The position numbers and the translations under genes are program-made. A DNA stretch of 62,549 nt, the filler included, from Stramenopiles sp. TOSAG23-3 (lineage: Eukaryota), in assembly GCA_900128585.1 (NCBI GenBank). It is 9 parts of 9 records of this genome, joined end to end, with 100 filler letters (N's around TTAATTAATTAA, not from the genome) between each part and the next. Parts side by side here need not be neighbours in the genome. Positions count along the whole stretch, not along the records: positions 25,496 to 33,882 come from LT643026.1; 8 more parts are not named here. One strand, written 5' to 3'. Of the stretch, positions 1-62,549 are shown in pieces; position 1 is the first letter of the stretch, and each line of letters starts with the position of its first letter. The notes below the pieces were generated by a model that saw only the letters and a list, made by a program, of their open reading frames with translations, did not search any database and was not told the origin of the DNA.

Positions 1-7
1 GGAAATT

Positions 8-3000
8 ATGTCGAGGCACAGCTCTGACGGAGCGTCCAGCAATGTGTCGGCCGCGGACCCGTCGGATGAAGACATCCTTCGCAGGACCACCAGTTCCGAC
101 AACAGCGCCACGGAGAAACTACTAGTCGAGGTCCGGAATGAGTTCGCCATGTATCGCGACGAGCAGCAGCAGACCGTGGAGATGCTGCAGGGCACGTTGG
201 GGAAACTGAAGGAGGAAATGTCGGACTTGCGGGTGAAGGCGGCCACGTCGGAAGCCAACCGTAATTTCCATGAAGAACGGTACACCACGCTGAGGCAAAT
301 GACGGAGGGTTCGCGAAAATCGCTTGAAGGGTGCCGCGTCCAAATAGCCGAACAACAAGGCAGCCTCGTTCACCACCAAAAGCTGTTGAAAGAAAGTCAA
401 ATGGAGCTCGACAGTGTTCAGAATAAACTTTCGCAATGTCAGAAAAGCCTCGTTGCCGCCGAGACGGACAAAAAGATATCCGAAGCGTCCAATGAGCGCT
501 ACTCGGCGCAGATCTCAGGGTTGGCTGCAGAGCGAGATCGGTATGCCAAGCTGGCCGAATCCATTCGCAAGATCGAGGGAGGCCTGGACAACAGGGCCCA
601 TGACATGCTGGAGCGCACGAGGGAGACGATACAGCACTTGGAAAAGGAGCTTCGGTCCTGCAAGCAAGACAAAGAAAGCGATCGCTCTGCGCACAACGAA
701 CAGCTGGCGCAGCTGCGAAACGAAGCCCGCGAGCTTCGGGATAAGATTTTGAGCTTCTCGCAAAGCCTGCGCGAAAGGGACAACGAGGCCATTGCACTTA
801 AGGAAGAGATTCTGCAGCTCAAGACTTCGAAGGCGCAGTTGTCGGAAGACCTGGTCAGTTCAAAGGAAGATTATGAGCAGCAGATCCGTTTGCTGAATCG
901 AACCAGCCCGAAAAAATCCCAGCTACCCGGCGGCAGCGATCCCCTGGTTGCGACTGCGGACGAAATGGGGGCGTTGAAGCTGCAAATAACTGAGCTGCGA
1001 GCGGGCGTGCGGTCGGCAGAAACTGCGGCAAACGAGCAAGCAAAGCATGTCGTCGAATACAAGACCATTGCACAAGCCAATGAAGACGCATTGGCTAAAA
1101 TCAGCGATTCGTACGAGGCTTTGAAGACACAGCACGAGAACTTGATTGCGAAAAGCGAAAATGATACCAACGCCGTCCGCGACGCCCTGTCGAACCAGAT
1201 GCAAGACCTGTTGAAGAAAAACAAAGAGTTAGAAATGACAGCGAGCAGTGCGACAGAGAAATTGAGCAACGCGGAAGAGCAGTTCAAGAGTGCCAAGGAG
1301 CAGGCCAGAAACGCCATTGAGCACGAGCAGAAGATGAAGAATGACATCGAGGTGTACATCCAAGCCAGTAAAGATGCAACTGAAAATTATCAGAGGGAAC
1401 TGCTTTTGCACGCGAACGACAGCAAAGAATTGTCCGAACTAAGGTTGAAATTCAGTGCGTCAGAAAGCGAACGAAAGAAGTACGAAAACGAGCTAACCAG
1501 GCTGTCCTCCAACATTTCCTCGCTGGAGAAACGCTATAAAGCGGAGGCAGAAAGCAAAGAGAAAGAATTGAGCAGCAGCAGAAAGAGGCACGCCGAAGTG
1601 ACACTGCAAAACCAGACGCTTCATGAGCAATTGGACACCCTGGTCAAGCGCACGGAGAAGTTGAAAGAAATCAACGACTTGCAAGAAAGCGCAAAGAGCT
1701 CTCTGGGCGGAGGCGAAAGCCTCGTGGATACCGGGAAGTCTTTGATTCTGGAACAGACGCAAACCTCTGAAAGTCAGCTCAGGCGCTTGACGAAGTACTT
1801 GCAGCGCGAGAAGGAACTTCTGGAAGCCGAAATGGAAGTTGTCAAGAGTAAAAATGCACGCTTTAAGCACCGCAGCGAGCTGTTGGAGCGATCCCTGGAT
1901 GAGTTGAAGCAAAAATTGCTAAACAATGCCAACGATGACGGAGGGTTTGGTCAAGAAAATTTGAGCAACGATTTAAGAAGTAAATTAAAAACTGCCGAGT
2001 CCCAACTGCAGTTGCTGGGAGAAAGCAACATGTACCTCAAGCGCACGTCCGCTGAGTCCCAGGTTCAGTTGGTAGAGGCTGAACAAAAATTGAAGATTCT
2101 TGACAGCGAGCTGGAGCCTCTGAAGGAGCGGCTGAGGAACGTGAACGCTGAAAAAGATGCGTCCGTTGCTGAGAAGCAAGCGCTTGAAGAGGAAAAAGAA
2201 ATGTGGCGGCAACGAGTAGAGCGCATGGTGAAAAAGTACCACCAGATTGATCCTACGATGCACGAAAAGAAGATGAAAGAGTTGGAAGAAGTAACGGGAA
2301 AGAACGAGTCCTTGGAAGCGGACGTAAGTTCCCTGAGCAAAGCAAACGAACGCTTGCGAAAAGTGGCAAATGTTTTGAGGAAGAAGGCCAACGATTCGGC
2401 GGAGGCAGCCAAGAAGGCCGCGTCCTCAAACTCTGGGGAGCACTCGGCGGACAAAGGCGTCACTAAAGCAGCAAAAAAGAAAGTGGACATGCTGGAAGCC
2501 AAGAATAAGCAACTAGAAAGTAAAGTTTCCAACCTGAAGTCGGAAGTGGTAGGCTTGAACAAAGCAAACGAGCGGTTGCGGCGTGTTGCCATCGAACTGA
2601 AAAAGAAAAAGGATGCTGCCGTGAAAGAGAAGCCCCCGACATCTCAGATGCCCAAAGCTGCCGGTGCCGACAAATCTCCAACGCCTGCAAAGGGCAAGAG
2701 CAACGAAGGCAAGAAGGGTGCAAAACAGAATCCTTCCGAAGTTGCACTTGCAGAGAAAATCGAAAAACGAAAGGAGCGATTCAAAAATACACAAGTCAAA
2801 GTGGCGCAACCTGCGAAAACTACCAAACCTAGAGGCAAATCAGTAGCAGACCTCAAGGCAAAACTTTTGGCAAACAAGAAGCGCAAACGTAATGCCATGG
2901 ACAGCGATAGTAATTCTGCAAATACAGGTGGCGAACTCGATGTCGACAAAGCAAAGCAAGCGGCGAAGCGCACAAAGACCGATGCCGAAGAGATTAAGAA

Positions 3001-3865
3001 ACAGTATAAACTAAAATTCAAGAAGAAAATGGAGGCGCTCGCAAAGGCGAAACAGGAAGCTGAAGCCAAGAGGAAGAAGTTGGAATCGTTAAAAAAGAAA
3101 AAGGCCGAAGCGATGGCAAAAAAGGACGAGAAGAGTGCGGCTCAGGAAGATGCGGGTGCGGATATGAACCCAGAGGCGCAGCCGTTTGTGCCCCAATCCA
3201 TTGTCCCGGTTGAGGACCCAGGAAAACCTGACCCTGACAATACCGCTGATACAAACGCTACCGCAGTAGTAGACCCGCCTCAGTCGTTTTTTCCAGGCAC
3301 ACTCGGTGGGTCCACAATAGCGCAACCGTTTGGATCATCCACAAAAAAGGACAGCAAACCGTTCGGCGGATTTGAATTTGGCTCGGGGTCTATTCCAACT
3401 TTCGCCGCCTCGGGGTCAACTCCATCCTTCGGCTCAAACTTTGGCGGGAACGCAACTGCCGCAGCGTCTAATTTATCCTTCGGTTCAATCGTTGGTGGAA
3501 ACACGACGTTTATGGGTTTTGGAAAGGTGCAAGAGACGTCGTCCAAGAAGAGCGAATTGGACCAGGAGAATGAAGCAACTGACGCTGTCGAAGGCGACCA
3601 AGAGGCCGGCGATGATGAGGAGGCGGAAGGTGAAGAGGAAGACGAGGGCGCTGAATCGGACGAAAACGACGAGGAGGTCGAGGAAGCCGAAGAAGGCGAC
3701 GACGACGAAGAAGAAGACGACGAAGAAGAAGACGCAGAAGAAGATTCTGAAGACGAGGAGGAGGAAGAAGACGAGGAGGAAGAAGAAGACGAGGAGGAGG
3801 AAGAAGAAGACGAGGAGGAAGAAGAGGACGAAGAGGACGTGGAGGAAGAAGATGATGGAAATTAG
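8..3865 (+). CDS. TPR: Nucleoprotein TPR/Mlp1-like nuclear basket coiled-coil protein (probably 5'-incomplete)
   Basis: 1285-aa coiled coil with TPR/Mlp-type segments ENYQRELLLHA, YLQREKELLE, LQLLGESN and WRQRVERMVKKYHQIDP; Lys-rich, FG-containing and acidic C-terminal tail. The frame is open from the window edge. Confidence 0.85.
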   Translation: MSRHSSDGASSNVSAADPSDEDILRRTTSSDNSATEKLLVEVRNEFAMYRDEQQQTVEMLQGTLGKLKEEMSDLRVKAATSEANRNFHEERYTTLRQMTEGSRKSLEGCRVQIAEQQGSLVHHQKLLKESQMELDSVQNKLSQCQKSLVAAETDKKISEASNERYSAQISGLAAERDRYAKLAESIRKIEGGLDNRAHDMLERTRETIQHLEKELRSCKQDKESDRSAHNEQLAQLRNEARELRDKILSFSQSLRERDNEAIALKEEILQLKTSKAQLSEDLVSSKEDYEQQIRLLNRTSPKKSQLPGGSDPLVATADEMGALKLQITELRAGVRSAETAANEQAKHVVEYKTIAQANEDALAKISDSYEALKTQHENLIAKSENDTNAVRDALSNQMQDLLKKNKELEMTASSATEKLSNAEEQFKSAKEQARNAIEHEQKMKNDIEVYIQASKDATENYQRELLLHANDSKELSELRLKFSASESERKKYENELTRLSSNISSLEKRYKAEAESKEKELSSSRKRHAEVTLQNQTLHEQLDTLVKRTEKLKEINDLQESAKSSLGGGESLVDTGKSLILEQTQTSESQLRRLTKYLQREKELLEAEMEVVKSKNARFKHRSELLERSLDELKQKLLNNANDDGGFGQENLSNDLRSKLKTAESQLQLLGESNMYLKRTSAESQVQLVEAEQKLKILDSELEPLKERLRNVNAEKDASVAEKQALEEEKEMWRQRVERMVKKYHQIDPTMHEKKMKELEEVTGKNESLEADVSSLSKANERLRKVANVLRKKANDSAEAAKKAASSNSGEHSADKGVTKAAKKKVDMLEAKNKQLESKVSNLKSEVVGLNKANERLRRVAIELKKKKDAAVKEKPPTSQMPKAAGADKSPTPAKGKSNEGKKGAKQNPSEVALAEKIEKRKERFKNTQVKVAQPAKTTKPRGKSVADLKAKLLANKKRKRNAMDSDSNSANTGGELDVDKAKQAAKRTKTDAEEIKKQYKLKFKKKMEALAKAKQEAEAKRKKLESLKKKKAEAMAKKDEKSAAQEDAGADMNPEAQPFVPQSIVPVEDPGKPDPDNTADTNATAVVDPPQSFFPGTLGGSTIAQPFGSSTKKDSKPFGGFEFGSGSIPTFAASGSTPSFGSNFGGNATAAASNLSFGSIVGGNTTFMGFGKVQETSSKKSELDQENEATDAVEGDQEAGDDEEAEGEEEDEGAESDENDEEVEEAEEGDDDEEEDDEEEDAEEDSEDEEEEEDEEEEEDEEEEEEDEEEEEDEEDVEEEDDGN
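3600..3860 (+). repeat. Low-complexity GAA/GAG/GAC coding repeat (poly-Glu/Asp tail)
   Basis: EEEEDEEEEED runs at the end of the TPR ORF. Confidence 0.9.
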
Positions 3866-4171
3866 TTTTTCTGTTTTGAAAACAAAATATTATCTTTAAA
3901 AACAAAAAACTTGGTTGTGTTGTTTAAGTTAACTTCTTCGTATACCGCGAAAGTGAATCTGCTCCTTTTGTCCATTAAAGGTTTAATATCATATTTAAAA
4001 TAACAGCCAGTTTTTCTTGTTATAATATCATACTGCGAACTTATCTCTGCTCCTGAGATTTCAGTACTAATCAAAATATACACCCTTGTCACTTAGTCTT
4101 GACTATCATTCTCAAGTGTACTCCATGCATGATCCGATCGGTATTGAGGATTTGCATCGATAAAGAACCAA

Positions 4172-5452
4172 TTAGTCTTCTGTTAATCTCATATTCTGTT
4201 CCTTGCATTCTGCTGCAATTGCAGCTTTCAAGCGAGCCACTAATTGAGCTTTGAGTCCACCAGTACTTAAATTGCGACGCTGTAATTCGTTCCGTAAGGC
4301 ATTTTGTGTCATTCCTTCAATAGCACGTGTTATGAAGTCATCCTTTGTACTTCGCTTTCGCTTGGGTGCACGAGAGGTTAAACTATTTATTGTATTTGCC
4401 AGAGCAATATTTAAATGAGACAAAAGCCTGGTCTGCTCATATTTTAATAAAAGCGTGTAACTCTCATGCCCCATTACATCTTTTGCATTTTCGACTATAA
4501 ATTCCAAAGCTGCTGCCTTTAACGTTGGACATTCTGCTTCAAAGCGGTCAGCAACCAGGAGTGTTTCAACAGCAGATTCAATAGATAAGGTTTTTGTAAT
4601 CCATTCTGCGCAAATATTTTGAAGTGATTCAACATTGTACAGACTAGATAAAGCAAAGAGTTGTGTCGCAGCAGCTGCAAATGTTTCTGCTTCAATGGTT
4701 GCCCCATAAAACATGCGCACAAAGACAGTCATTACCTCTTCACTAATGTTTTCCTGTACATTGATTGTTTTTGTTCGTTTTTCTGCCCACTCTCCATTAA
4801 GCATTGCTGAAAATACTGGAGAAAAGGCACTTAAAAGTGAACAATGAGCACGGATTTCGTAATTATTTTTTCCATCCATGCACTTCACCGTCACATCAGT
4901 GTTGGTCTGATCACAAAACATTTTTAGAAGTGCCGGAACTTCTACCTTATACATGTTTGGAAGTGGCAAATGCGTCTCTCCGAAATTTTTTATTTTAACA
5001 ATAAAACAGAGTTGAAAGCTATCAGGAAGCGAGGCTGCATTTCCAAAGTTATGAAAACCCCAATCCTGGCCTTCGCCGCGCCTAAATACATGTGCTCCAT
5101 CACTTCTCTCGATAAGTATTTGTTCCCCAAGCTTTATTTTCACCGTGTAAGTTGTTATTTCCACATCTTGTTTACAATTTACTGGTTTGAAAAATACTCC
5201 TAAATGTCCTCGAAGAAGTTCCGTATGGCCGTTGGGATAATATAGCACGGACCACTCAATTCCACCTTTTGCAATTTTTCGTTCTTGCTTACCTGGGGTT
5301 GAATGAAAGTTGGTAACATCCCAGCCAATTTCAATGGTCCCAGGAACTCCTTTGCGTTGAACTTCAATGGTCCCAGGAACTCCTTTGCGTTGAACGTATT
5401 CGATAGGGGGAGTAAAGGTGTCAAGTTCAGAGGCAGGATTCACAGATGCCAT
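4172..5452 (-). CDS. MATH-BTB/POZ (SPOP-like) protein with C-terminal SAP domain
   Basis: MATH-like WSVLYYPNG..LGVF..DWGF; BTB TDVTVKC..IRAHCSLLSAFSPVFSAML..W.E; BACK-like helices; SAP motif MTQNALRNELQRRNLSTGGLKAQLVARL. Confidence 0.85.
   Translation of the reverse strand: MASVNPASELDTFTPPIEYVQRKGVPGTIEVQRKGVPGTIEIGWDVTNFHSTPGKQERKIAKGGIEWSVLYYPNGHTELLRGHLGVFFKPVNCKQDVEITTYTVKIKLGEQILIERSDGAHVFRRGEGQDWGFHNFGNAASLPDSFQLCFIVKIKNFGETHLPLPNMYKVEVPALLKMFCDQTNTDVTVKCMDGKNNYEIRAHCSLLSAFSPVFSAMLNGEWAEKRTKTINVQENISEEVMTVFVRMFYGATIEAETFAAAATQLFALSSLYNVESLQNICAEWITKTLSIESAVETLLVADRFEAECPTLKAAALEFIVENAKDVMGHESYTLLLKYEQTRLLSHLNIALANTINSLTSRAPKRKRSTKDDFITRAIEGMTQNALRNELQRRNLSTGGLKAQLVARLKAAIAAECKEQNMRLTED
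5330..5395. repeat. Perfect 33-bp tandem duplication inside a CDS
   Basis: ttcaatggtcccaggaactcctttgcgttgaac twice (5330-5362, 5363-5395); encodes VQRKGVPGTIE twice. Confidence 0.95.
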
Positions 5453-6083
5453 TACGTCAACAGCAAAACAAAGGAATCAACCGCCTTTGCACTCTCAAAT
5501 ATATTTGGGAAAAAAAGACAAAAAGGAGACGCTAGTTGCTCTTGCTTTAATAACGCATATGAACTGTTGTTTAATTAAATCTTGAAATTGTATCTTTTAA
5601 AATTCCTTTTTTTGAAAACAACTCAACTCTTGTTGTTGAGAAGACACCACCCGGTGGTGGTGGTATTTATTAATATATTAATAATAATAATATTAATAAT
5701 AGTAGTAATAGTACACCACCACACCACCTGAAAAATAAATTTTATAAATAATATTAATAATAATAAAAAAATAAAATGAAAAAAAAAAATATTAATTTTA
5801 TAAAATAATAGAATTATTAAAAAATATTATACAACAACAACACAACAACACAATAAAAAGACAATGACATTTTGTAATTGTATATTAATATTATTATTAA
5901 TAGGAGGACAGGAAAGAGCTGAAGAAATGTCTCTTTTTTTTATTCAACGACGACAGCAATTCTTCCACAGTCGTCCACAGCTGTTTTTTTGTATCGTATG
6001 TATTTCGAAATATAACAATTTTTTTCCCTCTCATAACAGTTCCCGGTACCGGTACGGTGTATTATAGATACAGCTTGTTGCTT

Positions 6084-7364
6084 TTAGTCGGAATCGGAAT
6101 TGGTTTCATCGCTACTGCTGCTCTCTTCGTCGCTGCTTAGGTGGGCATCTGCCATTTGGTCAGTGTTGTATTCGGGCACGACACTGACTGAAGAGCTCCC
6201 CACTCCCATGTTATTTATTTGGCTAATCCATTCGTCAACAGTATTTCCAGGCTCCTGCACCTTTTTTTTCCCTTGTCCTTTCGTTCCGCCTGTTTGAAGT
6301 TTTAAAATTTTGTTGCTTTGCAGTATTACACCAAATTCACTTCCCCCAAATTTACAAACGCTAACCATTTGAGTCGTGTAAATTCGTTTTATGTTCTTAT
6401 CATTTCTCATGGCGTCCCTACTCTTTCCAAACGCTAAACAATCTCCCTGCAATTCAAAATACCGGGTGCGTTTTCTTTTGAAAATGCCACACTTTTGTAC
6501 TAGGTACCCACTACATAAGCTTATGGCTCTCGTCAACTTGCCCGGGCTGGTGCGGAGACTGGATGCGTAAGTGTCGACTCTACCGGTTGAAACATGAGCG
6601 TTCTTTCCAGTATCAGAATTGGTTGAAGACGACAAATCAGAATGACTTGACAAACGCAACAACATTGATTCCTCTGCGGTTTCTCTACCTCTCCGGGCAG
6701 CCTTTTCCCTGTCAAGCGCCAACATCTCCTCTGAACTCAGCTTGCGGGCAACTGGTGTACCAACGACCACAATTGGAACATTATCGTCCATTCCTGCATT
6801 GCGCGAATAGCCCATGCTGCGGGAATTCGATGAAAGCGTAGGCGGTTTCCGAGTCACCGGGACTCCTTCGCCTCTAGAAACCAGCGACTTGGTTGAAAAG
6901 TTGCCCTCCCCCGCCTTTGAAAACTGCTTCCCTGCAACACTATTTGTCCCCTCCAACTTTGTCGTCGATAATTCTTCTACAGAAATCCTGAAACTTTCGG
7001 GTGCCGTTTCTTCTGCACGTTCAATATAATATCTTCCATGTGAGCTACTTCCTTCCATGGGCTCGAACTCATCCCCATCGATATACAAGCCGCCTGCGGA
7101 TGCAGGCAGCTCCCAACGACTCTCACCAGTCTGCTCGTGTATAAAGTAAAAATATCCGTTGCCGTCCGTGTAACGAGTCCACAAAGGAAAATGATCTTTC
7201 TTGGGACCAACTGTTCTTGCTTCATCTGTAATACCTGCACTTCCACTTTCTACTGATTCAATTATACCCCTGTACCGCCGAGGGTTGGATTCATAATAAT
7301 TCCTCAACTGTTCTATTAGAACTGCGTCGTCTACCCAATTACTTGAGTTTGTAAACGCAGCCAT
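6084..7364 (-). CDS. WW- and PH-domain protein
   Basis: WW: LWTRYTDGNGYFYFIHEQTGESRWELP; PH: CSGYLVQK..KRTRYFELQGDCL..VDEWISQIN. Confidence 0.8.
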   Translation of the reverse strand: MAAFTNSSNWVDDAVLIEQLRNYYESNPRRYRGIIESVESGSAGITDEARTVGPKKDHFPLWTRYTDGNGYFYFIHEQTGESRWELPASAGGLYIDGDEFEPMEGSSSHGRYYIERAEETAPESFRISVEELSTTKLEGTNSVAGKQFSKAGEGNFSTKSLVSRGEGVPVTRKPPTLSSNSRSMGYSRNAGMDDNVPIVVVGTPVARKLSSEEMLALDREKAARRGRETAEESMLLRLSSHSDLSSSTNSDTGKNAHVSTGRVDTYASSLRTSPGKLTRAISLCSGYLVQKCGIFKRKRTRYFELQGDCLAFGKSRDAMRNDKNIKRIYTTQMVSVCKFGGSEFGVILQSNKILKLQTGGTKGQGKKKVQEPGNTVDEWISQINNMGVGSSSVSVVPEYNTDQMADAHLSSDEESSSSDETNSDSD

Positions 7365-7574
7365 TCACTGTAGTATCTACGAACCCTTTTGTAAAACGCT
7401 ATTGGGCTCGACCTTTCTTTCGTCCTATCAGTTGCATTTAATTCTTATTGTTGGTTGTTCAAAATTGGGGAAAATCCAATGTAATAAACAAGGAGAAGAG
7501 AAAGAACGTAAAATATTATTTGGATCGACTTTTCCAACAACATTTATGTCGTCGCGGCGGGGGGGTCGCGTCGT

Positions 7575-7720
7575 CGTCTCCTTCTTCTTTTTTCTCTTCT
7601 TTCTTCTTCTTCTTCTTCTTCTTCTTCTTTCTTTTTTTCTCCTTTTTTTTTCTTCTTTTCTTCCTCTCTTCTCCTCCTACTACCTCCTTCCCTCCTTCCT
7701 CCTCGTCTTCTTCTTCTTCT
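7575..7720. repeat. (CTT)n / pyrimidine-rich simple sequence
   Basis: Imperfect CTT and CCT runs between divergent genes. Confidence 0.85.
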
Positions 7721-7933
7721 AGTTCCTACCAAGTACTACCACCACACCACCGACCAACCACACCCTTTTTGTTGTTACACTTTCAATCTACTACTCGACT
7801 ATTATCTCTTATAGTTGCAAACAGAATTGGTACCGTTCGAGGTTTTCTATTGAATTAAAAACAAGGAACGATATAATTTTCATCGTATTGGAATTTTTTT
7901 GTCCAGCGCACCATTTGAAAGTCAACGTTAAAG

Positions 7934-8401
7934 ATGGCGTCGGTTTGCGCTACCCATGTTCCGCCGGCGGGGTTCCTCATGAACACCGAGTTGGGTACGA
8001 TCACGGTGCGGTTCTGTACCACGGCGGCTCCGGTCACAGTGGATTATGTTGCTGCGCTAATCTCATCTGGTGCGTACAATGGTAAGACGTTCTATCGCTC
8101 CGATTTTGTAATCCAATGCGGTTTGTACCCCGAAAAATGCCCCGTTCCGAACCTGACGGTGAACGAAACGAAAAGGACGCCGAGAGTCAGTAACACCCGC
8201 GGCACCTTGTCCATTGCACACTGGGACGTGCCAGATTGCGGAAATAGCGAGTGGTTCATCAACTTGAAAACAAATGCACATCTCGACGAGGCTTATGGGG
8301 GGTATTGTGTGTTTGCGGAAGTTGCTGATAAAGCCTCGTTGATAACGGTTGACAAGATAGCAAAAAGCATCGCGAGTGGGGCAACGGAAACTGTGAAAAT
8401 T
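7934..8401 (+). CDS. Divergent cyclophilin-type peptidyl-prolyl isomerase (3'-truncated at contig end)
   Basis: TELGTITVRF..APVTV..YNGKTFYR.DFVIQCG, SNTRGTLSIAH, WFINL..N.HLD..Y.VFAEV. Confidence 0.8.
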
Positions 8402-8501
8402 NNNNNNNNNNNNNNNNNNNNNNNNNNNNNNNNNNNNNNNNNNNNTTAATTAATTAANNNNNNNNNNNNNNNNNNNNNNNNNNNNNNNNNNNNNNNNNNN
8501 N
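8402..8501. other. Artificial contig linker
   Basis: 44N-TTAATTAATTAA-44N, stops in all six frames. Confidence 0.99.
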
Positions 8502-8542
8502 GCTGTGTTAAAACGACGGAATTTGGACCTCTATAAATTTTC

Positions 8543-8707
8543 TCATGACAATTGGAGACTAGAAAAGCATAAAGAAATGTGCGAAGTCGCGAGATATTTG
8601 TGTTCCCTCATTCTTTCTCTCAAAATTATTTGTCTGACCAATGTAGACCTTCCCATTAACGCTATTTGAGAGTTTATAGATAACACCCACAGTACACAGT
8701 TCAATTT
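8543..8707 (-). pseudogene. Frameshifted GIY-YIG endonuclease remnant
   Basis: Minus strand reads VGVIYKLSNSVNGKVYIGQTNNFER, then after a 1-nt shift near 8615 RMREHKY; in-frame stop just upstream and no ATG. Confidence 0.7.
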
Positions 8708-8730
8708 ATACCCTGACTCCTTGACAGTAA

Positions 8731-9009
8731 TCAATGAGCAGCACTTGAGACGGTCGTGAAATTTTTTGCAGCCACAATATCACCACGTCGGACTTGAGCT
8801 GCAATTTCACTATAATTATATTGTTGGCCTGCGATGCTCAAATCACCTGATAATTTTACCTCATCATTCAGTGTACAGGCAGTCGTAAGGCGATAAACAC
8901 CCGAAGTATTTGGGAAAGAACAGTTCCACTCTGCACCACTAACCGACCCAACGACTACCCACAAAGAAAGAAAGCGAAAAGAAAGAAAAAGAAGCCCCTG
9001 AACCTCCAT
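8731..9009 (-). CDS. Short or interrupted secreted-protein N-terminus (first exon or pseudogene)
   Basis: ATG, hydrophobic signal peptide (LLFLSFRFLSLWVVVGSVSG), then a Cys-containing segment; ends at 92 aa just before the GIY-YIG remnant. Confidence 0.45.
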   Translation of the reverse strand: MEVQGLLFLSFRFLSLWVVVGSVSGAEWNCSFPNTSGVYRLTTACTLNDEVKLSGDLSIAGQQYNYSEIAAQVRRGDIVAAKNFTTVSSAAH

Positions 9010-9259
9010 CTTTGGTATCTATCTATATTGGCCAGTAATGAAAACTTCTTTTTTCGATATAAATGTTCTTACCGCATGACTCCTCGTACTACTATTTTTA
9101 GAGGCGTATGCTTTTTGATTTTCAATATGTTTTAAAGTTGTAATATGTTTATTATAATTAGACTTTCAGCCAATTTTTTGTTTTTATTTTATTAAGTTGA
9201 CTACTGGTGGAAAATTAAAAACCTATTATAATATAGGTTTTTAATTTTCCGAAAGAAAA

Positions 9260-9585
9260 AAGAAGGAAGTTTGCAAATAAGAACATACACCACACACCAT
9301 CGCAAACCAACAAAAATGTATTCAGCGAAAAACAGAAAAAAAATATTAAATTATAATAAATATATATATTTTTTAATTATTTGTATAATTATTACACCTC
9401 TTGTGTACTTATTGTAGATATCTACCGGTACCTGTACCTGGTACAGAGATAGGTATAGGAGGAGGACCAATCAATTTCGGAAGTTCATTCATCAAAAAAA
9501 CAAACCACCCATATATTCGCTGAATACATTTTTGTTGGTTTGCGATGGTGTGTGGTGTATGTTCTTATTTGCAAACTTCCTTCTT
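9260..9585. repeat. Perfect 70-bp inverted repeat with 186-bp spacer
   Basis: 9260-9329 is the exact reverse complement of 9516-9585. Confidence 0.9.
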
Positions 9586-9793
9586 CTTTTTCTTCGTCGT
9601 CGTCGTCGTTCTCTATATCATCTCTTTTTTTTGTTTTGATGAAGATTTTTATCGGTGTGAAACGCGGAAGCGGTTATATTAACAATGACAATGAATAATT
9701 TAGAGAAAGGTAGACCGCGTTAAATTAATACATCCCCCACTACCCTCTCGAAATCGTTTTGTCTCTCATTTTTCCATACCAAATCGACAAGCG

Positions 9794-11152
9794 ATGACGA
9801 ACTGCACCGCTACCTACAAAGAAGAACAAATCGACTTAAAAACACTCGCCGATGCAGTAAACGCGCTATGGATAGTGCTTGCCGGCTGCCTCTGCTTCCT
9901 CCTTCAGGCGGGCTTTGGGTTGCTTGAAGTTGGATCGGTGAGGGCGAAGAATTCACAAAACATCATGATAAAAAATTTGCTTGACGCTTGCGTTGGTGCG
10001 TTTGCGTACTTCGCGTTTGGTTACGGTTTGGCGTACGGAGACGGGAATGCAGTGTTCGGGTATTCGAAATTCTTCCTCGTAGGTGAAACTGACTTTGTTG
10101 GATTTTTCTTTCAGTTTGTGTTTGCATCGTCCACCGCAACAATTGTTTCTGGCGCAGTTGCAGAAAGATGTCGTTTCCGGGCGTATTTGATTTATTCCTT
10201 TATGTTGACCGGCTTCATATACCCCGTTGGCACACATTGGGTTTGGAGTCCAAACGGGTTTTTGGCCGCTCACGTTTCAGACTTCGCGGGGGGAGGAGCC
10301 GTACACATGATCGGTGGTGTCGCTGCCCTTTCTGGGGCTTGGATTCTGGGGCCAAGAATAGGGAGGTTCGAGAAAGACGAAACGACAGGAAAATGGATTT
10401 CAAAACCAATCCCACCACACAACCAAACGCTTGCCGCGTTAGGGGCGTTCATTTTATGGATGGGCTTCTTTCCCTTTAATGGTGCGTCTGGCCTGAATAT
10501 TGCTACCCCAGGTGGAGTTACCCAAACCGGACGTATCATAGTTGTCACTGTAATGGCTGGCGCGTCTGGCGGAATAACCCTTCTTTGTGCGGGAAAAATT
10601 CGTCTAAGACGTTGGGACTTAGGAATGGTCATCAATGGCATTCTTAGCGGCATGGTTTCCGTTTGCTCCTGCTGCAACGTCATTCACCCTGCGATTGGCA
10701 TCGTCATGGGCTGTGGCGGCTCCCTTGCTTTCTATGCCATGTCCGTTGCCGAGGAAAAGTTCGCCATTGATGACCCGCTTGGTGCAAGCTCCTTGCATTG
10801 TGGAAGTGGTGCATTTGGCCTAATTATCGGCGTTGGATTGTTAGGAGATCCAGTACTTGGGGGCGAAGGGTTGTTTTATACCGGTTCGTTCACAAAGTTT
10901 CTTTGGCAGCTGTTTGCCGGGGTGATTTTCTTTGCATGGTCGTTTGGGACATGTTCCATCATGTTCTATGCCATGAACAAAGCTGGAATATTCAGGGTGG
11001 CCAAAGACAGCGAAATTAGAGGAATGGATTCCCATCATCACGGTGGGGCGGCCTACGACATGAGCAGTATCAACGACGGCAAAAAAATCGAGATGCAGAG
11101 GACCGCATCAAAGAATTCATGGACCGCGCCAGCACCACCTAATGCAAAGTAA
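9794..11152 (+). CDS. AMT1: Ammonium transporter, Amt/Mep/Rh family (AMT1-like)
   Basis: LQAGFGLLEVGSVR.KN, FFFQFVFA..ATIVSGAVAER, HWVW, DFAGGGAVH, ILWMGFFPFNG, IDDPLGASSLH; both pore histidines present. Confidence 0.97.
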   Translation: MTNCTATYKEEQIDLKTLADAVNALWIVLAGCLCFLLQAGFGLLEVGSVRAKNSQNIMIKNLLDACVGAFAYFAFGYGLAYGDGNAVFGYSKFFLVGETDFVGFFFQFVFASSTATIVSGAVAERCRFRAYLIYSFMLTGFIYPVGTHWVWSPNGFLAAHVSDFAGGGAVHMIGGVAALSGAWILGPRIGRFEKDETTGKWISKPIPPHNQTLAALGAFILWMGFFPFNGASGLNIATPGGVTQTGRIIVVTVMAGASGGITLLCAGKIRLRRWDLGMVINGILSGMVSVCSCCNVIHPAIGIVMGCGGSLAFYAMSVAEEKFAIDDPLGASSLHCGSGAFGLIIGVGLLGDPVLGGEGLFYTGSFTKFLWQLFAGVIFFAWSFGTCSIMFYAMNKAGIFRVAKDSEIRGMDSHHHGGAAYDMSSINDGKKIEMQRTASKNSWTAPAPPNAK

Positions 11153-11800
11153 ACAGGCGGCCTGGGCGCTTTGTTGAATTAATATTTCCAGGGGACCCTC
11201 CTCCTGATATACCGTTTCACCCCTAAACATGTCCGACGCATTTCGCCTTTCCAGGAAATTCAACGCAGACGCGGGGGAGGTAACCGCGGACACAACACGA
11301 AGTTGCTTGCTAGACTATATATATCAAAACTATTACTTTTGCTAATTATTTGTTGCCGGTATAAATTCTTCTTATTATTATAGATTCGTTATTACTCATC
11401 ATACTCAATATCTATAATCTTATCATACGTTTAAAAACAAGAAAATTGGCTGATTTAAAAGTTACCAACTCCGAATCACGTTAAAAGTTTAGTTACGTTA
11501 CCATGGTGCAGCATTAAACGAGCAAAATGAGAAGCATTACATGCTATTTGGTAGTTGTTAGTCGTCTAGAAATGTACAGAAGGACTGAAATATATTACCC
11601 TAATACATAACACTAACTACGAAGAAAAAAGTGGAGCATATATGTCACGTATATTATCATAGCATAGGGTTAGTGTTACGTGTTATGTTACACAAAATAA
11701 CAACAGGTAAAAAGAATGAAATTAAGCGTCCAAAACGTTATAGGGTTTTGAGCGTTGTGTTTTGTGTGTGTTTTTCTTCGATCCTTCTTCTTCTAAAAAC

Positions 11801-12260
11801 AACTTCACCAGTAATTTAAATAATGCTGTGTAATGTATTTAAAAAGACTTGTGTGCGTGCTTTAAACAAGATGCTATTTTAATGTTATTTTATTTTACTT
11901 TCCTTATGTTGTGTTCATGTATGTTGTTTATAAAACCTTGAAGTTCTGCAGTTCTGCTGCTCTGATTCTTTCTTTCTTTTCTTCGAGAATCATCTCCACA
12001 ATCTAATAGGTAGTAGAAGAATATATAGTTAGCATTACAAGTACAAATACTCTTCTTAGTTTCAGCGTGTTTTTCTTCGATCTAAAGAAACTAACTTTTC
12101 AGCGTGTTTTTCTTCGATCCAACTTCACCAGTAATTTAAATAATGCTGTGTAATGTATTTAAAAAGACTTGTGCGTGCTTTAAACAAGATGCTATTTTTA
12201 TGTTATTTTAAAATTTGGATAATTATTTTACTTTCCTTATGTTGTGTTCATGTTGTTTAT
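11801..12260. repeat. Imperfect direct repeat of about 120-140 bp, copies 320 bp apart
   Basis: aacttcaccagtaatttaaataatgctgtgtaatgtatttaaaaagacttgtg... at 11801 and 12121; gtgtttttcttcgatc also occurs three times nearby. Confidence 0.9.
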
Positions 12261-12487
12261 TGTTTATGCAACAGAGATAGAAGGAAAGTATTTGTTTTTT
12301 CTATTGTAGACAAACAAACCCCATTGTTATATGAGCGCGAGGAGGAGTTCTCTCAACAATGTGGTTGGAGTTTTTTATCTTCTGAAGTTAGTGAAACTCG
12401 TAAGGTTTATTTGTTACGTTATCGTTTTCTTTTTATTGCCCAACTCAAAAAATAATAAACTTTTTAACTCTGCAATAGTTATTACAA

Positions 12488-13770
12488 ATGAAGCTTTCCA
12501 CGCTCGTCGTCCTTGCCGGTGCCTTACTGGCGTCTACTAGTGAGACCTTCGCTATCACGGAGCAAGAACAGGTCGATCAGTTCTATAAGGAAAAATATGG
12601 CGTAGTTACCAGACGCCTCGAAGTTGGTTCTGACACACCTCGAGTCCGCCGTCGGCTTGCTGCCGGCGCGTTTACCTCGTTGTTGGGCGCCATAGACGGC
12701 GTTTCGAGTACTGTGCAAGGGGTAACCAGTGCAGTCCAAGGAGTTGTAAATCTCTTCGGAAAAAAGTCCTCAGAGTCCATTGTCAATTCTTTGACAAACC
12801 GTGGCTTCAATGAGTTTTCTGCAAAAACGAAGGTTATGATTACCTCTATGCACACTAGCGTGTTTGATAGCTACGTGAAAGACCAGATCAGACTGTTGAA
12901 GATCCCTAGCAAACACAACCAACAGGTCAACAGTCTTCTGAAGAAGGCTACGTCTGTCTACAAGCAGGAGTGGATAAACATTGACACTACCTTCGATGAG
13001 AAGTCGGGGGGCTACGCCAGAAACTTCCAATTGATGACGTACCGTGATCATAACTGCGAAACTATGCACATGGTTATTGTTGAGCCGAACATCAAGTACA
13101 AGTTGAAAGAAGACTTGTTCATAATATCAAAATCGAAATCGTCGATGGGAGGAGCATTTAGTAAAACTAAACTTGACTTCAAGAGCGGAAAGATGCCGAA
13201 ATCCTTGGATGTTGATACTCTGAAATTCGTCAATGAGTATTTCCAAACCATGGCCCTCGCCAAATTGGCCGAGTCCAGAAGAATTGTCCAGACCGAATCT
13301 TACACCGAGCCGTGTTTGAAAAACTGGCAACCGCCCCCAAAGCAAATCTGTCCATGGTGCGATGAAATGGACGAGGACGACGAAGAAGCCGGTGGCTTCA
13401 GCGCCGAAGCTGGGTGGGAGGAAGGCGGGAAATATGCCAAAGTCAAGTGGGAGCAGGACGAAATGGACGCCGAAGAGGNNNNNNNNNNNNNNNNNNNNNN
13501 NNNNNNNNNNNNNNNNNNAAAGTCAAGTGGGAGCAGGACGAAATGGACGCCGAAGAGGACGACGAAGAAGCCGGTGGCTTTAGCGCCGAAGCTGGGTACG
13601 AGGAAGGCGGGAAATATGCCAAAGTCAAGTGGGAGGAGGACGAAATGGACGACGAAGAAGCCGGTGGCTTGAGCAGGAAATGGACGACGCCGTGCCTGGA
13701 CCGATGCAAGACTGGAGATCGATGGTGTCGGATGCGTTGTCATAACCCTATAACAACACAACGCCTGTAA
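12488..13770 (+). CDS. Secreted protein with repeated acidic-spacer/peptide C-terminus (spans a 40-N gap)
   Basis: Signal peptide MKLSTLVVLAGALLASTSETFA; the repeat DEMDAEEDDEEAGGFSAEAG(W/Y)EEGGKYAKVKWE continues after the gap in the frame of ORF 13414..13770, ending at TAA 13768-13770. Confidence 0.8.
13361..13668 (+). repeat. About 102-bp (34-aa) coding tandem repeat, at least 2 copies, interrupted by a gap
   Basis: Near-identical units either side of N 13479-13518; the 40 nt before and after the gap are identical. Confidence 0.9.
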
Positions 13771-14114
13771 AACAAACGAAGCCGTAGGGGCCCGGAACCC
13801 CGATCATGGTAATTGGCGGCTTTAAGCTTGTTGTTCATATGCCTATAGTCACTCTTCTCATTGGAATATAAATAATTCCTCTCAGTGATTGACAATCAAC
13901 GAAACGAAATTAAAAAATCAAATTAAACCGTCAAGATAGGACTAGGGTTGGAACTGAAATCGTAATAATTGATATAAAATGAGAGTCTTAAAGCTCATGA
14001 TACTATGTTATCATATCAAACTATCATGACTTAAAACATATGATATCTTACTTGTTTTTTTTTTGATATCTTACTATAATTTGTTTTAAAAATATAAATG
14101 CGTCTTTTTTTTGG

Positions 14115-16679
14115 TTAGAAAAGGTCCCGATCGAAGGCCGTCATCAATTCTTTTCGCGTTAAGATGCCGACAGCATTGTTGGAATTGTCCACGACAACTA
14201 GATGCCGCAGACCAAGAGATCGGAACAGGGTGTAGACTTTCGTTACCGGGAACGATTTGTGCACAGTCAAAGGGTGGTTATCCACGTAAGGGCTCAAATC
14301 CGTGGGGATCGCGGCTTGCCCCTCCGAGAGGGCCTCCAGCTCTGGCATCCTTACTCGCTTCGATTGCAAGGTGGTCGCGAACTCGGTGTATTTCAGCGTA
14401 AGGCTTTGGTTCCCATTGTCTGCCGCGCTCAGTATAGCGTTGACAAGGATCGATAAGTGGTTTCGTAGAATAAACCCGACCATTTTGTTCCGGTTGTTTG
14501 TCACCGGGAACCCACCATGAGTATTTGAATTTAGGACACGGACAATGTGCCCCACGGTGGACTTCATCGGGACAGAAATAACTGGGTACGTGGATATGTC
14601 TCCACACTTCATCTGCTCCATCCCGGTCGGAGGGTAGCTCTCTACAAACGGCATGCATTTTAGCTCAACATGCAAATCGTACAGCGAAATGTTGAAAAAA
14701 TCTCCCACCCATTTCGACACCGTTAACACCAGCATTATTGGAAGTAAAAACTGCATATTCTGCGTCGTTTCAAGCAAAATGACAGTCAAGGAGATGGTCA
14801 TGCGAGACACTCCCCCAAGCATTGCGACCGCGCCCATGAGGGCGTACGGGCCCTTTTTCACGTCCATGAGGAGGTGGTGCTTCAAGAACTCCCCCATGAT
14901 CCTCCCAAAACCGCAGCCCATTAAAATGCAAGGGACAAACAGCCCGCTCGGGACGGCAATTCCATAGGTAATACAGGAAAGAGCGAAAATAACAAGTGTA
15001 TAGACGAACAGCGAAAGAATGTCGTACTCGCCTTCGTTGTGAAAAAATCCCTTGATGATAATTTCAGAAGTCCCAAATATACTCGTCGCCATCGGATTGT
15101 ACTGGGTCGTTGCGTTGCACTGGTACGCAATGTAAAACTTTTCTTTCGAGAACTCTGCCACTGCTTTCGCCACAGCGGTGTGCGCGGCGGGTTTGGGAAG
15201 GTCGCGGCAAGACGAAAACAGGGCAGGGAGCCAAAACGCAAACGTTGCGGTCAGAAACGCCACCGAGAGTGCCTCGACGACCTTCAATTTGCTTTGCCCG
15301 GTAAGGTTGTCTCGTCTCCAGTGGCACAGCTTGGCGTTCAAATGGTTGAAGAGGGCGCCGAAGCAGCCGCCGAAAATGGCCAAGGCCAGGTAGAAAGGGG
15401 TCTCCCACACTTTGTACTGCGTCTCCGTCTCGGGGGGGCCGAACGAGATTAGGCCACCGAACGATGCATCCTTGTTTCCCTCTATTTTCCAAAGGTTCAA
15501 CGAGAAGGTCCCCAGCATCGAACAAAACATGCACATCCAAGTCAAGGAAACGCTCCAGTACGAGGCCGCCTCTTCCAGCGCAAAGAGCACGCCGCCGATC
15601 GGCGCCCCAAAAGCCGCTGCCACGCCAGCAGCGGCCCCACCGCTGACAAAGTCCCGCTTGTCGCGGTCGTTGCGGAACCGGAAAAGCCACTTCTTAGACC
15701 CAAAGTACGATTTGCAACCAGTCATGTGGGACAAGTTTGCCGCCATGACCGCGCCGCTGTGGACCATGGGCCCTTCCTTCCCGATGATCAAACCGCCGCT
15801 TACGCTGCACGTGACGCCGACAAGCTTGCACACGAGCGTTTTCATCCGCAGCAGTCGCAAGTAGTTTGTGCCGTTCAAATAGGCCTTGAGCTCGGGAATG
15901 CCACTCCCAGCGGCAACGGGCTCAATAAATGCGACGATGCACACCGCCACCCCCACCAGCCCCACACTGACCAACGCGTAAAAGAGGTACCCCAATACTA
16001 GCTCGTCGTTTTCCACGTAGCCCCTGGCAATTTCGAACTTCAAATCGCTGATGGCCTCCACAGCTTTGGCAACGACGAAGGCAAGGGTCCCCGTGATGCA
16101 ACCAATGACCGCAAAGACGAGCCACTTGCTGACACAGTTCGAATTGCATTTTTTTGCGGATTCTTCGTTCAGCTCCTGGATATACTCTTCGTAAACTTCT
16201 GAGTGCAACACGTCGTAGTCGAGCGACTCGTAGGAATTCATGAGCGCCCGTTCGGCGTCCGAAAACGTGTGGTGGTGCGGGACATGCTTCTTCGCGCCAT
16301 TGTCTTCTTTGGCCTGAGGGTCTTCAAAGGGAGACGACCGAAAGGTTTCGCTGTGTCGCTTCAAGTTCCTCTGGTGTTGCTCCGTGTGCATTTTCTGCCA
16401 CCGAGCTTCCAAGCCGTCGACGTCCCCCCCGAAGCTTTTCGCAAGGCTGATGGCGGTTTGCCCGTGTTTGATCGATTTCTGGGAGCCCCATCCTTGGGCC
16501 GGGTCCTTCTGAGCCGCTTTTTTCTTTTTTCCCGAGGACGTGAGAGTCAATTGGCTACCTTTCTGGTCTTGGAGTTCAACGTGTTTCAGAGACGCCGGCG
16601 GGGCCGACCCGCCAGAAGCCATTTTCGTATTGTCGTCGGAAGAACTGCTACTGCTTGCACCAACCCCGTTTGCGTCCAT
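14115..16679 (-). CDS. CLC chloride/proton exchanger (CLC-6/7-like) with two CBS domains
   Basis: YESLDY, GSGIPE, GKEGPMVH, RDFVSGGAAAGVAAAFGAPIGGVLFALEE, PSGLFVP, LFRSLGLRHLVVV. Confidence 0.97.
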   Translation of the reverse strand: MDANGVGASSSSSSDDNTKMASGGSAPPASLKHVELQDQKGSQLTLTSSGKKKKAAQKDPAQGWGSQKSIKHGQTAISLAKSFGGDVDGLEARWQKMHTEQHQRNLKRHSETFRSSPFEDPQAKEDNGAKKHVPHHHTFSDAERALMNSYESLDYDVLHSEVYEEYIQELNEESAKKCNSNCVSKWLVFAVIGCITGTLAFVVAKAVEAISDLKFEIARGYVENDELVLGYLFYALVSVGLVGVAVCIVAFIEPVAAGSGIPELKAYLNGTNYLRLLRMKTLVCKLVGVTCSVSGGLIIGKEGPMVHSGAVMAANLSHMTGCKSYFGSKKWLFRFRNDRDKRDFVSGGAAAGVAAAFGAPIGGVLFALEEAASYWSVSLTWMCMFCSMLGTFSLNLWKIEGNKDASFGGLISFGPPETETQYKVWETPFYLALAIFGGCFGALFNHLNAKLCHWRRDNLTGQSKLKVVEALSVAFLTATFAFWLPALFSSCRDLPKPAAHTAVAKAVAEFSKEKFYIAYQCNATTQYNPMATSIFGTSEIIIKGFFHNEGEYDILSLFVYTLVIFALSCITYGIAVPSGLFVPCILMGCGFGRIMGEFLKHHLLMDVKKGPYALMGAVAMLGGVSRMTISLTVILLETTQNMQFLLPIMLVLTVSKWVGDFFNISLYDLHVELKCMPFVESYPPTGMEQMKCGDISTYPVISVPMKSTVGHIVRVLNSNTHGGFPVTNNRNKMVGFILRNHLSILVNAILSAADNGNQSLTLKYTEFATTLQSKRVRMPELEALSEGQAAIPTDLSPYVDNHPLTVHKSFPVTKVYTLFRSLGLRHLVVVDNSNNAVGILTRKELMTAFDRDLF

Positions 16680-16898
16680 CTATCGATATGAAACAGTCAA
16701 TAGGAAGTCGTTTTTAACAATTTTTGACAGTGACGATTCTTTTCATTCCTTTCCCCGTTAGATATAATTTTCTTTCGTTCTCTGTCCCTTTGTCGTTGGT
16801 AGACAGATAAGATACGGTACTTCTTACGTTTTAAGAAAAACAACAAAACTTCAACCACCACCCAAACCAACAACAATAACAACCAACAACAACAACAA

Positions 16899-16998
16899 NN
16901 NNNNNNNNNNNNNNNNNNNNNNNNNNNNNNNNNNNNNNNNNNTTAATTAATTAANNNNNNNNNNNNNNNNNNNNNNNNNNNNNNNNNNNNNNNNNNNN
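16899..16998. other. Artificial contig linker
   Basis: 44N-TTAATTAATTAA-44N. Confidence 0.99.
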
Positions 16999-17960
16999 TA
17001 TGTTTCCTGGGCCGGCTTTGAGCTGTCTAGAATCCCCGTTATTTGTTTCATCATTAAATATCCTTCTTGTTCCAGTGTACGGTCAACCAGAGTTTGTGCG
17101 ACCTGATCCACTGCGAGATGAAGACTTCCCGCATGATGTGGGTAGCATTTAGCAAAGTCGTTCATTCCAAACACATGGCAATCAAGAATTTTAGTATTAA
17201 AGTTACTATTTTTGCACATGGGTCGTGAAACTGTTGCAAAGTATCGGCAATTATTTTTAGGGGGGACATAAAATTGCAAACTTACTGGGTAATGTCTATC
17301 CTTGACCCCCGAAAACAAGAAAGTAGCACTTTCGGAGTATGTCAATATAAATCGTTTGTAATTATATCTGACAATCACAGCTAAATTGTTCAAAATCAAA
17401 GCTATATCAGAAACGTTATACATGTTGAACATGTGCGACTGCAGTTTAATTAAAATTGATTTTACATTTGTATTGGCCTTTGGCAACTTAACAATACCCT
17501 TACCTGTGATACAGGAGTACCAACAGTTAGGAGAACTACTTTCTTTGCTAAAGAGCACAATATCTGATATATTCATCTTCAAATTTTTCCCGTTGTATTT
17601 TTTCGCGGAGCACAAATTGCGCAATAATCTACTAAGCGTGTCACAGTGATTGATTTTTGAGGATGTTTCAAGCCCGTGCGCATCAATCTCTTTCTTTCCT
17701 GGTATTTTCATATTGACGTATCGTTGTCGAGGAGAGTGTGGGGCATTACAGTTATAAAGAGGGCGATATGGATGCAAAGTTTTGGAAGCAGATAGATTCT
17801 CATCAGACAAACCCAGTGTGCAATCTTTCGGTTCACAGGCTATGATGGAATCATATGAAACTGTAAATTGATGTTTTTCGCCATTAAGTTTTCCACGGAG
17901 TTTCCACCTATTGCCGGCGGCATGGTTGGCTTTTGAGTTGGTATCTTGGTTCATAAGCAT
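16999..17960 (-). CDS. Hypothetical protein (3'-truncated)
   Basis: About 320 codons open from ATG to contig end in AT-rich DNA; no family recognised. Confidence 0.6.
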
Positions 17961-18360
17961 GTAATCGCTAACATGCTGAGTATGGATGATTTAGTGCTCT
18001 AGTAGAAAATATAATCTTTCAAATAAACTGGATACACGAAATCTTTTAGCCTGGTTGGTCCTAGAAATGAAGTTAAAACATTCCCAATTCTTGGCGAAAA
18101 GTGATTAGTTGAAAGTTTATATTAAGTGCTATGAATGCGTGCACGGTTTGCACGGTTATAAAAGTTGATGCATGCTCCATTGTTGTTAAACTGTCAAATA
18201 TCATCTTGAATGTGAGTAGTTTTATTAGTAGAATAGATAAAAGTACAAAAAAGACTAAGTGGACTAAGAGACTTCCTGTTCAGAAAGTATTACACGGAAG
18301 CAATTACATACTTGTATCCAGTTATTTGTAGTGTTCAAATATTGTTCTTTGCACGAGGGT

Positions 18361-19027
18361 GGATGGCTATAAAATTTCATTTTTTACCAATTTTTAACCG
18401 ACTATTTTAATGCTGTATCTATATTATTAAGTGTACAATATAATGATATAGTAGAATGTTAGGGAGGAGAATTCCTTATTTTCACGATATTCGTTCTTTC
18501 CTCTGCTAACAAAAAAAAAAGACAATAGTACGTAATAATAATTTAAAACTGTAAGTAGTAAGAAGGACACAACTTTTTTTCCATAATTATAGTCGATCTT
18601 GTGTGATGTTAATTTTGATTAAAGTTTTTATTTTTTATAGTAATTTTCGCACTTCTTCTTTTTATAATATTTTAACTGTGCTGTGTACATGTTAAAATTA
18701 AATATAATATTTACCCTTTTAACTCTCCACTCCAGTTCCATCCTCAGGAGTGAAAAAAGCCCCTTTCATTTTTTATTTCTATGCTGTGTAAATGCTATTA
18801 TTCTTCCACTTTTATTTTTTAGAAATGAAGAAGTGGTTTTTTGTCAATAAGCTGATTTAATAAATTAATAAAAAGAAGAACGAACGAATATCGTGAAAAT
18901 AAGGAATCCTCCTCCCTTACATTATACTATATGCTCTGATGATACTGTACACTTAATAATATTAATACAGCATTAAACCAATCGGTTAGTCTAAAAAATG
19001 GTAAAAAAAATGAAATTTTAGACATCC
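18361..19027. repeat. Diverged inverted repeat, arms about 140 bp
   Basis: 18361-18497 (taaaatttcattttttacc...tattattaagtgtaca...ttccttattttcacgatattcgttc) mirrors about 18882-19027. Confidence 0.75.
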
Positions 19028-19842
19028 CCCCCCCCATGGGCACTAATCGAACCACAAAATACCAGAATCGTCACCTCCACCAATACAGCTACTCAGCAAA
19101 AGATCTTCGTATGACAGTGTACAATTAGCCTTTTTTGTAACGAACGAATAATATAATGCTATTGCCTGTATTTGTTTAGATCACAGAAACACAGCCACAG
19201 AGCGACGATTAACTTCAGTCGAAGAAACTTGAAATAAACTGCGTCCTGGTAATATTTGAAGGTGATTGGTTGTCAAAAACATGAGTTAAACGTAACTTAA
19301 TCTACCAGAAAGATCTCTCTTTTCTACTTTCCTCCCATCGACCTCGTTTGTGACGGACGTACAACGACTTGTATTGACTCTCCTTTCCAGGTAATTCATC
19401 CTGTTTTAATCTATGCGATATTCGACGTTTCTCAGCCATTCATTTCTCTTCTAGTATGGCTTGCAGGGCTTCGATTTCCTTTCATGTCCTCTTTTGTCGT
19501 TCATTTCCTTGACTTAACAAGGAAAACCACGAAGTTAACAGAAATATATGGTTAAAAATATTACACTCTCGTCATCCTCACAAATCATAAATTATCTCCC
19601 AAGAAGTCGGAAGCAAACCTCTGATAAAGTGCATTATGACCAGGAGCCAGCACCCATCATCCCCTGTCAGATGCCGTTGGCTAGATAACAGTCTGCCATT
19701 GTGTCGGAATGGATTGTGGAGACTATTGCATTCTGGCGAGATGGGTACGTAGCGGAAATAGCCTCCATTCACGGGCTTCTTCATTTTCGAGAAGCTGTGT
19801 GATCCTATATTGCTCTTAATAGTGTTTTAAAACAATATTGCT

Positions 19843-22200
19843 CTACTGATGGTGTGCTTTCTCGTTATACATTTGCATTTTACCTTCAACGAGAGCAAGT
19901 TGTTTTGCAGCAGCAACCTTAATCTTTGACCCAGGAACACCTAAATTCAATGATTTGTGCAGGCAAGAAATTGCTTCTTCGAATTGATCAATATTAAGAT
20001 ATGAAAACGATAAATTATATAAAACACCAACTAAATGAGTTTTGTCATTCACTTGCTCCATTGTTTCTATGCACGCGAGATATGCTTCAATGGCTTCGTG
20101 GTGCTGACCAGTGGATTCAAATACAGTGGCTAAATTACCCTTAGCTTGGGCCTCGATACGGCGATCCCCCACTTCATCTGCTAATTCGATTGCTTCCTCA
20201 AAAAGGGGCAACGCTTTATGCCAACAATGATCTGAGACATATTGTCGACCTTGCCTCATTAATAAAATCATGTCATTTCGTATCTCTTCTTGAAAATTAT
20301 CATCCGAATCATAACTTTTGTTTTTCGCAGGCCCTTCTAGTACCTCTGTAGTGTGCACAACATGGTTTTTACCAACTTCATCATGTTCACTTTCCCGGTT
20401 TGACCCACTTGAACCTGATTCATTACGCATATGTTTGTTGTGCAACGCAGTCACATTTTCGGGCACACAAGAGTCTCCCTCTTTCCAGTTGTGCATTGAA
20501 GGTTTGGGAGGTTGCTTGTTTGTTATTTTTTCTTCAACATGTGCAATGTCTTCATCTTTTTCTTCATGTCTGTTTTCATAGTATTGTTTTTCTAGTCTCA
20601 GTTGCTCGCTTGCAATATTAACAAGAGAGAGAACTTCTTCTAATTTCGACAAAATATTGTTCAATCCTATTTCGGCATTTTCATACTTTATCTGAAGCTG
20701 CTCATGGTTATTCCCTTGAGTTGTTGCAGAATTTATCTTGAGGACCTCCTCAGTGGTATTAATCAAACTGCTTCCTAATTTCGAACTCAGCGTTGAGCGC
20801 TGATTTTTTCCAGCTATCGGTCTCGACGCAAATCCAAAAGTCGCTGTCTGGGCATGGGACAAAGCATCATAAATTGAACCCCAATCCCCTGTGGCAGAAA
20901 TCGTTTTTCCAGGCGCATCAAATTGAATATCAACACCTTCCCGCTTTTTCGAAAACCTTTGAAAAATATCTGAGTCGCAATCACTCCAATTTGCAATCTG
21001 CACAAAAGTTGAGGAGGGTGGAATTTGCCTTTGTCTGCCCTCAATGTAAAGGGAAGATAGCATGTATATTGTCTCGTTTCTGTTCCCAATATTTGGATAA
21101 ACAAGACCCCCTGGGTCAACAATTGCACTTAAGTATGTGATCGCATCTACAACCTGAAATTTGCTCCTGCTGATATCAAAGAACCGACAGGCTGAATCCA
21201 CTAATTCTTGATCAATTTGCCCGCATGCGTCCCCATCATCAGATGGGACAACTATTATTATATCATTCATTACACCTTGCTTAGGAGTCCCTGAAATAGT
21301 TTTAGATCGACACGAAAGTGGTATACTACCATTTTCTTTTGGTTGTGGTAATAGCGTGATCGCCTTTATCATTGGCAATGATAATGGTATAACTTTTACA
21401 GCATTATAACGAACAGACTGCAATATTTCGCTCGGGTTAAAATGGCTGTGGACATAAACACAATTGCCGGTGCAGTTTCCGTATAATAAAATCCCCACCA
21501 AGCCTTCAATTCGCCAGAAAGGTAGAGCACCAAGAATCGAAGAGTGGCTTTCATAAGATGCTCCATTGCCCTCTTCCATGTTATTAGGTTTCTTTCCAGA
21601 CGCAATTTCAACACTTGCTCCGAAACCTTTCTTGATTGAATCTAAAATATCAGCATGCGACGCAGAGCGTTTTTCAAGCTCTCCGTCACCAATAGGAGAG
21701 TAGCTATATATCGCCGCTGTTGTGGGCGATATCCTTTGGGAAGAGACCACTCCACCATTCTGCAGAAGAGAACCAAATGGCATTGCGCCTTCACAACCCC
21801 CAAAAACATAAACAAATTTAACCCCACTCTTTGCAGCTGCAGAATTTGCCTTTTCTGCAAAGGATGGAATAGTAAAAAGGACAACAGCCTCGGAATCTCT
21901 CAGCTGAAAAACAAGTTCGTCGGTGGTAGAGCCAAGTGAGCAGGCAGTAAACACGCAACCAAAAGCCAAAGTTGCATGAACAACAAAAGCCCACTCAAGC
22001 ATGTTTGGAGCATAAATTGCAACTGTTTCCCCTGGCTTAAGCCCACAATTCCCTTCTAAACCGAACCTTAGTTGCCGCGTAAAACTTATAAGTTCCCCGA
22101 AAGTCACCGACCGACCAGTCAAGCCATCTACCAGGGCCGCGTCTCTCGAACTACGGCAACTCTCAACTGCCTGCAAGATAGCAGATTGAATAATGCCCAT
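19843..22200 (-). CDS. Degenerate AMP-binding (4CL/luciferase-like) domain fused to coiled coil and C-terminal TPR repeats
   Basis: ALVDGLTGRSVTFGEL, GLKPGETVAIYAPN, DELVFQLRDSEA, ALPFWRIEGL; TPR helices EAQAKGNLATVFESTGQHHEAIEAY, VLYNLSFSY. Confidence 0.75.
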   Translation of the reverse strand: MGIIQSAILQAVESCRSSRDAALVDGLTGRSVTFGELISFTRQLRFGLEGNCGLKPGETVAIYAPNMLEWAFVVHATLAFGCVFTACSLGSTTDELVFQLRDSEAVVLFTIPSFAEKANSAAAKSGVKFVYVFGGCEGAMPFGSLLQNGGVVSSQRISPTTAAIYSYSPIGDGELEKRSASHADILDSIKKGFGASVEIASGKKPNNMEEGNGASYESHSSILGALPFWRIEGLVGILLYGNCTGNCVYVHSHFNPSEILQSVRYNAVKVIPLSLPMIKAITLLPQPKENGSIPLSCRSKTISGTPKQGVMNDIIIVVPSDDGDACGQIDQELVDSACRFFDISRSKFQVVDAITYLSAIVDPGGLVYPNIGNRNETIYMLSSLYIEGRQRQIPPSSTFVQIANWSDCDSDIFQRFSKKREGVDIQFDAPGKTISATGDWGSIYDALSHAQTATFGFASRPIAGKNQRSTLSSKLGSSLINTTEEVLKINSATTQGNNHEQLQIKYENAEIGLNNILSKLEEVLSLVNIASEQLRLEKQYYENRHEEKDEDIAHVEEKITNKQPPKPSMHNWKEGDSCVPENVTALHNKHMRNESGSSGSNRESEHDEVGKNHVVHTTEVLEGPAKNKSYDSDDNFQEEIRNDMILLMRQGRQYVSDHCWHKALPLFEEAIELADEVGDRRIEAQAKGNLATVFESTGQHHEAIEAYLACIETMEQVNDKTHLVGVLYNLSFSYLNIDQFEEAISCLHKSLNLGVPGSKIKVAAAKQLALVEGKMQMYNEKAHHQ

Positions 22201-25200
22201 TTAACTATAGAATTGGTGCTTCAATTTTACACGCATTAACATTCATAAGGTTGCTCATCAAATAACAATGTTTATATTGAAGAATTGAGACAGGTAACGG
22301 TGTTTCGAGGGAATGCTAAGCTTTTGAAATTTTGTTGCGTTGAGATGGTATCGCTACCGAACTTGCGAATTTAAACCCTGTAAAATGACGAGATGCTTCG
22401 CTCTGTGCCGTGTGGGATTATCTTGCTACAACTGCTGGAAGTGTTACGATCAACTGTGATATTTTTATCTTAGATGACACCAGTTCCATTCTAGCCGTTC
22501 TATTAAATAACATAGTAGAAGCCATTTAAGTTGGACAGTGGACAGTGAAAAAAGAAAGTCTTATGAGCTCACGACACCCATCATACATATTTTCTGACTT
22601 TGTGCTATATTTTAAGGAATTCTAAATCCACCTTGGGTTATTTACTTCCTTTTACTACAATACTTATCGTATTGAACTCACAAAACACCCTTTCATAATG
22701 ATATTGTCTATGCTCTGTAGTGTATAATGGTTTTACAATGATACTCCCCACTAATAAGAATACCCTGACTTTAACTCTATAAAACAACATGTATGACAGA
22801 TGTTATTACATGTATTATAATGCTATTTACCCACTAAAAAGTGATTCCGATTACATTCCAAAAAATAATTGTGTACGACGGTGGTATTCCCCTGTTGTTA
22901 TTACCTGTAAAATAAAACTATAATCATAATGGTGTTAGTCCCCTGTACTTAGTGATAATGGGTTTATATCATAAAATATACAGTATTCCCTATGTACCTA
23001 CTAAAAAAGTGTTCTCGGCTGAGAAGGAGTTATCAGCCGGCCCGCTGTGTCGGTGTGAAGGCCTTAGAATCTCCTTCGAGTGACTGCCACTCGGCGCCCG
23101 ACTGTGGCCAAATTATCTTTCTTTGCGCGCAGCGCCCACTTGCGATAATGGGTTTATTGCTTTGAGTAAACAAGTGAATGTGTGTGTTGAAGTTAATTCC
23201 ATGTATTTACCAATTGGTAGGGATCTAATTAACACATACTCCTCGTAAAGTTGCATATTATTGTTTTATTTGTACAATTATAATTATATCCAATCCGAAG
23301 TAAAGAAATTATCCTTCGGGTCCTGGCAGTAACTTATTCCAAATTGTCGATGGACTTCTCGGAGCCGCTCGTGGGTGCTAAGGCTTCTTATTATATTGAC
23401 ACAGCATCCGCCTCCCTCCAATCTATCGACATAGGTAAATTGTAGAAATGGCCCGTACCAGGCGTGCCCCATCCCGAAGGGTCATATTTTGACAGGATAT
23501 AAATGCACTTGTAGAATACAACAGGTGAAATAGTTAATAATATGAACTGAATTATTTACAATAATAATATCACAGGAGAATGTTGGAGAGCTTGTAAAAA
23601 TGGCTTACTTCTCAATTTCTCACAGTAGATCCCCCTGTGCAATAATTAGTACAATATCCGACCTTTGATGTTCGATACTTGACTTCGCCTAGGCGTAGTG
23701 GTAATTTTGACGTGCTCTGAAGTTGAGGATGTAGCGAAGGGAGAGGACTCCGAGTCCGAGCTGTCCGGGTCTGAGCGTTGTGAGTTCCGGATGAGGGGCA
23801 CGGTGTCGGCTACTTGGGCGGTGTAGTCCGTTGGCAGGGCTCTCCCATGCTGGACGCGATCAAGACGCTATTTCCTACTAATACATAGCCGGAGACGCTA
23901 TTAATTTAGCTTTGAATGCATTGGATTTAAACATGGAACCAGGCTCTTACATAGTGGATGTATTAGCATCCCAACTACATGCCGTAGGAATTCTAAGAAT
24001 AACAAGGAAACAGTCCAAAAGAAGACAGCAGCAAGCATTCAATAAAATTATTGTACCGATTAATGATGAATCAATCCAGTGGAATCTTGGAGTGTTGTAG
24101 AAAAGTGGAGGGACAAGTTATCCCTGCAGATTCTTAACAATAGCCCAGTATACTGAATAAGAAGGCGGAAGAGAATTTGTTAATGGTGGCCCGAGTTTTG
24201 TCTTATACAATCATATCTCACAATCATCTGAAGAAGTCGACTACGAGACATCGGATATATGTTCTGAATGTGAAGATTATGATAGTGACAAAGACCGAGC
24301 AATTACTAATAGGTTCATTCACTGAATTTAACTTCTTTTCTAGGAACATAATTTATGAATGATTCAAATAGGTTATTTAATAGGTTATTCGATATATTGG
24401 AGTGTCTTAAAACTTACTATATAAAACAAATTATACAGTGTATGCATTTCACTATATAATAATTCGTTAATTTCTATTTCTTTTTAACAAAACGAACTAA
24501 AGTATTTTTCTATGAACTTCTGTACTTTTCTTATCATCGTTCTTTTCAACAACATAGTGGGCGAAACCTTCAAAATCGCAAGGTTAGTTTTGAAGTACAA
24601 CGACTCCTTCTCCGTCACCGCAGAGGCGATGAGGAGATGAAGTCAACAACCAACTATATTGATGATGATAATACAATCAGATTCTATTCTTTTGTCGAGG
24701 ATCGTTCTTATGACCTGTATGGTTCTTGTCACAGATCGTGAGTTACGTCATCGGATCATCGTCTATTTTCTGAGTTGGGGAATACTCTATTCCATACACT
24801 ACTAATATATAACTTGTTTTTTAAAATTTTCTTACTCGTACATCTTGACTAATTTGAATGCATTAACCACCATTATTTTGTTTTTAATTTATGTCCAGTA
24901 AAGTTTTACTTCCCTCATATCCACATAATTTGTTTTTTTAAATTAAAGCCTTTTTAATAATAAGCCTCGACCCTAGTAGTGTCATCCTCGGATGAAGACA
25001 CAGAGATACAATCCTCACCTCAATCATCAGAAGACGGGAACCGGAGCATTGGTGTATACCGCAGGACGAGATTCCAACTGGCGGTCCAACGAACCACACC
25101 CACCGCACCGCCGACCGAAAATGACACAAACGACCCCCCCCCGACATCCCAACTCACAAATGACAATCCTTTAACTGATTTACATGGCAGACAACGAGCA

Positions 25201-25395
25201 CCTCTAAAACAATTACGCCGCTGCTTTGAAAATCACACAAGGAATGAGGCACCTATGAGTGGGACACCGGATGATGAAGTTGATTATGGGTCATGTGGAA
25301 GTAGTGCTGATCCATATACTGATTCAGATCATAAATGGAGTACATCTGAGAATGATAGTCAAGACTAAGTGACAAGGGTATATCGATTAGTAAAA

Positions 25396-25495
25396 NNNNN
25401 NNNNNNNNNNNNNNNNNNNNNNNNNNNNNNNNNNNNNNNTTAATTAATTAANNNNNNNNNNNNNNNNNNNNNNNNNNNNNNNNNNNNNNNNNNNN
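25396..25495. other. Artificial contig linker
   Basis: 44N-TTAATTAATTAA-44N. Confidence 0.99.
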
Positions 25496-25679
25496 GATGA
25501 CACACAGTGTTTTACACTAGTTGGTATTTAAATGAATTCCAATGAATACTGAAATGCCACAACCAGTTTTAATTAATGCATAGATACATATTTATTACAG
25601 GAAGAAAACATATTGGATCAATCATCGTATGTATTGTCGAACAGAGTAAAAGTAAAAAAAACACTGTTATCGCCTACCC

Positions 25680-27677
25680 ATGGCAAGCCTGTCCAGTACC
25701 AGCAAACAGAACGTCTCCTCGCTCCTTGTGGGGGCCGCGATAGGCTCGGCCGTGTCACTGGGGGCTACGTACATGTACGAAGCGTACCGTCGAAAGGCGG
25801 GGGAGGGTGGCGAGAAAGAGAAAATAGGCCCGCCGGCGGCGGACATTAGGTACCCGTTGAAGCTGGTCGGAAACGTGGACCGTTTGTACGACGACGGCGG
25901 CCCGAAGCCGTTCTGTTTCAACAAAGAAGTCGTCGAAGTGTTCGACGACATGGTGTCGCGAAGCGTGCCGCTCTACAGCGAGGCCATCGACTTTCTGCTC
26001 TACGTCGTCGCGCGGTATTACAAGCCCGGGACCAACGTGTACGACCTTGGGTGCAGCACAGGGACCACGTTGGACTCTATCGCGCGGTCCATCCCCAAAG
26101 AAGAGTACAAGCTAAACCTGGTCGGCATCGACGAGGCGGTCCATATGATTGCAGAGTGCCGCCGTAAATTGAAGTGGGCAGAGAGGCACCACACGGTCGA
26201 CATTAGGCTCGGCAACATATGCACGGCGCCGGTGGAGAACTCGTCCGTGTGTATCCTGAACTACACACTTCAATTCGTGAAGTGGGCCGGCCGGGACCCG
26301 TTGCTGCAGAAAATATACGACGGGCTGTGCCAGGACGGGATCTTGTTCATTTCGGAAAAGGTCGCCAGCTCCGACGACGACATGCAGGGCACGTGCGTCT
26401 GGGCCTACGAGGACTTCAAGCACAGGCGCGGGTACTCCAAAGAGTACATTGCAAGGAAGAAGGCGGCCCTGACGAACGTCCTCGTCCCTTACACCGAAAA
26501 GCAACTCTGCGACGCCCTGTACGTTGCCGGGTTCGACCACGTCCAGACCTGTGTAAAATGGAACTGCTTCGTGTCCATCATCGCACGAAAGCGGGGGGTC
26601 CCGGCCGTCCGCCAGGTAGTCCAGACGCCCACGTTCGACAGCTTCTACGAGGCGAACCCGCTGTACTTGAAGAGCCTCTCGGAGGGCGCAGCCAAGAACT
26701 TCGACGCGTTGTGCCACGAGCGCCGAAAACAGTTTTACGGGAAAGGGAAGCTTAGCGCCCGCACGCTGAGGGAGTACGAGGGCATTGCAGAGAAGATTTT
26801 GACCGTTGGAAAATGCATTCAGACGACGGGGTCGAAGCCGGCCGTGGATTTGATCGTTGACTCGGGAACGATCAGAATAGGGGACGAGGGCGACTTAACG
26901 GCGGAAGGGCGGAGGGTTTGGGAAGAGTGCGCGGTCGCCCTGAAGCCGTGGCGAAAGGGGCCGTGGAAAATATTTGGCGTCGACATCGACGCGGAGTGGA
27001 GGTCGGACATGAAGTGGGAGCGGATCCTGCCGCGCGCGCCGAGTTTGAAAGGGAAGGTTGTGTGCGACCTCGGGTGCGGGAACGGGTACTTTATGTACCG
27101 CATGTTGGACCAGAAACCAAAGTGCGTCGTAGGGTTGGACCCAAACTTTCACGCATGGCTGGAGTTCCAAATGTTTCAACATTTTACGCAGGACCAGGCT
27201 AGGGAAACCCTAAAGTTTGAGATGCTGCGAGGGGAGAACATGGACCTGTTTCCAAAGACGTTTGACGTCGTGTTTTGCTTGGGGGTACTGTACCACACGC
27301 CAGACCCGGTAGGGATGCTGCGCAAAATTCGGGACAGTTTGACGAGGAAGGGCGTGATTGTCGTGGACTGCGAAGGGATCCCAGGGGAAGATCACGTCGC
27401 CCTGTTCCCCAAGAAGAAGTACACGAACATGAAGGGGGTGTACTTCCTGCCGACCGAGCCAACGCTTGTGCACTGGCTCCGTCGAAGCGGCTTCAATGAC
27501 ATCAACGTGTTTTACTCGGAGCCCCTTTCGCCGGCCGAACAACGGGTTACGGAGTGGGCCCCCATCCGGGGAAGTTTAGAGGAAAGCTTCGATAAAAACT
27601 TCGAATCCCTGACCATAGAGGGGTACCCTAGACCGCTGAGAATGTACCTGCGGGCCACAAGAGGGGGCAGTGCGTGA
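25680..27677 (+). CDS. cmoA-cmoB: Fused carboxy-SAM synthase (CmoA) and tRNA U34 carboxymethyltransferase (CmoB) with N-terminal hydrophobic segment
   Basis: CmoA motifs F..EV.EVFDDMVSRSVPLY, VYDLGCSTG, LNYTLQF, ILFISEK, FK..RGYS; CmoB motifs PWRKGP, IDAEWRSDMKWER, DLGCGNGY, LGVLYH, EQRVTEW, TIEGYPRPLR; one uninterrupted 665-aa ORF. Confidence 0.92.
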   Translation: MASLSSTSKQNVSSLLVGAAIGSAVSLGATYMYEAYRRKAGEGGEKEKIGPPAADIRYPLKLVGNVDRLYDDGGPKPFCFNKEVVEVFDDMVSRSVPLYSEAIDFLLYVVARYYKPGTNVYDLGCSTGTTLDSIARSIPKEEYKLNLVGIDEAVHMIAECRRKLKWAERHHTVDIRLGNICTAPVENSSVCILNYTLQFVKWAGRDPLLQKIYDGLCQDGILFISEKVASSDDDMQGTCVWAYEDFKHRRGYSKEYIARKKAALTNVLVPYTEKQLCDALYVAGFDHVQTCVKWNCFVSIIARKRGVPAVRQVVQTPTFDSFYEANPLYLKSLSEGAAKNFDALCHERRKQFYGKGKLSARTLREYEGIAEKILTVGKCIQTTGSKPAVDLIVDSGTIRIGDEGDLTAEGRRVWEECAVALKPWRKGPWKIFGVDIDAEWRSDMKWERILPRAPSLKGKVVCDLGCGNGYFMYRMLDQKPKCVVGLDPNFHAWLEFQMFQHFTQDQARETLKFEMLRGENMDLFPKTFDVVFCLGVLYHTPDPVGMLRKIRDSLTRKGVIVVDCEGIPGEDHVALFPKKKYTNMKGVYFLPTEPTLVHWLRRSGFNDINVFYSEPLSPAEQRVTEWAPIRGSLEESFDKNFESLTIEGYPRPLRMYLRATRGGSA

Positions 27678-27812
27678 GTGAGGGTGTGGGAAAGCTTCAG
27701 TGAGTAGACGCTATCGTACGAAGTAGATTATATGTTATTTACGGGGTATTTCTAAAACGTGCGTTCGTACCTATATTTACCCCCCGCGTCGTATTAAGAA
27801 TTGTTGTTCTTG

Positions 27813-28592
27813 TCAAGACGGCAACGGCTTGCCGGCGCACGCTGTTTTCTGCAGCCTTGCGATTTGTACTTCGGGTTTTGAATTGCTTTTCCACACTATT
27901 TCTGCTTCAAAACCGTAACGTTGGATCTTTTCGGAAAAGAATGTGCCCTCAAAAGCATGCAGCCGTATTTGGAACGCTATGTACACGATGGATTCGGCGG
28001 TGGTCAGCTTCTCCAACGTTTCGAGCAGGATTTCATGCGCCGCTTCGAAGTAAATGACATCTGCAGCAACTATCAAATCAAAACGTTCTGCGTTTGTCAG
28101 GCGGGAAACAGACCGTAAGTCGTCGTCGTTTCCCCACCGCAGCCTGGCACAGAGCGGCCTGCAGCTTTCTGGTCTGTGGTTCCGCCCACTCCACTGTGAA
28201 AAATTCTGCCAGTTGTCTCTCGCATTCCCATCGGCGAGCTTCAGAACGTCTTCGTCCCCGTCGGTAGCAACCGTGTTTATTCCCATTTCTCCCAGAATCA
28301 GGGAACTAAGAGGCGCACCGCCGCAGCCAATTTCCAGCGCTCGCTTGCACTTGATTGCCCCCTCTCTCCCCTCTAAATTGGCCAGGTATTGCCCCAAATA
28401 TATGCCAGACTGCCACACCACTTTCCCCACGTTTTCAATGTCTTCGCCCTGTTGAAATTTGTACAAACATGGCCCACCCCGAGGGAAAACTACAACTACT
28501 TCCCTCGTTTTCTGCAGGGTTGGGATGACCACAGACAGTATCCCTCTTGAAAGCGTGGGATGGACAATGATCTGCGTACACTCCTCCGACAT
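27813..28592 (-). CDS. Protein-lysine methyltransferase, METTL21/Methyltransf_16 family
   Basis: GKVVWQSGIYLGQYL, ALEIGCG, VATD, LRWG, FDLIVAADVIY; first ATG at 28592 (track start is GTG). Confidence 0.88.
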   Translation of the reverse strand: MSEECTQIIVHPTLSRGILSVVIPTLQKTREVVVVFPRGGPCLYKFQQGEDIENVGKVVWQSGIYLGQYLANLEGREGAIKCKRALEIGCGGAPLSSLILGEMGINTVATDGDEDVLKLADGNARDNWQNFSQWSGRNHRPESCRPLCARLRWGNDDDLRSVSRLTNAERFDLIVAADVIYFEAAHEILLETLEKLTTAESIVYIAFQIRLHAFEGTFFSEKIQRYGFEAEIVWKSNSKPEVQIARLQKTACAGKPLPS

Positions 28593-29228
28593 GATACAGG
28601 TACCGTACTCGTACTGCGTATCTAGCGACACAGAATTGAACTACGCGAACAAACAGAAAGAGCGATTTTTTGAAACTTAGTTCATAAAAAGATGCGAATC
28701 GACACTATAATCTTGATTATATCATTTGATGACAGTCTATCATCTACTGGTAATATTTCATCAATAATACAAAGAAAGAAACTCTAAAGAAACTCTACTA
28801 CTATTATTTCAAACTAATAATAATAATAATAAAAAACAAAAAAAAAAAACAACAACAACAACGAACCACAACAACAACAACAACTCGCTTCTCTCCGTCT
28901 TCTCCTCTTCCTATCCTCCTCCTCCTCTTCATTTCTCTTCTCTTCTTCTTCTTCTTCTATCTTCTTACTTTTTTCTTAATATAATAATATTATCTAATAA
29001 TATCTCACATCATAAATAATAATAATATGATTGTTTGATGATGATGATGTGGAAGAAAAATGATGAGATGCACTACATCAATCTGTGTTTTATCTCTTCT
29101 TGTAGTCATTTAAAGTTGTCTTCCTGATTGTGACTCGTTTGTTGGGGAAAGAATACTAAACGTCGAAATCGAAGGCGCGATCATCGCTTTTGTGCGAAGA
29201 TTGGTGTTACGGTGTATACAGATAAACA

Positions 29229-29966
29229 ATGGCAGATTTTGCGTCCACTCAGCTCAAGCTCTCGCAAGCCACGGCGGACTCTCTCACAATAACTTGGTCG
29301 GAAATTGATGGTGCGGAAATGTATAAAGTAGAGATGGCCAAGGCTGGCGAAAGTCCTGAGAAATGGACAGTCCTGTCGGACTCGCTCATAGGGGCTGCGG
29401 TTAAAAAGAAGAATTTATCCCCTGCCACGGGGTACAAATTTCGTGTGTCTGGAAGAAACCAGGACAACACTTTTGTTTCGGAGTACAGCGAGTCTCCAGT
29501 GCTACGAACCAAAGCGGGCGTCCACAACTGTTTCCGGGGCATGCTTGGAAATTCTGTCACCAATGCCGCAGGGAAAACCATTGATCTGAACATTTTAGGC
29601 GATGGGCTGATAGGATTGTATTTTAGTGCATCTTGGTGCCCGCCGTGTCGAAAGTTTACGCCAATGCTTGCCAAGTTTTATCAGGAAGTCAAGGCGGCTG
29701 GGAAGCAGTTTGAAATTGTGTTTGTGTCAGCAGACCGCGACAAGGGCTCGTTTGACACTTACCTGAAAAGCCACCATCCATGGTGGGCAATCCCCTTTGA
29801 TGCTCCGAACCGCCAAAACACATCCGCGTACTTCAAGGTGAATGGAATACCGCGGTTGATTATTTTTGCCCCCGGGGGTAACATTGTAAACGGGAACGCC
29901 GTAGGCCCGCCGCTGACGCTGAATGCTTTCTCACAATGGCAGGCTCAAGCGGGGATTAGCCTGTGA
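29229..29966 (+). CDS. Fibronectin type III plus nucleoredoxin/tryparedoxin-like thioredoxin
   Basis: FN3: SLTITW..Y.V..W..NLSPATGYKFRVSGRN; Trx: GLYFSASWCPPCRKFTP.L..FEIVFVSADR..VNGIPRLI. Confidence 0.9.
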   Translation: MADFASTQLKLSQATADSLTITWSEIDGAEMYKVEMAKAGESPEKWTVLSDSLIGAAVKKKNLSPATGYKFRVSGRNQDNTFVSEYSESPVLRTKAGVHNCFRGMLGNSVTNAAGKTIDLNILGDGLIGLYFSASWCPPCRKFTPMLAKFYQEVKAAGKQFEIVFVSADRDKGSFDTYLKSHHPWWAIPFDAPNRQNTSAYFKVNGIPRLIIFAPGGNIVNGNAVGPPLTLNAFSQWQAQAGISL

Positions 29967-30248
29967 ACGGTTTAACAAAAAATACGACAGTACTAAGTAC
30001 GCCAAAGCATTTTTTGTTTTTTGAAACAATATTTGTAATATATGCATATGTTGTATATAATTTGTTTTTTTTTATGTATATGTTGTTTTTTAATATTTAA
30101 AACCGAGAGAGGGAGAGCACGAGGGATCCCCACCCCCTTTTTGTGAAAAAACTGAGACGTGGCGCAAGTATCATACGATATCTTACCAATAATAGGGAAC
30201 AGCCCTCTTGCCCCGCATCAGATGTCGCTAGCACGGCGGCTGGGCTAA

Positions 30249-32493
30249 TCATATTTGGGCCTCGAGCTTCGCCGACAGCTCTTCCTCCTCTGCCAAATGG
30301 CTACGGAACCGCTTCAGGTTCTTTTGAAGGTCTGTGTACATTTTGATCTTCCGCTCTAAGATCCCGTCCAAGCGCTCGGCGTAAATATCGATGTCATAGT
30401 CTACCACGTCCTCCCCTTGAACTTTGGCCAGCAGGTTTCCCTCCTCTGTCAAAAGCTGCGCGTTCTCCTGTATCGTTTCCATGTGGGCTTGCAGGAGGTT
30501 CTCTTCTTCCTCGACAAGCTGACTGATCGCCTCATGCAAGTGCTCAAGTTGCGTTGAAGACTCCCCCTCGCCCTGGGCCCGCAAGGAACGGTGAAGCAAG
30601 TGAAGGTCTTCTCGGTCCGGTTTCGGGGTCTTGGGGTCAGCCCTTTTCCCGCCGGCGTCCCGGGAACGTGGGGGGCGGCTCGGCGAGTTGTTCTCCCGGT
30701 CTCGTGGGGTTTTCGGGGCCGCCGACCGCCCCCCGCTCTTGCGCGCGTTGATCTTTCGGTTTCGCGCGCCCCCGGAGACGGGCTGCCTTGCGTTTCGGTT
30801 GTTTGCCCCGGCGCGCAATGGCTCCTTCGCGTTCCGCTTCCCGCGCCCCGGGGAGGCCGTCGGAACGTTCCGTCGCCCCGGGCGCTCCGGGGTGTGTTGC
30901 ATTTTGGACCCCGCGGACGGCGCCGGGGGCGACTGCCGCGGGATGGCCACGCGGCGGCCCAGCTTTCCGTTCTTGTGGGCCGCATCCCGCCCCCCCGCGC
31001 TTTATCAAATCATCCTTGATTTTTGCCTTCTCCGCCTCAGATATCTTCCCCTCCTTGGAGAGCTCGTTCGCTTTCTGTAGTTTTCGCCCCATCGGGCTGA
31101 GGGGCACCGAGAAGAGGTCTTCCCCCGCGACCGTGTCCCCGGACTCGTCCAGGGAGCTGTCGGGGGAGCTGGGGAGCTGGAAGGAAGCCTCCTTGCCCTC
31201 GTCGTCTTCCTCCTTCCGGTTCGGCTGGACGGTCCCTTCGAAGTAATGGACGATCTTCTTCTGCTTGATGCGGTTGGCGTAACGAAGCGTGTTCAGCGTG
31301 TGCTCGGAGGAGGACGCCGTGGGGGCGATGTTGCAGATCATGACGGTCTTGCTCGAGGGGGCGAACGAGTCCTTCAGGACCAGGGTCAGTTTGCTCGCCC
31401 GGTACGGCACGTGCCCGCGCTGGGCGCTGCTGAAGGCCCGAATGCACTCTTTCAGTGCGAGAAGGCTCTTGTTGATCTCCGCGCCCTCGACGCGGCGCTG
31501 CCGGTTGTGGTTCTTCGTGTCCTGGGCCCGCTCGCTCCCGGCCAGGTCGATCAGGGAGAACCGGCCTTCCCCGCGCCGATCGGGGAAGCGGATGGTGATG
31601 CGGCAGATGGCGTGGGAGCGCGAGGAGGCGGAGTTCATCTCCGTGGCATGGGTCGCGCGGCTCGCGTTCCCGCGCTCGATGCAGTCCAGGAGCTCGGAGC
31701 GCGAGGAGACCGATGCCTCGTTCATGCCGCCGACGACCACGTTGCCCTTCCCGTCCTCGCGGATGGTCAGCCGCTTCCGCCCGTTCAGCAGGTCGATGCA
31801 GCGGCCGCCGTAGATTTCAAAAAAGCTGCATTTGATCTTGACGTCGCCGGCGCGCTCTTCCTGGTCCAGGAGCCTGAAGATCTCGGCGGCGGCCCGGTTC
31901 TGCATGCTGACCATCGTGTACGTCTTTCCGCTCCCGGTCTGGCCGTACGCAAAGACGGTGGCGTTGCCCCCGTTGGAAAAGACTTGCTTGACGAGGGGCT
32001 GGGTGGTGGCCTTGTAGACGACGTCGTTGTCCTCGGTCTCGTCGAAGACGTGGTCGAAGCTGAACTCGGTGTTGTCCAGATACTTGGTGATCCCGCACAC
32101 CTTCTTCTTCGAGTTGTGAATGATGACGAGGGGGTTCAGCCCGGTCACGGTGTCCCAGTCCCGGTTCCGCGTCTCCCTCGGGATGGCGGGGCGCTTCCGA
32201 ACGCAGACCTTCATTCGCTCCTCCGTGACCCGGTGGGAGCGTTTCTTAATCTTGCAGTCCCGACGAAACTTTTCGATCATACGCTGGAAGTCCACGTCTC
32301 CGGGCTCCCCCTGCTGCTCGAACCGCCGCTCGTCCGCCGCCCGGGCCCGCTTGTACTCGCCCGCGGACTTTCGCCGGTTCTCCCGCTTCAGCCGCAGCTC
32401 CTCAATGGCCTGGATGGTTGTTTTCTTCCGCGCGCCCCCCTTTCCCGGAGTATACGTTTCGACCGGTTTCCCTCCCTTCGCAAGTGGCCACAT
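30249..32493 (-). CDS. Kinesin-13 (KIF2/KIF24-like) with apparent 1-nt frameshift at a G7 run (30990-30996)
   Basis: VCVRKRP, FAYGQTGSGKTYTM, FFEIYGG, NSASSRSHA, DLAGSER, HVPYRASKLT; the kinesin-13-type tail (EEEENLLQAH..DYDID.Y..RL..IL) is in a second frame and joins if G7 is read as G6. Confidence 0.9.
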
Positions 32494-33007
32494 GGTGCGT
32501 GTAAGTTCAAAGTTGCGTGTGTTACAAAGAGAGAGAAGAAAGCAAAAAAAAAAAAAGGAACAACAATTGGCGCAAGGAACTATATTGAAAAGAATAAAAA
32601 AAAAACATTTAGGAAAAAAAACGAAGAATCTCTCTTTCTCGTTCGTTGGTTCAGTATAGGTACCAATCCATCCCTTTCCCTTATTACAACTATTGCCTCG
32701 AATAGACCAGACGACCAGAAGACCTTTTCCCTGCCCTACCTTGCCGACCGACCTCTATTAAATAATATATCTATAGCAGGTGATTAGCTCCTTCTCTTTC
32801 TTCAAGTCTTTTTTCTTTTTTCTTCTTCTTCTTTTTCTTTTATTATTTTAATTAAAAAATAGTAGGAGATGATCATCGATGAAACAACTTTTGAATAATT
32901 GAGAGAATTTAATTTAAATACTACTACACAGTATGAGTAAATATCATTATTAAATATACGTACTAAATAATATTAATAATAACGACATTGATTTCAAGTG
33001 AGATGGA

Positions 33008-33063
33008 GAAAGAAAGAAGAAAGAAAGAAAGAAAAGAAAGGCAAAAAAGAAAGAAAGAAAGAA

Positions 33064-33099
<36 letters not shown>

Positions 33100-33137
33100 A
33101 GGAAAGAAAGAAAGAAAGAAAGAAAAGAAAGGCAAAA

Positions 33138-33173
<36 letters not shown>

Positions 33174-33190
33174 CAGAAAGAAAGAAAGAA
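33008..33190. repeat. (GAAA)n microsatellite
   Basis: Long imperfect GAAA run. Confidence 0.95.
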
Positions 33191-33799
33191 CGAAAGTAAA
33201 GTGCTTCGATTGATTGATTGATTGATTGAGATTAGTTTATATAGCCTATAATAATAATAAATACAATGTAATACAGTACAATCAATGGATGAAAAATAGA
33301 AATAATAAAAAATATGCTGAATCGAGAGAAACGTTTTATTTAATTAATTTAATTGAAGCCGAAGAAGAAGAAGTAAAGTGATCGATCGATCGATGATCGA
33401 TGATCGATGATCCAATATTAGATGCTAATTATTACTACTTATACGTACTGGACTTCGTACTACTTGCTATGCTTTGTATTTATTATTTTGGAAATAGAAT
33501 GAAAGACTATATACATAGAAAGGTAGGAAGGAAGGAAGGAAGGAAGGAGAAGAGAAAGAATACTATATATATAAGCTTAGGAATTTTTAGGAAAGACTAG
33601 TCTTTATTTTTCAATTATGATACTATATTTATATATATATAATAATACAGATAATTTAAGATGTCCTTAATTTTATTGATAGAAAATTGATTTCGTAACT
33701 GCCACTACTTAAATAGAGTCTAGACACTACGATTATATATAGTTATAATGCATGGAATTGTACTACACTGTACGAGGAGCAATTAGTTTCAATACTCTC

Positions 33800-33882
33800 C
33801 TTCTCTTCTTCTTCTTCTTCTTCTTCTTCTTCTTCTTCTTCTTCTTCTTCTTCTTCTTTCTTCTTCTTCTTCTTTCTTCTTC
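33800..33882. repeat. (CTT)n microsatellite at contig end
   Basis: CTT run up to the linker. Confidence 0.95.
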
Positions 33883-33982
33883 NNNNNNNNNNNNNNNNNN
33901 NNNNNNNNNNNNNNNNNNNNNNNNNNTTAATTAATTAANNNNNNNNNNNNNNNNNNNNNNNNNNNNNNNNNNNNNNNNNNNN
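33883..33982. other. Artificial contig linker
   Basis: 44N-TTAATTAATTAA-44N. Confidence 0.99.
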
Positions 33983-35446
33983 ATCACTTTTGATCCTATT
34001 GATCGCAAGGATGATTCGCTCCCGCATCGCTTCCGCTCCAGCTCGACCTGACTCTCCTACTGCATCATCCATCCATCAAAAAAAAAAAAAAAAAAAAATT
34101 TTAACGTTTGATTCTTTTCTTTCTTTATGATAGACCAATAAATTTGTCTGAGGTCTCGACTTCTCCAGGTCCTCCAGCCTCTCGAATTAGACGAATTCTG
34201 CCACCGTCGCGCATGTCGCGCTCGCTGTGCCTTTTCCGTTTATCTTTGCTGTTCTACCTGTTATCCGCTCTTATTCTGGGTGGCGTCATATTGCCCATTG
34301 CGTCTCTCATGGACCCTCCCCAAAACTATGGCGCCTTCGTGTGTCGTCTTATATATCGACCTATTTCCTTTCTTCTCTTTGGGCCTCTCTCCCCCTCACC
34401 ACTCGCCTTATATTATTTCTCTTTTCTTTTGCGTGTCCTCTCCTCCACTCGTTCTATTCCTCTTTGACTTGTTCCCCCCACTTTTCTTTCGAATCTCCCA
34501 GATCCGATTTCCTCTCCTCATTTTGTAGGGGCCTCTTTACCAAGTTCATTTTCCTTCGTGTCCTTACATTCTGATGTAGGTTCATCTTTCCTTTCTTATC
34601 TTCCTTTCTCCTTGTTGCAGTAGCTCTCTGCTTCCTTATCTTCTTTGGTCCCATTCGTTCGTGGTCCCATCTCTCAATTATTTTTTCTTCTCTTTTTTTT
34701 ATTTCTATTCTCTTTCTCTCTGCTGTCTTGTTCATCTTTTCTTGTCCTCGTCTTCGCTATCTTCTTTCCTTCATTCCCTCTTCTTATTTTTATACTCGCT
34801 ATAAGTATCCATCTGAAGTCCTTTCTTTCCTATCACGTCATCCTGCCGCAATAAACTTATATATTTAATTCTAAATAGTCGAAATACCTCTTATTTTTAG
34901 GAGGATGTATTAAATACCTGTGCACGAACAGATGATAACCTGGCACCACCAATCGATATAAAATACGAGGAAGCAAATAAGTCTGATTTTAAAAAACCGA
35001 CTTTAATAAAACTGACTAAACAACTGGATGGACTGATTTTGAAAGCACTGGATGATAGCTGCATCCCTTCATCCCTCCTCCTCTTCCTATTCTTTTTTTT
35101 TCCGAGATGTTTAATTATTAATGCTGTAATACTGTATAATAAAAATATTAATTATTATTATTATAACACCAGAAGAATATTAATTGATGTTATTAATATA
35201 TTGTACAACTTCCTTCGTTTTTTTCTTTCTCTCTTCTTCTTCTTTAAAAAAAAAAAAAACACAACAAAAGAAATACCAACTACGAAGACGAGGAAAGGTT
35301 CAACGTATTCCAACGCATACCCGTTCAATACATTCCTACTCTGGCGATACAGTTTCGAAATGTTTGACAATGCAGAATGAACTTTAGGGAGCCTTTTCTC
35401 CGAGAACATTCGAATGATTGGAAATTTTGAACAATAGAGAAACTGA

Positions 35447-36064
35447 ATGCCGGGACAAAAGCGTAAAAGTAAAAGAGCGACAGCACTACTTGGTGAAGGT
35501 TATATTGCATTTACTTACTATATTATTTTAGCTGCCTCTGCCACATTATCGATATTCAATACGGATGTTATTCCGTTTTTGATGTCAGCAGTTGGCTTTA
35601 AAATCGGATTCGATGGATTGGTGGCTTTGAGGGAAGCCGATCTAAAGTCGATAAATCTTTTGCACAAGGCTATGCTGGTATATGGGGGGTTTATGTTGCT
35701 GCTTGGTATTGGTATGAATTCGTCCAGCTTTGGGTATGTATGCAGTCAGTATGAAGTAGACGGGGATCCGTGCTCAGGCATAGACTTATTCCGAGATTTC
35801 ACGGGCAATAGGACCTCTTGTTCTAGTGTGATCAGCGGAACAGGCGATTCTATTTTGGATAAATGCAAGGAAGCATTTCACGTTCGGACGTTGCTGTTCC
35901 TCTCAGTAGCAGTTATATATGTTTTGCTGACGCTGTGTTCTTGGGTGTTTGGCGTGACAATAAACGAGAGCCGTGCCAAAGACGAGGATCCAGCTATTGA
36001 CACAAAAAACGACATTATTGAATCCTGCAGTTTCCTGGGTCACTACGAACTTGAAGCTAACTAA
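35447..36064 (+). CDS. Hypothetical multi-pass membrane protein with a Cys-containing loop
   Basis: About four hydrophobic segments with a four-Cys loop before the last; true start uncertain. Confidence 0.65.
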   Translation: MPGQKRKSKRATALLGEGYIAFTYYIILAASATLSIFNTDVIPFLMSAVGFKIGFDGLVALREADLKSINLLHKAMLVYGGFMLLLGIGMNSSSFGYVCSQYEVDGDPCSGIDLFRDFTGNRTSCSSVISGTGDSILDKCKEAFHVRTLLFLSVAVIYVLLTLCSWVFGVTINESRAKDEDPAIDTKNDIIESCSFLGHYELEAN

Positions 36065-36390
36065 CAGTTGAATTCACGAAGTGTTTCAGAGCTTTCGAAA
36101 GGTTATACTTGCATGAATTCAATTATTAATGTAGTAGTAATTATTTTAAAGCATGCAGCCCAGCCCCCCCTTTAAAATTAGAAGAAGAAAAATAAAAAAC
36201 CGACTCGTCGTAATATGGTTACAGTCTAGACCTGCTGTACCAAGTATAATACTAATAAAGTAAAACAGGATAATTAATTATTATTCCTACTAATAATTAA
36301 TACAGTAATATTTAATAAAATAAAAATCCTCTCTTCTCCCTACTATTTACTACTATAATAATAATACACTTTCTGAACTTACAAATGTTG

Positions 36391-36426
<36 letters not shown>

Positions 36427-36659
36427 AAAATAATAAGAAGAAGTTTTTGTTTGCATGAAGGGCAAGCGTTTATTAACATTGATGCGATGTTATTGTATTG
36501 GCTTCTTCCCGGGACATGCGTAAACGTGGAAAATTGCATCAGAAGGTAGAATGAACCAACAGGTTGATTATATGGTCAATTTACCGGCACAAATGTCTTG
36601 AGTATCGGCGCGCTATAGAGAGAGCAACCACACCTACTTCTGCCGTAGCAAACCCCACC

Positions 36660-39600
36660 ATGATCTTGAGCTGGCAAAATGTGTTCTTTACTGTTCTTTT
36701 TGCATACTTTGTAAACTTGGCGGTGGATGTAACTAATCGGCAAAGTGCTATCAATCAGAACCGAAACAAGTATAGAAAACTGCAGGAATCTAATGTGCCA
36801 TCCGGGAAAGCTCTCATGATAGAAATAGCCAAAATGTATCAAGACTTGCCGGACCCGAAGACACCCGGTCGCGCCGAAGGTCAATATCGCTACTGGGCAC
36901 AGAACCTTGGTCTCTCGTACTTCGAATATTATCGCGGAAGGTTCTACACACCAAAAGAGGCCGAGGGACTACCACATATCAATTGTTACCAATACCCCAA
37001 CCCTCGAACAAAGCACTCCATGGTAAGCCTAAGCGGACACGTCGGTTTCAAGGATGCTGGCAACACCACTATGACTCCGTACCTGATTATGTTTGGAGGT
37101 TCAGACGGGACAGCACTGGACGATGTGTGGGTTTTCATAAGCGGTCTTATTAACGGTACGAAGTATATTGACGTCGAAACAGAAACTAACCGCAAGTACA
37201 CGTACATGGGAAGCAACTTAGCTGGGGACACTTTGGCGCAATCTTGCGAGGAGAGAGAGACGACATGCAACCGTTGCAACAGGTGGCACAAGGTAGCCGC
37301 AGTTCCGGAGAGCAGGGGCGAGACCGACTGTTTTCAATTTACTGGCTTACTGGAGCGGTCCATCTTGCGAGAGACAGCGGAGAAATTTAATACCCAATGG
37401 TGTCCCCTTCAATTGGATAAGTACATGAAAAGATCCTCATTGGTGGACATGAAACGTTTTGACCATGCAGCAACTGTGGCGTACTCTAATGTTGCTGACA
37501 TGAAATATGGCGCTATGATGGTTTATGGGGGACAAACAAAAAATGGCCTTTCAAACACAGTGTGGTATTTGGACAAAATGCCATTAACAGACCTTCCATT
37601 GAGCGATCCAACGTATACTGCTGCTATGGGAACAAAGTGGAAGTGTTTGAAAACTTATGGAGCGAATGAATACTATCCGCCTAAGCCCGTATGCAACGCT
37701 TCCACAAGCCTTAGTATGCCTCAGGGAAACCTTTCGTCTGGGAAGCTGCTACCGCAAACAGAGTGTGAATGGATCATTGAACCGACAGTCACGCGCGAAA
37801 ACTATGCCATAGTTATGGACATACTAAGGCTGGATATAAGCAGTCCACCATACACTTGTGAGAGCTACATGGAAGTAAGGGACTTTTCTGGACCCTACAC
37901 AAGCGGGAGTCCCGGTGGTTCCACACCCGGCACTTTGCTATTTCATGGGTGTGCAAGACAACAGATCGCTCTTGGTCGCATTGTTGGGACGAAGGGAAAG
38001 CTCTTGGTAAAATTAGTATATGAGGACGTGTGTCCTGCGCACTCAGGTTTTGATGCAGTGTACCACGTTCGGTTCCAAAATGATAGTCAAATGGTGTGCC
38101 ATAACTGCTCGAACCGTGGGAAATGCCTGGGGGGGGTCTGCCAATGCCACGAAGGCTATCACGGAGACTATTGCCAAGATGCATGTGGGGACCGAGAAAA
38201 ATGTGTAGCTTCTAGCGGGGCAGAAAAAATTGACCATTACCCTCCAGCGCGAAGCGGGCACACTATGGTTTCATCTTATGCCGAGAGCTACACGAAAGTT
38301 GTTCATCCAACGTACTCTCGAACAATACAAGCGCCTGTACTCGCAAGTATTCCAGATAGAATGGCTGCGCTTAACGATATTTCGACAATCTATGACCAAG
38401 AATCTAGGCCCAGTTTTCCTTGGGTTCCTTACACATCCATAAAACGGACGTTAAACTTGGATCGAGAGATTCAGTCCTTTCAATGCACGTCCTTGAAATC
38501 TCCAGCGCCAGACGCTGCATCAGGTCGAGAACAAAATCAGTTTCCTTGCAAAGAGGCCGGTGATCCAACAGGGCGAACGGATGCAATCAAGGTCGGTCCT
38601 GACACGGACGGTAAATATAAGTGTTTGTCGACCTGGTTATTCCCAGATAAATTTAAGCTGAAATTTGATTGTGAGGGGTTGAAAGCAGAGCTCGATAAAG
38701 ATCCTCAAATAAAGTGGGGAGATTCGTGGTTGAATTCGCAAATGTGCACGGAGACCACGGACTGGATACCGCAAAATTCCCATAAGAAAGATTTGGAAGA
38801 TGAATTTAACCGGACGTTTGGGCAGTCAATAACGGTTACAGTCAACAAGGGTTACTCCGCGACACAATTGCGAGGCGGCGGCAGCGAAAAAATAGAGAAT
38901 GTAGAGTGGCACGACAGCGTAAATTTTGGAGGAGGCTGCACAGGAAGGGGAGAAACTAGGTGTGGGCCCAAGACTGATTGCACAGAAACAGATGGTGACA
39001 ATTCCAGATCGTCTGTTTTCTGCCAGGCTAATCCTGGCACCGACGAGTATGCACAACAATGCGTGTGTGAGGATGAACCGATGAAAATGGAACCGGAAGT
39101 GTGCTCAAAAATGGGATCAAATGTTGTTACGATACAATTTGACTTTGTACCGGAATGCCACGACGCGGGCAATAATCTTCCATTTTGTAACTTACCAGAT
39201 CTATTCATGGCCAAACGCGAGAGCGATTTAAAAATCTCATTTACGTCCACCATTCAAGCAGAATCCGATTGCACTTATGAAGCGAGGTTTTGCGGATGCT
39301 CTTGCAAATTAGATGGAGTATCTCCGTATTATGTAATTCTTAAAGGGAATGCTTCTCGCGAGGTGTTTACGCTGGACCTGACGCAAACTAGTAAATCGGA
39401 CACGATGTCTCAAATAGAGGAGATGAATACGTCTCGGTTAGTTCAAGAGTCCTTCTACCACAATCCGATTAGAATCAATCGCACAGAAATTTCTTTCTTT
39501 CAAGTAGCAAATGGCACAGCCACAACCGTGGACGTAAATGCTTTCTTCGATATAAACAAACGCCAGAATCTGGTCCTGGATATTAAGAACGAGAAGCTAC

Positions 39601-40781
39601 AAGCAAACAAGACTACGATACAAATTACTGCAGATTATTATGAAAGCACAAGCCATACAAAGGGTGAAGGGGCAAAAATTATCGTGTTTGGGGGGTGGAC
39701 TGGTGCTGTGGGATTAAATGATCTGTGGGTACTGAACTTATTGGAGCAAGTTGGAAACGAAGCAATCAACAGATCTTGTAAGGCCAAATTACAGGTGGAC
39801 GTGGGTGACGCCAATAGTTATGAATTGTATGAGCAGTACGATCCAGATGACGTAACAAACATGTTCTATGACGTGCAGACGGGTGACATTCAATACTTCC
39901 CCTGCAGTAATTTGAATGAAAGCAAACATTCATTTTTCCCAAACTTTCATAAAATAAACAGGTGGACTCGAATCGGCTCTAACATTACTGGTGATCCTCC
40001 GCCAGCACGTTACCAGCACTCCGCTGTCCGCTTCGGGAGTCATACCGCTACTGACCCAAATTCCCCGGAAAGGTATCGTATGGTAGTATTCGGAGGGATT
40101 GGCACAGCAGAAGGTCCTCCGCTCAATGATTTGTGGGAGCTACGTGTGCCCGTAAAAGGCGAAACCAACAATGTCTTTAAATGGTCAAAAGTGTCAACAA
40201 CTAGTGAAAAGCCGAAAAGGCGCTGGTACCATGCTGCGGCGTCGTTGAAACGGGATTCTGGGAACGTGATGGTCGTTTATGGGGGCTGGAACGGACAAGT
40301 TGTGATGAGAGATGTTTGGTTCATTTCGCTCGATGAACCATACGGTACCGTCCTCGATTGGACACATTTGAACACCACCCGAGGCGTATGGCACTCCAAC
40401 AGATTTGCAGGCTTTTTTCCTTTTGATAGCACAGCCGGTACGCCCGGTTTTACCCACACCGACGTTCTTGAAGAGAGTTTTCCTCCCCGTTACGGGCATA
40501 CGATGTCAAGCGTAACTTCCTCCTTCGACGGAAAAGGTGGAACAAGAGATGTACTTGTAGCATTTAGTGGTACGCAGTCCGACACTATGTCAAACGGAAT
40601 AAATACGGACATTTACGGTTTGTGGAGTGGTGGAAAAGACTTGGCTTTGTATTATATATGCCCTGATATCGACATGGCATGTTCTCACCCCACGTACAAG
40701 GCAATTTCTGCACGGGCCAAGGGAGTAATACACCCCGTGTGTCTGTTTGGTGTGTTTGTAGTATTCACATACCAATTTTAA
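36660..40781 (+). CDS. Large surface protein with Kelch-like repeats, CUB and EGF domains (attractin/MEGF8-like)
   Basis: ATG at 36660 then a hydrophobic leader; repeated MFGG..LDDVW / PPARYQHSA / VFGG..LNDLW; CUB-like CEWII..GFDAVY; EGF CHNCSNRGKCLGGVCQCHEGYHGDYC; hydrophobic C-terminus. Confidence 0.8.
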   Translation: MILSWQNVFFTVLFAYFVNLAVDVTNRQSAINQNRNKYRKLQESNVPSGKALMIEIAKMYQDLPDPKTPGRAEGQYRYWAQNLGLSYFEYYRGRFYTPKEAEGLPHINCYQYPNPRTKHSMVSLSGHVGFKDAGNTTMTPYLIMFGGSDGTALDDVWVFISGLINGTKYIDVETETNRKYTYMGSNLAGDTLAQSCEERETTCNRCNRWHKVAAVPESRGETDCFQFTGLLERSILRETAEKFNTQWCPLQLDKYMKRSSLVDMKRFDHAATVAYSNVADMKYGAMMVYGGQTKNGLSNTVWYLDKMPLTDLPLSDPTYTAAMGTKWKCLKTYGANEYYPPKPVCNASTSLSMPQGNLSSGKLLPQTECEWIIEPTVTRENYAIVMDILRLDISSPPYTCESYMEVRDFSGPYTSGSPGGSTPGTLLFHGCARQQIALGRIVGTKGKLLVKLVYEDVCPAHSGFDAVYHVRFQNDSQMVCHNCSNRGKCLGGVCQCHEGYHGDYCQDACGDREKCVASSGAEKIDHYPPARSGHTMVSSYAESYTKVVHPTYSRTIQAPVLASIPDRMAALNDISTIYDQESRPSFPWVPYTSIKRTLNLDREIQSFQCTSLKSPAPDAASGREQNQFPCKEAGDPTGRTDAIKVGPDTDGKYKCLSTWLFPDKFKLKFDCEGLKAELDKDPQIKWGDSWLNSQMCTETTDWIPQNSHKKDLEDEFNRTFGQSITVTVNKGYSATQLRGGGSEKIENVEWHDSVNFGGGCTGRGETRCGPKTDCTETDGDNSRSSVFCQANPGTDEYAQQCVCEDEPMKMEPEVCSKMGSNVVTIQFDFVPECHDAGNNLPFCNLPDLFMAKRESDLKISFTSTIQAESDCTYEARFCGCSCKLDGVSPYYVILKGNASREVFTLDLTQTSKSDTMSQIEEMNTSRLVQESFYHNPIRINRTEISFFQVANGTATTVDVNAFFDINKRQNLVLDIKNEKLQANKTTIQITADYYESTSHTKGEGAKIIVFGGWTGAVGLNDLWVLNLLEQVGNEAINRSCKAKLQVDVGDANSYELYEQYDPDDVTNMFYDVQTGDIQYFPCSNLNESKHSFFPNFHKINRWTRIGSNITGDPPPARYQHSAVRFGSHTATDPNSPERYRMVVFGGIGTAEGPPLNDLWELRVPVKGETNNVFKWSKVSTTSEKPKRRWYHAAASLKRDSGNVMVVYGGWNGQVVMRDVWFISLDEPYGTVLDWTHLNTTRGVWHSNRFAGFFPFDSTAGTPGFTHTDVLEESFPPRYGHTMSSVTSSFDGKGGTRDVLVAFSGTQSDTMSNGINTDIYGLWSGGKDLALYYICPDIDMACSHPTYKAISARAKGVIHPVCLFGVFVVFTYQF

Positions 40782-40976
40782 AATCAAAAGAGATAAATTG
40801 GATTTAAATTGATTGTAAACCACTCCGGTTTAAAAAATTGAAAAGCAAAATAAATGGCTGTTATTTTAAGTTCATGGAGTCCATTCTAGATTTCAGTTTT
40901 TCAGTTTTCAGTTCGCAGTACATTAATTTTAATTACTTAAATAACAGCCAATTTTCTTGTTTTTATTTAAGTGGAG

Positions 40977-42017
40977 TTACCCCCGTCCTGGATGAGCGAC
41001 TAGACTGCTGGAAATATCCCCCCAGTGGTCCTTGTGGTCTTTGTACCATAAAATTGTCTTCATCAAACCCTCCTCCCAGCTCACTTCTTCCTTCCACCCA
41101 AGATTTTCCAATTTAGAGCTATTTATAAAGTATCGGAGGTCGTTAAAATTCCTATCACGGACAAAGCTTAGCATCGATTCCTGCTCTTTCTCGCCTTTGA
41201 ATCCCATCATTTCCAACAATTGCCTTGCGACATTGACATTCGCTATTTCATTTGTTCCGCCTATGTTGTAAACTTCTGATATTTTCCCTTTGTGGAGCAC
41301 CAGATCGAACGCTCTCGCAACGTCCGTAACGTAGAGGTAATTCCTAGTGTTTTTTCCGTTTCCATGAATAGTCAAGCTCTTGCCTCTTATAATTTGATTG
41401 ATTAATTTCGGAATCAACTTCTCAGGGTACTGGTGCGGACCGTAAACATTATTTCCTCGGGTAATGATTACAGGAAGATTGAACGATTGAGAGTAAGATT
41501 TTACAATAAACTCCGCCGCTGCTTTGCTGGCCGCGTAAGGGTTTGAGGGAGCCAAAATACTTTCTTCCACCATTGCAGTGTCGTTAACGTGCCCTTCCCC
41601 ATAAACTTCGTCGGTACTAACATGCACGAATCGGCAAATATTGTGCACTTTGGCACTCTCGAGCAGGACGTGCGTTCCCAAGATGTTCGTTTGGGTAAAA
41701 GGGAAAGAGTTCCCAAAAGAGTTATCAACGTGAGATTGCGCGGCAAAGTGAAGGATTGTGTCTATTTGTTCGGTTTTCAAAACGTGGTTGACGAGATCGG
41801 CACTGAGTATATCCCCTTTAACGAACTTGTAATTTTCTCTGTCTTTCACCGATTCCACATTTTTCAAGTTTGCGCAATAGTCAAGAACATCATAATTAAC
41901 AATTTTATAATTTGGATATTTGTTGACAAGCAATATAATTACGTGCGATGCAATGAAGCCAGCACCACCAGTCACTAAGATATTTGTCGGTTTGTACCCG
42001 TCCTCGTGGTCACTCAT
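40977..42017 (-). CDS. UDP/dTDP-glucose 4,6-dehydratase (RHM N-terminal domain-like)
   Basis: NILVTGGAGFIASH, HFAAQSHVDNSFGNS, HVSTDEVYG, PYAASKAAAE, TRGNNVYGPHQYPEKLIPK; ATG at 42017. Confidence 0.95.
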   Translation of the reverse strand: MSDHEDGYKPTNILVTGGAGFIASHVIILLVNKYPNYKIVNYDVLDYCANLKNVESVKDRENYKFVKGDILSADLVNHVLKTEQIDTILHFAAQSHVDNSFGNSFPFTQTNILGTHVLLESAKVHNICRFVHVSTDEVYGEGHVNDTAMVEESILAPSNPYAASKAAAEFIVKSYSQSFNLPVIITRGNNVYGPHQYPEKLIPKLINQIIRGKSLTIHGNGKNTRNYLYVTDVARAFDLVLHKGKISEVYNIGGTNEIANVNVARQLLEMMGFKGEKEQESMLSFVRDRNFNDLRYFINSSKLENLGWKEEVSWEEGLMKTILWYKDHKDHWGDISSSLVAHPGRG

Positions 42018-42364
42018 GGACCTATGGAATTTCAAAAGAATAGTGTTACACCAGTTTGATTGCCAACTGAAAGTAAAGTGCTTATGATACAACGAGAAAG
42101 AGCGGTGGGTTGCGGTAACTTACCACCTTTCTTGTGGAAATATCTACTATTGCTTCTCGAGACTGTCTTTACCGGCGGCACACACTGTTCCCTGCGATAG
42201 AAACAGTTATCCGTTAGATTGTTTTTCCGGTGTTAAATGTTGAGGTGGAGGAATTTTCACTTGTTGTTCTTCTTCTTTTGGGTAACTACTAAGAATGAGA
42301 GAGTGGCATTGAGGAGGAGGGCTTACAATCGTTGTCGAGGAGGAGGAAGCCGTCAAGCCGTCCG

Positions 42365-42464
42365 NNNNNNNNNNNNNNNNNNNNNNNNNNNNNNNNNNNN
42401 NNNNNNNNTTAATTAATTAANNNNNNNNNNNNNNNNNNNNNNNNNNNNNNNNNNNNNNNNNNNN
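42365..42464. other. Artificial contig linker
   Basis: 44N-TTAATTAATTAA-44N. Confidence 0.99.
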
Positions 42465-42821
42465 CTTTGTTTTTATTTTCATGCTTTCAAGGGTAGGGTA
42501 GCTCGGAGCGTGACGGAGCAAGGCATCCGATTTAAACTGCTTTAAGTAATTTATATTCTTTAATTCTGACTTCGTCAGATTCGGGTCAAAAATGCTGTGC
42601 AACGAAACGTCGCCCGTAAGGCTGTTCTTACGCTTCAACGCTACCTCTTTGTGAGAGTCGGGCTTTTTGGAAATGACGATTTGGGTCTTACGCAAGTCAT
42701 GGTGAAATCCCACCAGCCCCGGAAATTGCTTCGCATCCAAAAATGCCTGGGCACGCTCTTGCTTCAGAAGACTCTGTGGGGACAAGGCACGACTCATGGA
42801 ATAGAAGATGTAGGGACGCAC
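42465..42821 (-). CDS. Hypothetical protein (3'-truncated)
   Basis: Frame open to contig end; no family recognised; start uncertain. Confidence 0.45.
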
Positions 42822-43493
42822 AATTTTTCTGAATCTAATGTCAATTCAACCAGCCGAACAAATTTAGGAAGGAAACTTCCATACGTAGATTTTTGTAAAT
42901 GGTTTTTAAGCCCCATGCATTCATCAATCGTGAAGTGCAGGTGTTCGTTATGGCCACCGTTCATTATTTATATCGCACAAATGATTTTTATGTGTTCATT
43001 TATTACTTTTTTTACTTCAGCAGCACAGTACCGGTACCGTGATGAAAACAAATATGAGAACTTCGTTACAATAATGACAGAACGTAGTTACTAACGGTAG
43101 TAAAATATTAGACTATTAGACGACTATTACTTTAACTACTATATATTAACTATATGGAATTTATTATTTCAGAAGAATTCTCATCTAACGTACATGAAGG
43201 AATTTTGTTGTGTTTTGTCGATGTTGTTTTCTTCACAGGTAGGTTCACAGGGTCCTCCTCATAATACCATATTATTTAGGCAATTATTATATTAAGAGAA
43301 TACTAATATTTATAATACTATTTTATATACTGTGCTATTAAATACTAGACTTTGAACTTTCTATTTTCCTTCTTCTTTTTGCTGCGCTGTGTTTCTTCTT
43401 TTTTCTCTCTATTGGTACGGGTAGCACGCACATGAAGCGAACGAAGTGCCTTTCGACGACAAATAACAATTGACTATGAAATGTGCAATCGAA

Positions 43494-44108
43494 TCATTCC
43501 ACGTAATCGAAATTTCCTTTCATTCCTAACGTTTCAGCAGTTTGACGTCTCGACATGCCATGTTTTTTTTCTAGGTATGATTTAATCGCGTACATGTTGT
43601 CTGTCCAAAGGTTGGCCCCAGCTTTGGCCTCTACTACGAAATTGCTAAGTTCTTTCAACGCTTCTGGGTCATTCTTCGCCAGTGTTGACAGTTTCTGCTC
43701 AACTTCTTTTAACACGGACAAATTCTCCTGGTGCTCGTTCCTCAGGGCAACATATTCCTCGGTCAGCTCTCGTCCAGCAGATAGGCTAGAAATCACCTCG
43801 TCGTTCTCTTTAACTTTCTGCTTTTTTGCGGCAATGGATGATTCTAGGCTAGCAAGTTTCTTGCGCTTGTTCTCGTTGGCTTCGCTGGGAAAGGCCCAAT
43901 AATAGTTCGAGATTCCAATTTTTTCCAAGTGCACTAAACCGTCATCAACTAGTTCCTGCAGAACATCCTTGATGCTTTGCGATACAACCTTTTGCTTGCT
44001 GCCCATCTTTTCCATTTCTTTCAGCGTATATGGCTGTTCGTTATCCATCAGAATCCCCATAAGGATCTGCATTTTTCTGGCCTTCGGCATTCCAGTTCGT
44101 TTCGACAT
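43494..44108 (-). CDS. MND1: Meiotic nuclear division protein 1 (Hop2 partner)
   Basis: YTLKEMEK, SIKDVLQELVDDGLVHLEKIGISNYYWAFPS, coiled coil, NDPE..ANLWTDN; ATG at 44108, 204 aa. Confidence 0.95.
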   Translation of the reverse strand: MSKRTGMPKARKMQILMGILMDNEQPYTLKEMEKMGSKQKVVSQSIKDVLQELVDDGLVHLEKIGISNYYWAFPSEANENKRKKLASLESSIAAKKQKVKENDEVISSLSAGRELTEEYVALRNEHQENLSVLKEVEQKLSTLAKNDPEALKELSNFVVEAKAGANLWTDNMYAIKSYLEKKHGMSRRQTAETLGMKGNFDYVE

Positions 44109-44660
44109 GTTGAAACCTCTTTGAATCAAGCAGTAGTAATAAATCACGTCTGTGCACACTTTCTGTAAACACCAGGTTCTTCAATCACGGAAGTTTTCTT
44201 ATAAATGCGCTGATTTTCTTTTCAAGTTACTTTTCGTTTCTTATCGTTTCTTATCGTTTCTTATGATCGTATTCTGTTTTCGTTTGTACATTCAAAGAAC
44301 TAAACAGAAAACCGTGTACGTTTTGCAATCGATTGGTCTGAAGAATAATTAAAAGTTTGCCGCCAAAGTGCATCCTCCATTTTTTTCATTATTATTCCTA
44401 TTACTACAATAATATACACACAGCATTGAATATAATAATATAACACAGCATTGACTCAAGGAGCGAGGAGGTGATTCAATAGTCCTTTAACACGTACGCA
44501 GTATAACGAGTAAGACAAAATATGCGCAGTAAAACACAGATTATTGTAATAATATGTACATCCGTTGTGAAGCCGAAGAAATGTTTGCATTTTGTTCACT
44601 AAATTATGTGCAGGAGAACTCACAAAACCATAGGCTCACAACTATTGGGGGCGTTTAAAT

Positions 44661-45632
44661 TCAACCGACCTTTGCCGCCCCGGCTTTCTTTCTTTTTGCT
44701 TCGAACGCTTGAATTAGCGAGTTCGAGTTCTTGCACAGCGTATCTTTCGGGTCCAAGTTTAGCAAGTCGTCCATCCATCCCAACGCGTGGATCATTTCCA
44801 AGAACACTTCGTCACATTTTCCTTGGAGAAACACGTCCACTTCAGAACCGACTAGCTCCAGGTTAACCAGGCACTTGGTTGTCTTGTCGGAGACTTCCTC
44901 CGGTAGCGATGCCGCGGGGTAAACCGTCAATGACGTGCCGCAGACGAACAAAAGGTCGACTGCATCTTTGTCCCTTTCCATGCACTCGAAAAACGTACCA
45001 GGCAAGTTCCCACCGTACAGGACGGTCGCCGGTTTAACCCCAGACATTTTGCAGTGAGGACAGTGTATGTTTGAACTCGATTTTGGGGCGTTTTTGTCGA
45101 TATCGTAAATGTCTTTAATGTTCGCCGCAACGGCAGACCGGAACACGTCTGTTTCCATCTCTGCTTGGCAAAACTCACACTCGACTCGGCCCAACGATCC
45201 GTGAACCGCAACTATTTTCTCTGGATCTATCCCCAGCTGATAGTCCAAACCATCGATATTTTGGGTATACAAGCGAGTAAGCATCCCTTTCCTGTCTAGT
45301 ATTTGTGCAAAGGCGTGGGCGATAGTAGGCTTCCACTTCTTCTCCGCCACGCCAAGAATAAACGGGCGTCTGAGTTCCAAGTACGGGACCTGGTTGTTTT
45401 CAAAGAGATCCATTGAAACAACGTAAGTAGGGTCTTCGTGCATAGCAAGTCGCTCATGTGCGGAGGCAGTCAATAGCTCGGGCTGGAGGGTATCGTACAT
45501 TCCACCAGGGGAGCGAAAATCTGGGATTCCGCTGCTCACACTAACACCCGCGCCGGTCAGCAGACAAATCTTTTTCACCTTGCCGTCGACTATCATGTTG
45601 ACCACCTGCTTTAACTTTGATGCGCTTTGCAT
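44661..45632 (-). CDS. NAD-dependent deacylase, class I sirtuin (SIRT2/3-like)
   Basis: LTGAGVSVSSGIPDFRSPG, YTQNIDGL, VHG, two CxxC pairs, GTSLTVYPAA; ATG at 45632. Confidence 0.93.
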   Translation of the reverse strand: MQSASKLKQVVNMIVDGKVKKICLLTGAGVSVSSGIPDFRSPGGMYDTLQPELLTASAHERLAMHEDPTYVVSMDLFENNQVPYLELRRPFILGVAEKKWKPTIAHAFAQILDRKGMLTRLYTQNIDGLDYQLGIDPEKIVAVHGSLGRVECEFCQAEMETDVFRSAVAANIKDIYDIDKNAPKSSSNIHCPHCKMSGVKPATVLYGGNLPGTFFECMERDKDAVDLLFVCGTSLTVYPAASLPEEVSDKTTKCLVNLELVGSEVDVFLQGKCDEVFLEMIHALGWMDDLLNLDPKDTLCKNSNSLIQAFEAKRKKAGAAKVG

Positions 45633-46185
45633 GGTTTTTAAGGAGGAAGAAAAGCACTTATAAGAGGAACTATATTTAATCTCCAGATATTCATGCGTAA
45701 TAAGTAAGCGGTTAAAGAAGTGAATAATGTTTATTTTACTGCGCATGTCATTTGGTATCATCAATCGAATGTGTATATAATTCACATTGAATAGAAAACA
45801 CCTTTAATAATAAGAGAGGAGGAGGTATAAATTTTTAGTCTCCTATAGTGTAATTATTCATAATATAATAGCTAACATATTATAGGTATATAATAGAAAT
45901 AGCAACAAAGAAGAAAAGAAAAATTGAATCTTTTTTTTATTTTTCTTCTTCAGCGAGCGAGGAAGAAAAGAAGGGAAGGTTGTTGTCCTTCTTTCTTCTT
46001 CCATAGATTAGAGACCTGAGATCCTGAGAGAATAATATAATAATTCCTCCTCATTGTGACCGTACTTCCTAGACTACGAGTTCGTACGTATGCAAGACGC
46101 GAAGAAGATCGAGACATTTTTTTACCGACTGTTTTAGTGCTTTGTGTGAACCTGGTAATTTACCGTACACCGGAATTTTAAAAAT

Positions 46186-48421
46186 TTACACCTCCTGCGC
46201 GCTGGGTGGCTTGCACAGACTTATGCCCAACGTACTGTTGAACGGCATGACATTGTTGATATGGGCAAATACAGCCATGCTTCCTCCGACGACAAAAAAG
46301 TTATCTGGAAAATATAAAGTCGCCTGCTTCGTGTTCGGGTCGAACCCGGTGTAGGCAGTTTGGTTTGGCGCAAACACGTTAACGTACTTCTGCCCTGAAA
46401 CTGTGTTGATTCCTTGGTCTATGGGGTACTTGATCACTTTGGCGCTTCCCGCTCCCCCTGGGTTGACGATTATGATCATTTCCGCAACGTTTGTCTGCAC
46501 GCGGCTGTATGCCAGCACGCCGCCGTTGCTGTCGGACGCGTCTCGCCAGGCCATTTGGCCACTTGCCAACGGTGGGCAACTGCGTCGCAACGCGGACAGT
46601 TTTCTCGCGAGTTTGTACAGGAAATGGGTTCGATCAAGCATGGGATCCTCGGTCCAATGCGGGGACAGGGCAGGCGTGGAAAAGCCGACGTACTGGAGAC
46701 CGTTTATTGACGACACGGCCGACCCAAGTCGCCAGACCCCACTTGAGAAAAAGTCTTGGCGCTTGAGGGCATCGCTGTTGGAGGACTGCTCGCACTCCTT
46801 TCCAATGTTCGCGTTCGCCCCGCCGGCGTTGATTGTACCTGGACAGTTTCCGTTGAAGCCCTGCTCCAATCCGTAGTAGATTATTGGTATGCCCGGGGCC
46901 GTGAGCAAATAGCCGAGCCCACTCATGACGTACCCAATGTTTCCCGGGTTTGTCGACAAAAATCGCGTCCAATCGTGGATCTCTAACATCGTAAAACATT
47001 TGTTGCACTGCGTTTGCGACAACGTCTGGGCGACGATCGTTTTGTAGTCTTGGCTGTTGAAGTACTTTGCAACGTCCGAGGAGGGGCGGTTGCACAAAAG
47101 AGCCGCCCTGGACGTCCCGCTTTCGTCGAAATCGTAGATGCTATTCAGCCCTGGGAGGGGGAAGACGCTGTTTTTCAAGTACGTTGGTTTCAGCTGCCAC
47201 AGCATGGTCGTCAGCGCGCTTGGAACGTTTCCACGTTGGTCCGGATTTTGAGGGTCCGACATCATTCTGCCGAGCGCCCGCCCTTCCCAATCGGACGACG
47301 CCGCGACTTCCCCGAGGACCATAAAGTTGTCCTTTCCGATCGTTTTTGCGTACGCACGGATATGGGTCGAAAAATAGGCCAGAAAATCGTCCGTAACATG
47401 CTTTGCGGCATCCAAGCGAAACCCGTCGATGTCGGCGTAGGCAACCCAATACTTCATCAGGTTGGTGTAAATTTGCTGCCAATCGTAGTTTCTTGTGTCA
47501 TAATCGAACATCCCCGCGGTGAAATCGCCGAAAACGGCCGCAGGGTCTTCCCCACTCATCTCTTGGCTGGTGTCCGGACCGCACTGGTCGAAGAAGTCGT
47601 TGGTTCGGAATGGGGGAAAAAACGACTTTCCGAACGAAAGCTGCCCCCTAGACTCGGCCTTTCCCGCTTTGCCTTGCCAGTACAGCGCGCTGTACTCGTT
47701 CGGGCACTTTTGGTGGTCAGGCATTTTGTTTTTGTTGTAGGAAGTGCTTTGCGAATCATCGGAGCACATGTGGTTGATGACGATGTCTAAAATAATACTT
47801 ATCCCTCTGTTATGCGCCTCTTCCACCAAGTGTTGAAACTCTTCCTTTGTGCCGAACCCAGGGTCGATTGTGGTGAGATCTGTCGTGCAGTACCCATGGT
47901 ATTGGCCGTTGTGGTGGAGTAGCGGGGTTATCCATAGTGCATCGACGTTCAGATCAACCAAATAGTCCAGACGGTCAACGATTCCTTGTATGTCACCCCC
48001 ATGCCTATAGTCCGGCAACCCTTCTGGGTCATTGGTGTGTTGGCTAAAATATTTAAACGTGAAACGGGATTCTGTCAGGCGTTGTTGTTTGTTTGCGGAG
48101 GGATGAATTCTTTTTTTGTACTTACTGGTCTCGTTGTTGCGAGGGAACGTTGAGGTTATCGTTCGTTAGATTTCCATTGTTGAACCGATCTACCATAATC
48201 TGGTACACCACCTTCGTGTCCCACTGGCTTGGGGACGGTGTACGTGTTATTCCCGACTCATCAAACTCCTTCTCCCCAAGTGAAACTCGACCCTGTGCCC
48301 ATGTTTTTACAGCCGGAATTCCGTTAGAGGCATCCGGAAGGGACGAAAACGCTGCCCCGATCAAGACCAGCAGGACAGAGACGCAAAACAACCCCGGCAC
48401 TAGTCTTCTCTTCTCCATCAT
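46186..48421 (-). CDS. Secreted or signal-anchored GH13 alpha-amylase-family enzyme, two exons (48421-48126, 48043-46186)
   Basis: Intron 48125-48044 (GTAAGT...TTTTAG) joins YQIMVDRFNNG in frame to GGDIQGI..LDY; YHGY, DIVINH; catalytic DGFRLDAAKH, GEV, EIHD. Confidence 0.93.
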
Positions 48422-49074
48422 AAAAGGTGCTTTTATCTTTAACTGTTTCTATTGTTCTTGAAAAGCTCTCTATCTATATGTAATTTTATCCTCATGTACA
48501 TATTTTAAAACATTTTACAACCTTTTGAAACAACTAATGATCATTCGTTTCATTCCCTTTCATTTCATTCCAGTCATTAAAAATTACCCCCATACGATTA
48601 ACGAGGAGGATGATGAATCTTCTTTTTTTTTTTTGACATTAATATTAATACCAAGTACCGGTAGTAGATTTATTTCCTTTGTTATTCCCCTCAAAAAAGA
48701 ATAATAATGTATTTGTACTCCTCCTCTATCTTCTCCACGTTGTTCTGGTCTATTATTTTTTCTATTTTATTCTCGATTTCTGGTGATTCTTGATATTCGA
48801 GAAGATGACGCGCTTAATAAAATATGAGCTCTTCTTTTTTTGTTCAAAAAATGTCCTTGTTCTACCTCGTATGTTACAGGTATTAATACCTGTACATTAG
48901 TCTATAAAAGGACGTACTACGAGGACTCCTCGTACTGTAGGGTAGGTAGAATATAAATGAATTATTATTCGTACAATCAATGCTTAACCTGTATGTATAA
49001 TTAAGTTCATTATATTATTATACATCAGCAGAGCACCACATAACTCCTTTTTACCTGCAAAATATTTCCTTCCT

Positions 49075-50836
49075 CTATTGCTGCTGAATTGCAACTGCAA
49101 CACTTGGTCTCTTGTTCCCGATTGGATTAAACGTTGTGTTGATGGATTCAGACCAGCGATTTACAGACATTTCTAAGTCTGCATCCGCGTCATTGTATGC
49201 TTCCTGCTTGTTGCCCATTTTGCGAACCACCAAAATTCCGGCCACTAACCCCACAACAACTACCAACGAAATAATTATTATCAAGGAATCATTCTCTGCC
49301 GGTTTCTCTGATTTCATGTCACTGCTTGCTTGCTCTGATTTTGGCTCTGATTTTGACTCTGACTTTGACTCAACCACAGTCATGCTACTAGAGGTGGACA
49401 CAACCGAATTTAATCGGCGCCCAGACTGCGTTGGTTTCATCCCTTTTGCCAACATGTCAACTTCATCAAAACTAACAGTTTCACTAAATGTGGAGAATAA
49501 CACTACTTCGCAATTTCCTGATTCCCCGGTACTACTCTCTGTGTCGATATCTGTTCGAAGAACTTTGCCACGCCACTCCGGCGACATTTTCAGGGTGTCT
49601 TTGATGCTCCTGCTTGTAGCCTTTACGCAGGGGCCATTATAAGATGCTACGGTAGTGATCAAACGGTCTTTCCTAATTTCTGTAACAATACCATTTACTT
49701 TGGCATCCGTCAACTCTTCCACAAGCTTTCTGATCCGCTCTGATTTATCGTACCCTCTACTCAGTTTCTTGAATGCATCCTTCCCCACAGACTCGCAATC
49801 CGTTTGGGATTGTTCAGAATCTTGCAAACAATCTGCCCGGGCATCTGCTGCTGCTGTTATTGCCGCACTCACCTTCCGAGCTTTAATTTCACTCGAGTTC
49901 AACCCCAACATTTCAACTCTGTCGGAAACCTCAGTCGAACATTTTTTATCACAAGCTGAACCTTGAAAAAAGGCCTCAAACTGTGACCTTGCTAAGGAAT
50001 CACTTACTGGGAGCTTGCTTTTCAGGTTGCCCTTGGAAAACATTTCCGCTTCTTTCAGGCACTCCGCAAATTCTTTTACAACTCCCTCTTGACAATCCAG
50101 TAGGTAGTCCCCAACCATCTTGGATTTTACTCTGGCAACATCTGCTTCCTCAAATTTTTTCTCGCGTAGCAACAAATACGAATTCCTGGCTTCGACCCCA
50201 CCGCCAACGCTGGTAATTCCACGCGAAGTCTGTGACTGCGCAAGAAGCTCACGAGCAAGCAGTTCCTCTGCTCCATCACGCTTAATAGTTGCCAAAGTGT
50301 GTTTTTTCAGACTCCATTTTCCCATTGCAGAATTTCTTTCCTCTTCAAACTTACAGGAGGCGGTCCCAACACCGGCGGAATCGCATGCTAATGCAGCACG
50401 GGCAACTTGGGACACCCCAGCGTTATGCAATAAGTTGGAAAACTTGAGTTGTGCAGTGTCCAAATCAACACCGTACACTTTTAGTTCTTCTTTTACTGCA
50501 CCTTCCTGCGAAATGTCGGACGCATTCGTTTTTCCAAACGCTTTGTTCATAGCAACCAAGGCCTTTGTCTGCGTTTTTTTTTTAAGACGATTAAATTCTG
50601 TGTGGGACACTTCTGCTTTCCCCATGGATTCCTTGATAGCATCTTTATTTAATTCAAAATTGCCGAAACATTTAGCTTTATCGGTGCTTGCGTCTGAATC
50701 GTAACATGCCTTAATGGTGCTTCTGAGGTAGTCCGATGCCCCTTCGTTCAAATGAAATTGAAATTCTGTATCTGATACTTCATCAACACCCAAGCTTTCT
50801 TTCAGTGCTGTTTTGGCAGATGCACGAGCTACACTG
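49075..50836 (-). CDS. Hypothetical type I membrane protein with Cys-paired helical repeats (5'-truncated)
   Basis: Frame open from contig edge; C-terminal TM IIIISLVVVVGLVAGILVV followed by RK; GRRL motif upstream of the TM. Confidence 0.75.
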
Positions 50837-50936
50837 NNNNNNNNNNNNNNNNNNNNNNNNNNNNNNNNNNNNNNNNNNNNTTAATTAATTAANNNNNNNN
50901 NNNNNNNNNNNNNNNNNNNNNNNNNNNNNNNNNNNN
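50837..50936. other. Artificial contig linker
   Basis: 44N-TTAATTAATTAA-44N. Confidence 0.99.
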
Positions 50937-51488
50937 TTATTTAAAGAAACTAAAAAACAAGTTAAGGTAAACATAAATATTTTTATTAAACAAAGATAAA
51001 GAAATCCTTCTTTGTGGTTTTATTCAGTTTATCTATTTTGAATGATTATACTTTTATCATTTTGGAATTTACATCATTCTTAAATAAAACCATTAAATAA
51101 TTATATATAACATAAGAATAGCATAGATGAAATAATCTAAAAGAATCTTAAAGAATTATAAAATACAAGAATCCTTATATATACATATAAATACCATTCG
51201 TATACATTATATAGGATTATAGATGAAATAAGTAAAGATAAGATTTTTTATCTTTTCTTCTTTTCTTTCTTTTCTTTTCTTTCTTCTTTCTTCTTCTTTC
51301 TCAAAATTGAATTTTGAATGAAAGATCAATTGAAAGAAAGTGTTCTTCTATCTCCACTTAAAAATTAACAATTGAATGGATTTCCAATGTTCTGTTTGTG
51401 TTTCTCATCTCTCTGCCTGTTTTCATTTTCAATTTGAGACGGTTCGGTGTTGATTTTTTCCCCCTTCTCCCCCTTGAAGAGAGAAAGA

Positions 51489-53433
51489 ATGTCTGCGTTT
51501 TTAAACCCCCCACAGAGTAGTAGTAGTAGTAATAGTAATGGTGGCGGTGGGGGTGAAAGGAGCGCCGCGGGTTCTGGGGAAAAGATGGTTGTCTCGGAAA
51601 GCCCGGCGCCTGGGTCCATTCCAGTTGTACACCCCCACCCTTCTGACGATGGTACGGAACGCGTCGAGACGGACGTCGACGAAGTCTTTATAAGGTGGCT
51701 GGAAGACAATGGTGCGCGGTTCCCGAAAGTCGTATGGCCCTCGCGGGCGACGGTGGGCGGCGTACGCGGCGCGGTCGCGACGGGCGACATTGCAACGAAC
51801 GAGCCGATGATGTGGATCCCCCACAAACTTCTGATCTCCCCCCCTGTCGCCCGGAGCTCCCCGCACATCGGGCACGTGTTCATCGAAAACGAGCGATTTT
51901 TTCACGGGGACGACGACCTTCTCCTGGCGACCTACTGCATGTACGAAGAGAGCCGCGGGAAGGACTCCTTCTGGTACCCATTTTTGGCCATGCTCCCTCG
52001 CCCGGGGTCCATATCGGACTGGACCAAGGAGGAAATGGCGGAGGTCCAGGACGACGTCCTGGTCCACGAGGCCAAGCGGCGCCCGCAGCGCCTGAACCTC
52101 AAGTACGAGAGGCTGATGGTCATGTTGGAGGAAGAGTATTTTGACCTGTTCGACCGGACGGTGCACACGTTCGAACGGTTCCGGCACGCTTGGATGACGA
52201 TCCAGGCCCGGGCCTTCGGCCGCCGGCTCCCGTGGACCGCGCTGGTCCCGTTTGCGGACTGCTTGAACCATACGAACGTCCAGACAAAGTACGATTTCAA
52301 CGTAGACGACAACGGGATGTTTCGGCTTTATCCGACGGGCCGCAACTGCTACCCGAAAGGGGCGGAAGTCTTCAACAGTTACGGCCGCCGGGACAACAGT
52401 TTCCTCCTTATGGAGTACGGCTTCGCGCTGCACCAGAACGAGTGGTAAGTCCCTCCTCTTCCCCGCCTTCCTTCCCCCCTTCTTTGCCTGACTAACACAC
52501 AAACACGCAACGCTCTTGTTTCTTTCTGCCGTTCTTCTGGCACACAGGGACACCGTGGACATGACGATTTCTATCGAGGACACGGACGTGGCGTGCGAGC
52601 GAAAGCGCTCCCTTCTGAAGCGTTTTTACATCAGCAGCACCCGGCGGTTCAAGCTTCGGCTCGGTCGCCTGAACTCGGACCTGCTCTCCTTCTGCCGGCT
52701 GAGGACGATGACGGACGAGGAGTTGGACGAGCCGGACAACGAGGTCAAGTTCTTCGGCCAAGGGATCTCGTTCCCGAACGAGGTGGCAGCCCTGAACATG
52801 TACATGGCCGTCCTGGAAGACAAGCAGTGCTCGTACCCGACGTCCTTCGAGGAGGACGCGGAGCTCCTTGACGCGGCGGGGACCCCGCCGCGGCTCGTCG
52901 CCGCGGCACGCTACCGTCACTCGAAGAAGCGTATTTTGCGGAACCAGATAGAGATCCTCGTGGCATTGAAACCGCTCGTTCAGCTCCTTCACAAGCAGGA
53001 GGGGATGGGGCTGCTCAACGTGGACACGAGGGCGGCCCGGATGAAAAGCTTGACCAAGTACATAGACGCGATGGTGGCGATGGCGAACCCGGTGAAGCCG
53101 GAGCCTTTGGGGATGCCGAACCCCGCCGCCGTCCTTGCCCGGGCCGCGGACTCGCAGCAAACGGCAAAGTCTCGGGTGGGAGCACAGGGCGGCACGGCGC
53201 ACGAAGCCCAGGCGAGGGCCGACAGGGCAGCGGAGATGAGGCCGCGGCAGCTGGTGCAAGGGCGGCACGTGGTGAGCGTGTCGGCGCAAGAGGAAAAGGC
53301 GGGGGGGGAGGGGCAGGCCGGGGTGGCGGCGGGCCTCGAGGGCCTGCGGCTCGACGTGGCCCCAAAGCAGAACGGGGAGGCGTCGGCCCCCGTTGAAATT
53401 TCTGAAGAGGACGATAACGAAGAGAGTAGCTGA
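51489..53433 (+). CDS. SET-domain methyltransferase, Rubisco-LSMT/SETD3-like, two exons (51489-52444, 52548-53433)
   Basis: RGAVATGDI, SFWYPFL, LVPFADCLNH, EVFNSYG..N..LLMEYGF, YPTSFEED; intron GTAAGT..GACTAAC..CACAG restores frame (NEW-DTV). Confidence 0.92.
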
Positions 53434-54240
53434 GTCTCCCACTGTATGGGGGCGCTGGGGGGTAATGTCATGGACACACTTTTTTAAAATTGAAGAGGAA
53501 ATAAAAACATTTGTCAAAAAACGGTCAAATAGACACACCACAGGGCGGGCGGTTGCTCGTTCATTCTTACAGGGAAAGACGAGATGTTTAAAAGAGCGAG
53601 TATGATACAGGTGTTGGCGGTTGCTCGTTAAGAATTCTATGATATCATATGATAAAAACAAATATGCTTTAAGACTCGTTAAGAATTCTTATTATGTACA
53701 GGGAAAGACGAGCGAGATATTTTTTAAAGTGCGAAAGGTGTAACCATTTCTCAACAACTGCGTAAAAGAGCGGGTGGGCAGCACGTAATAGTGTAGGAAG
53801 AGCAAGGTTTTACTTACAACTTGCAAGGGTTCGTAAGTCTTAATCCCCCCCCCTGTTTGTTGTGTTGGCTTCTTGTTAATTTATTATGTAAGAATCATGA
53901 TGCGGTGTTGCGAAAGCAGAAGAGAGAGGGGCAAAATCATATTGTACGATGATTTAGAAATTCGTTTTTTAATGTAAAAGGCATATTTTGTTTGAAAAGA
54001 AAATCAAGCTAACTAAGTACGGCGTTCCCGCTCTTTATAAAAAGGTTACGTTCCAACAACGAGATGGCATCCATTGAATTTTGGACCACTCCTCCACCAC
54101 TCGCGTACTCTTTCACAACGAACGTACCGCCCACTCCCTGTGGGCCTCCTCTCGTTCGCACCGCCCGCCTGTCGGCCGTCGTTCCTCCCCACTGCAAATA
54201 ATTGTATATATAATGAACAAACGGGGGGGGGGGGGGGGCT

Positions 54241-54813
54241 TTACAGACCACCACCGACCTTGACGCCGAATTGTCGTTTCAACGCGGCTTGCTTGCGGGT
54301 GATTTTAGTAACTTCGCGGGTCTCCTTGGCTTTCTTAACGACTGAACCTCTTTCGGCTACAATAAGTTCAATATGGCAAGGGTGTGCTTGGTACGGGCCG
54401 ATGCGACCGTGGGCACGGTAGGTCCTGCGGCGTTGCTTGATTGCTTGGTTGACTTGGATGTGGTGGATGAAGCAGTTGTCGATGTCCAAACCTTTGAATT
54501 CTGCGTTTGCCTCTGCGTTTACCAACAAATCCAACAAATATTTGGCACTCTTGAGTGGCCAGCCGGACTGGGAGCCTGGGGCGTTGATTTGCTTGGCCTG
54601 GGCGTGTCGGCCACGTCCGCCGGTGAAGCGCTTGAAGGCTACAACTTGTTTCTTGTCAATAACGTCTTGCAAGTACTTTTGTGCGCCTTTCAAGTCCCTG
54701 TTCTTCAACATGGCCGCGGTTTCACGGGCGTTTTTGAAATGCGTGCGCAACTGGTTGCCGCGGGCCTTGACCATCTTGGTCTGGTCTTCTGGGTTTATCG
54801 AGTACTTGACCAT
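54241..54813 (-). CDS. RPL17: 60S ribosomal protein L17 (uL22)
   Basis: MVKYS..KARG..LRTHFKN.RETA, WP.KSA, RRRTYRAHGRI.PY..PCHIE. Confidence 0.98.
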   Translation of the reverse strand: MVKYSINPEDQTKMVKARGNQLRTHFKNARETAAMLKNRDLKGAQKYLQDVIDKKQVVAFKRFTGGRGRHAQAKQINAPGSQSGWPLKSAKYLLDLLVNAEANAEFKGLDIDNCFIHHIQVNQAIKQRRRTYRAHGRIGPYQAHPCHIELIVAERGSVVKKAKETREVTKITRKQAALKRQFGVKVGGGL

Positions 54814-55334
54814 TTTGTTAACAAAAAATAATATAAAGTATATATATTGTGCGGAAGAATTAAAAAAACCGAAATGAACAATTCACAAATCAACAGAACA
54901 AACAAAGCTTTCCAAACACTTTTTCTTTTTCCTTTTCATCCCTTCCGTTCCTTTCCATACGGATCATATCTTCTCCATTACTACTCTGTTTTATTTGTTT
55001 CTTCTTTTTCTTTTTTTCTTAATATTCATTTTATTATTCCTTCTTCTTCTTCTTATTGCTTTGTGTTTTGTTTTGTTCTAAACTTCTTCTTAAAATTCCT
55101 TCTTTCTTTCTTCTTTTTCTATAACTTCTTCCTATTTTAGGAAATATAATTATCTTATAAATATTATAGAATTTAATACTCTATGCTGTATCATATATTA
55201 ATTGTAAGTTTAAAATGAAAAAGATGAAATATATTCCTTATTTTATGAATCGATTTATTGGAAGAGATTATTTTGGTTTCGTAATGCTATGTACATGTAC
55301 TTAATAAATGAAATGAATGGATATGAAGTCATAT

Positions 55335-55790
55335 CAATGCTGTGTTCTTATTAAACCATTGTATATGCATGTATACGAGTCCATTATCAATGCTGTGTCT
55401 ATAGTAATAACATTCATTCCCTTGTATTTCTATGTACACGATTTCATTGTTAATACTGTGTCTATAGTAATAACATTCATCCCATTGTATTTCTATGTAT
55501 ATTAGTACATTATCAATGCTGTGTTTATAATAATAATATCCATTCTATTGTATTTCTATGTATATTAGTACATTATCAATGCTGTGTTTATAGTAATAAC
55601 ATTCATTCTATTGTATTTCTATGTATATTAGTCCATTATCAATGCTGTGTTTATAGTAATAATATCCATTCTATTGTATTTCTATGTATATTAGTCCATT
55701 CTAAATGCTGTGTTTATAGTAATAATATCCATTCTATTGTATTTCTATGTACACGATTCCATTCTTTATGCTGTGTCTATATACATAATA
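55335..55790. repeat. 63-bp minisatellite, six full copies plus flanking partial copies
   Basis: Unit cattatcaatgctgtgtttatagtaataa...ttgtatttctatgta starts at 55382, 55445, 55508, 55571, 55634, 55697 and 55760. Confidence 0.95.
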
Positions 55791-56333
55791 AACATTCCTT
55801 TAATTTCTTCGTTCAGAAAGGAATCGATTCGGTATTCTTTGATAGGTTGTATTACAATACTATTTATCATTTTATAAGTAGAACAAGTGAAAGTGAAGCT
55901 CCATCCCATTCTCTTCTTAAACTACAATTTAATACAGGAAGATAGCACTCGACGGCAACGGACAGACTCCGAGGAGTACTAATTAATATATAGATAACAT
56001 TAATGCTGTGTTTATATTAATTACGACATTCTATTTTTTTTAATTTTTGTTTGTTTGTTTTTTTTGTGGAAGAAGAAAGAAGAAGAAGAACAAATGCACC
56101 GCAATTTATTCACAAGTTCATTTCGGTTTGGTTTTGTTTCGTTCAATTTCATTCAATAGATTCGGTTCAATTTTTGTTGGAGTGTTTTGGGTGTTTTGAG
56201 TGTTTGATTGTTTAAGTGTTCGAGTACGGCATATTGTGGTTTGTGAGGTCTATAAGAAGGTTACTGGATATAAGTCGCAAATTGCTGTTTTCTTTGTGTC
56301 CTTCCTATTCATACCGTTTTGCATTTTGGAAAT

Positions 56334-56552
56334 ATGATCATTCCAGTCCGCTGTTTTACCTGCGGGAAAGTTATTGGGAACAAATGGGAAACTTACATAC
56401 AACTGTTAGATAGTATGCATGAGTGCCAAGCGCTAGATGAGCTCGGTTTGTCCAGGTACTGCTGCAGACGAATGGTTCTTACGCACGTTGACCTCATCGA
56501 GAAGCTACTGAACTACAACACCCTCGACAAACAAATCGACGACCAACAGTAA
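56334..56552 (+). CDS. RPB10: RNA polymerase I/II/III shared subunit RPABC5
   Basis: [45 protein letters not shown]. Confidence 0.99.
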
Positions 56553-57185
56553 AGCAACTGGCAGGGCAAGCAAAACGCTTCGGCCTACGGCCCTTTGTGG
56601 AAGGTGCAGCAACACCTTTGCCGGGCGGTCGAGCCCCCGCCAGGCCAGGGATGTTCGTTTCAGCGCCCTCCCCACAATGCCAGCCAGCCAACTCGCCCAT
56701 CCAACACCCCCTCATTCGTTGTCGCTTTATTTCGTCACGCCGCGGCCGACCGCAGTGGTGGTGCACGAATTTGTATGTTTTTTTCTAGTGTCACGACGGA
56801 CGATACTACAGGGTACAAGAGGGGAGCGAGAGAGTGTTAGAAGTAAAATTTAGTGCAGTCAACTTGGTTTCATTTTTTAACCTTAACGGCGCGTCACGAC
56901 GCGGTGTTTACAAATATAGTGTTAAGATACTCCGTCCGTAATGCACCTACCTTCGCACCTCGACGGAAAGATACAAACGCACACCCTCTATCTCTCTCTC
57001 CCACGCTCTCTTTAAAACCAAAATTTTATGTTATTTTGTATGTCCACAAATTAAAAGGTGGTTTGTACATTTCTTAATGACGCGAGTAGATTATTGATGA
57101 TCTTAGTCATATACCAGATGTAAGATATCGTATGCTAATTGAATAAGGAAGAATTTTCTTAATGAGATCAACTGAATTGAAAGGT

Positions 57186-57256
57186 TTTGTGTTTTTCACT
57201 CTAAACGATGTGCGACTTCTGTTTGTGTTTTTCACTCTAAACGATGTGCGACTTCT
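57186..57256. repeat. 36-bp-period tandem duplication covering the stop codon of the adjacent gene
   Basis: tttgtgtttttcactctaaacgatgtgcgacttct at 57186-57220 and 57222-57256. Confidence 0.95.
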
Positions 57257-59296
57257 CCGGAGAGGACCTGGGGGTTCCCGTCCCGACGGCTTCCCTCCGG
57301 AACTTTCGCTCGCTTGCGGTCATCCCAGCCCCGTCGTGGCCAAGGTCCGCGACGTTCATACCAAGGGATGCCGAGGGGCTGCCTTGCCCTTGAACGCGGT
57401 CCACTCTGCTGCGCCGAAGGGGGCTCGCGGTGGGCAGGCCCTCGCCCATCGCGCGGGAGTGGGCCAGGCGCCCGGCGAGCAGATCGCTGCCTTCGTTCAA
57501 CATGACCGACTTGAGCTCCTGGTTCTTCATCCGGAACATGTCTGCCCGGCGCTCCGTGTCTTCGAGCACCTTCTGGAGCTCCCGGACCTGGACGTCCTTC
57601 GACTCCCGCAAATCTCCCGCGTCTTCCATCACCGTCTGGAGCTCCGTCTCCAACTGGTTCACCCGGCGCGACAGGTAGTTCTTGCTGTCCTCGCAGTCCC
57701 GAAGGCTCGACCGGAGCGCCTCCGTCTCCCTTCGCTTGTCGCTGTACATCAGCTGCGTGTCCTGGAGCTCCTTCTCCGCAGCTTTCTCCCGCTTCGCCCG
57801 CTCCGTGCCGACCGTTTGCAGCTGGGCATGCGCCCGGTGAAGGGATTGCCGGGTCGTCTGCAGCTCGTCGTGCCATTTCTCCCGTTCGAACGCCTCCTTC
57901 GCGATCGCCTTCTTCATCCCGTACAGCTTCTGCTCCATGGCCCGCTTCGATTCCTGGAGCAGGGCCTCCTTCTCACGGTAGTCCGCCTTCAACTGGTTCT
58001 TCTCCTCCGCGCCTGAGGCCTGCTTGCGCTCGAGCTCGTGGTTTCCCCGCTGCAACTTCGCCATCTCGCTCCGCAGCTGGTGGGCCTCCAGCCGGAGTGC
58101 CGTCAGCTCGCCACGCTCCTTCTCCATCGCCTTCTCCCGGTCCGCGTCGTGCCGGGCCAGGTCATGCTTCTCGCGAGCCTCCGACTCTACCTCTGCCTTT
58201 AGAACGGCGATTTCACTCTTCCACTCGGACTCTTTCTCTCGCATCGTTGACAGCTCGATCTCCATCGACTGCTGGACCGGGTCCATTTTCGTCAACCTCG
58301 TTTTCAACCGAACGATCTCCTTCCGCGCTCGCGCGAGCTCCGTCCGCATCCCGTCCAGGGAAGACTCTGCGTGGGCCCGCTCCCGGCCCCGGTCCTCCAG
58401 TTCCCCCTTCAGCTTCAGGCTCACGTCCCGGTACTCCCGCATCTTCTTCAGGTCCATGTCCTGCTGTTCAACCAGTTCCTCTATCCGCCGCCGGGCGTCC
58501 CGGTCAATTCCCAGCGACGCGCGCATTTCGTCGATCGTCGCGTCCTTCTGGCGAAGCTCTTGGGTGGCATCCAGCAGGTGTCCCTCCAATTTCCCGATGA
58601 GCACGGTCTCCTGCCGTCGGCGCTCGTTCAGCAGCTGTTCAGCCTTCTCCGCCCTTGCCTGCAAAGCGTGGGCCTTGCGCGAAGACGTCGCCGCTATCGA
58701 TTGTTGCTGGCCGTGCTTGTGCGACAAATCGTTGAACTTGCGGTCAAAGGTTCGCCCCATCTCCTCAATAGCATGGCGATGGTTCAGCTCCAGCTGGTGG
58801 AGCTTCGCGCTCAAGTTCTCCTCCCGCTCTTCCAGTTCGATCCGCCGCTTTGTCTCGTACTGAAGCGACGTCTTCAGCCGGTTGGCCTCGCTCACGCACT
58901 TGGTCGCCTCGCGGTCAAGGGACCTCTTGCCCTCGCTCACTTTCATTTGCAGCGTGTCGACGCGCGCCAGCAGCTCGTTCTTCTCCTCCAATACGCTCGT
59001 CATCGTACCCTCCGCTTCGAGCAAAGACTTCTTGTACTCTGCATGGCAGTTGCTCAGTTCTGAACGGTACTGCTCCTTGACGCTGGCGATCTCCCGGGTC
59101 TTCCCTTTATAGGACTCGTTCAGGGCCACCAGTTGGTCGCGTAGCTCGCTGATGGTCGCCTCGAACTTCTTTGCCTTCCCTCTATGCTCAAGGGCCTTGC
59201 TGGACACGTCCTTCTCGTGTCTCCTGGCCAAGGCCTCGGCATTGGTGCGCAACTTCCTTTCCATCCTGTCCCACTGGTCTTTCCGAACTTGATCCT
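57237..59296 (-). CDS. Long coiled-coil protein (5'-truncated), family not recognised
   Basis: More than 675 codons open from contig edge; heptad-rich in E/R/L/K. Confidence 0.8.
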
Positions 59297-59396
59297 NNNN
59301 NNNNNNNNNNNNNNNNNNNNNNNNNNNNNNNNNNNNNNNNTTAATTAATTAANNNNNNNNNNNNNNNNNNNNNNNNNNNNNNNNNNNNNNNNNNNN
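59297..59396. other. Artificial contig linker
   Basis: 44N-TTAATTAATTAA-44N. Confidence 0.99.
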
Positions 59397-59615
59397 GCTC
59401 TGGCGTTTTCCAGTTATTAAATTCTCGTACATCTTTTCCCCTTTCGCAGTAGTCAGGGTGATCCACCCAAGGGGCAGGTCTTCGCGCTTCCTACCCTTCA
59501 TTGTATTCAAGGGCTTCCCAACCACCTTCGTACGCTCCTCTTCAGGCTTTGCAGAAAACTGTAATAAACGTCCCGTCCCTTTCTTGTGCTTCTGTTGAAA
59601 TGTACGCGCGCGCAC
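59397..59615 (-). CDS. WW-domain-containing fragment (truncated; exon or pseudogene)
   Basis: DLPLGWITLTTAKGEKMYENLITGKRQS runs into the linker; in-frame stop shortly upstream. Confidence 0.45.
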
Positions 59616-60923
59616 TCTTTGTCCTTCACTCCATTATTTCGCACGCTGAAGTCTGTTCTGATTGTAGTCAATTGCCGTCTCGTTCACTGATACGATATCC
59701 AACATCACACACACGCAATATTGTCGATAAATCAGGGACCACTGCTGCTAGCCAGAGGAAAATGGAATTGCTTCTACAAATACAGGGTAATACAACTGGC
59801 TCAACTGTATAATTTCTTATAAATTCTTCTGTTTTTTATCACTGCTGTGTTTATGCTGTCGTTTCCCAATGGAGTCGTTGAGGTGATTTCTGGAAAATGC
59901 GCCTGGTAATATACATCGAATTATCATTGTATATATACACAGCGTAAGAAATGCGAAGGAGTCCAAATTTGCAAATGACGAGTGTCTTTGGCGCGGAATT
60001 GAAAAAGTGCAAAGGACTTTGTGCTAACTATTTGGAACGAAGAGATCATTATGAAAAAAGGATTATTTTCATGAATTTAAAGTGTCAAATGTGGTTTGAG
60101 ATACACAAAATTATGCCACTACCACTCGTTTTTCGAAAGCTCACAAAAAAATACGTGTTTGTTCGGGTGGCGTTTGGTCCAAATCGTCCATTTCAATAAA
60201 AATTGTCCCTCGGAACCGTAATTCCAAGTCATTAAAGGGCAAACAATTTATAAACGTTCGTTGATGGCCAAACATTGTCAGCGCAACGCTTGTGGTAGCT
60301 GAACTTATGCAGTTATGCGTCCTCGTTGCTTTTATTTGTCGATTTCTGGCATAGCGCTTCCATACTTTGAAATTCGAGTCGGATTTTTATTCGCGCCACG
60401 GACATTGAACGACTCGCAGAACAGGTACACAGAATGGCATTTTTCTGACAAAAAAACGACGACTGTCGTCCTTTTTGTTTTTTTATAAATAGGTCACGTA
60501 TTTACATAAATACAAAATAGTAGTATACTCGAGAACATTTCCAGTGCATAAAATATTTACGTTTTTTTTTGTACGTTACAACAAAAAAAAAAAATTCTAA
60601 TCCCGTCTCCGTTTCTTTTCTTCTGTGAACTTTCGACTGCTCGGCTCAAAGCTGTAATTTTTGCAGAATGATTTGTGGCTGGTGCCGAACCTTCTTGCAA
60701 CCAACGAAAACCTTGAAACGTCAGCGCCTTTGCTGAGACCTGCACACTGCATCTTCCACTGCAATTGAACGGTACAGAGGGACTCGGTTACCGGCTATGG
60801 AAGTGCAATAGGATTAGTGACGGATAAAACAGTATGGAAGAAGGGCATTACAGTGGAGTCGTGCTTGAGCAGTCAACTGAGGACGGCTCGTGCACAATAT
60901 TTTTTGTCGAGGATGGTACGATT

Positions 60924-61023
60924 NNNNNNNNNNNNNNNNNNNNNNNNNNNNNNNNNNNNNNNNNNNNTTAATTAATTAANNNNNNNNNNNNNNNNNNNNN
61001 NNNNNNNNNNNNNNNNNNNNNNN
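60924..61023. other. Artificial contig linker
   Basis: 44N-TTAATTAATTAA-44N. Confidence 0.99.
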
Positions 61024-62549
61024 CGCTTACAACAACAAAAAATAAAAAAGAGAGAGCGACGGAGGGGCGAGATGAAATTCGGACCTCGCGTTTGCGTTTG
61101 CTGTTGGGCAGCTGCTGCTAATCACTTCTTTTCTGAATAGATAGAGAGATAGACGACGGTCGCTGCGTTGTCTTTCTGGCTTTCTAAACAAAAGCACAAA
61201 AGGTACGGAGGGGTTGACGCGTCGGAGTTGCCTTTCTTTCACAAAAGGTGTAAAAATCAACTCGACGAAAGAATAGAGACTATTAACCGTTCGTTCGTTC
61301 CAACAACAACAGTAGACCAAATATATTCCACACTTTGCCTTCTTCAATTCTGCTACACTAATGCTTGATGAAACCTTTCTTTTCCACCAATCGTCTGTAA
61401 CACATTAGTATACACTGATTCGTTTGTATTATGATTTTGTTCACATCCAAAATACATATTTTTTTATTTTTTATATCTTTTTTCTTTTTTTTTTAATTTT
61501 TTTTCCTCCCTCCTCCTTCCTATTAAGCGCCTATAATATTAAAATAATTTAATAATTAAAATTAAAAAATAAGAAGAAGAAAAAAAGAAAAGAAAAAAAA
61601 AGAAAAGAGAAGAATAAAATAGGTATTTCTATACTGTGTTTATGTTATTCAAGCTTTTTCTCCATTGGATTTGATCTTTATTTAATGTAATGTATTTATT
61701 TTATAATTGTTAATATAATAGTATATAGTATATATTATTTATTATAGTTTTGTATTTAACATTAAAATATTTTGTTTCGTGAAGAGAACGGTTGATATAA
61801 TAACACACCATTGAATTAGTTTCGTTTTTCTTATTTAAAGAGGTGTTTAATAAAATGTCAGGTTGATGTATTTGATGCTATGTGGTTGTTATTTAATATA
61901 AGAATTCGGTGTTTTTTTTTTAATAAAAAAAACAATAAGTTCAAAAATAAGAAATATTTTATTTTACATTGACATAGTATTGGAAAAACACAAAGTGAAA
62001 TGAGAAGAGAGAGATCATTTTCTTTTTTTTTTTTGTTCGAGATAGATTGAGTGGCGAGAAGAATATTTAAAAGCGAGATAGCATTAGCATAGAATGGAAA
62101 AAAGCAAATGTGAATGAAGCGAAGCTGAAGGAAGAATAGAAAAGATTTCTATTCCTTCATTTGGAGACGAGACAGAAGAAATTGGAATTTGTTAAAAAAA
62201 TTTAAAAAAAGGAATACGAAGTTTATTTATTTGTCATTATAATACGTTATATAATTATAATTTTAATTATTTTTTTTCGCGTGTTTGAGTTCGTTCTTCT
62301 TTTTTTGTTTTGGTTTGGTGCTTTGCTTATTTATTACTGTATTTCTTTTCTCAATAGTGCAGAGGAAGGTATTTTATTTAATTTTAATATAGGATTAAGA
62401 TGAAAATAAAAATGATGAAAGAAATATTTTAAAATTGAGTCGTTTAGAAATTATCTTTAAATACAATGCTACTGTATGATCATTCTAAATTAAAATTATC
62501 AATACTCTTCTATAACTATTTTTAAGGGAGGTAGGGAGGGAGGGAGGGA

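Follow-up and report, generated by a model that had tools for sequence, protein, structure and literature searches.

We report a gene of the stramenopile protist Stramenopiles sp. TOSAG23-3 in which CmoA, a carboxy-SAM (Cx-SAM) synthase, and CmoB, a carboxymethyltransferase, are joined in a single polypeptide, and we show that this fusion is truly encoded in the nucleus of a marine protist, in a eukaryotic gene context. The fusion is real and its function is predicted: judged from its sequence, the product is probably a bifunctional CmoA+CmoB enzyme derived from a fused operon, which would form cmo5U34 on tRNA while anchored in a membrane with its catalytic part on the cytosolic side. Previous knowledge of these proteins consists of automatic database annotations, and their description as a CmoA-CmoB fusion appears, from our literature search, to be new.

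CmoA homologues have been stated to occur only in bacteria (Byrne et al. 2013, PMC3663124), and both carboxy-SAM and cmo5U are regarded as bacterial features. Our literature search returned no report of eukaryotic cmo5U, in line with the first-pass annotation of this DNA, which knew of none. Within the portions of the articles cited here, Arabidopsis, Populus, yeast and calf liver showed no detectable cmo5U (PMC2956550), and a search of Chlamydomonas chloroplasts yielded no xo5U (PMC8877259). The cited part of Sakai et al. (2019, PMC6599085) describes trhO homologues as widespread in eukaryotes, stramenopiles included, and proposes xo5U-type modifications there from the distribution of TrhO alone. 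On the strength of that literature note, a supply of ho5U appears plausible in eukaryotes; given the fusion gene, cmo5U may exist there too. Our searches yielded no article describing CmoA or CmoB in a eukaryote, nor one on the fusion; Supplementary Data 2 of Sakai et al. (phylogenetic distribution) may list eukaryotic cmoA/cmoB.

The window, that is, the whole stretch of 62,549 nucleotides that was analysed, is a chain of size-sorted contigs whose joints are N44-TTAATTAATTAA-N44 spacers recurring about every 8.4 kb. The contig of interest and its genes are the following:

25496..33882, no strand: contig bearing the fusion gene (8387 bp), with an artificial spacer on either side (25396-25495 and 33883-33982)
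25680..27677, plus strand: CmoA-CmoB fusion coding sequence, a 665-aa ORF with an ATG start, intact and read without introns
27813..28631, minus strand: Methyltransf_16 gene on the same contig (METTL21-like lysine methyltransferase; PF10294, 61.7 bits)
29229..29966, plus strand: fn3 + Thioredoxin_8 gene on the same contig (nucleoredoxin-like; PF13905, 97.4 bits; PF00041, 31.5 bits)
30637..32493, minus strand: kinesin motor protein gene on the same contig (PF00225, 315.1 bits)

The intact 665-aa frame claimed in the first-pass annotation was recovered with its ATG, and its start is well defined because in-frame TAA codons at 25647 and 25653 lie close upstream, directly 5′ of the ORF. The kinesin, nucleoredoxin-like and METTL21-like genes that had been placed beside it all fall within 25496-33882; since the whole window is made of joined contigs, the same-contig claim is valid for those three genes and not for genes elsewhere in the window. 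The flanks, described earlier as AT-rich, have an intergenic GC content of 0.29-0.47 vs 0.51-0.65 in coding sequence. Third-position GC (GC3) is 0.78 in the fusion gene, evenly so over its four parts (0.74-0.83), and 0.84 in the kinesin gene. No tRNA gene and no Rfam match was found within the window.

Contamination with bacterial DNA, or a chimeric assembly join, would be a trivial explanation for such a gene, and it could draw on the short distance of 184 bases between the fusion gene and one contig end and on the artificial chaining of contigs in the window. We regard it as extremely improbable, and the available evidence has already largely refuted it. The three eukaryotic genes follow on the same contig and match the fusion gene in composition, and fused cmoA-cmoB genes occur in none of the best 80 bacterial loci, which make up our bacterial gene-order set. 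An orthologue with 67% identity, the one locus returned by a metagenome scan, sits inside an independent 26-kb eukaryotic contig amid EF-hand, Gpi16 and V-ATPase genes, with genes on both sides. Moreover, 48 of 53 fused homologues carry a eukaryote-style anchor, and one of their holders is a 2.45-Mb scaffold of Chaetoceros tenuissimus. Together with the HMM cut-offs given below, the contig neighbours and the orthologue contig uphold the earlier reading of a true CmoA-CmoB fusion in a eukaryotic setting.

A survey of protists for the fusion, which had been suggested at the outset, yielded about 50 fused homologues in marine protists (53 in the residue and anchor counts), including complete MMETSP transcripts and proteins of Chaetoceros diatoms. 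Among them are P0002, with 68% identity over 99% of the length, and GFH58728.1 of C. tenuissimus, which bears an automatic database name; members of the fused clade diverge down to ~41-45% identity. The stretch was present in 20 of 24 listed sequencing runs, drawn from 13 studies, and two metatranscriptome runs of one sample contained 0.70 and 0.51 of its sampled words; RNA runs X17-X20, two polyA libraries among them, had word shares below 0.5 and are not counted as evidence. The fusion gene is apparently expressed, the basis for its expression and for the continuity of the contig being these word shares and the independent orthologue contig. A search with the CmoB alignment revealed no viral relative among 72 pattern matches in viral contigs, and the Protein Atlas returned bacterial CmoB clusters only.

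The first of the two catalytic halves is located as follows:

25908..26591, plus strand: CmoA (carboxy-SAM synthase) domain, aa 77-304 by TIGR00740

The assignment of this half to CmoA stood by one model and fell short by another: it passed the cut-off of the CmoA equivalog TIGR00740 (204.9 bits vs 193.3) and missed that of the second CmoA model, NF011995/PRK15451 (151 bits vs 285). It also matched PDB 4gek with 139.9 bits. In Foldseek comparisons of the predicted structure with 4gek, 4iwn and 1im8, this half gave TMt values of 0.92-0.94, with an rmsd of 2.0-2.1 and 35-36% identity, and the model displays the CmoA fold, a Rossmann core with lid helices. The cofactor contacts of CmoA comprise Y39, D62, G64, S66, D89, N90, D117, N132 and F137, and also E164 (PMC3663124). 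The window protein retains Y39, D62, G64, S66, D89, N132, F137 and E164, each of which is conserved in 52-53 of the 53 fused proteins. Two adenine/ribose contacts of the window protein are changed (N90 to E, D117 to N), and positions 90 and 117 are variable among 115 stand-alone CmoAs too. Arg199, the key carboxylate-binding residue of CmoA, forms a salt bridge to the cofactor carboxylate (PMC3663124); the window protein and 52/53 fused proteins have Lys at this position, keeping the charge. Because the same lysine is found in 114 of the 115 nearest stand-alone bacterial CmoAs, it looks like the norm of the clade and not like decay.

The substitutions at positions 90, 117 and 199 and the NF011995 score below cut-off could alternatively mean that the CmoA half is a decayed passenger and that the CmoB half works alone, using SAM to form mo5U; CmoB is indeed described, in the part of PMC4482062 cited here, as methylating ho5U with SAM at a low rate in vitro and in vivo. 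This seems very unlikely to us. The CmoB residue that enforces the preference for Cx-SAM, K91, is kept in all 53 fused proteins, the prevalence of Lys199 in bacterial CmoAs speaks against decay, and the persistence of the core CmoA residues throughout a clade of such sequence divergence argues for selection on the CmoA half.

The second half comprises two parts:

26628..26867, plus strand: CmoB-specific N-terminal helical domain, about aa 317-396, with helices at aa 317-378 in the AlphaFold model
26868..27662, plus strand: CmoB Rossmann-fold carboxymethyltransferase core, aa 397-661 by NF011650

Here both CmoB equivalog cut-offs were passed, that of NF011650 with 295.8 bits vs 209 and that of TIGR00452 with 284.3 bits vs 275, and Pfam PF08003 matched aa 397-660 with 262.7 bits; the domain limits obtained from TIGR00740 and NF011650 agree with those drawn before. 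The first-pass annotation had also pointed to three conserved CmoB motifs, and these are present as PWRKGP (aa 423-428), GVLYH (aa 535-539) and GYPRPLR (aa 648-654), aligning with E. coli K91, Y200 and R315, respectively. According to the cited part of PMC4482062, these three residues of CmoB recognise the S-carboxymethyl group, and K110 and G130 are located at the amino-acid moiety of Cx-SAM. The window protein retains all five; among the fused proteins, K91, K110, G130 and Y200 are kept in 53/53, and R315 in 28/28 of those with a complete C-terminus. The AlphaFold model of the whole fusion (mean pLDDT 91.8, pTM 0.81) contains both the CmoB N-terminal domain of ~100 residues, described as substrate-specific in PMC4482062 (cited in part), and the Rossmann fold. 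Foldseek comparison of the model with CmoB structures gave TMt values of 0.82-0.86, the alignments spanning 335-348 columns on chains of 320-329 residues. The CmoB HMMs align only from profile position 48-62 onward, so the first CmoB helices are divergent in sequence.

The first-pass annotation considered the bacterial genes to be separate and adjacent, and had suggested that an operon was acquired and then fused. The bacterial gene-order set agrees with the former: cmoA lies within the flank in 62 of the best 80 loci and is located upstream of cmoB on the same strand in 61 of these 62, with a 4-base overlap of the ORFs as called in 11. The nearest bacterial relatives of the fusion are Oligoflexia/cyanobacteria-type pairs, with 43-50% identity per half, and filamentous cyanobacteria have close cmoA-cmoB pairs whose CmoB is 46-49% identical. 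In the concatenated CmoA+CmoB tree (IQ-TREE, quick search with SH-aLRT support only, E. coli type as outgroup), 19/19 fused proteins form one clade with an SH-aLRT of 100, and a larger group whose support is also 100 unites this clade with Oligoflexia, cyanobacteria, Chloroflexota and Myxococcota. This nesting of a single fused clade among bacterial operon pairs fits the acquisition of one operon followed by fusion, in the gene order that the bacteria show.

The identity of the donor was addressed with the same alignments. An exclusive cyanobacterial (plastid) origin is rejected, since a clade uniting the fused proteins with cyanobacteria was excluded by the AU test (p = 1.9e-8, lnL difference 84.5); the grouping tested was chosen after the first tree, the hypothesis itself being prior. 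Cyanobacteria nest with Chloroflexota and Myxococcota in the concatenated tree, and the cyanobacterial cmoAB may itself have been acquired horizontally. A CmoB-only FastTree placed P0119 (locus L027), P0123 and P0139 as sister to the fused clade (support 96), but L027 is placed elsewhere in the concatenated IQ-TREE tree, and Oligoflexales were dismissed as the donor. The CmoA-only tree is a polytomy, with the stand-alone CmoAs P0233, P0234 and P0333 near its base (support 83). We accordingly name no donor among the bacterial groups.

Ahead of the catalytic halves, the fusion protein has an N-terminal extension with two features:

25713..25769, plus strand: N-terminal hydrophobic segment, aa 12-30, followed by the basic flank YMYEAYRRK
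25809..25883, plus strand: flexible linker, about aa 44-68, without secondary structure and with a pLDDT of 62-76 in blocks 41-60

The hydrophobic segment has a Kyte-Doolittle mean of 1.61 over a 19-aa window, and aa 12-43 are helical in the AlphaFold model. A 19-aa hydrophobic window is present in 48 of the 53 fused proteins, its median start being residue 12; in 41 of these 48 a net positive stretch of 12 residues follows, and on the N-side the net charge has a median of 0. Membrane topology follows a flank-charge rule, the more positive side of a segment indicating its orientation. One N-terminal hydrophobic helix of at least ~19 residues with the more positive flank on its C-terminal side, as found here, is the pattern expected of a signal anchor, and hydropathy and flanking charge together suggest that the segment is a conserved membrane anchor by which the enzyme would be tethered facing the cytosol. 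The linker that follows is 44-158 aa long among the fused homologues, with a median net charge of -2 and, in P0041, runs of E and D, and it ends in a conserved motif, GPP..D.RY.L.L.G..D.LY, that leads into CmoA. Neither the conserved anchor nor the acidic linker had featured in the first-pass annotation.

The same N-terminal stretch might instead be a cleaved signal peptide, as in bipartite plastid targeting, or otherwise serve organelle import, in which case the enzyme would work inside the plastid or mitochondrion and form cmo5U on organelle-encoded tRNAs. The tRNAs and ribosomes of organelles are of bacterial type, the close gene pairs mentioned above are present in filamentous cyanobacteria, and many homologues close the hydrophobic stretch with a small-residue-Tyr pattern (e.g. 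..SLATY..), a possible cleavage site. In the plastid signals of diatoms, the residue that follows the cleavage site is preferentially aromatic. We judge import to be improbable all the same, given that a hydrophobic stretch of ~19+ residues, followed by a basic flank and a linker that is variable and net acidic, does not resemble a transit peptide, and that the trees reject an exclusive clade of fused proteins and cyanobacteria, the latter grouping with Chloroflexota and Myxococcota instead.

A further alternative concerns the acceptor: the two-domain enzyme may make Cx-SAM and use it to carboxymethylate a different target, be it a peptide, a small molecule, the head group of a lipid at the membrane, some other RNA, or DNA. 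For a tRNA-modifying enzyme, a conserved anchor in the membrane is odd, cmo5U is unreported in the eukaryotes covered by the cited portions of the surveys mentioned above, and CmoA/CmoB homologues do work elsewhere. TglE/TglF of the 3-thiaglutamate pathway carboxymethylate the thiol of a peptide and MccS takes part in making microcin C (PMC10491745, cited in part), and phage CmoA supplies the DNA cytosine carboxymethyltransferase CmoX (PMC12783734). The TglE/TglF and phage CmoA/CmoX systems resemble the fusion in combining a CmoA-type Cx-SAM synthase with a carboxymethyltransferase. They differ in that their proteins are separate, unfused and unanchored and that the carboxymethyl group goes to the thiol of a peptide or to cytosine in DNA; CmoX, moreover, is a homologue of C5-cytosine methyltransferases and not of CmoB. 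A non-tRNA acceptor is in our estimation unlikely, because both CmoB equivalog cut-offs are passed, the substrate-specific CmoB N-terminal domain is present in the model, and the fused clade nests in ordinary cmoA-cmoB operon pairs of many bacterial phyla.

We return to tRNA as the probable substrate. In the mechanism that we infer, from enzymatic activity and substrate to topology, compartment and any benefit of cofactor handover, a bacterial cmoA-cmoB operon would have been acquired and its two reading frames joined. The CmoA half would convert SAM and prephenate to carboxy-SAM, and the covalently attached CmoB half would use the carboxymethyl group of this cofactor to turn 5-hydroxyuridine at position 34 of tRNA into cmo5U. 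The anchor helix and the acidic linker would hold the enzyme at the membrane of an organelle or of the ER, its catalytic domains lying in the cytosol, and Cx-SAM would be handed directly from the CmoA to the CmoB domain, with a possible benefit. Cx-SAM was reportedly defined by Kim et al. in Nature in 2013. Its concentration in E. coli is given as ~0.5 uM, vs ~200 uM for SAM (PMC4482062, in the part cited), a scarcity that provides a rationale for joining the producer to the user.

Comparison with known systems places the fusion closest to the bacterial CmoA/CmoB pair (yecO/yecP in E. coli), with which it shares both catalytic domains, a domain order equal to the operon order, the equivalog cut-offs of TIGR00740, NF011650 and TIGR00452, the cofactor residues and a predicted fold with TMt values of 0.82-0.94. 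Whereas the bacterial enzymes are two proteins, the protist fusion is one polypeptide encoded by a eukaryotic nuclear gene, to which an N-terminal membrane anchor and an acidic linker have been added. CmoA R199 is replaced by K in the fusion, and the E. coli type is a more distant relative than the Oligoflexia/cyanobacteria-type pairs. A second bacterial xo5U-pathway pair has also been fused in stramenopiles, as trhO-trmR in Phytophthora and Phaeodactylum (Sakai et al. 2019, PMC6599085, in the part cited), and is compared here by its description only. Like the CmoA-CmoB fusion, it points to xo5U chemistry in eukaryotes. TrhO-TrmR unites a hydroxylase with a SAM-dependent methyltransferase and would give mo5U, whereas the CmoA-CmoB fusion would lead to cmo5U.

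In marine protists that dominate ecologically, Chaetoceros diatoms among them, the fusion gene is conserved and intact and seems to be expressed, which makes the question of eukaryotic xo5U directly testable. If active, the enzyme would be a eukaryotic source of a rare metabolite, Cx-SAM. The combination of fusion and anchor amounts to a natural experiment in which a cofactor synthase is coupled to its only consumer, and the gene clearly illustrates how a bacterial operon became one gene of a eukaryote. Going further, we consider it possible, without counting on it, that wobble uridines of the cmo5U type are present on nuclear-encoded tRNAs of diatoms and other marine protists, made by the tethered, cytosol-facing fusion. 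This would be the first xo5U modification shown in eukaryotes; Cx-SAM would be made and used on the spot, perhaps at an organelle surface, and the reading of four-codon boxes would be altered.

CmoA and CmoB appear to have been fused more than once. P0353, a high-GC CmoA-CmoB fusion of 562 aa found on 6 contigs, the longest of 58 kb, resembles the protist fusion in domain order, scores 287.9 bits against TIGR00452 and contains PWRKGP, GVLYH and GYPAP.R; we infer, from composition only, that it is of bacterial origin. It differs in being without the N-terminal hydrophobic segment. Its CmoA half falls below the TIGR00740 cut-off (153.3 vs 193.3), it is 36% identical to the protist fusion, and in the tree it is placed well away from the eukaryotic clade, at the end of a long branch, all of which indicates an independent fusion.

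The gene is an intact open reading frame of 665 codons, preceded by two in-frame TAA codons located 27 and 33 bases 5′ of its ATG. The first-pass annotation had read it as a CmoA-like domain followed by a CmoB-like domain, and comparison with the NCBIfam models bears this out for both halves. Residues 77-304 match the CmoA equivalog TIGR00740 (204.9 bits; cut-off 193.3), and residues 397-661 match two CmoB equivalogs: NF011650 gives 295.8 bits, with its cut-off at 209, and TIGR00452 gives 284.3 bits, with its cut-off at 275. The other CmoA model, NF011995, scores 151 and stays below its cut-off of 285. Pfam returns PF08003 (262.7 bits) and generic methyltransferase domains in two stretches, and the structures matched by sequence in the PDB are those of CmoB (4p7c, 7ct8, 4qnu) and CmoA (4gek, 4iwn, 1im8). 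An AlphaFold2 model built from 75 aligned sequences (mean pLDDT 91.8, pTM 0.81) was compared with these two enzymes using Foldseek. The predicted fold aligns to CmoA structures with TMt 0.92-0.94 and an rmsd of about 2.0, and to CmoB structures with TMt 0.82-0.86 across 335-348 columns, a span that includes the CmoB-specific N-terminal domain. Both halves of this conserved two-domain protein thus fit what defines CmoA and CmoB in sequence and in fold.

Residues contacting the cofactor were compared by aligning the protein with its homologues and with E. coli CmoA and CmoB from NC_000913, whose numbering is used here. In CmoB, the S-carboxymethyl group of carboxy-SAM (Cx-SAM) is described as held by the side chains of K91, Y200 and R315, with K110 and G130 at the cofactor's amino-acid moiety, and loss of K91 as switching preference from Cx-SAM to SAM (PMC4482062). 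All five residues are retained in the window protein, the first three in agreement with the initial reading of its carboxylate-binding motifs. Among fused proteins, K91, K110, G130 and Y200 are retained in 53/53 and R315 in all 28 with a complete C-terminus, as it is in 107/107 stand-alone CmoBs. The reported CmoA cofactor contacts (Y39, D62, G64, S66, D89, N132, F137) and the conserved E164 (PMC3663124) are retained in 52-53 of the 53 fused proteins. Arg199, which forms a salt bridge to the cofactor carboxylate and was termed the key residue (PMC3663124), is replaced by Lys in the window protein and in 52/53 fused proteins. Among the 115 nearest stand-alone bacterial proteins, which NCBI names CmoA, 114 have Lys here too, and we therefore regard Lys as usual for this branch and not as a mark of decay. 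The window protein also carries E for N90 and N for D117, at positions that vary among bacterial CmoAs too.

The genomic setting of the gene is constrained by the construction of the window, in which N44-TTAATTAATTAA-N44 spacers separate pieces that shrink slowly in length, the pattern of size-sorted contigs strung together. The features needed to delimit the contig are as follows:

25496-33882, true contig of the fusion gene, 8387 bp, with the gene 184 bases from one end
25680-27677, + strand, CmoA-CmoB fusion gene
27813-28631, - strand, Methyltransf_16 lysine methyltransferase, same contig
29229-29966, + strand, protein with fn3 and Thioredoxin_8 domains, same contig
30637-32493, - strand, kinesin, same contig
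13479-13518, 40-N scaffold gap
8402-8501, 16899-16998, 25396-25495, 33883-33982, 42365-42464, 50837-50936, 59297-59396 and 60924-61023, spacers

Since the window is an artificial chain of contigs, linkage across any spacer is void. Bounded in this way, the earlier statement that the gene shares its contig with eukaryotic genes stands for the methyltransferase, thioredoxin-like and kinesin neighbours and fails beyond the spacers, where contigs are separate. The other eukaryotic genes of the window, among them those for a CLC channel, a Kelch protein, an ammonium transporter, Mnd1, Sir2 and TPR/MLP1, belong to the same assembly and are unlinked to the fusion gene. In the nucleoredoxin-like neighbour, a fibronectin type III domain at the N-terminus is joined to a Thioredoxin_8 domain bearing a WCPPC motif. 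Third-position GC is even along the fusion gene (N-terminus 0.76, CmoA 0.83, linker 0.81, CmoB 0.74), with 0.84 in the neighbouring kinesin and an intergenic GC of 0.29-0.47. A 67%-identical orthologue lies mid-way in an independent 26-kb metagenome contig (L082), among genes for an EF-hand protein, a TRP-like channel, the GPI-transamidase subunit Gpi16 and a V-type ATPase subunit; the two contigs show no synteny, and the setting of the orthologue is as eukaryotic as that of the window gene. The stretch is present in 20 of 24 listed public runs from 13 studies, all marine or seawater, and two metatranscriptome runs of the same sample contain 0.70 and 0.51 of its sampled words, values that express word share only. 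Neither tRNA genes (ARAGORN) nor Rfam families at gathering threshold were detected in the whole window (1-62549).

Homologues of the fused protein are found in other protists. A word-indexed search yielded 74 matches of 365-1164 aa among 8000 candidates scored, including Chaetoceros tenuissimus GFH58728.1, which lies on a 2.45-Mb scaffold and is named 'tRNA (mo5U34)-methyltransferase', Chaetoceros curvisetus and several MMETSP transcripts marked complete. Identity to the window protein is 68% for its nearest relative and about 50% for Chaetoceros, and CmoB-only fragments occur in Chaetoceros sp. UNC1202 and the dictyochophyte Pteridomonas danica. The EukProt set for the ichthyosporean Pirum gemmata contains a putative further member, a fused, anchored CmoA-CmoB of 573 aa (P0022); its close grouping is with the MMETSP transcript P0007, and it may be a genuine holozoan gene or may have been carried over from a different protist. 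When 1.84 billion cluster representatives were searched exhaustively with HMMER, 4583 proteins scored E ≤0.001, and the fused family condenses there into a few clusters at 50% identity (P0001, P0023, P0026, P0033, P0054) and partial ones.

The initial domain picture overlooked a conserved N-terminal hydrophobic segment, a putative membrane anchor, and a variable acidic linker. All full-length fused homologues share a layout of roughly twelve polar residues, then a hydrophobic stretch that often closes with a small residue and Tyr, a few basic residues, and a variable, often strongly acidic linker joined to CmoA by the conserved motif LGP...Y.L.L.G..D.IY. The anchor was surveyed in the 53 of the first 64 matches with at least 560 aa, the remaining 11 being too short, by requiring a 19-residue window before CmoA with mean Kyte-Doolittle hydropathy ≥1.3. 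Such a window is present in 48/53 proteins, starting at residue 12 (median); the next 12 residues are net positive in 41 of these 48, and the median net charge on the N-side is 0. Among the other five, P0004 is borderline (1.26), and P0026, P0052, P0054 and P0059 have N-termini that are apparently incomplete or different. Linkers span 44-158 residues with a median net charge of -2, and the AlphaFold2 model predicts one long helix at residues 12-43 followed by an unstructured stretch. Flanking charge sets the membrane orientation of a hydrophobic segment (the positive-inside rule), and by this rule the segment would be a signal-anchor: its short N-terminal end would lie on the far side of the membrane, leaving the enzyme on the cytosolic side. 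Signal-anchored mitochondrial outer-membrane proteins combine moderate hydrophobicity with a basic C-flank, features that the anchor appears to match as well. A plastid transit peptide would be an alternative reading of this N-terminus, against which the acidic linker counts.

The nearest stand-alone proteins are bacterial. Those of CmoB include Oligoflexus, Oligoflexales, Desulfobulbus, Bdellovibrionales, Planctomycetota and Arcobacteraceae, and those of CmoA include Oligoflexales, Anaerolineae, Planctomycetota, many filamentous cyanobacteria, Myxococcales and Bdellovibrionota. A prokaryotic scan using one genome per species gave at least 584 relatives among the 600 pattern matches listed. 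In 62 of the best 80 loci a cmoA-like ORF lies within 4 kb, upstream and on the same strand in 61 of the 62; the ORFs as called, with start codons unconfirmed, overlap by four bases in 11, and no ORF in these 80 loci matches both halves. The domain order of the fusion is therefore the operon order, and losing a single stop codon, or a slight change of frame, would suffice to join the two genes.

Separate FastTree phylogenies recover the fused proteins as one group in each half (CmoB: 28 fused proteins and three short-contig fragments, support 100; CmoA: 52 fused proteins and one fragment, support 93). For a concatenated tree (IQ-TREE, LG+C20 PMSF, quick search; an alignment of 53 rows and 563 columns), 19 fused proteins were taken from the 28 of full length and 33 loci, chosen for taxonomic spread, from the 62 bacterial pairs, with E. 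coli added. Every one of the 19 fused proteins falls in a single clade (SH-aLRT 100), whose sister (support 84) is a group with Oligoflexia, cyanobacteria, Chloroflexota and Myxococcota; clade and sister group combined receive support 100, with SAR324, Desulfobulbia, Planctomycetota, Bdellovibrio and E. coli outside. Both this grouping with bacterial pairs and the operon order agree with the original proposal that a bacterial cmoAB operon was acquired and fused. As to donors, an exclusive clade of fused and cyanobacterial sequences costs 84.5 log-likelihood units and was rejected (AU p = 1.9e-8). With CmoB alone, Oligoflexales P0119 (locus L027) comes out as the sister of the fused proteins (support 96); it loses that position in the concatenated tree, so we name no donor. 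The sampled cyanobacterial pairs (L002-L026, L078; Lyngbya, Trichodesmium, Okeania, Arthrospira and others, all filamentous) nest among Chloroflexota, Anaerolineae and Myxococcota sequences, together with L015, L016 and L024. The cyanobacterial operons may therefore themselves be acquired, and the nesting suggests horizontal spread of the cmoA-cmoB operon among bacteria.

Functionally, the CmoA half would make Cx-SAM from SAM and prephenate, and the CmoB half would spend it on ho5U34 of tRNA. In E. coli, SAM is given as about 400 times as abundant as Cx-SAM (PMC4482062), and the fusion may keep this scarcer cofactor, Cx-SAM, beside its only user, while the anchor would tether the protein to a membrane on the cytosolic side. 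An upstream ho5U hydroxylase in the hosts is plausible because TrhO homologues are described as widespread in eukaryotes, with TrhO-TrmR fusions in Phytophthora and Phaeodactylum (Sakai et al. 2019, PMC6599085). We consider a substrate other than tRNA improbable, with several observations in its favour: CmoA/CmoB-like pairs are also reported in peptide (PMC10491745) and DNA chemistry (PMC12783734), cmo5U went undetected in the few eukaryotes and chloroplasts examined (PMC2956550, PMC8877259), and an enzyme acting on tRNA would not ordinarily be expected to carry a membrane anchor. CmoA homologues were described as restricted to bacteria by Byrne et al. 2013 (PMC3663124). Full-text literature searches gave, among the papers listed, none on a eukaryotic CmoA-CmoB fusion, though supplementary data might mention eukaryotic homologues, and nothing relevant on cmoB in diatoms; none of the TrhO/ho5U eukaryote papers listed concerns CmoAB in eukaryotes by title or abstract. 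The fused sequences are already public under automatic names. Judged from sequence, what appears new is a known chemistry in a new host domain and a new architecture (anchor, linker, fusion), with a predicted function.

Other fusions occur outside this family. A 562-aa protein found on six contigs, the longest of 58 kb (P0353; TIGR00452 287.9 bits, TIGR00740 153.3 bits, under its cut-off), resembles the window protein in joining CmoA and then CmoB in one chain, but lacks the N-terminal hydrophobic segment and has a bacterial-looking, high-GC type composition. It is placed far outside the eukaryotic clade on a very long branch, and the CmoA-CmoB fusion therefore probably arose independently at least twice. 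A divergent, Lys/Asn-rich fused CmoA-CmoB-like protein of 622 aa (P0358; 31% identical, 12.8-kb contig) carries PWKQCS for PWRKGP and GILHR for GVLYH, so that Cx-SAM recognition may be lost; by eye, the K91 and Y200 positions appear changed. On a 76.8-kb contig, a 693-aa protein (P0074) fuses a CmoA domain (TIGR00740 193.7 bits, right at cut-off) to a RecD/TraA-like SF1 helicase and may, by analogy with the phage CmoA/CmoX system, represent DNA-directed use of Cx-SAM. By the precomputed Pfam list, a 660-aa protein (P0073) combines a methyltransferase resembling the CmoB half with PF02784 (Orn/DAP/Arg decarboxylase).
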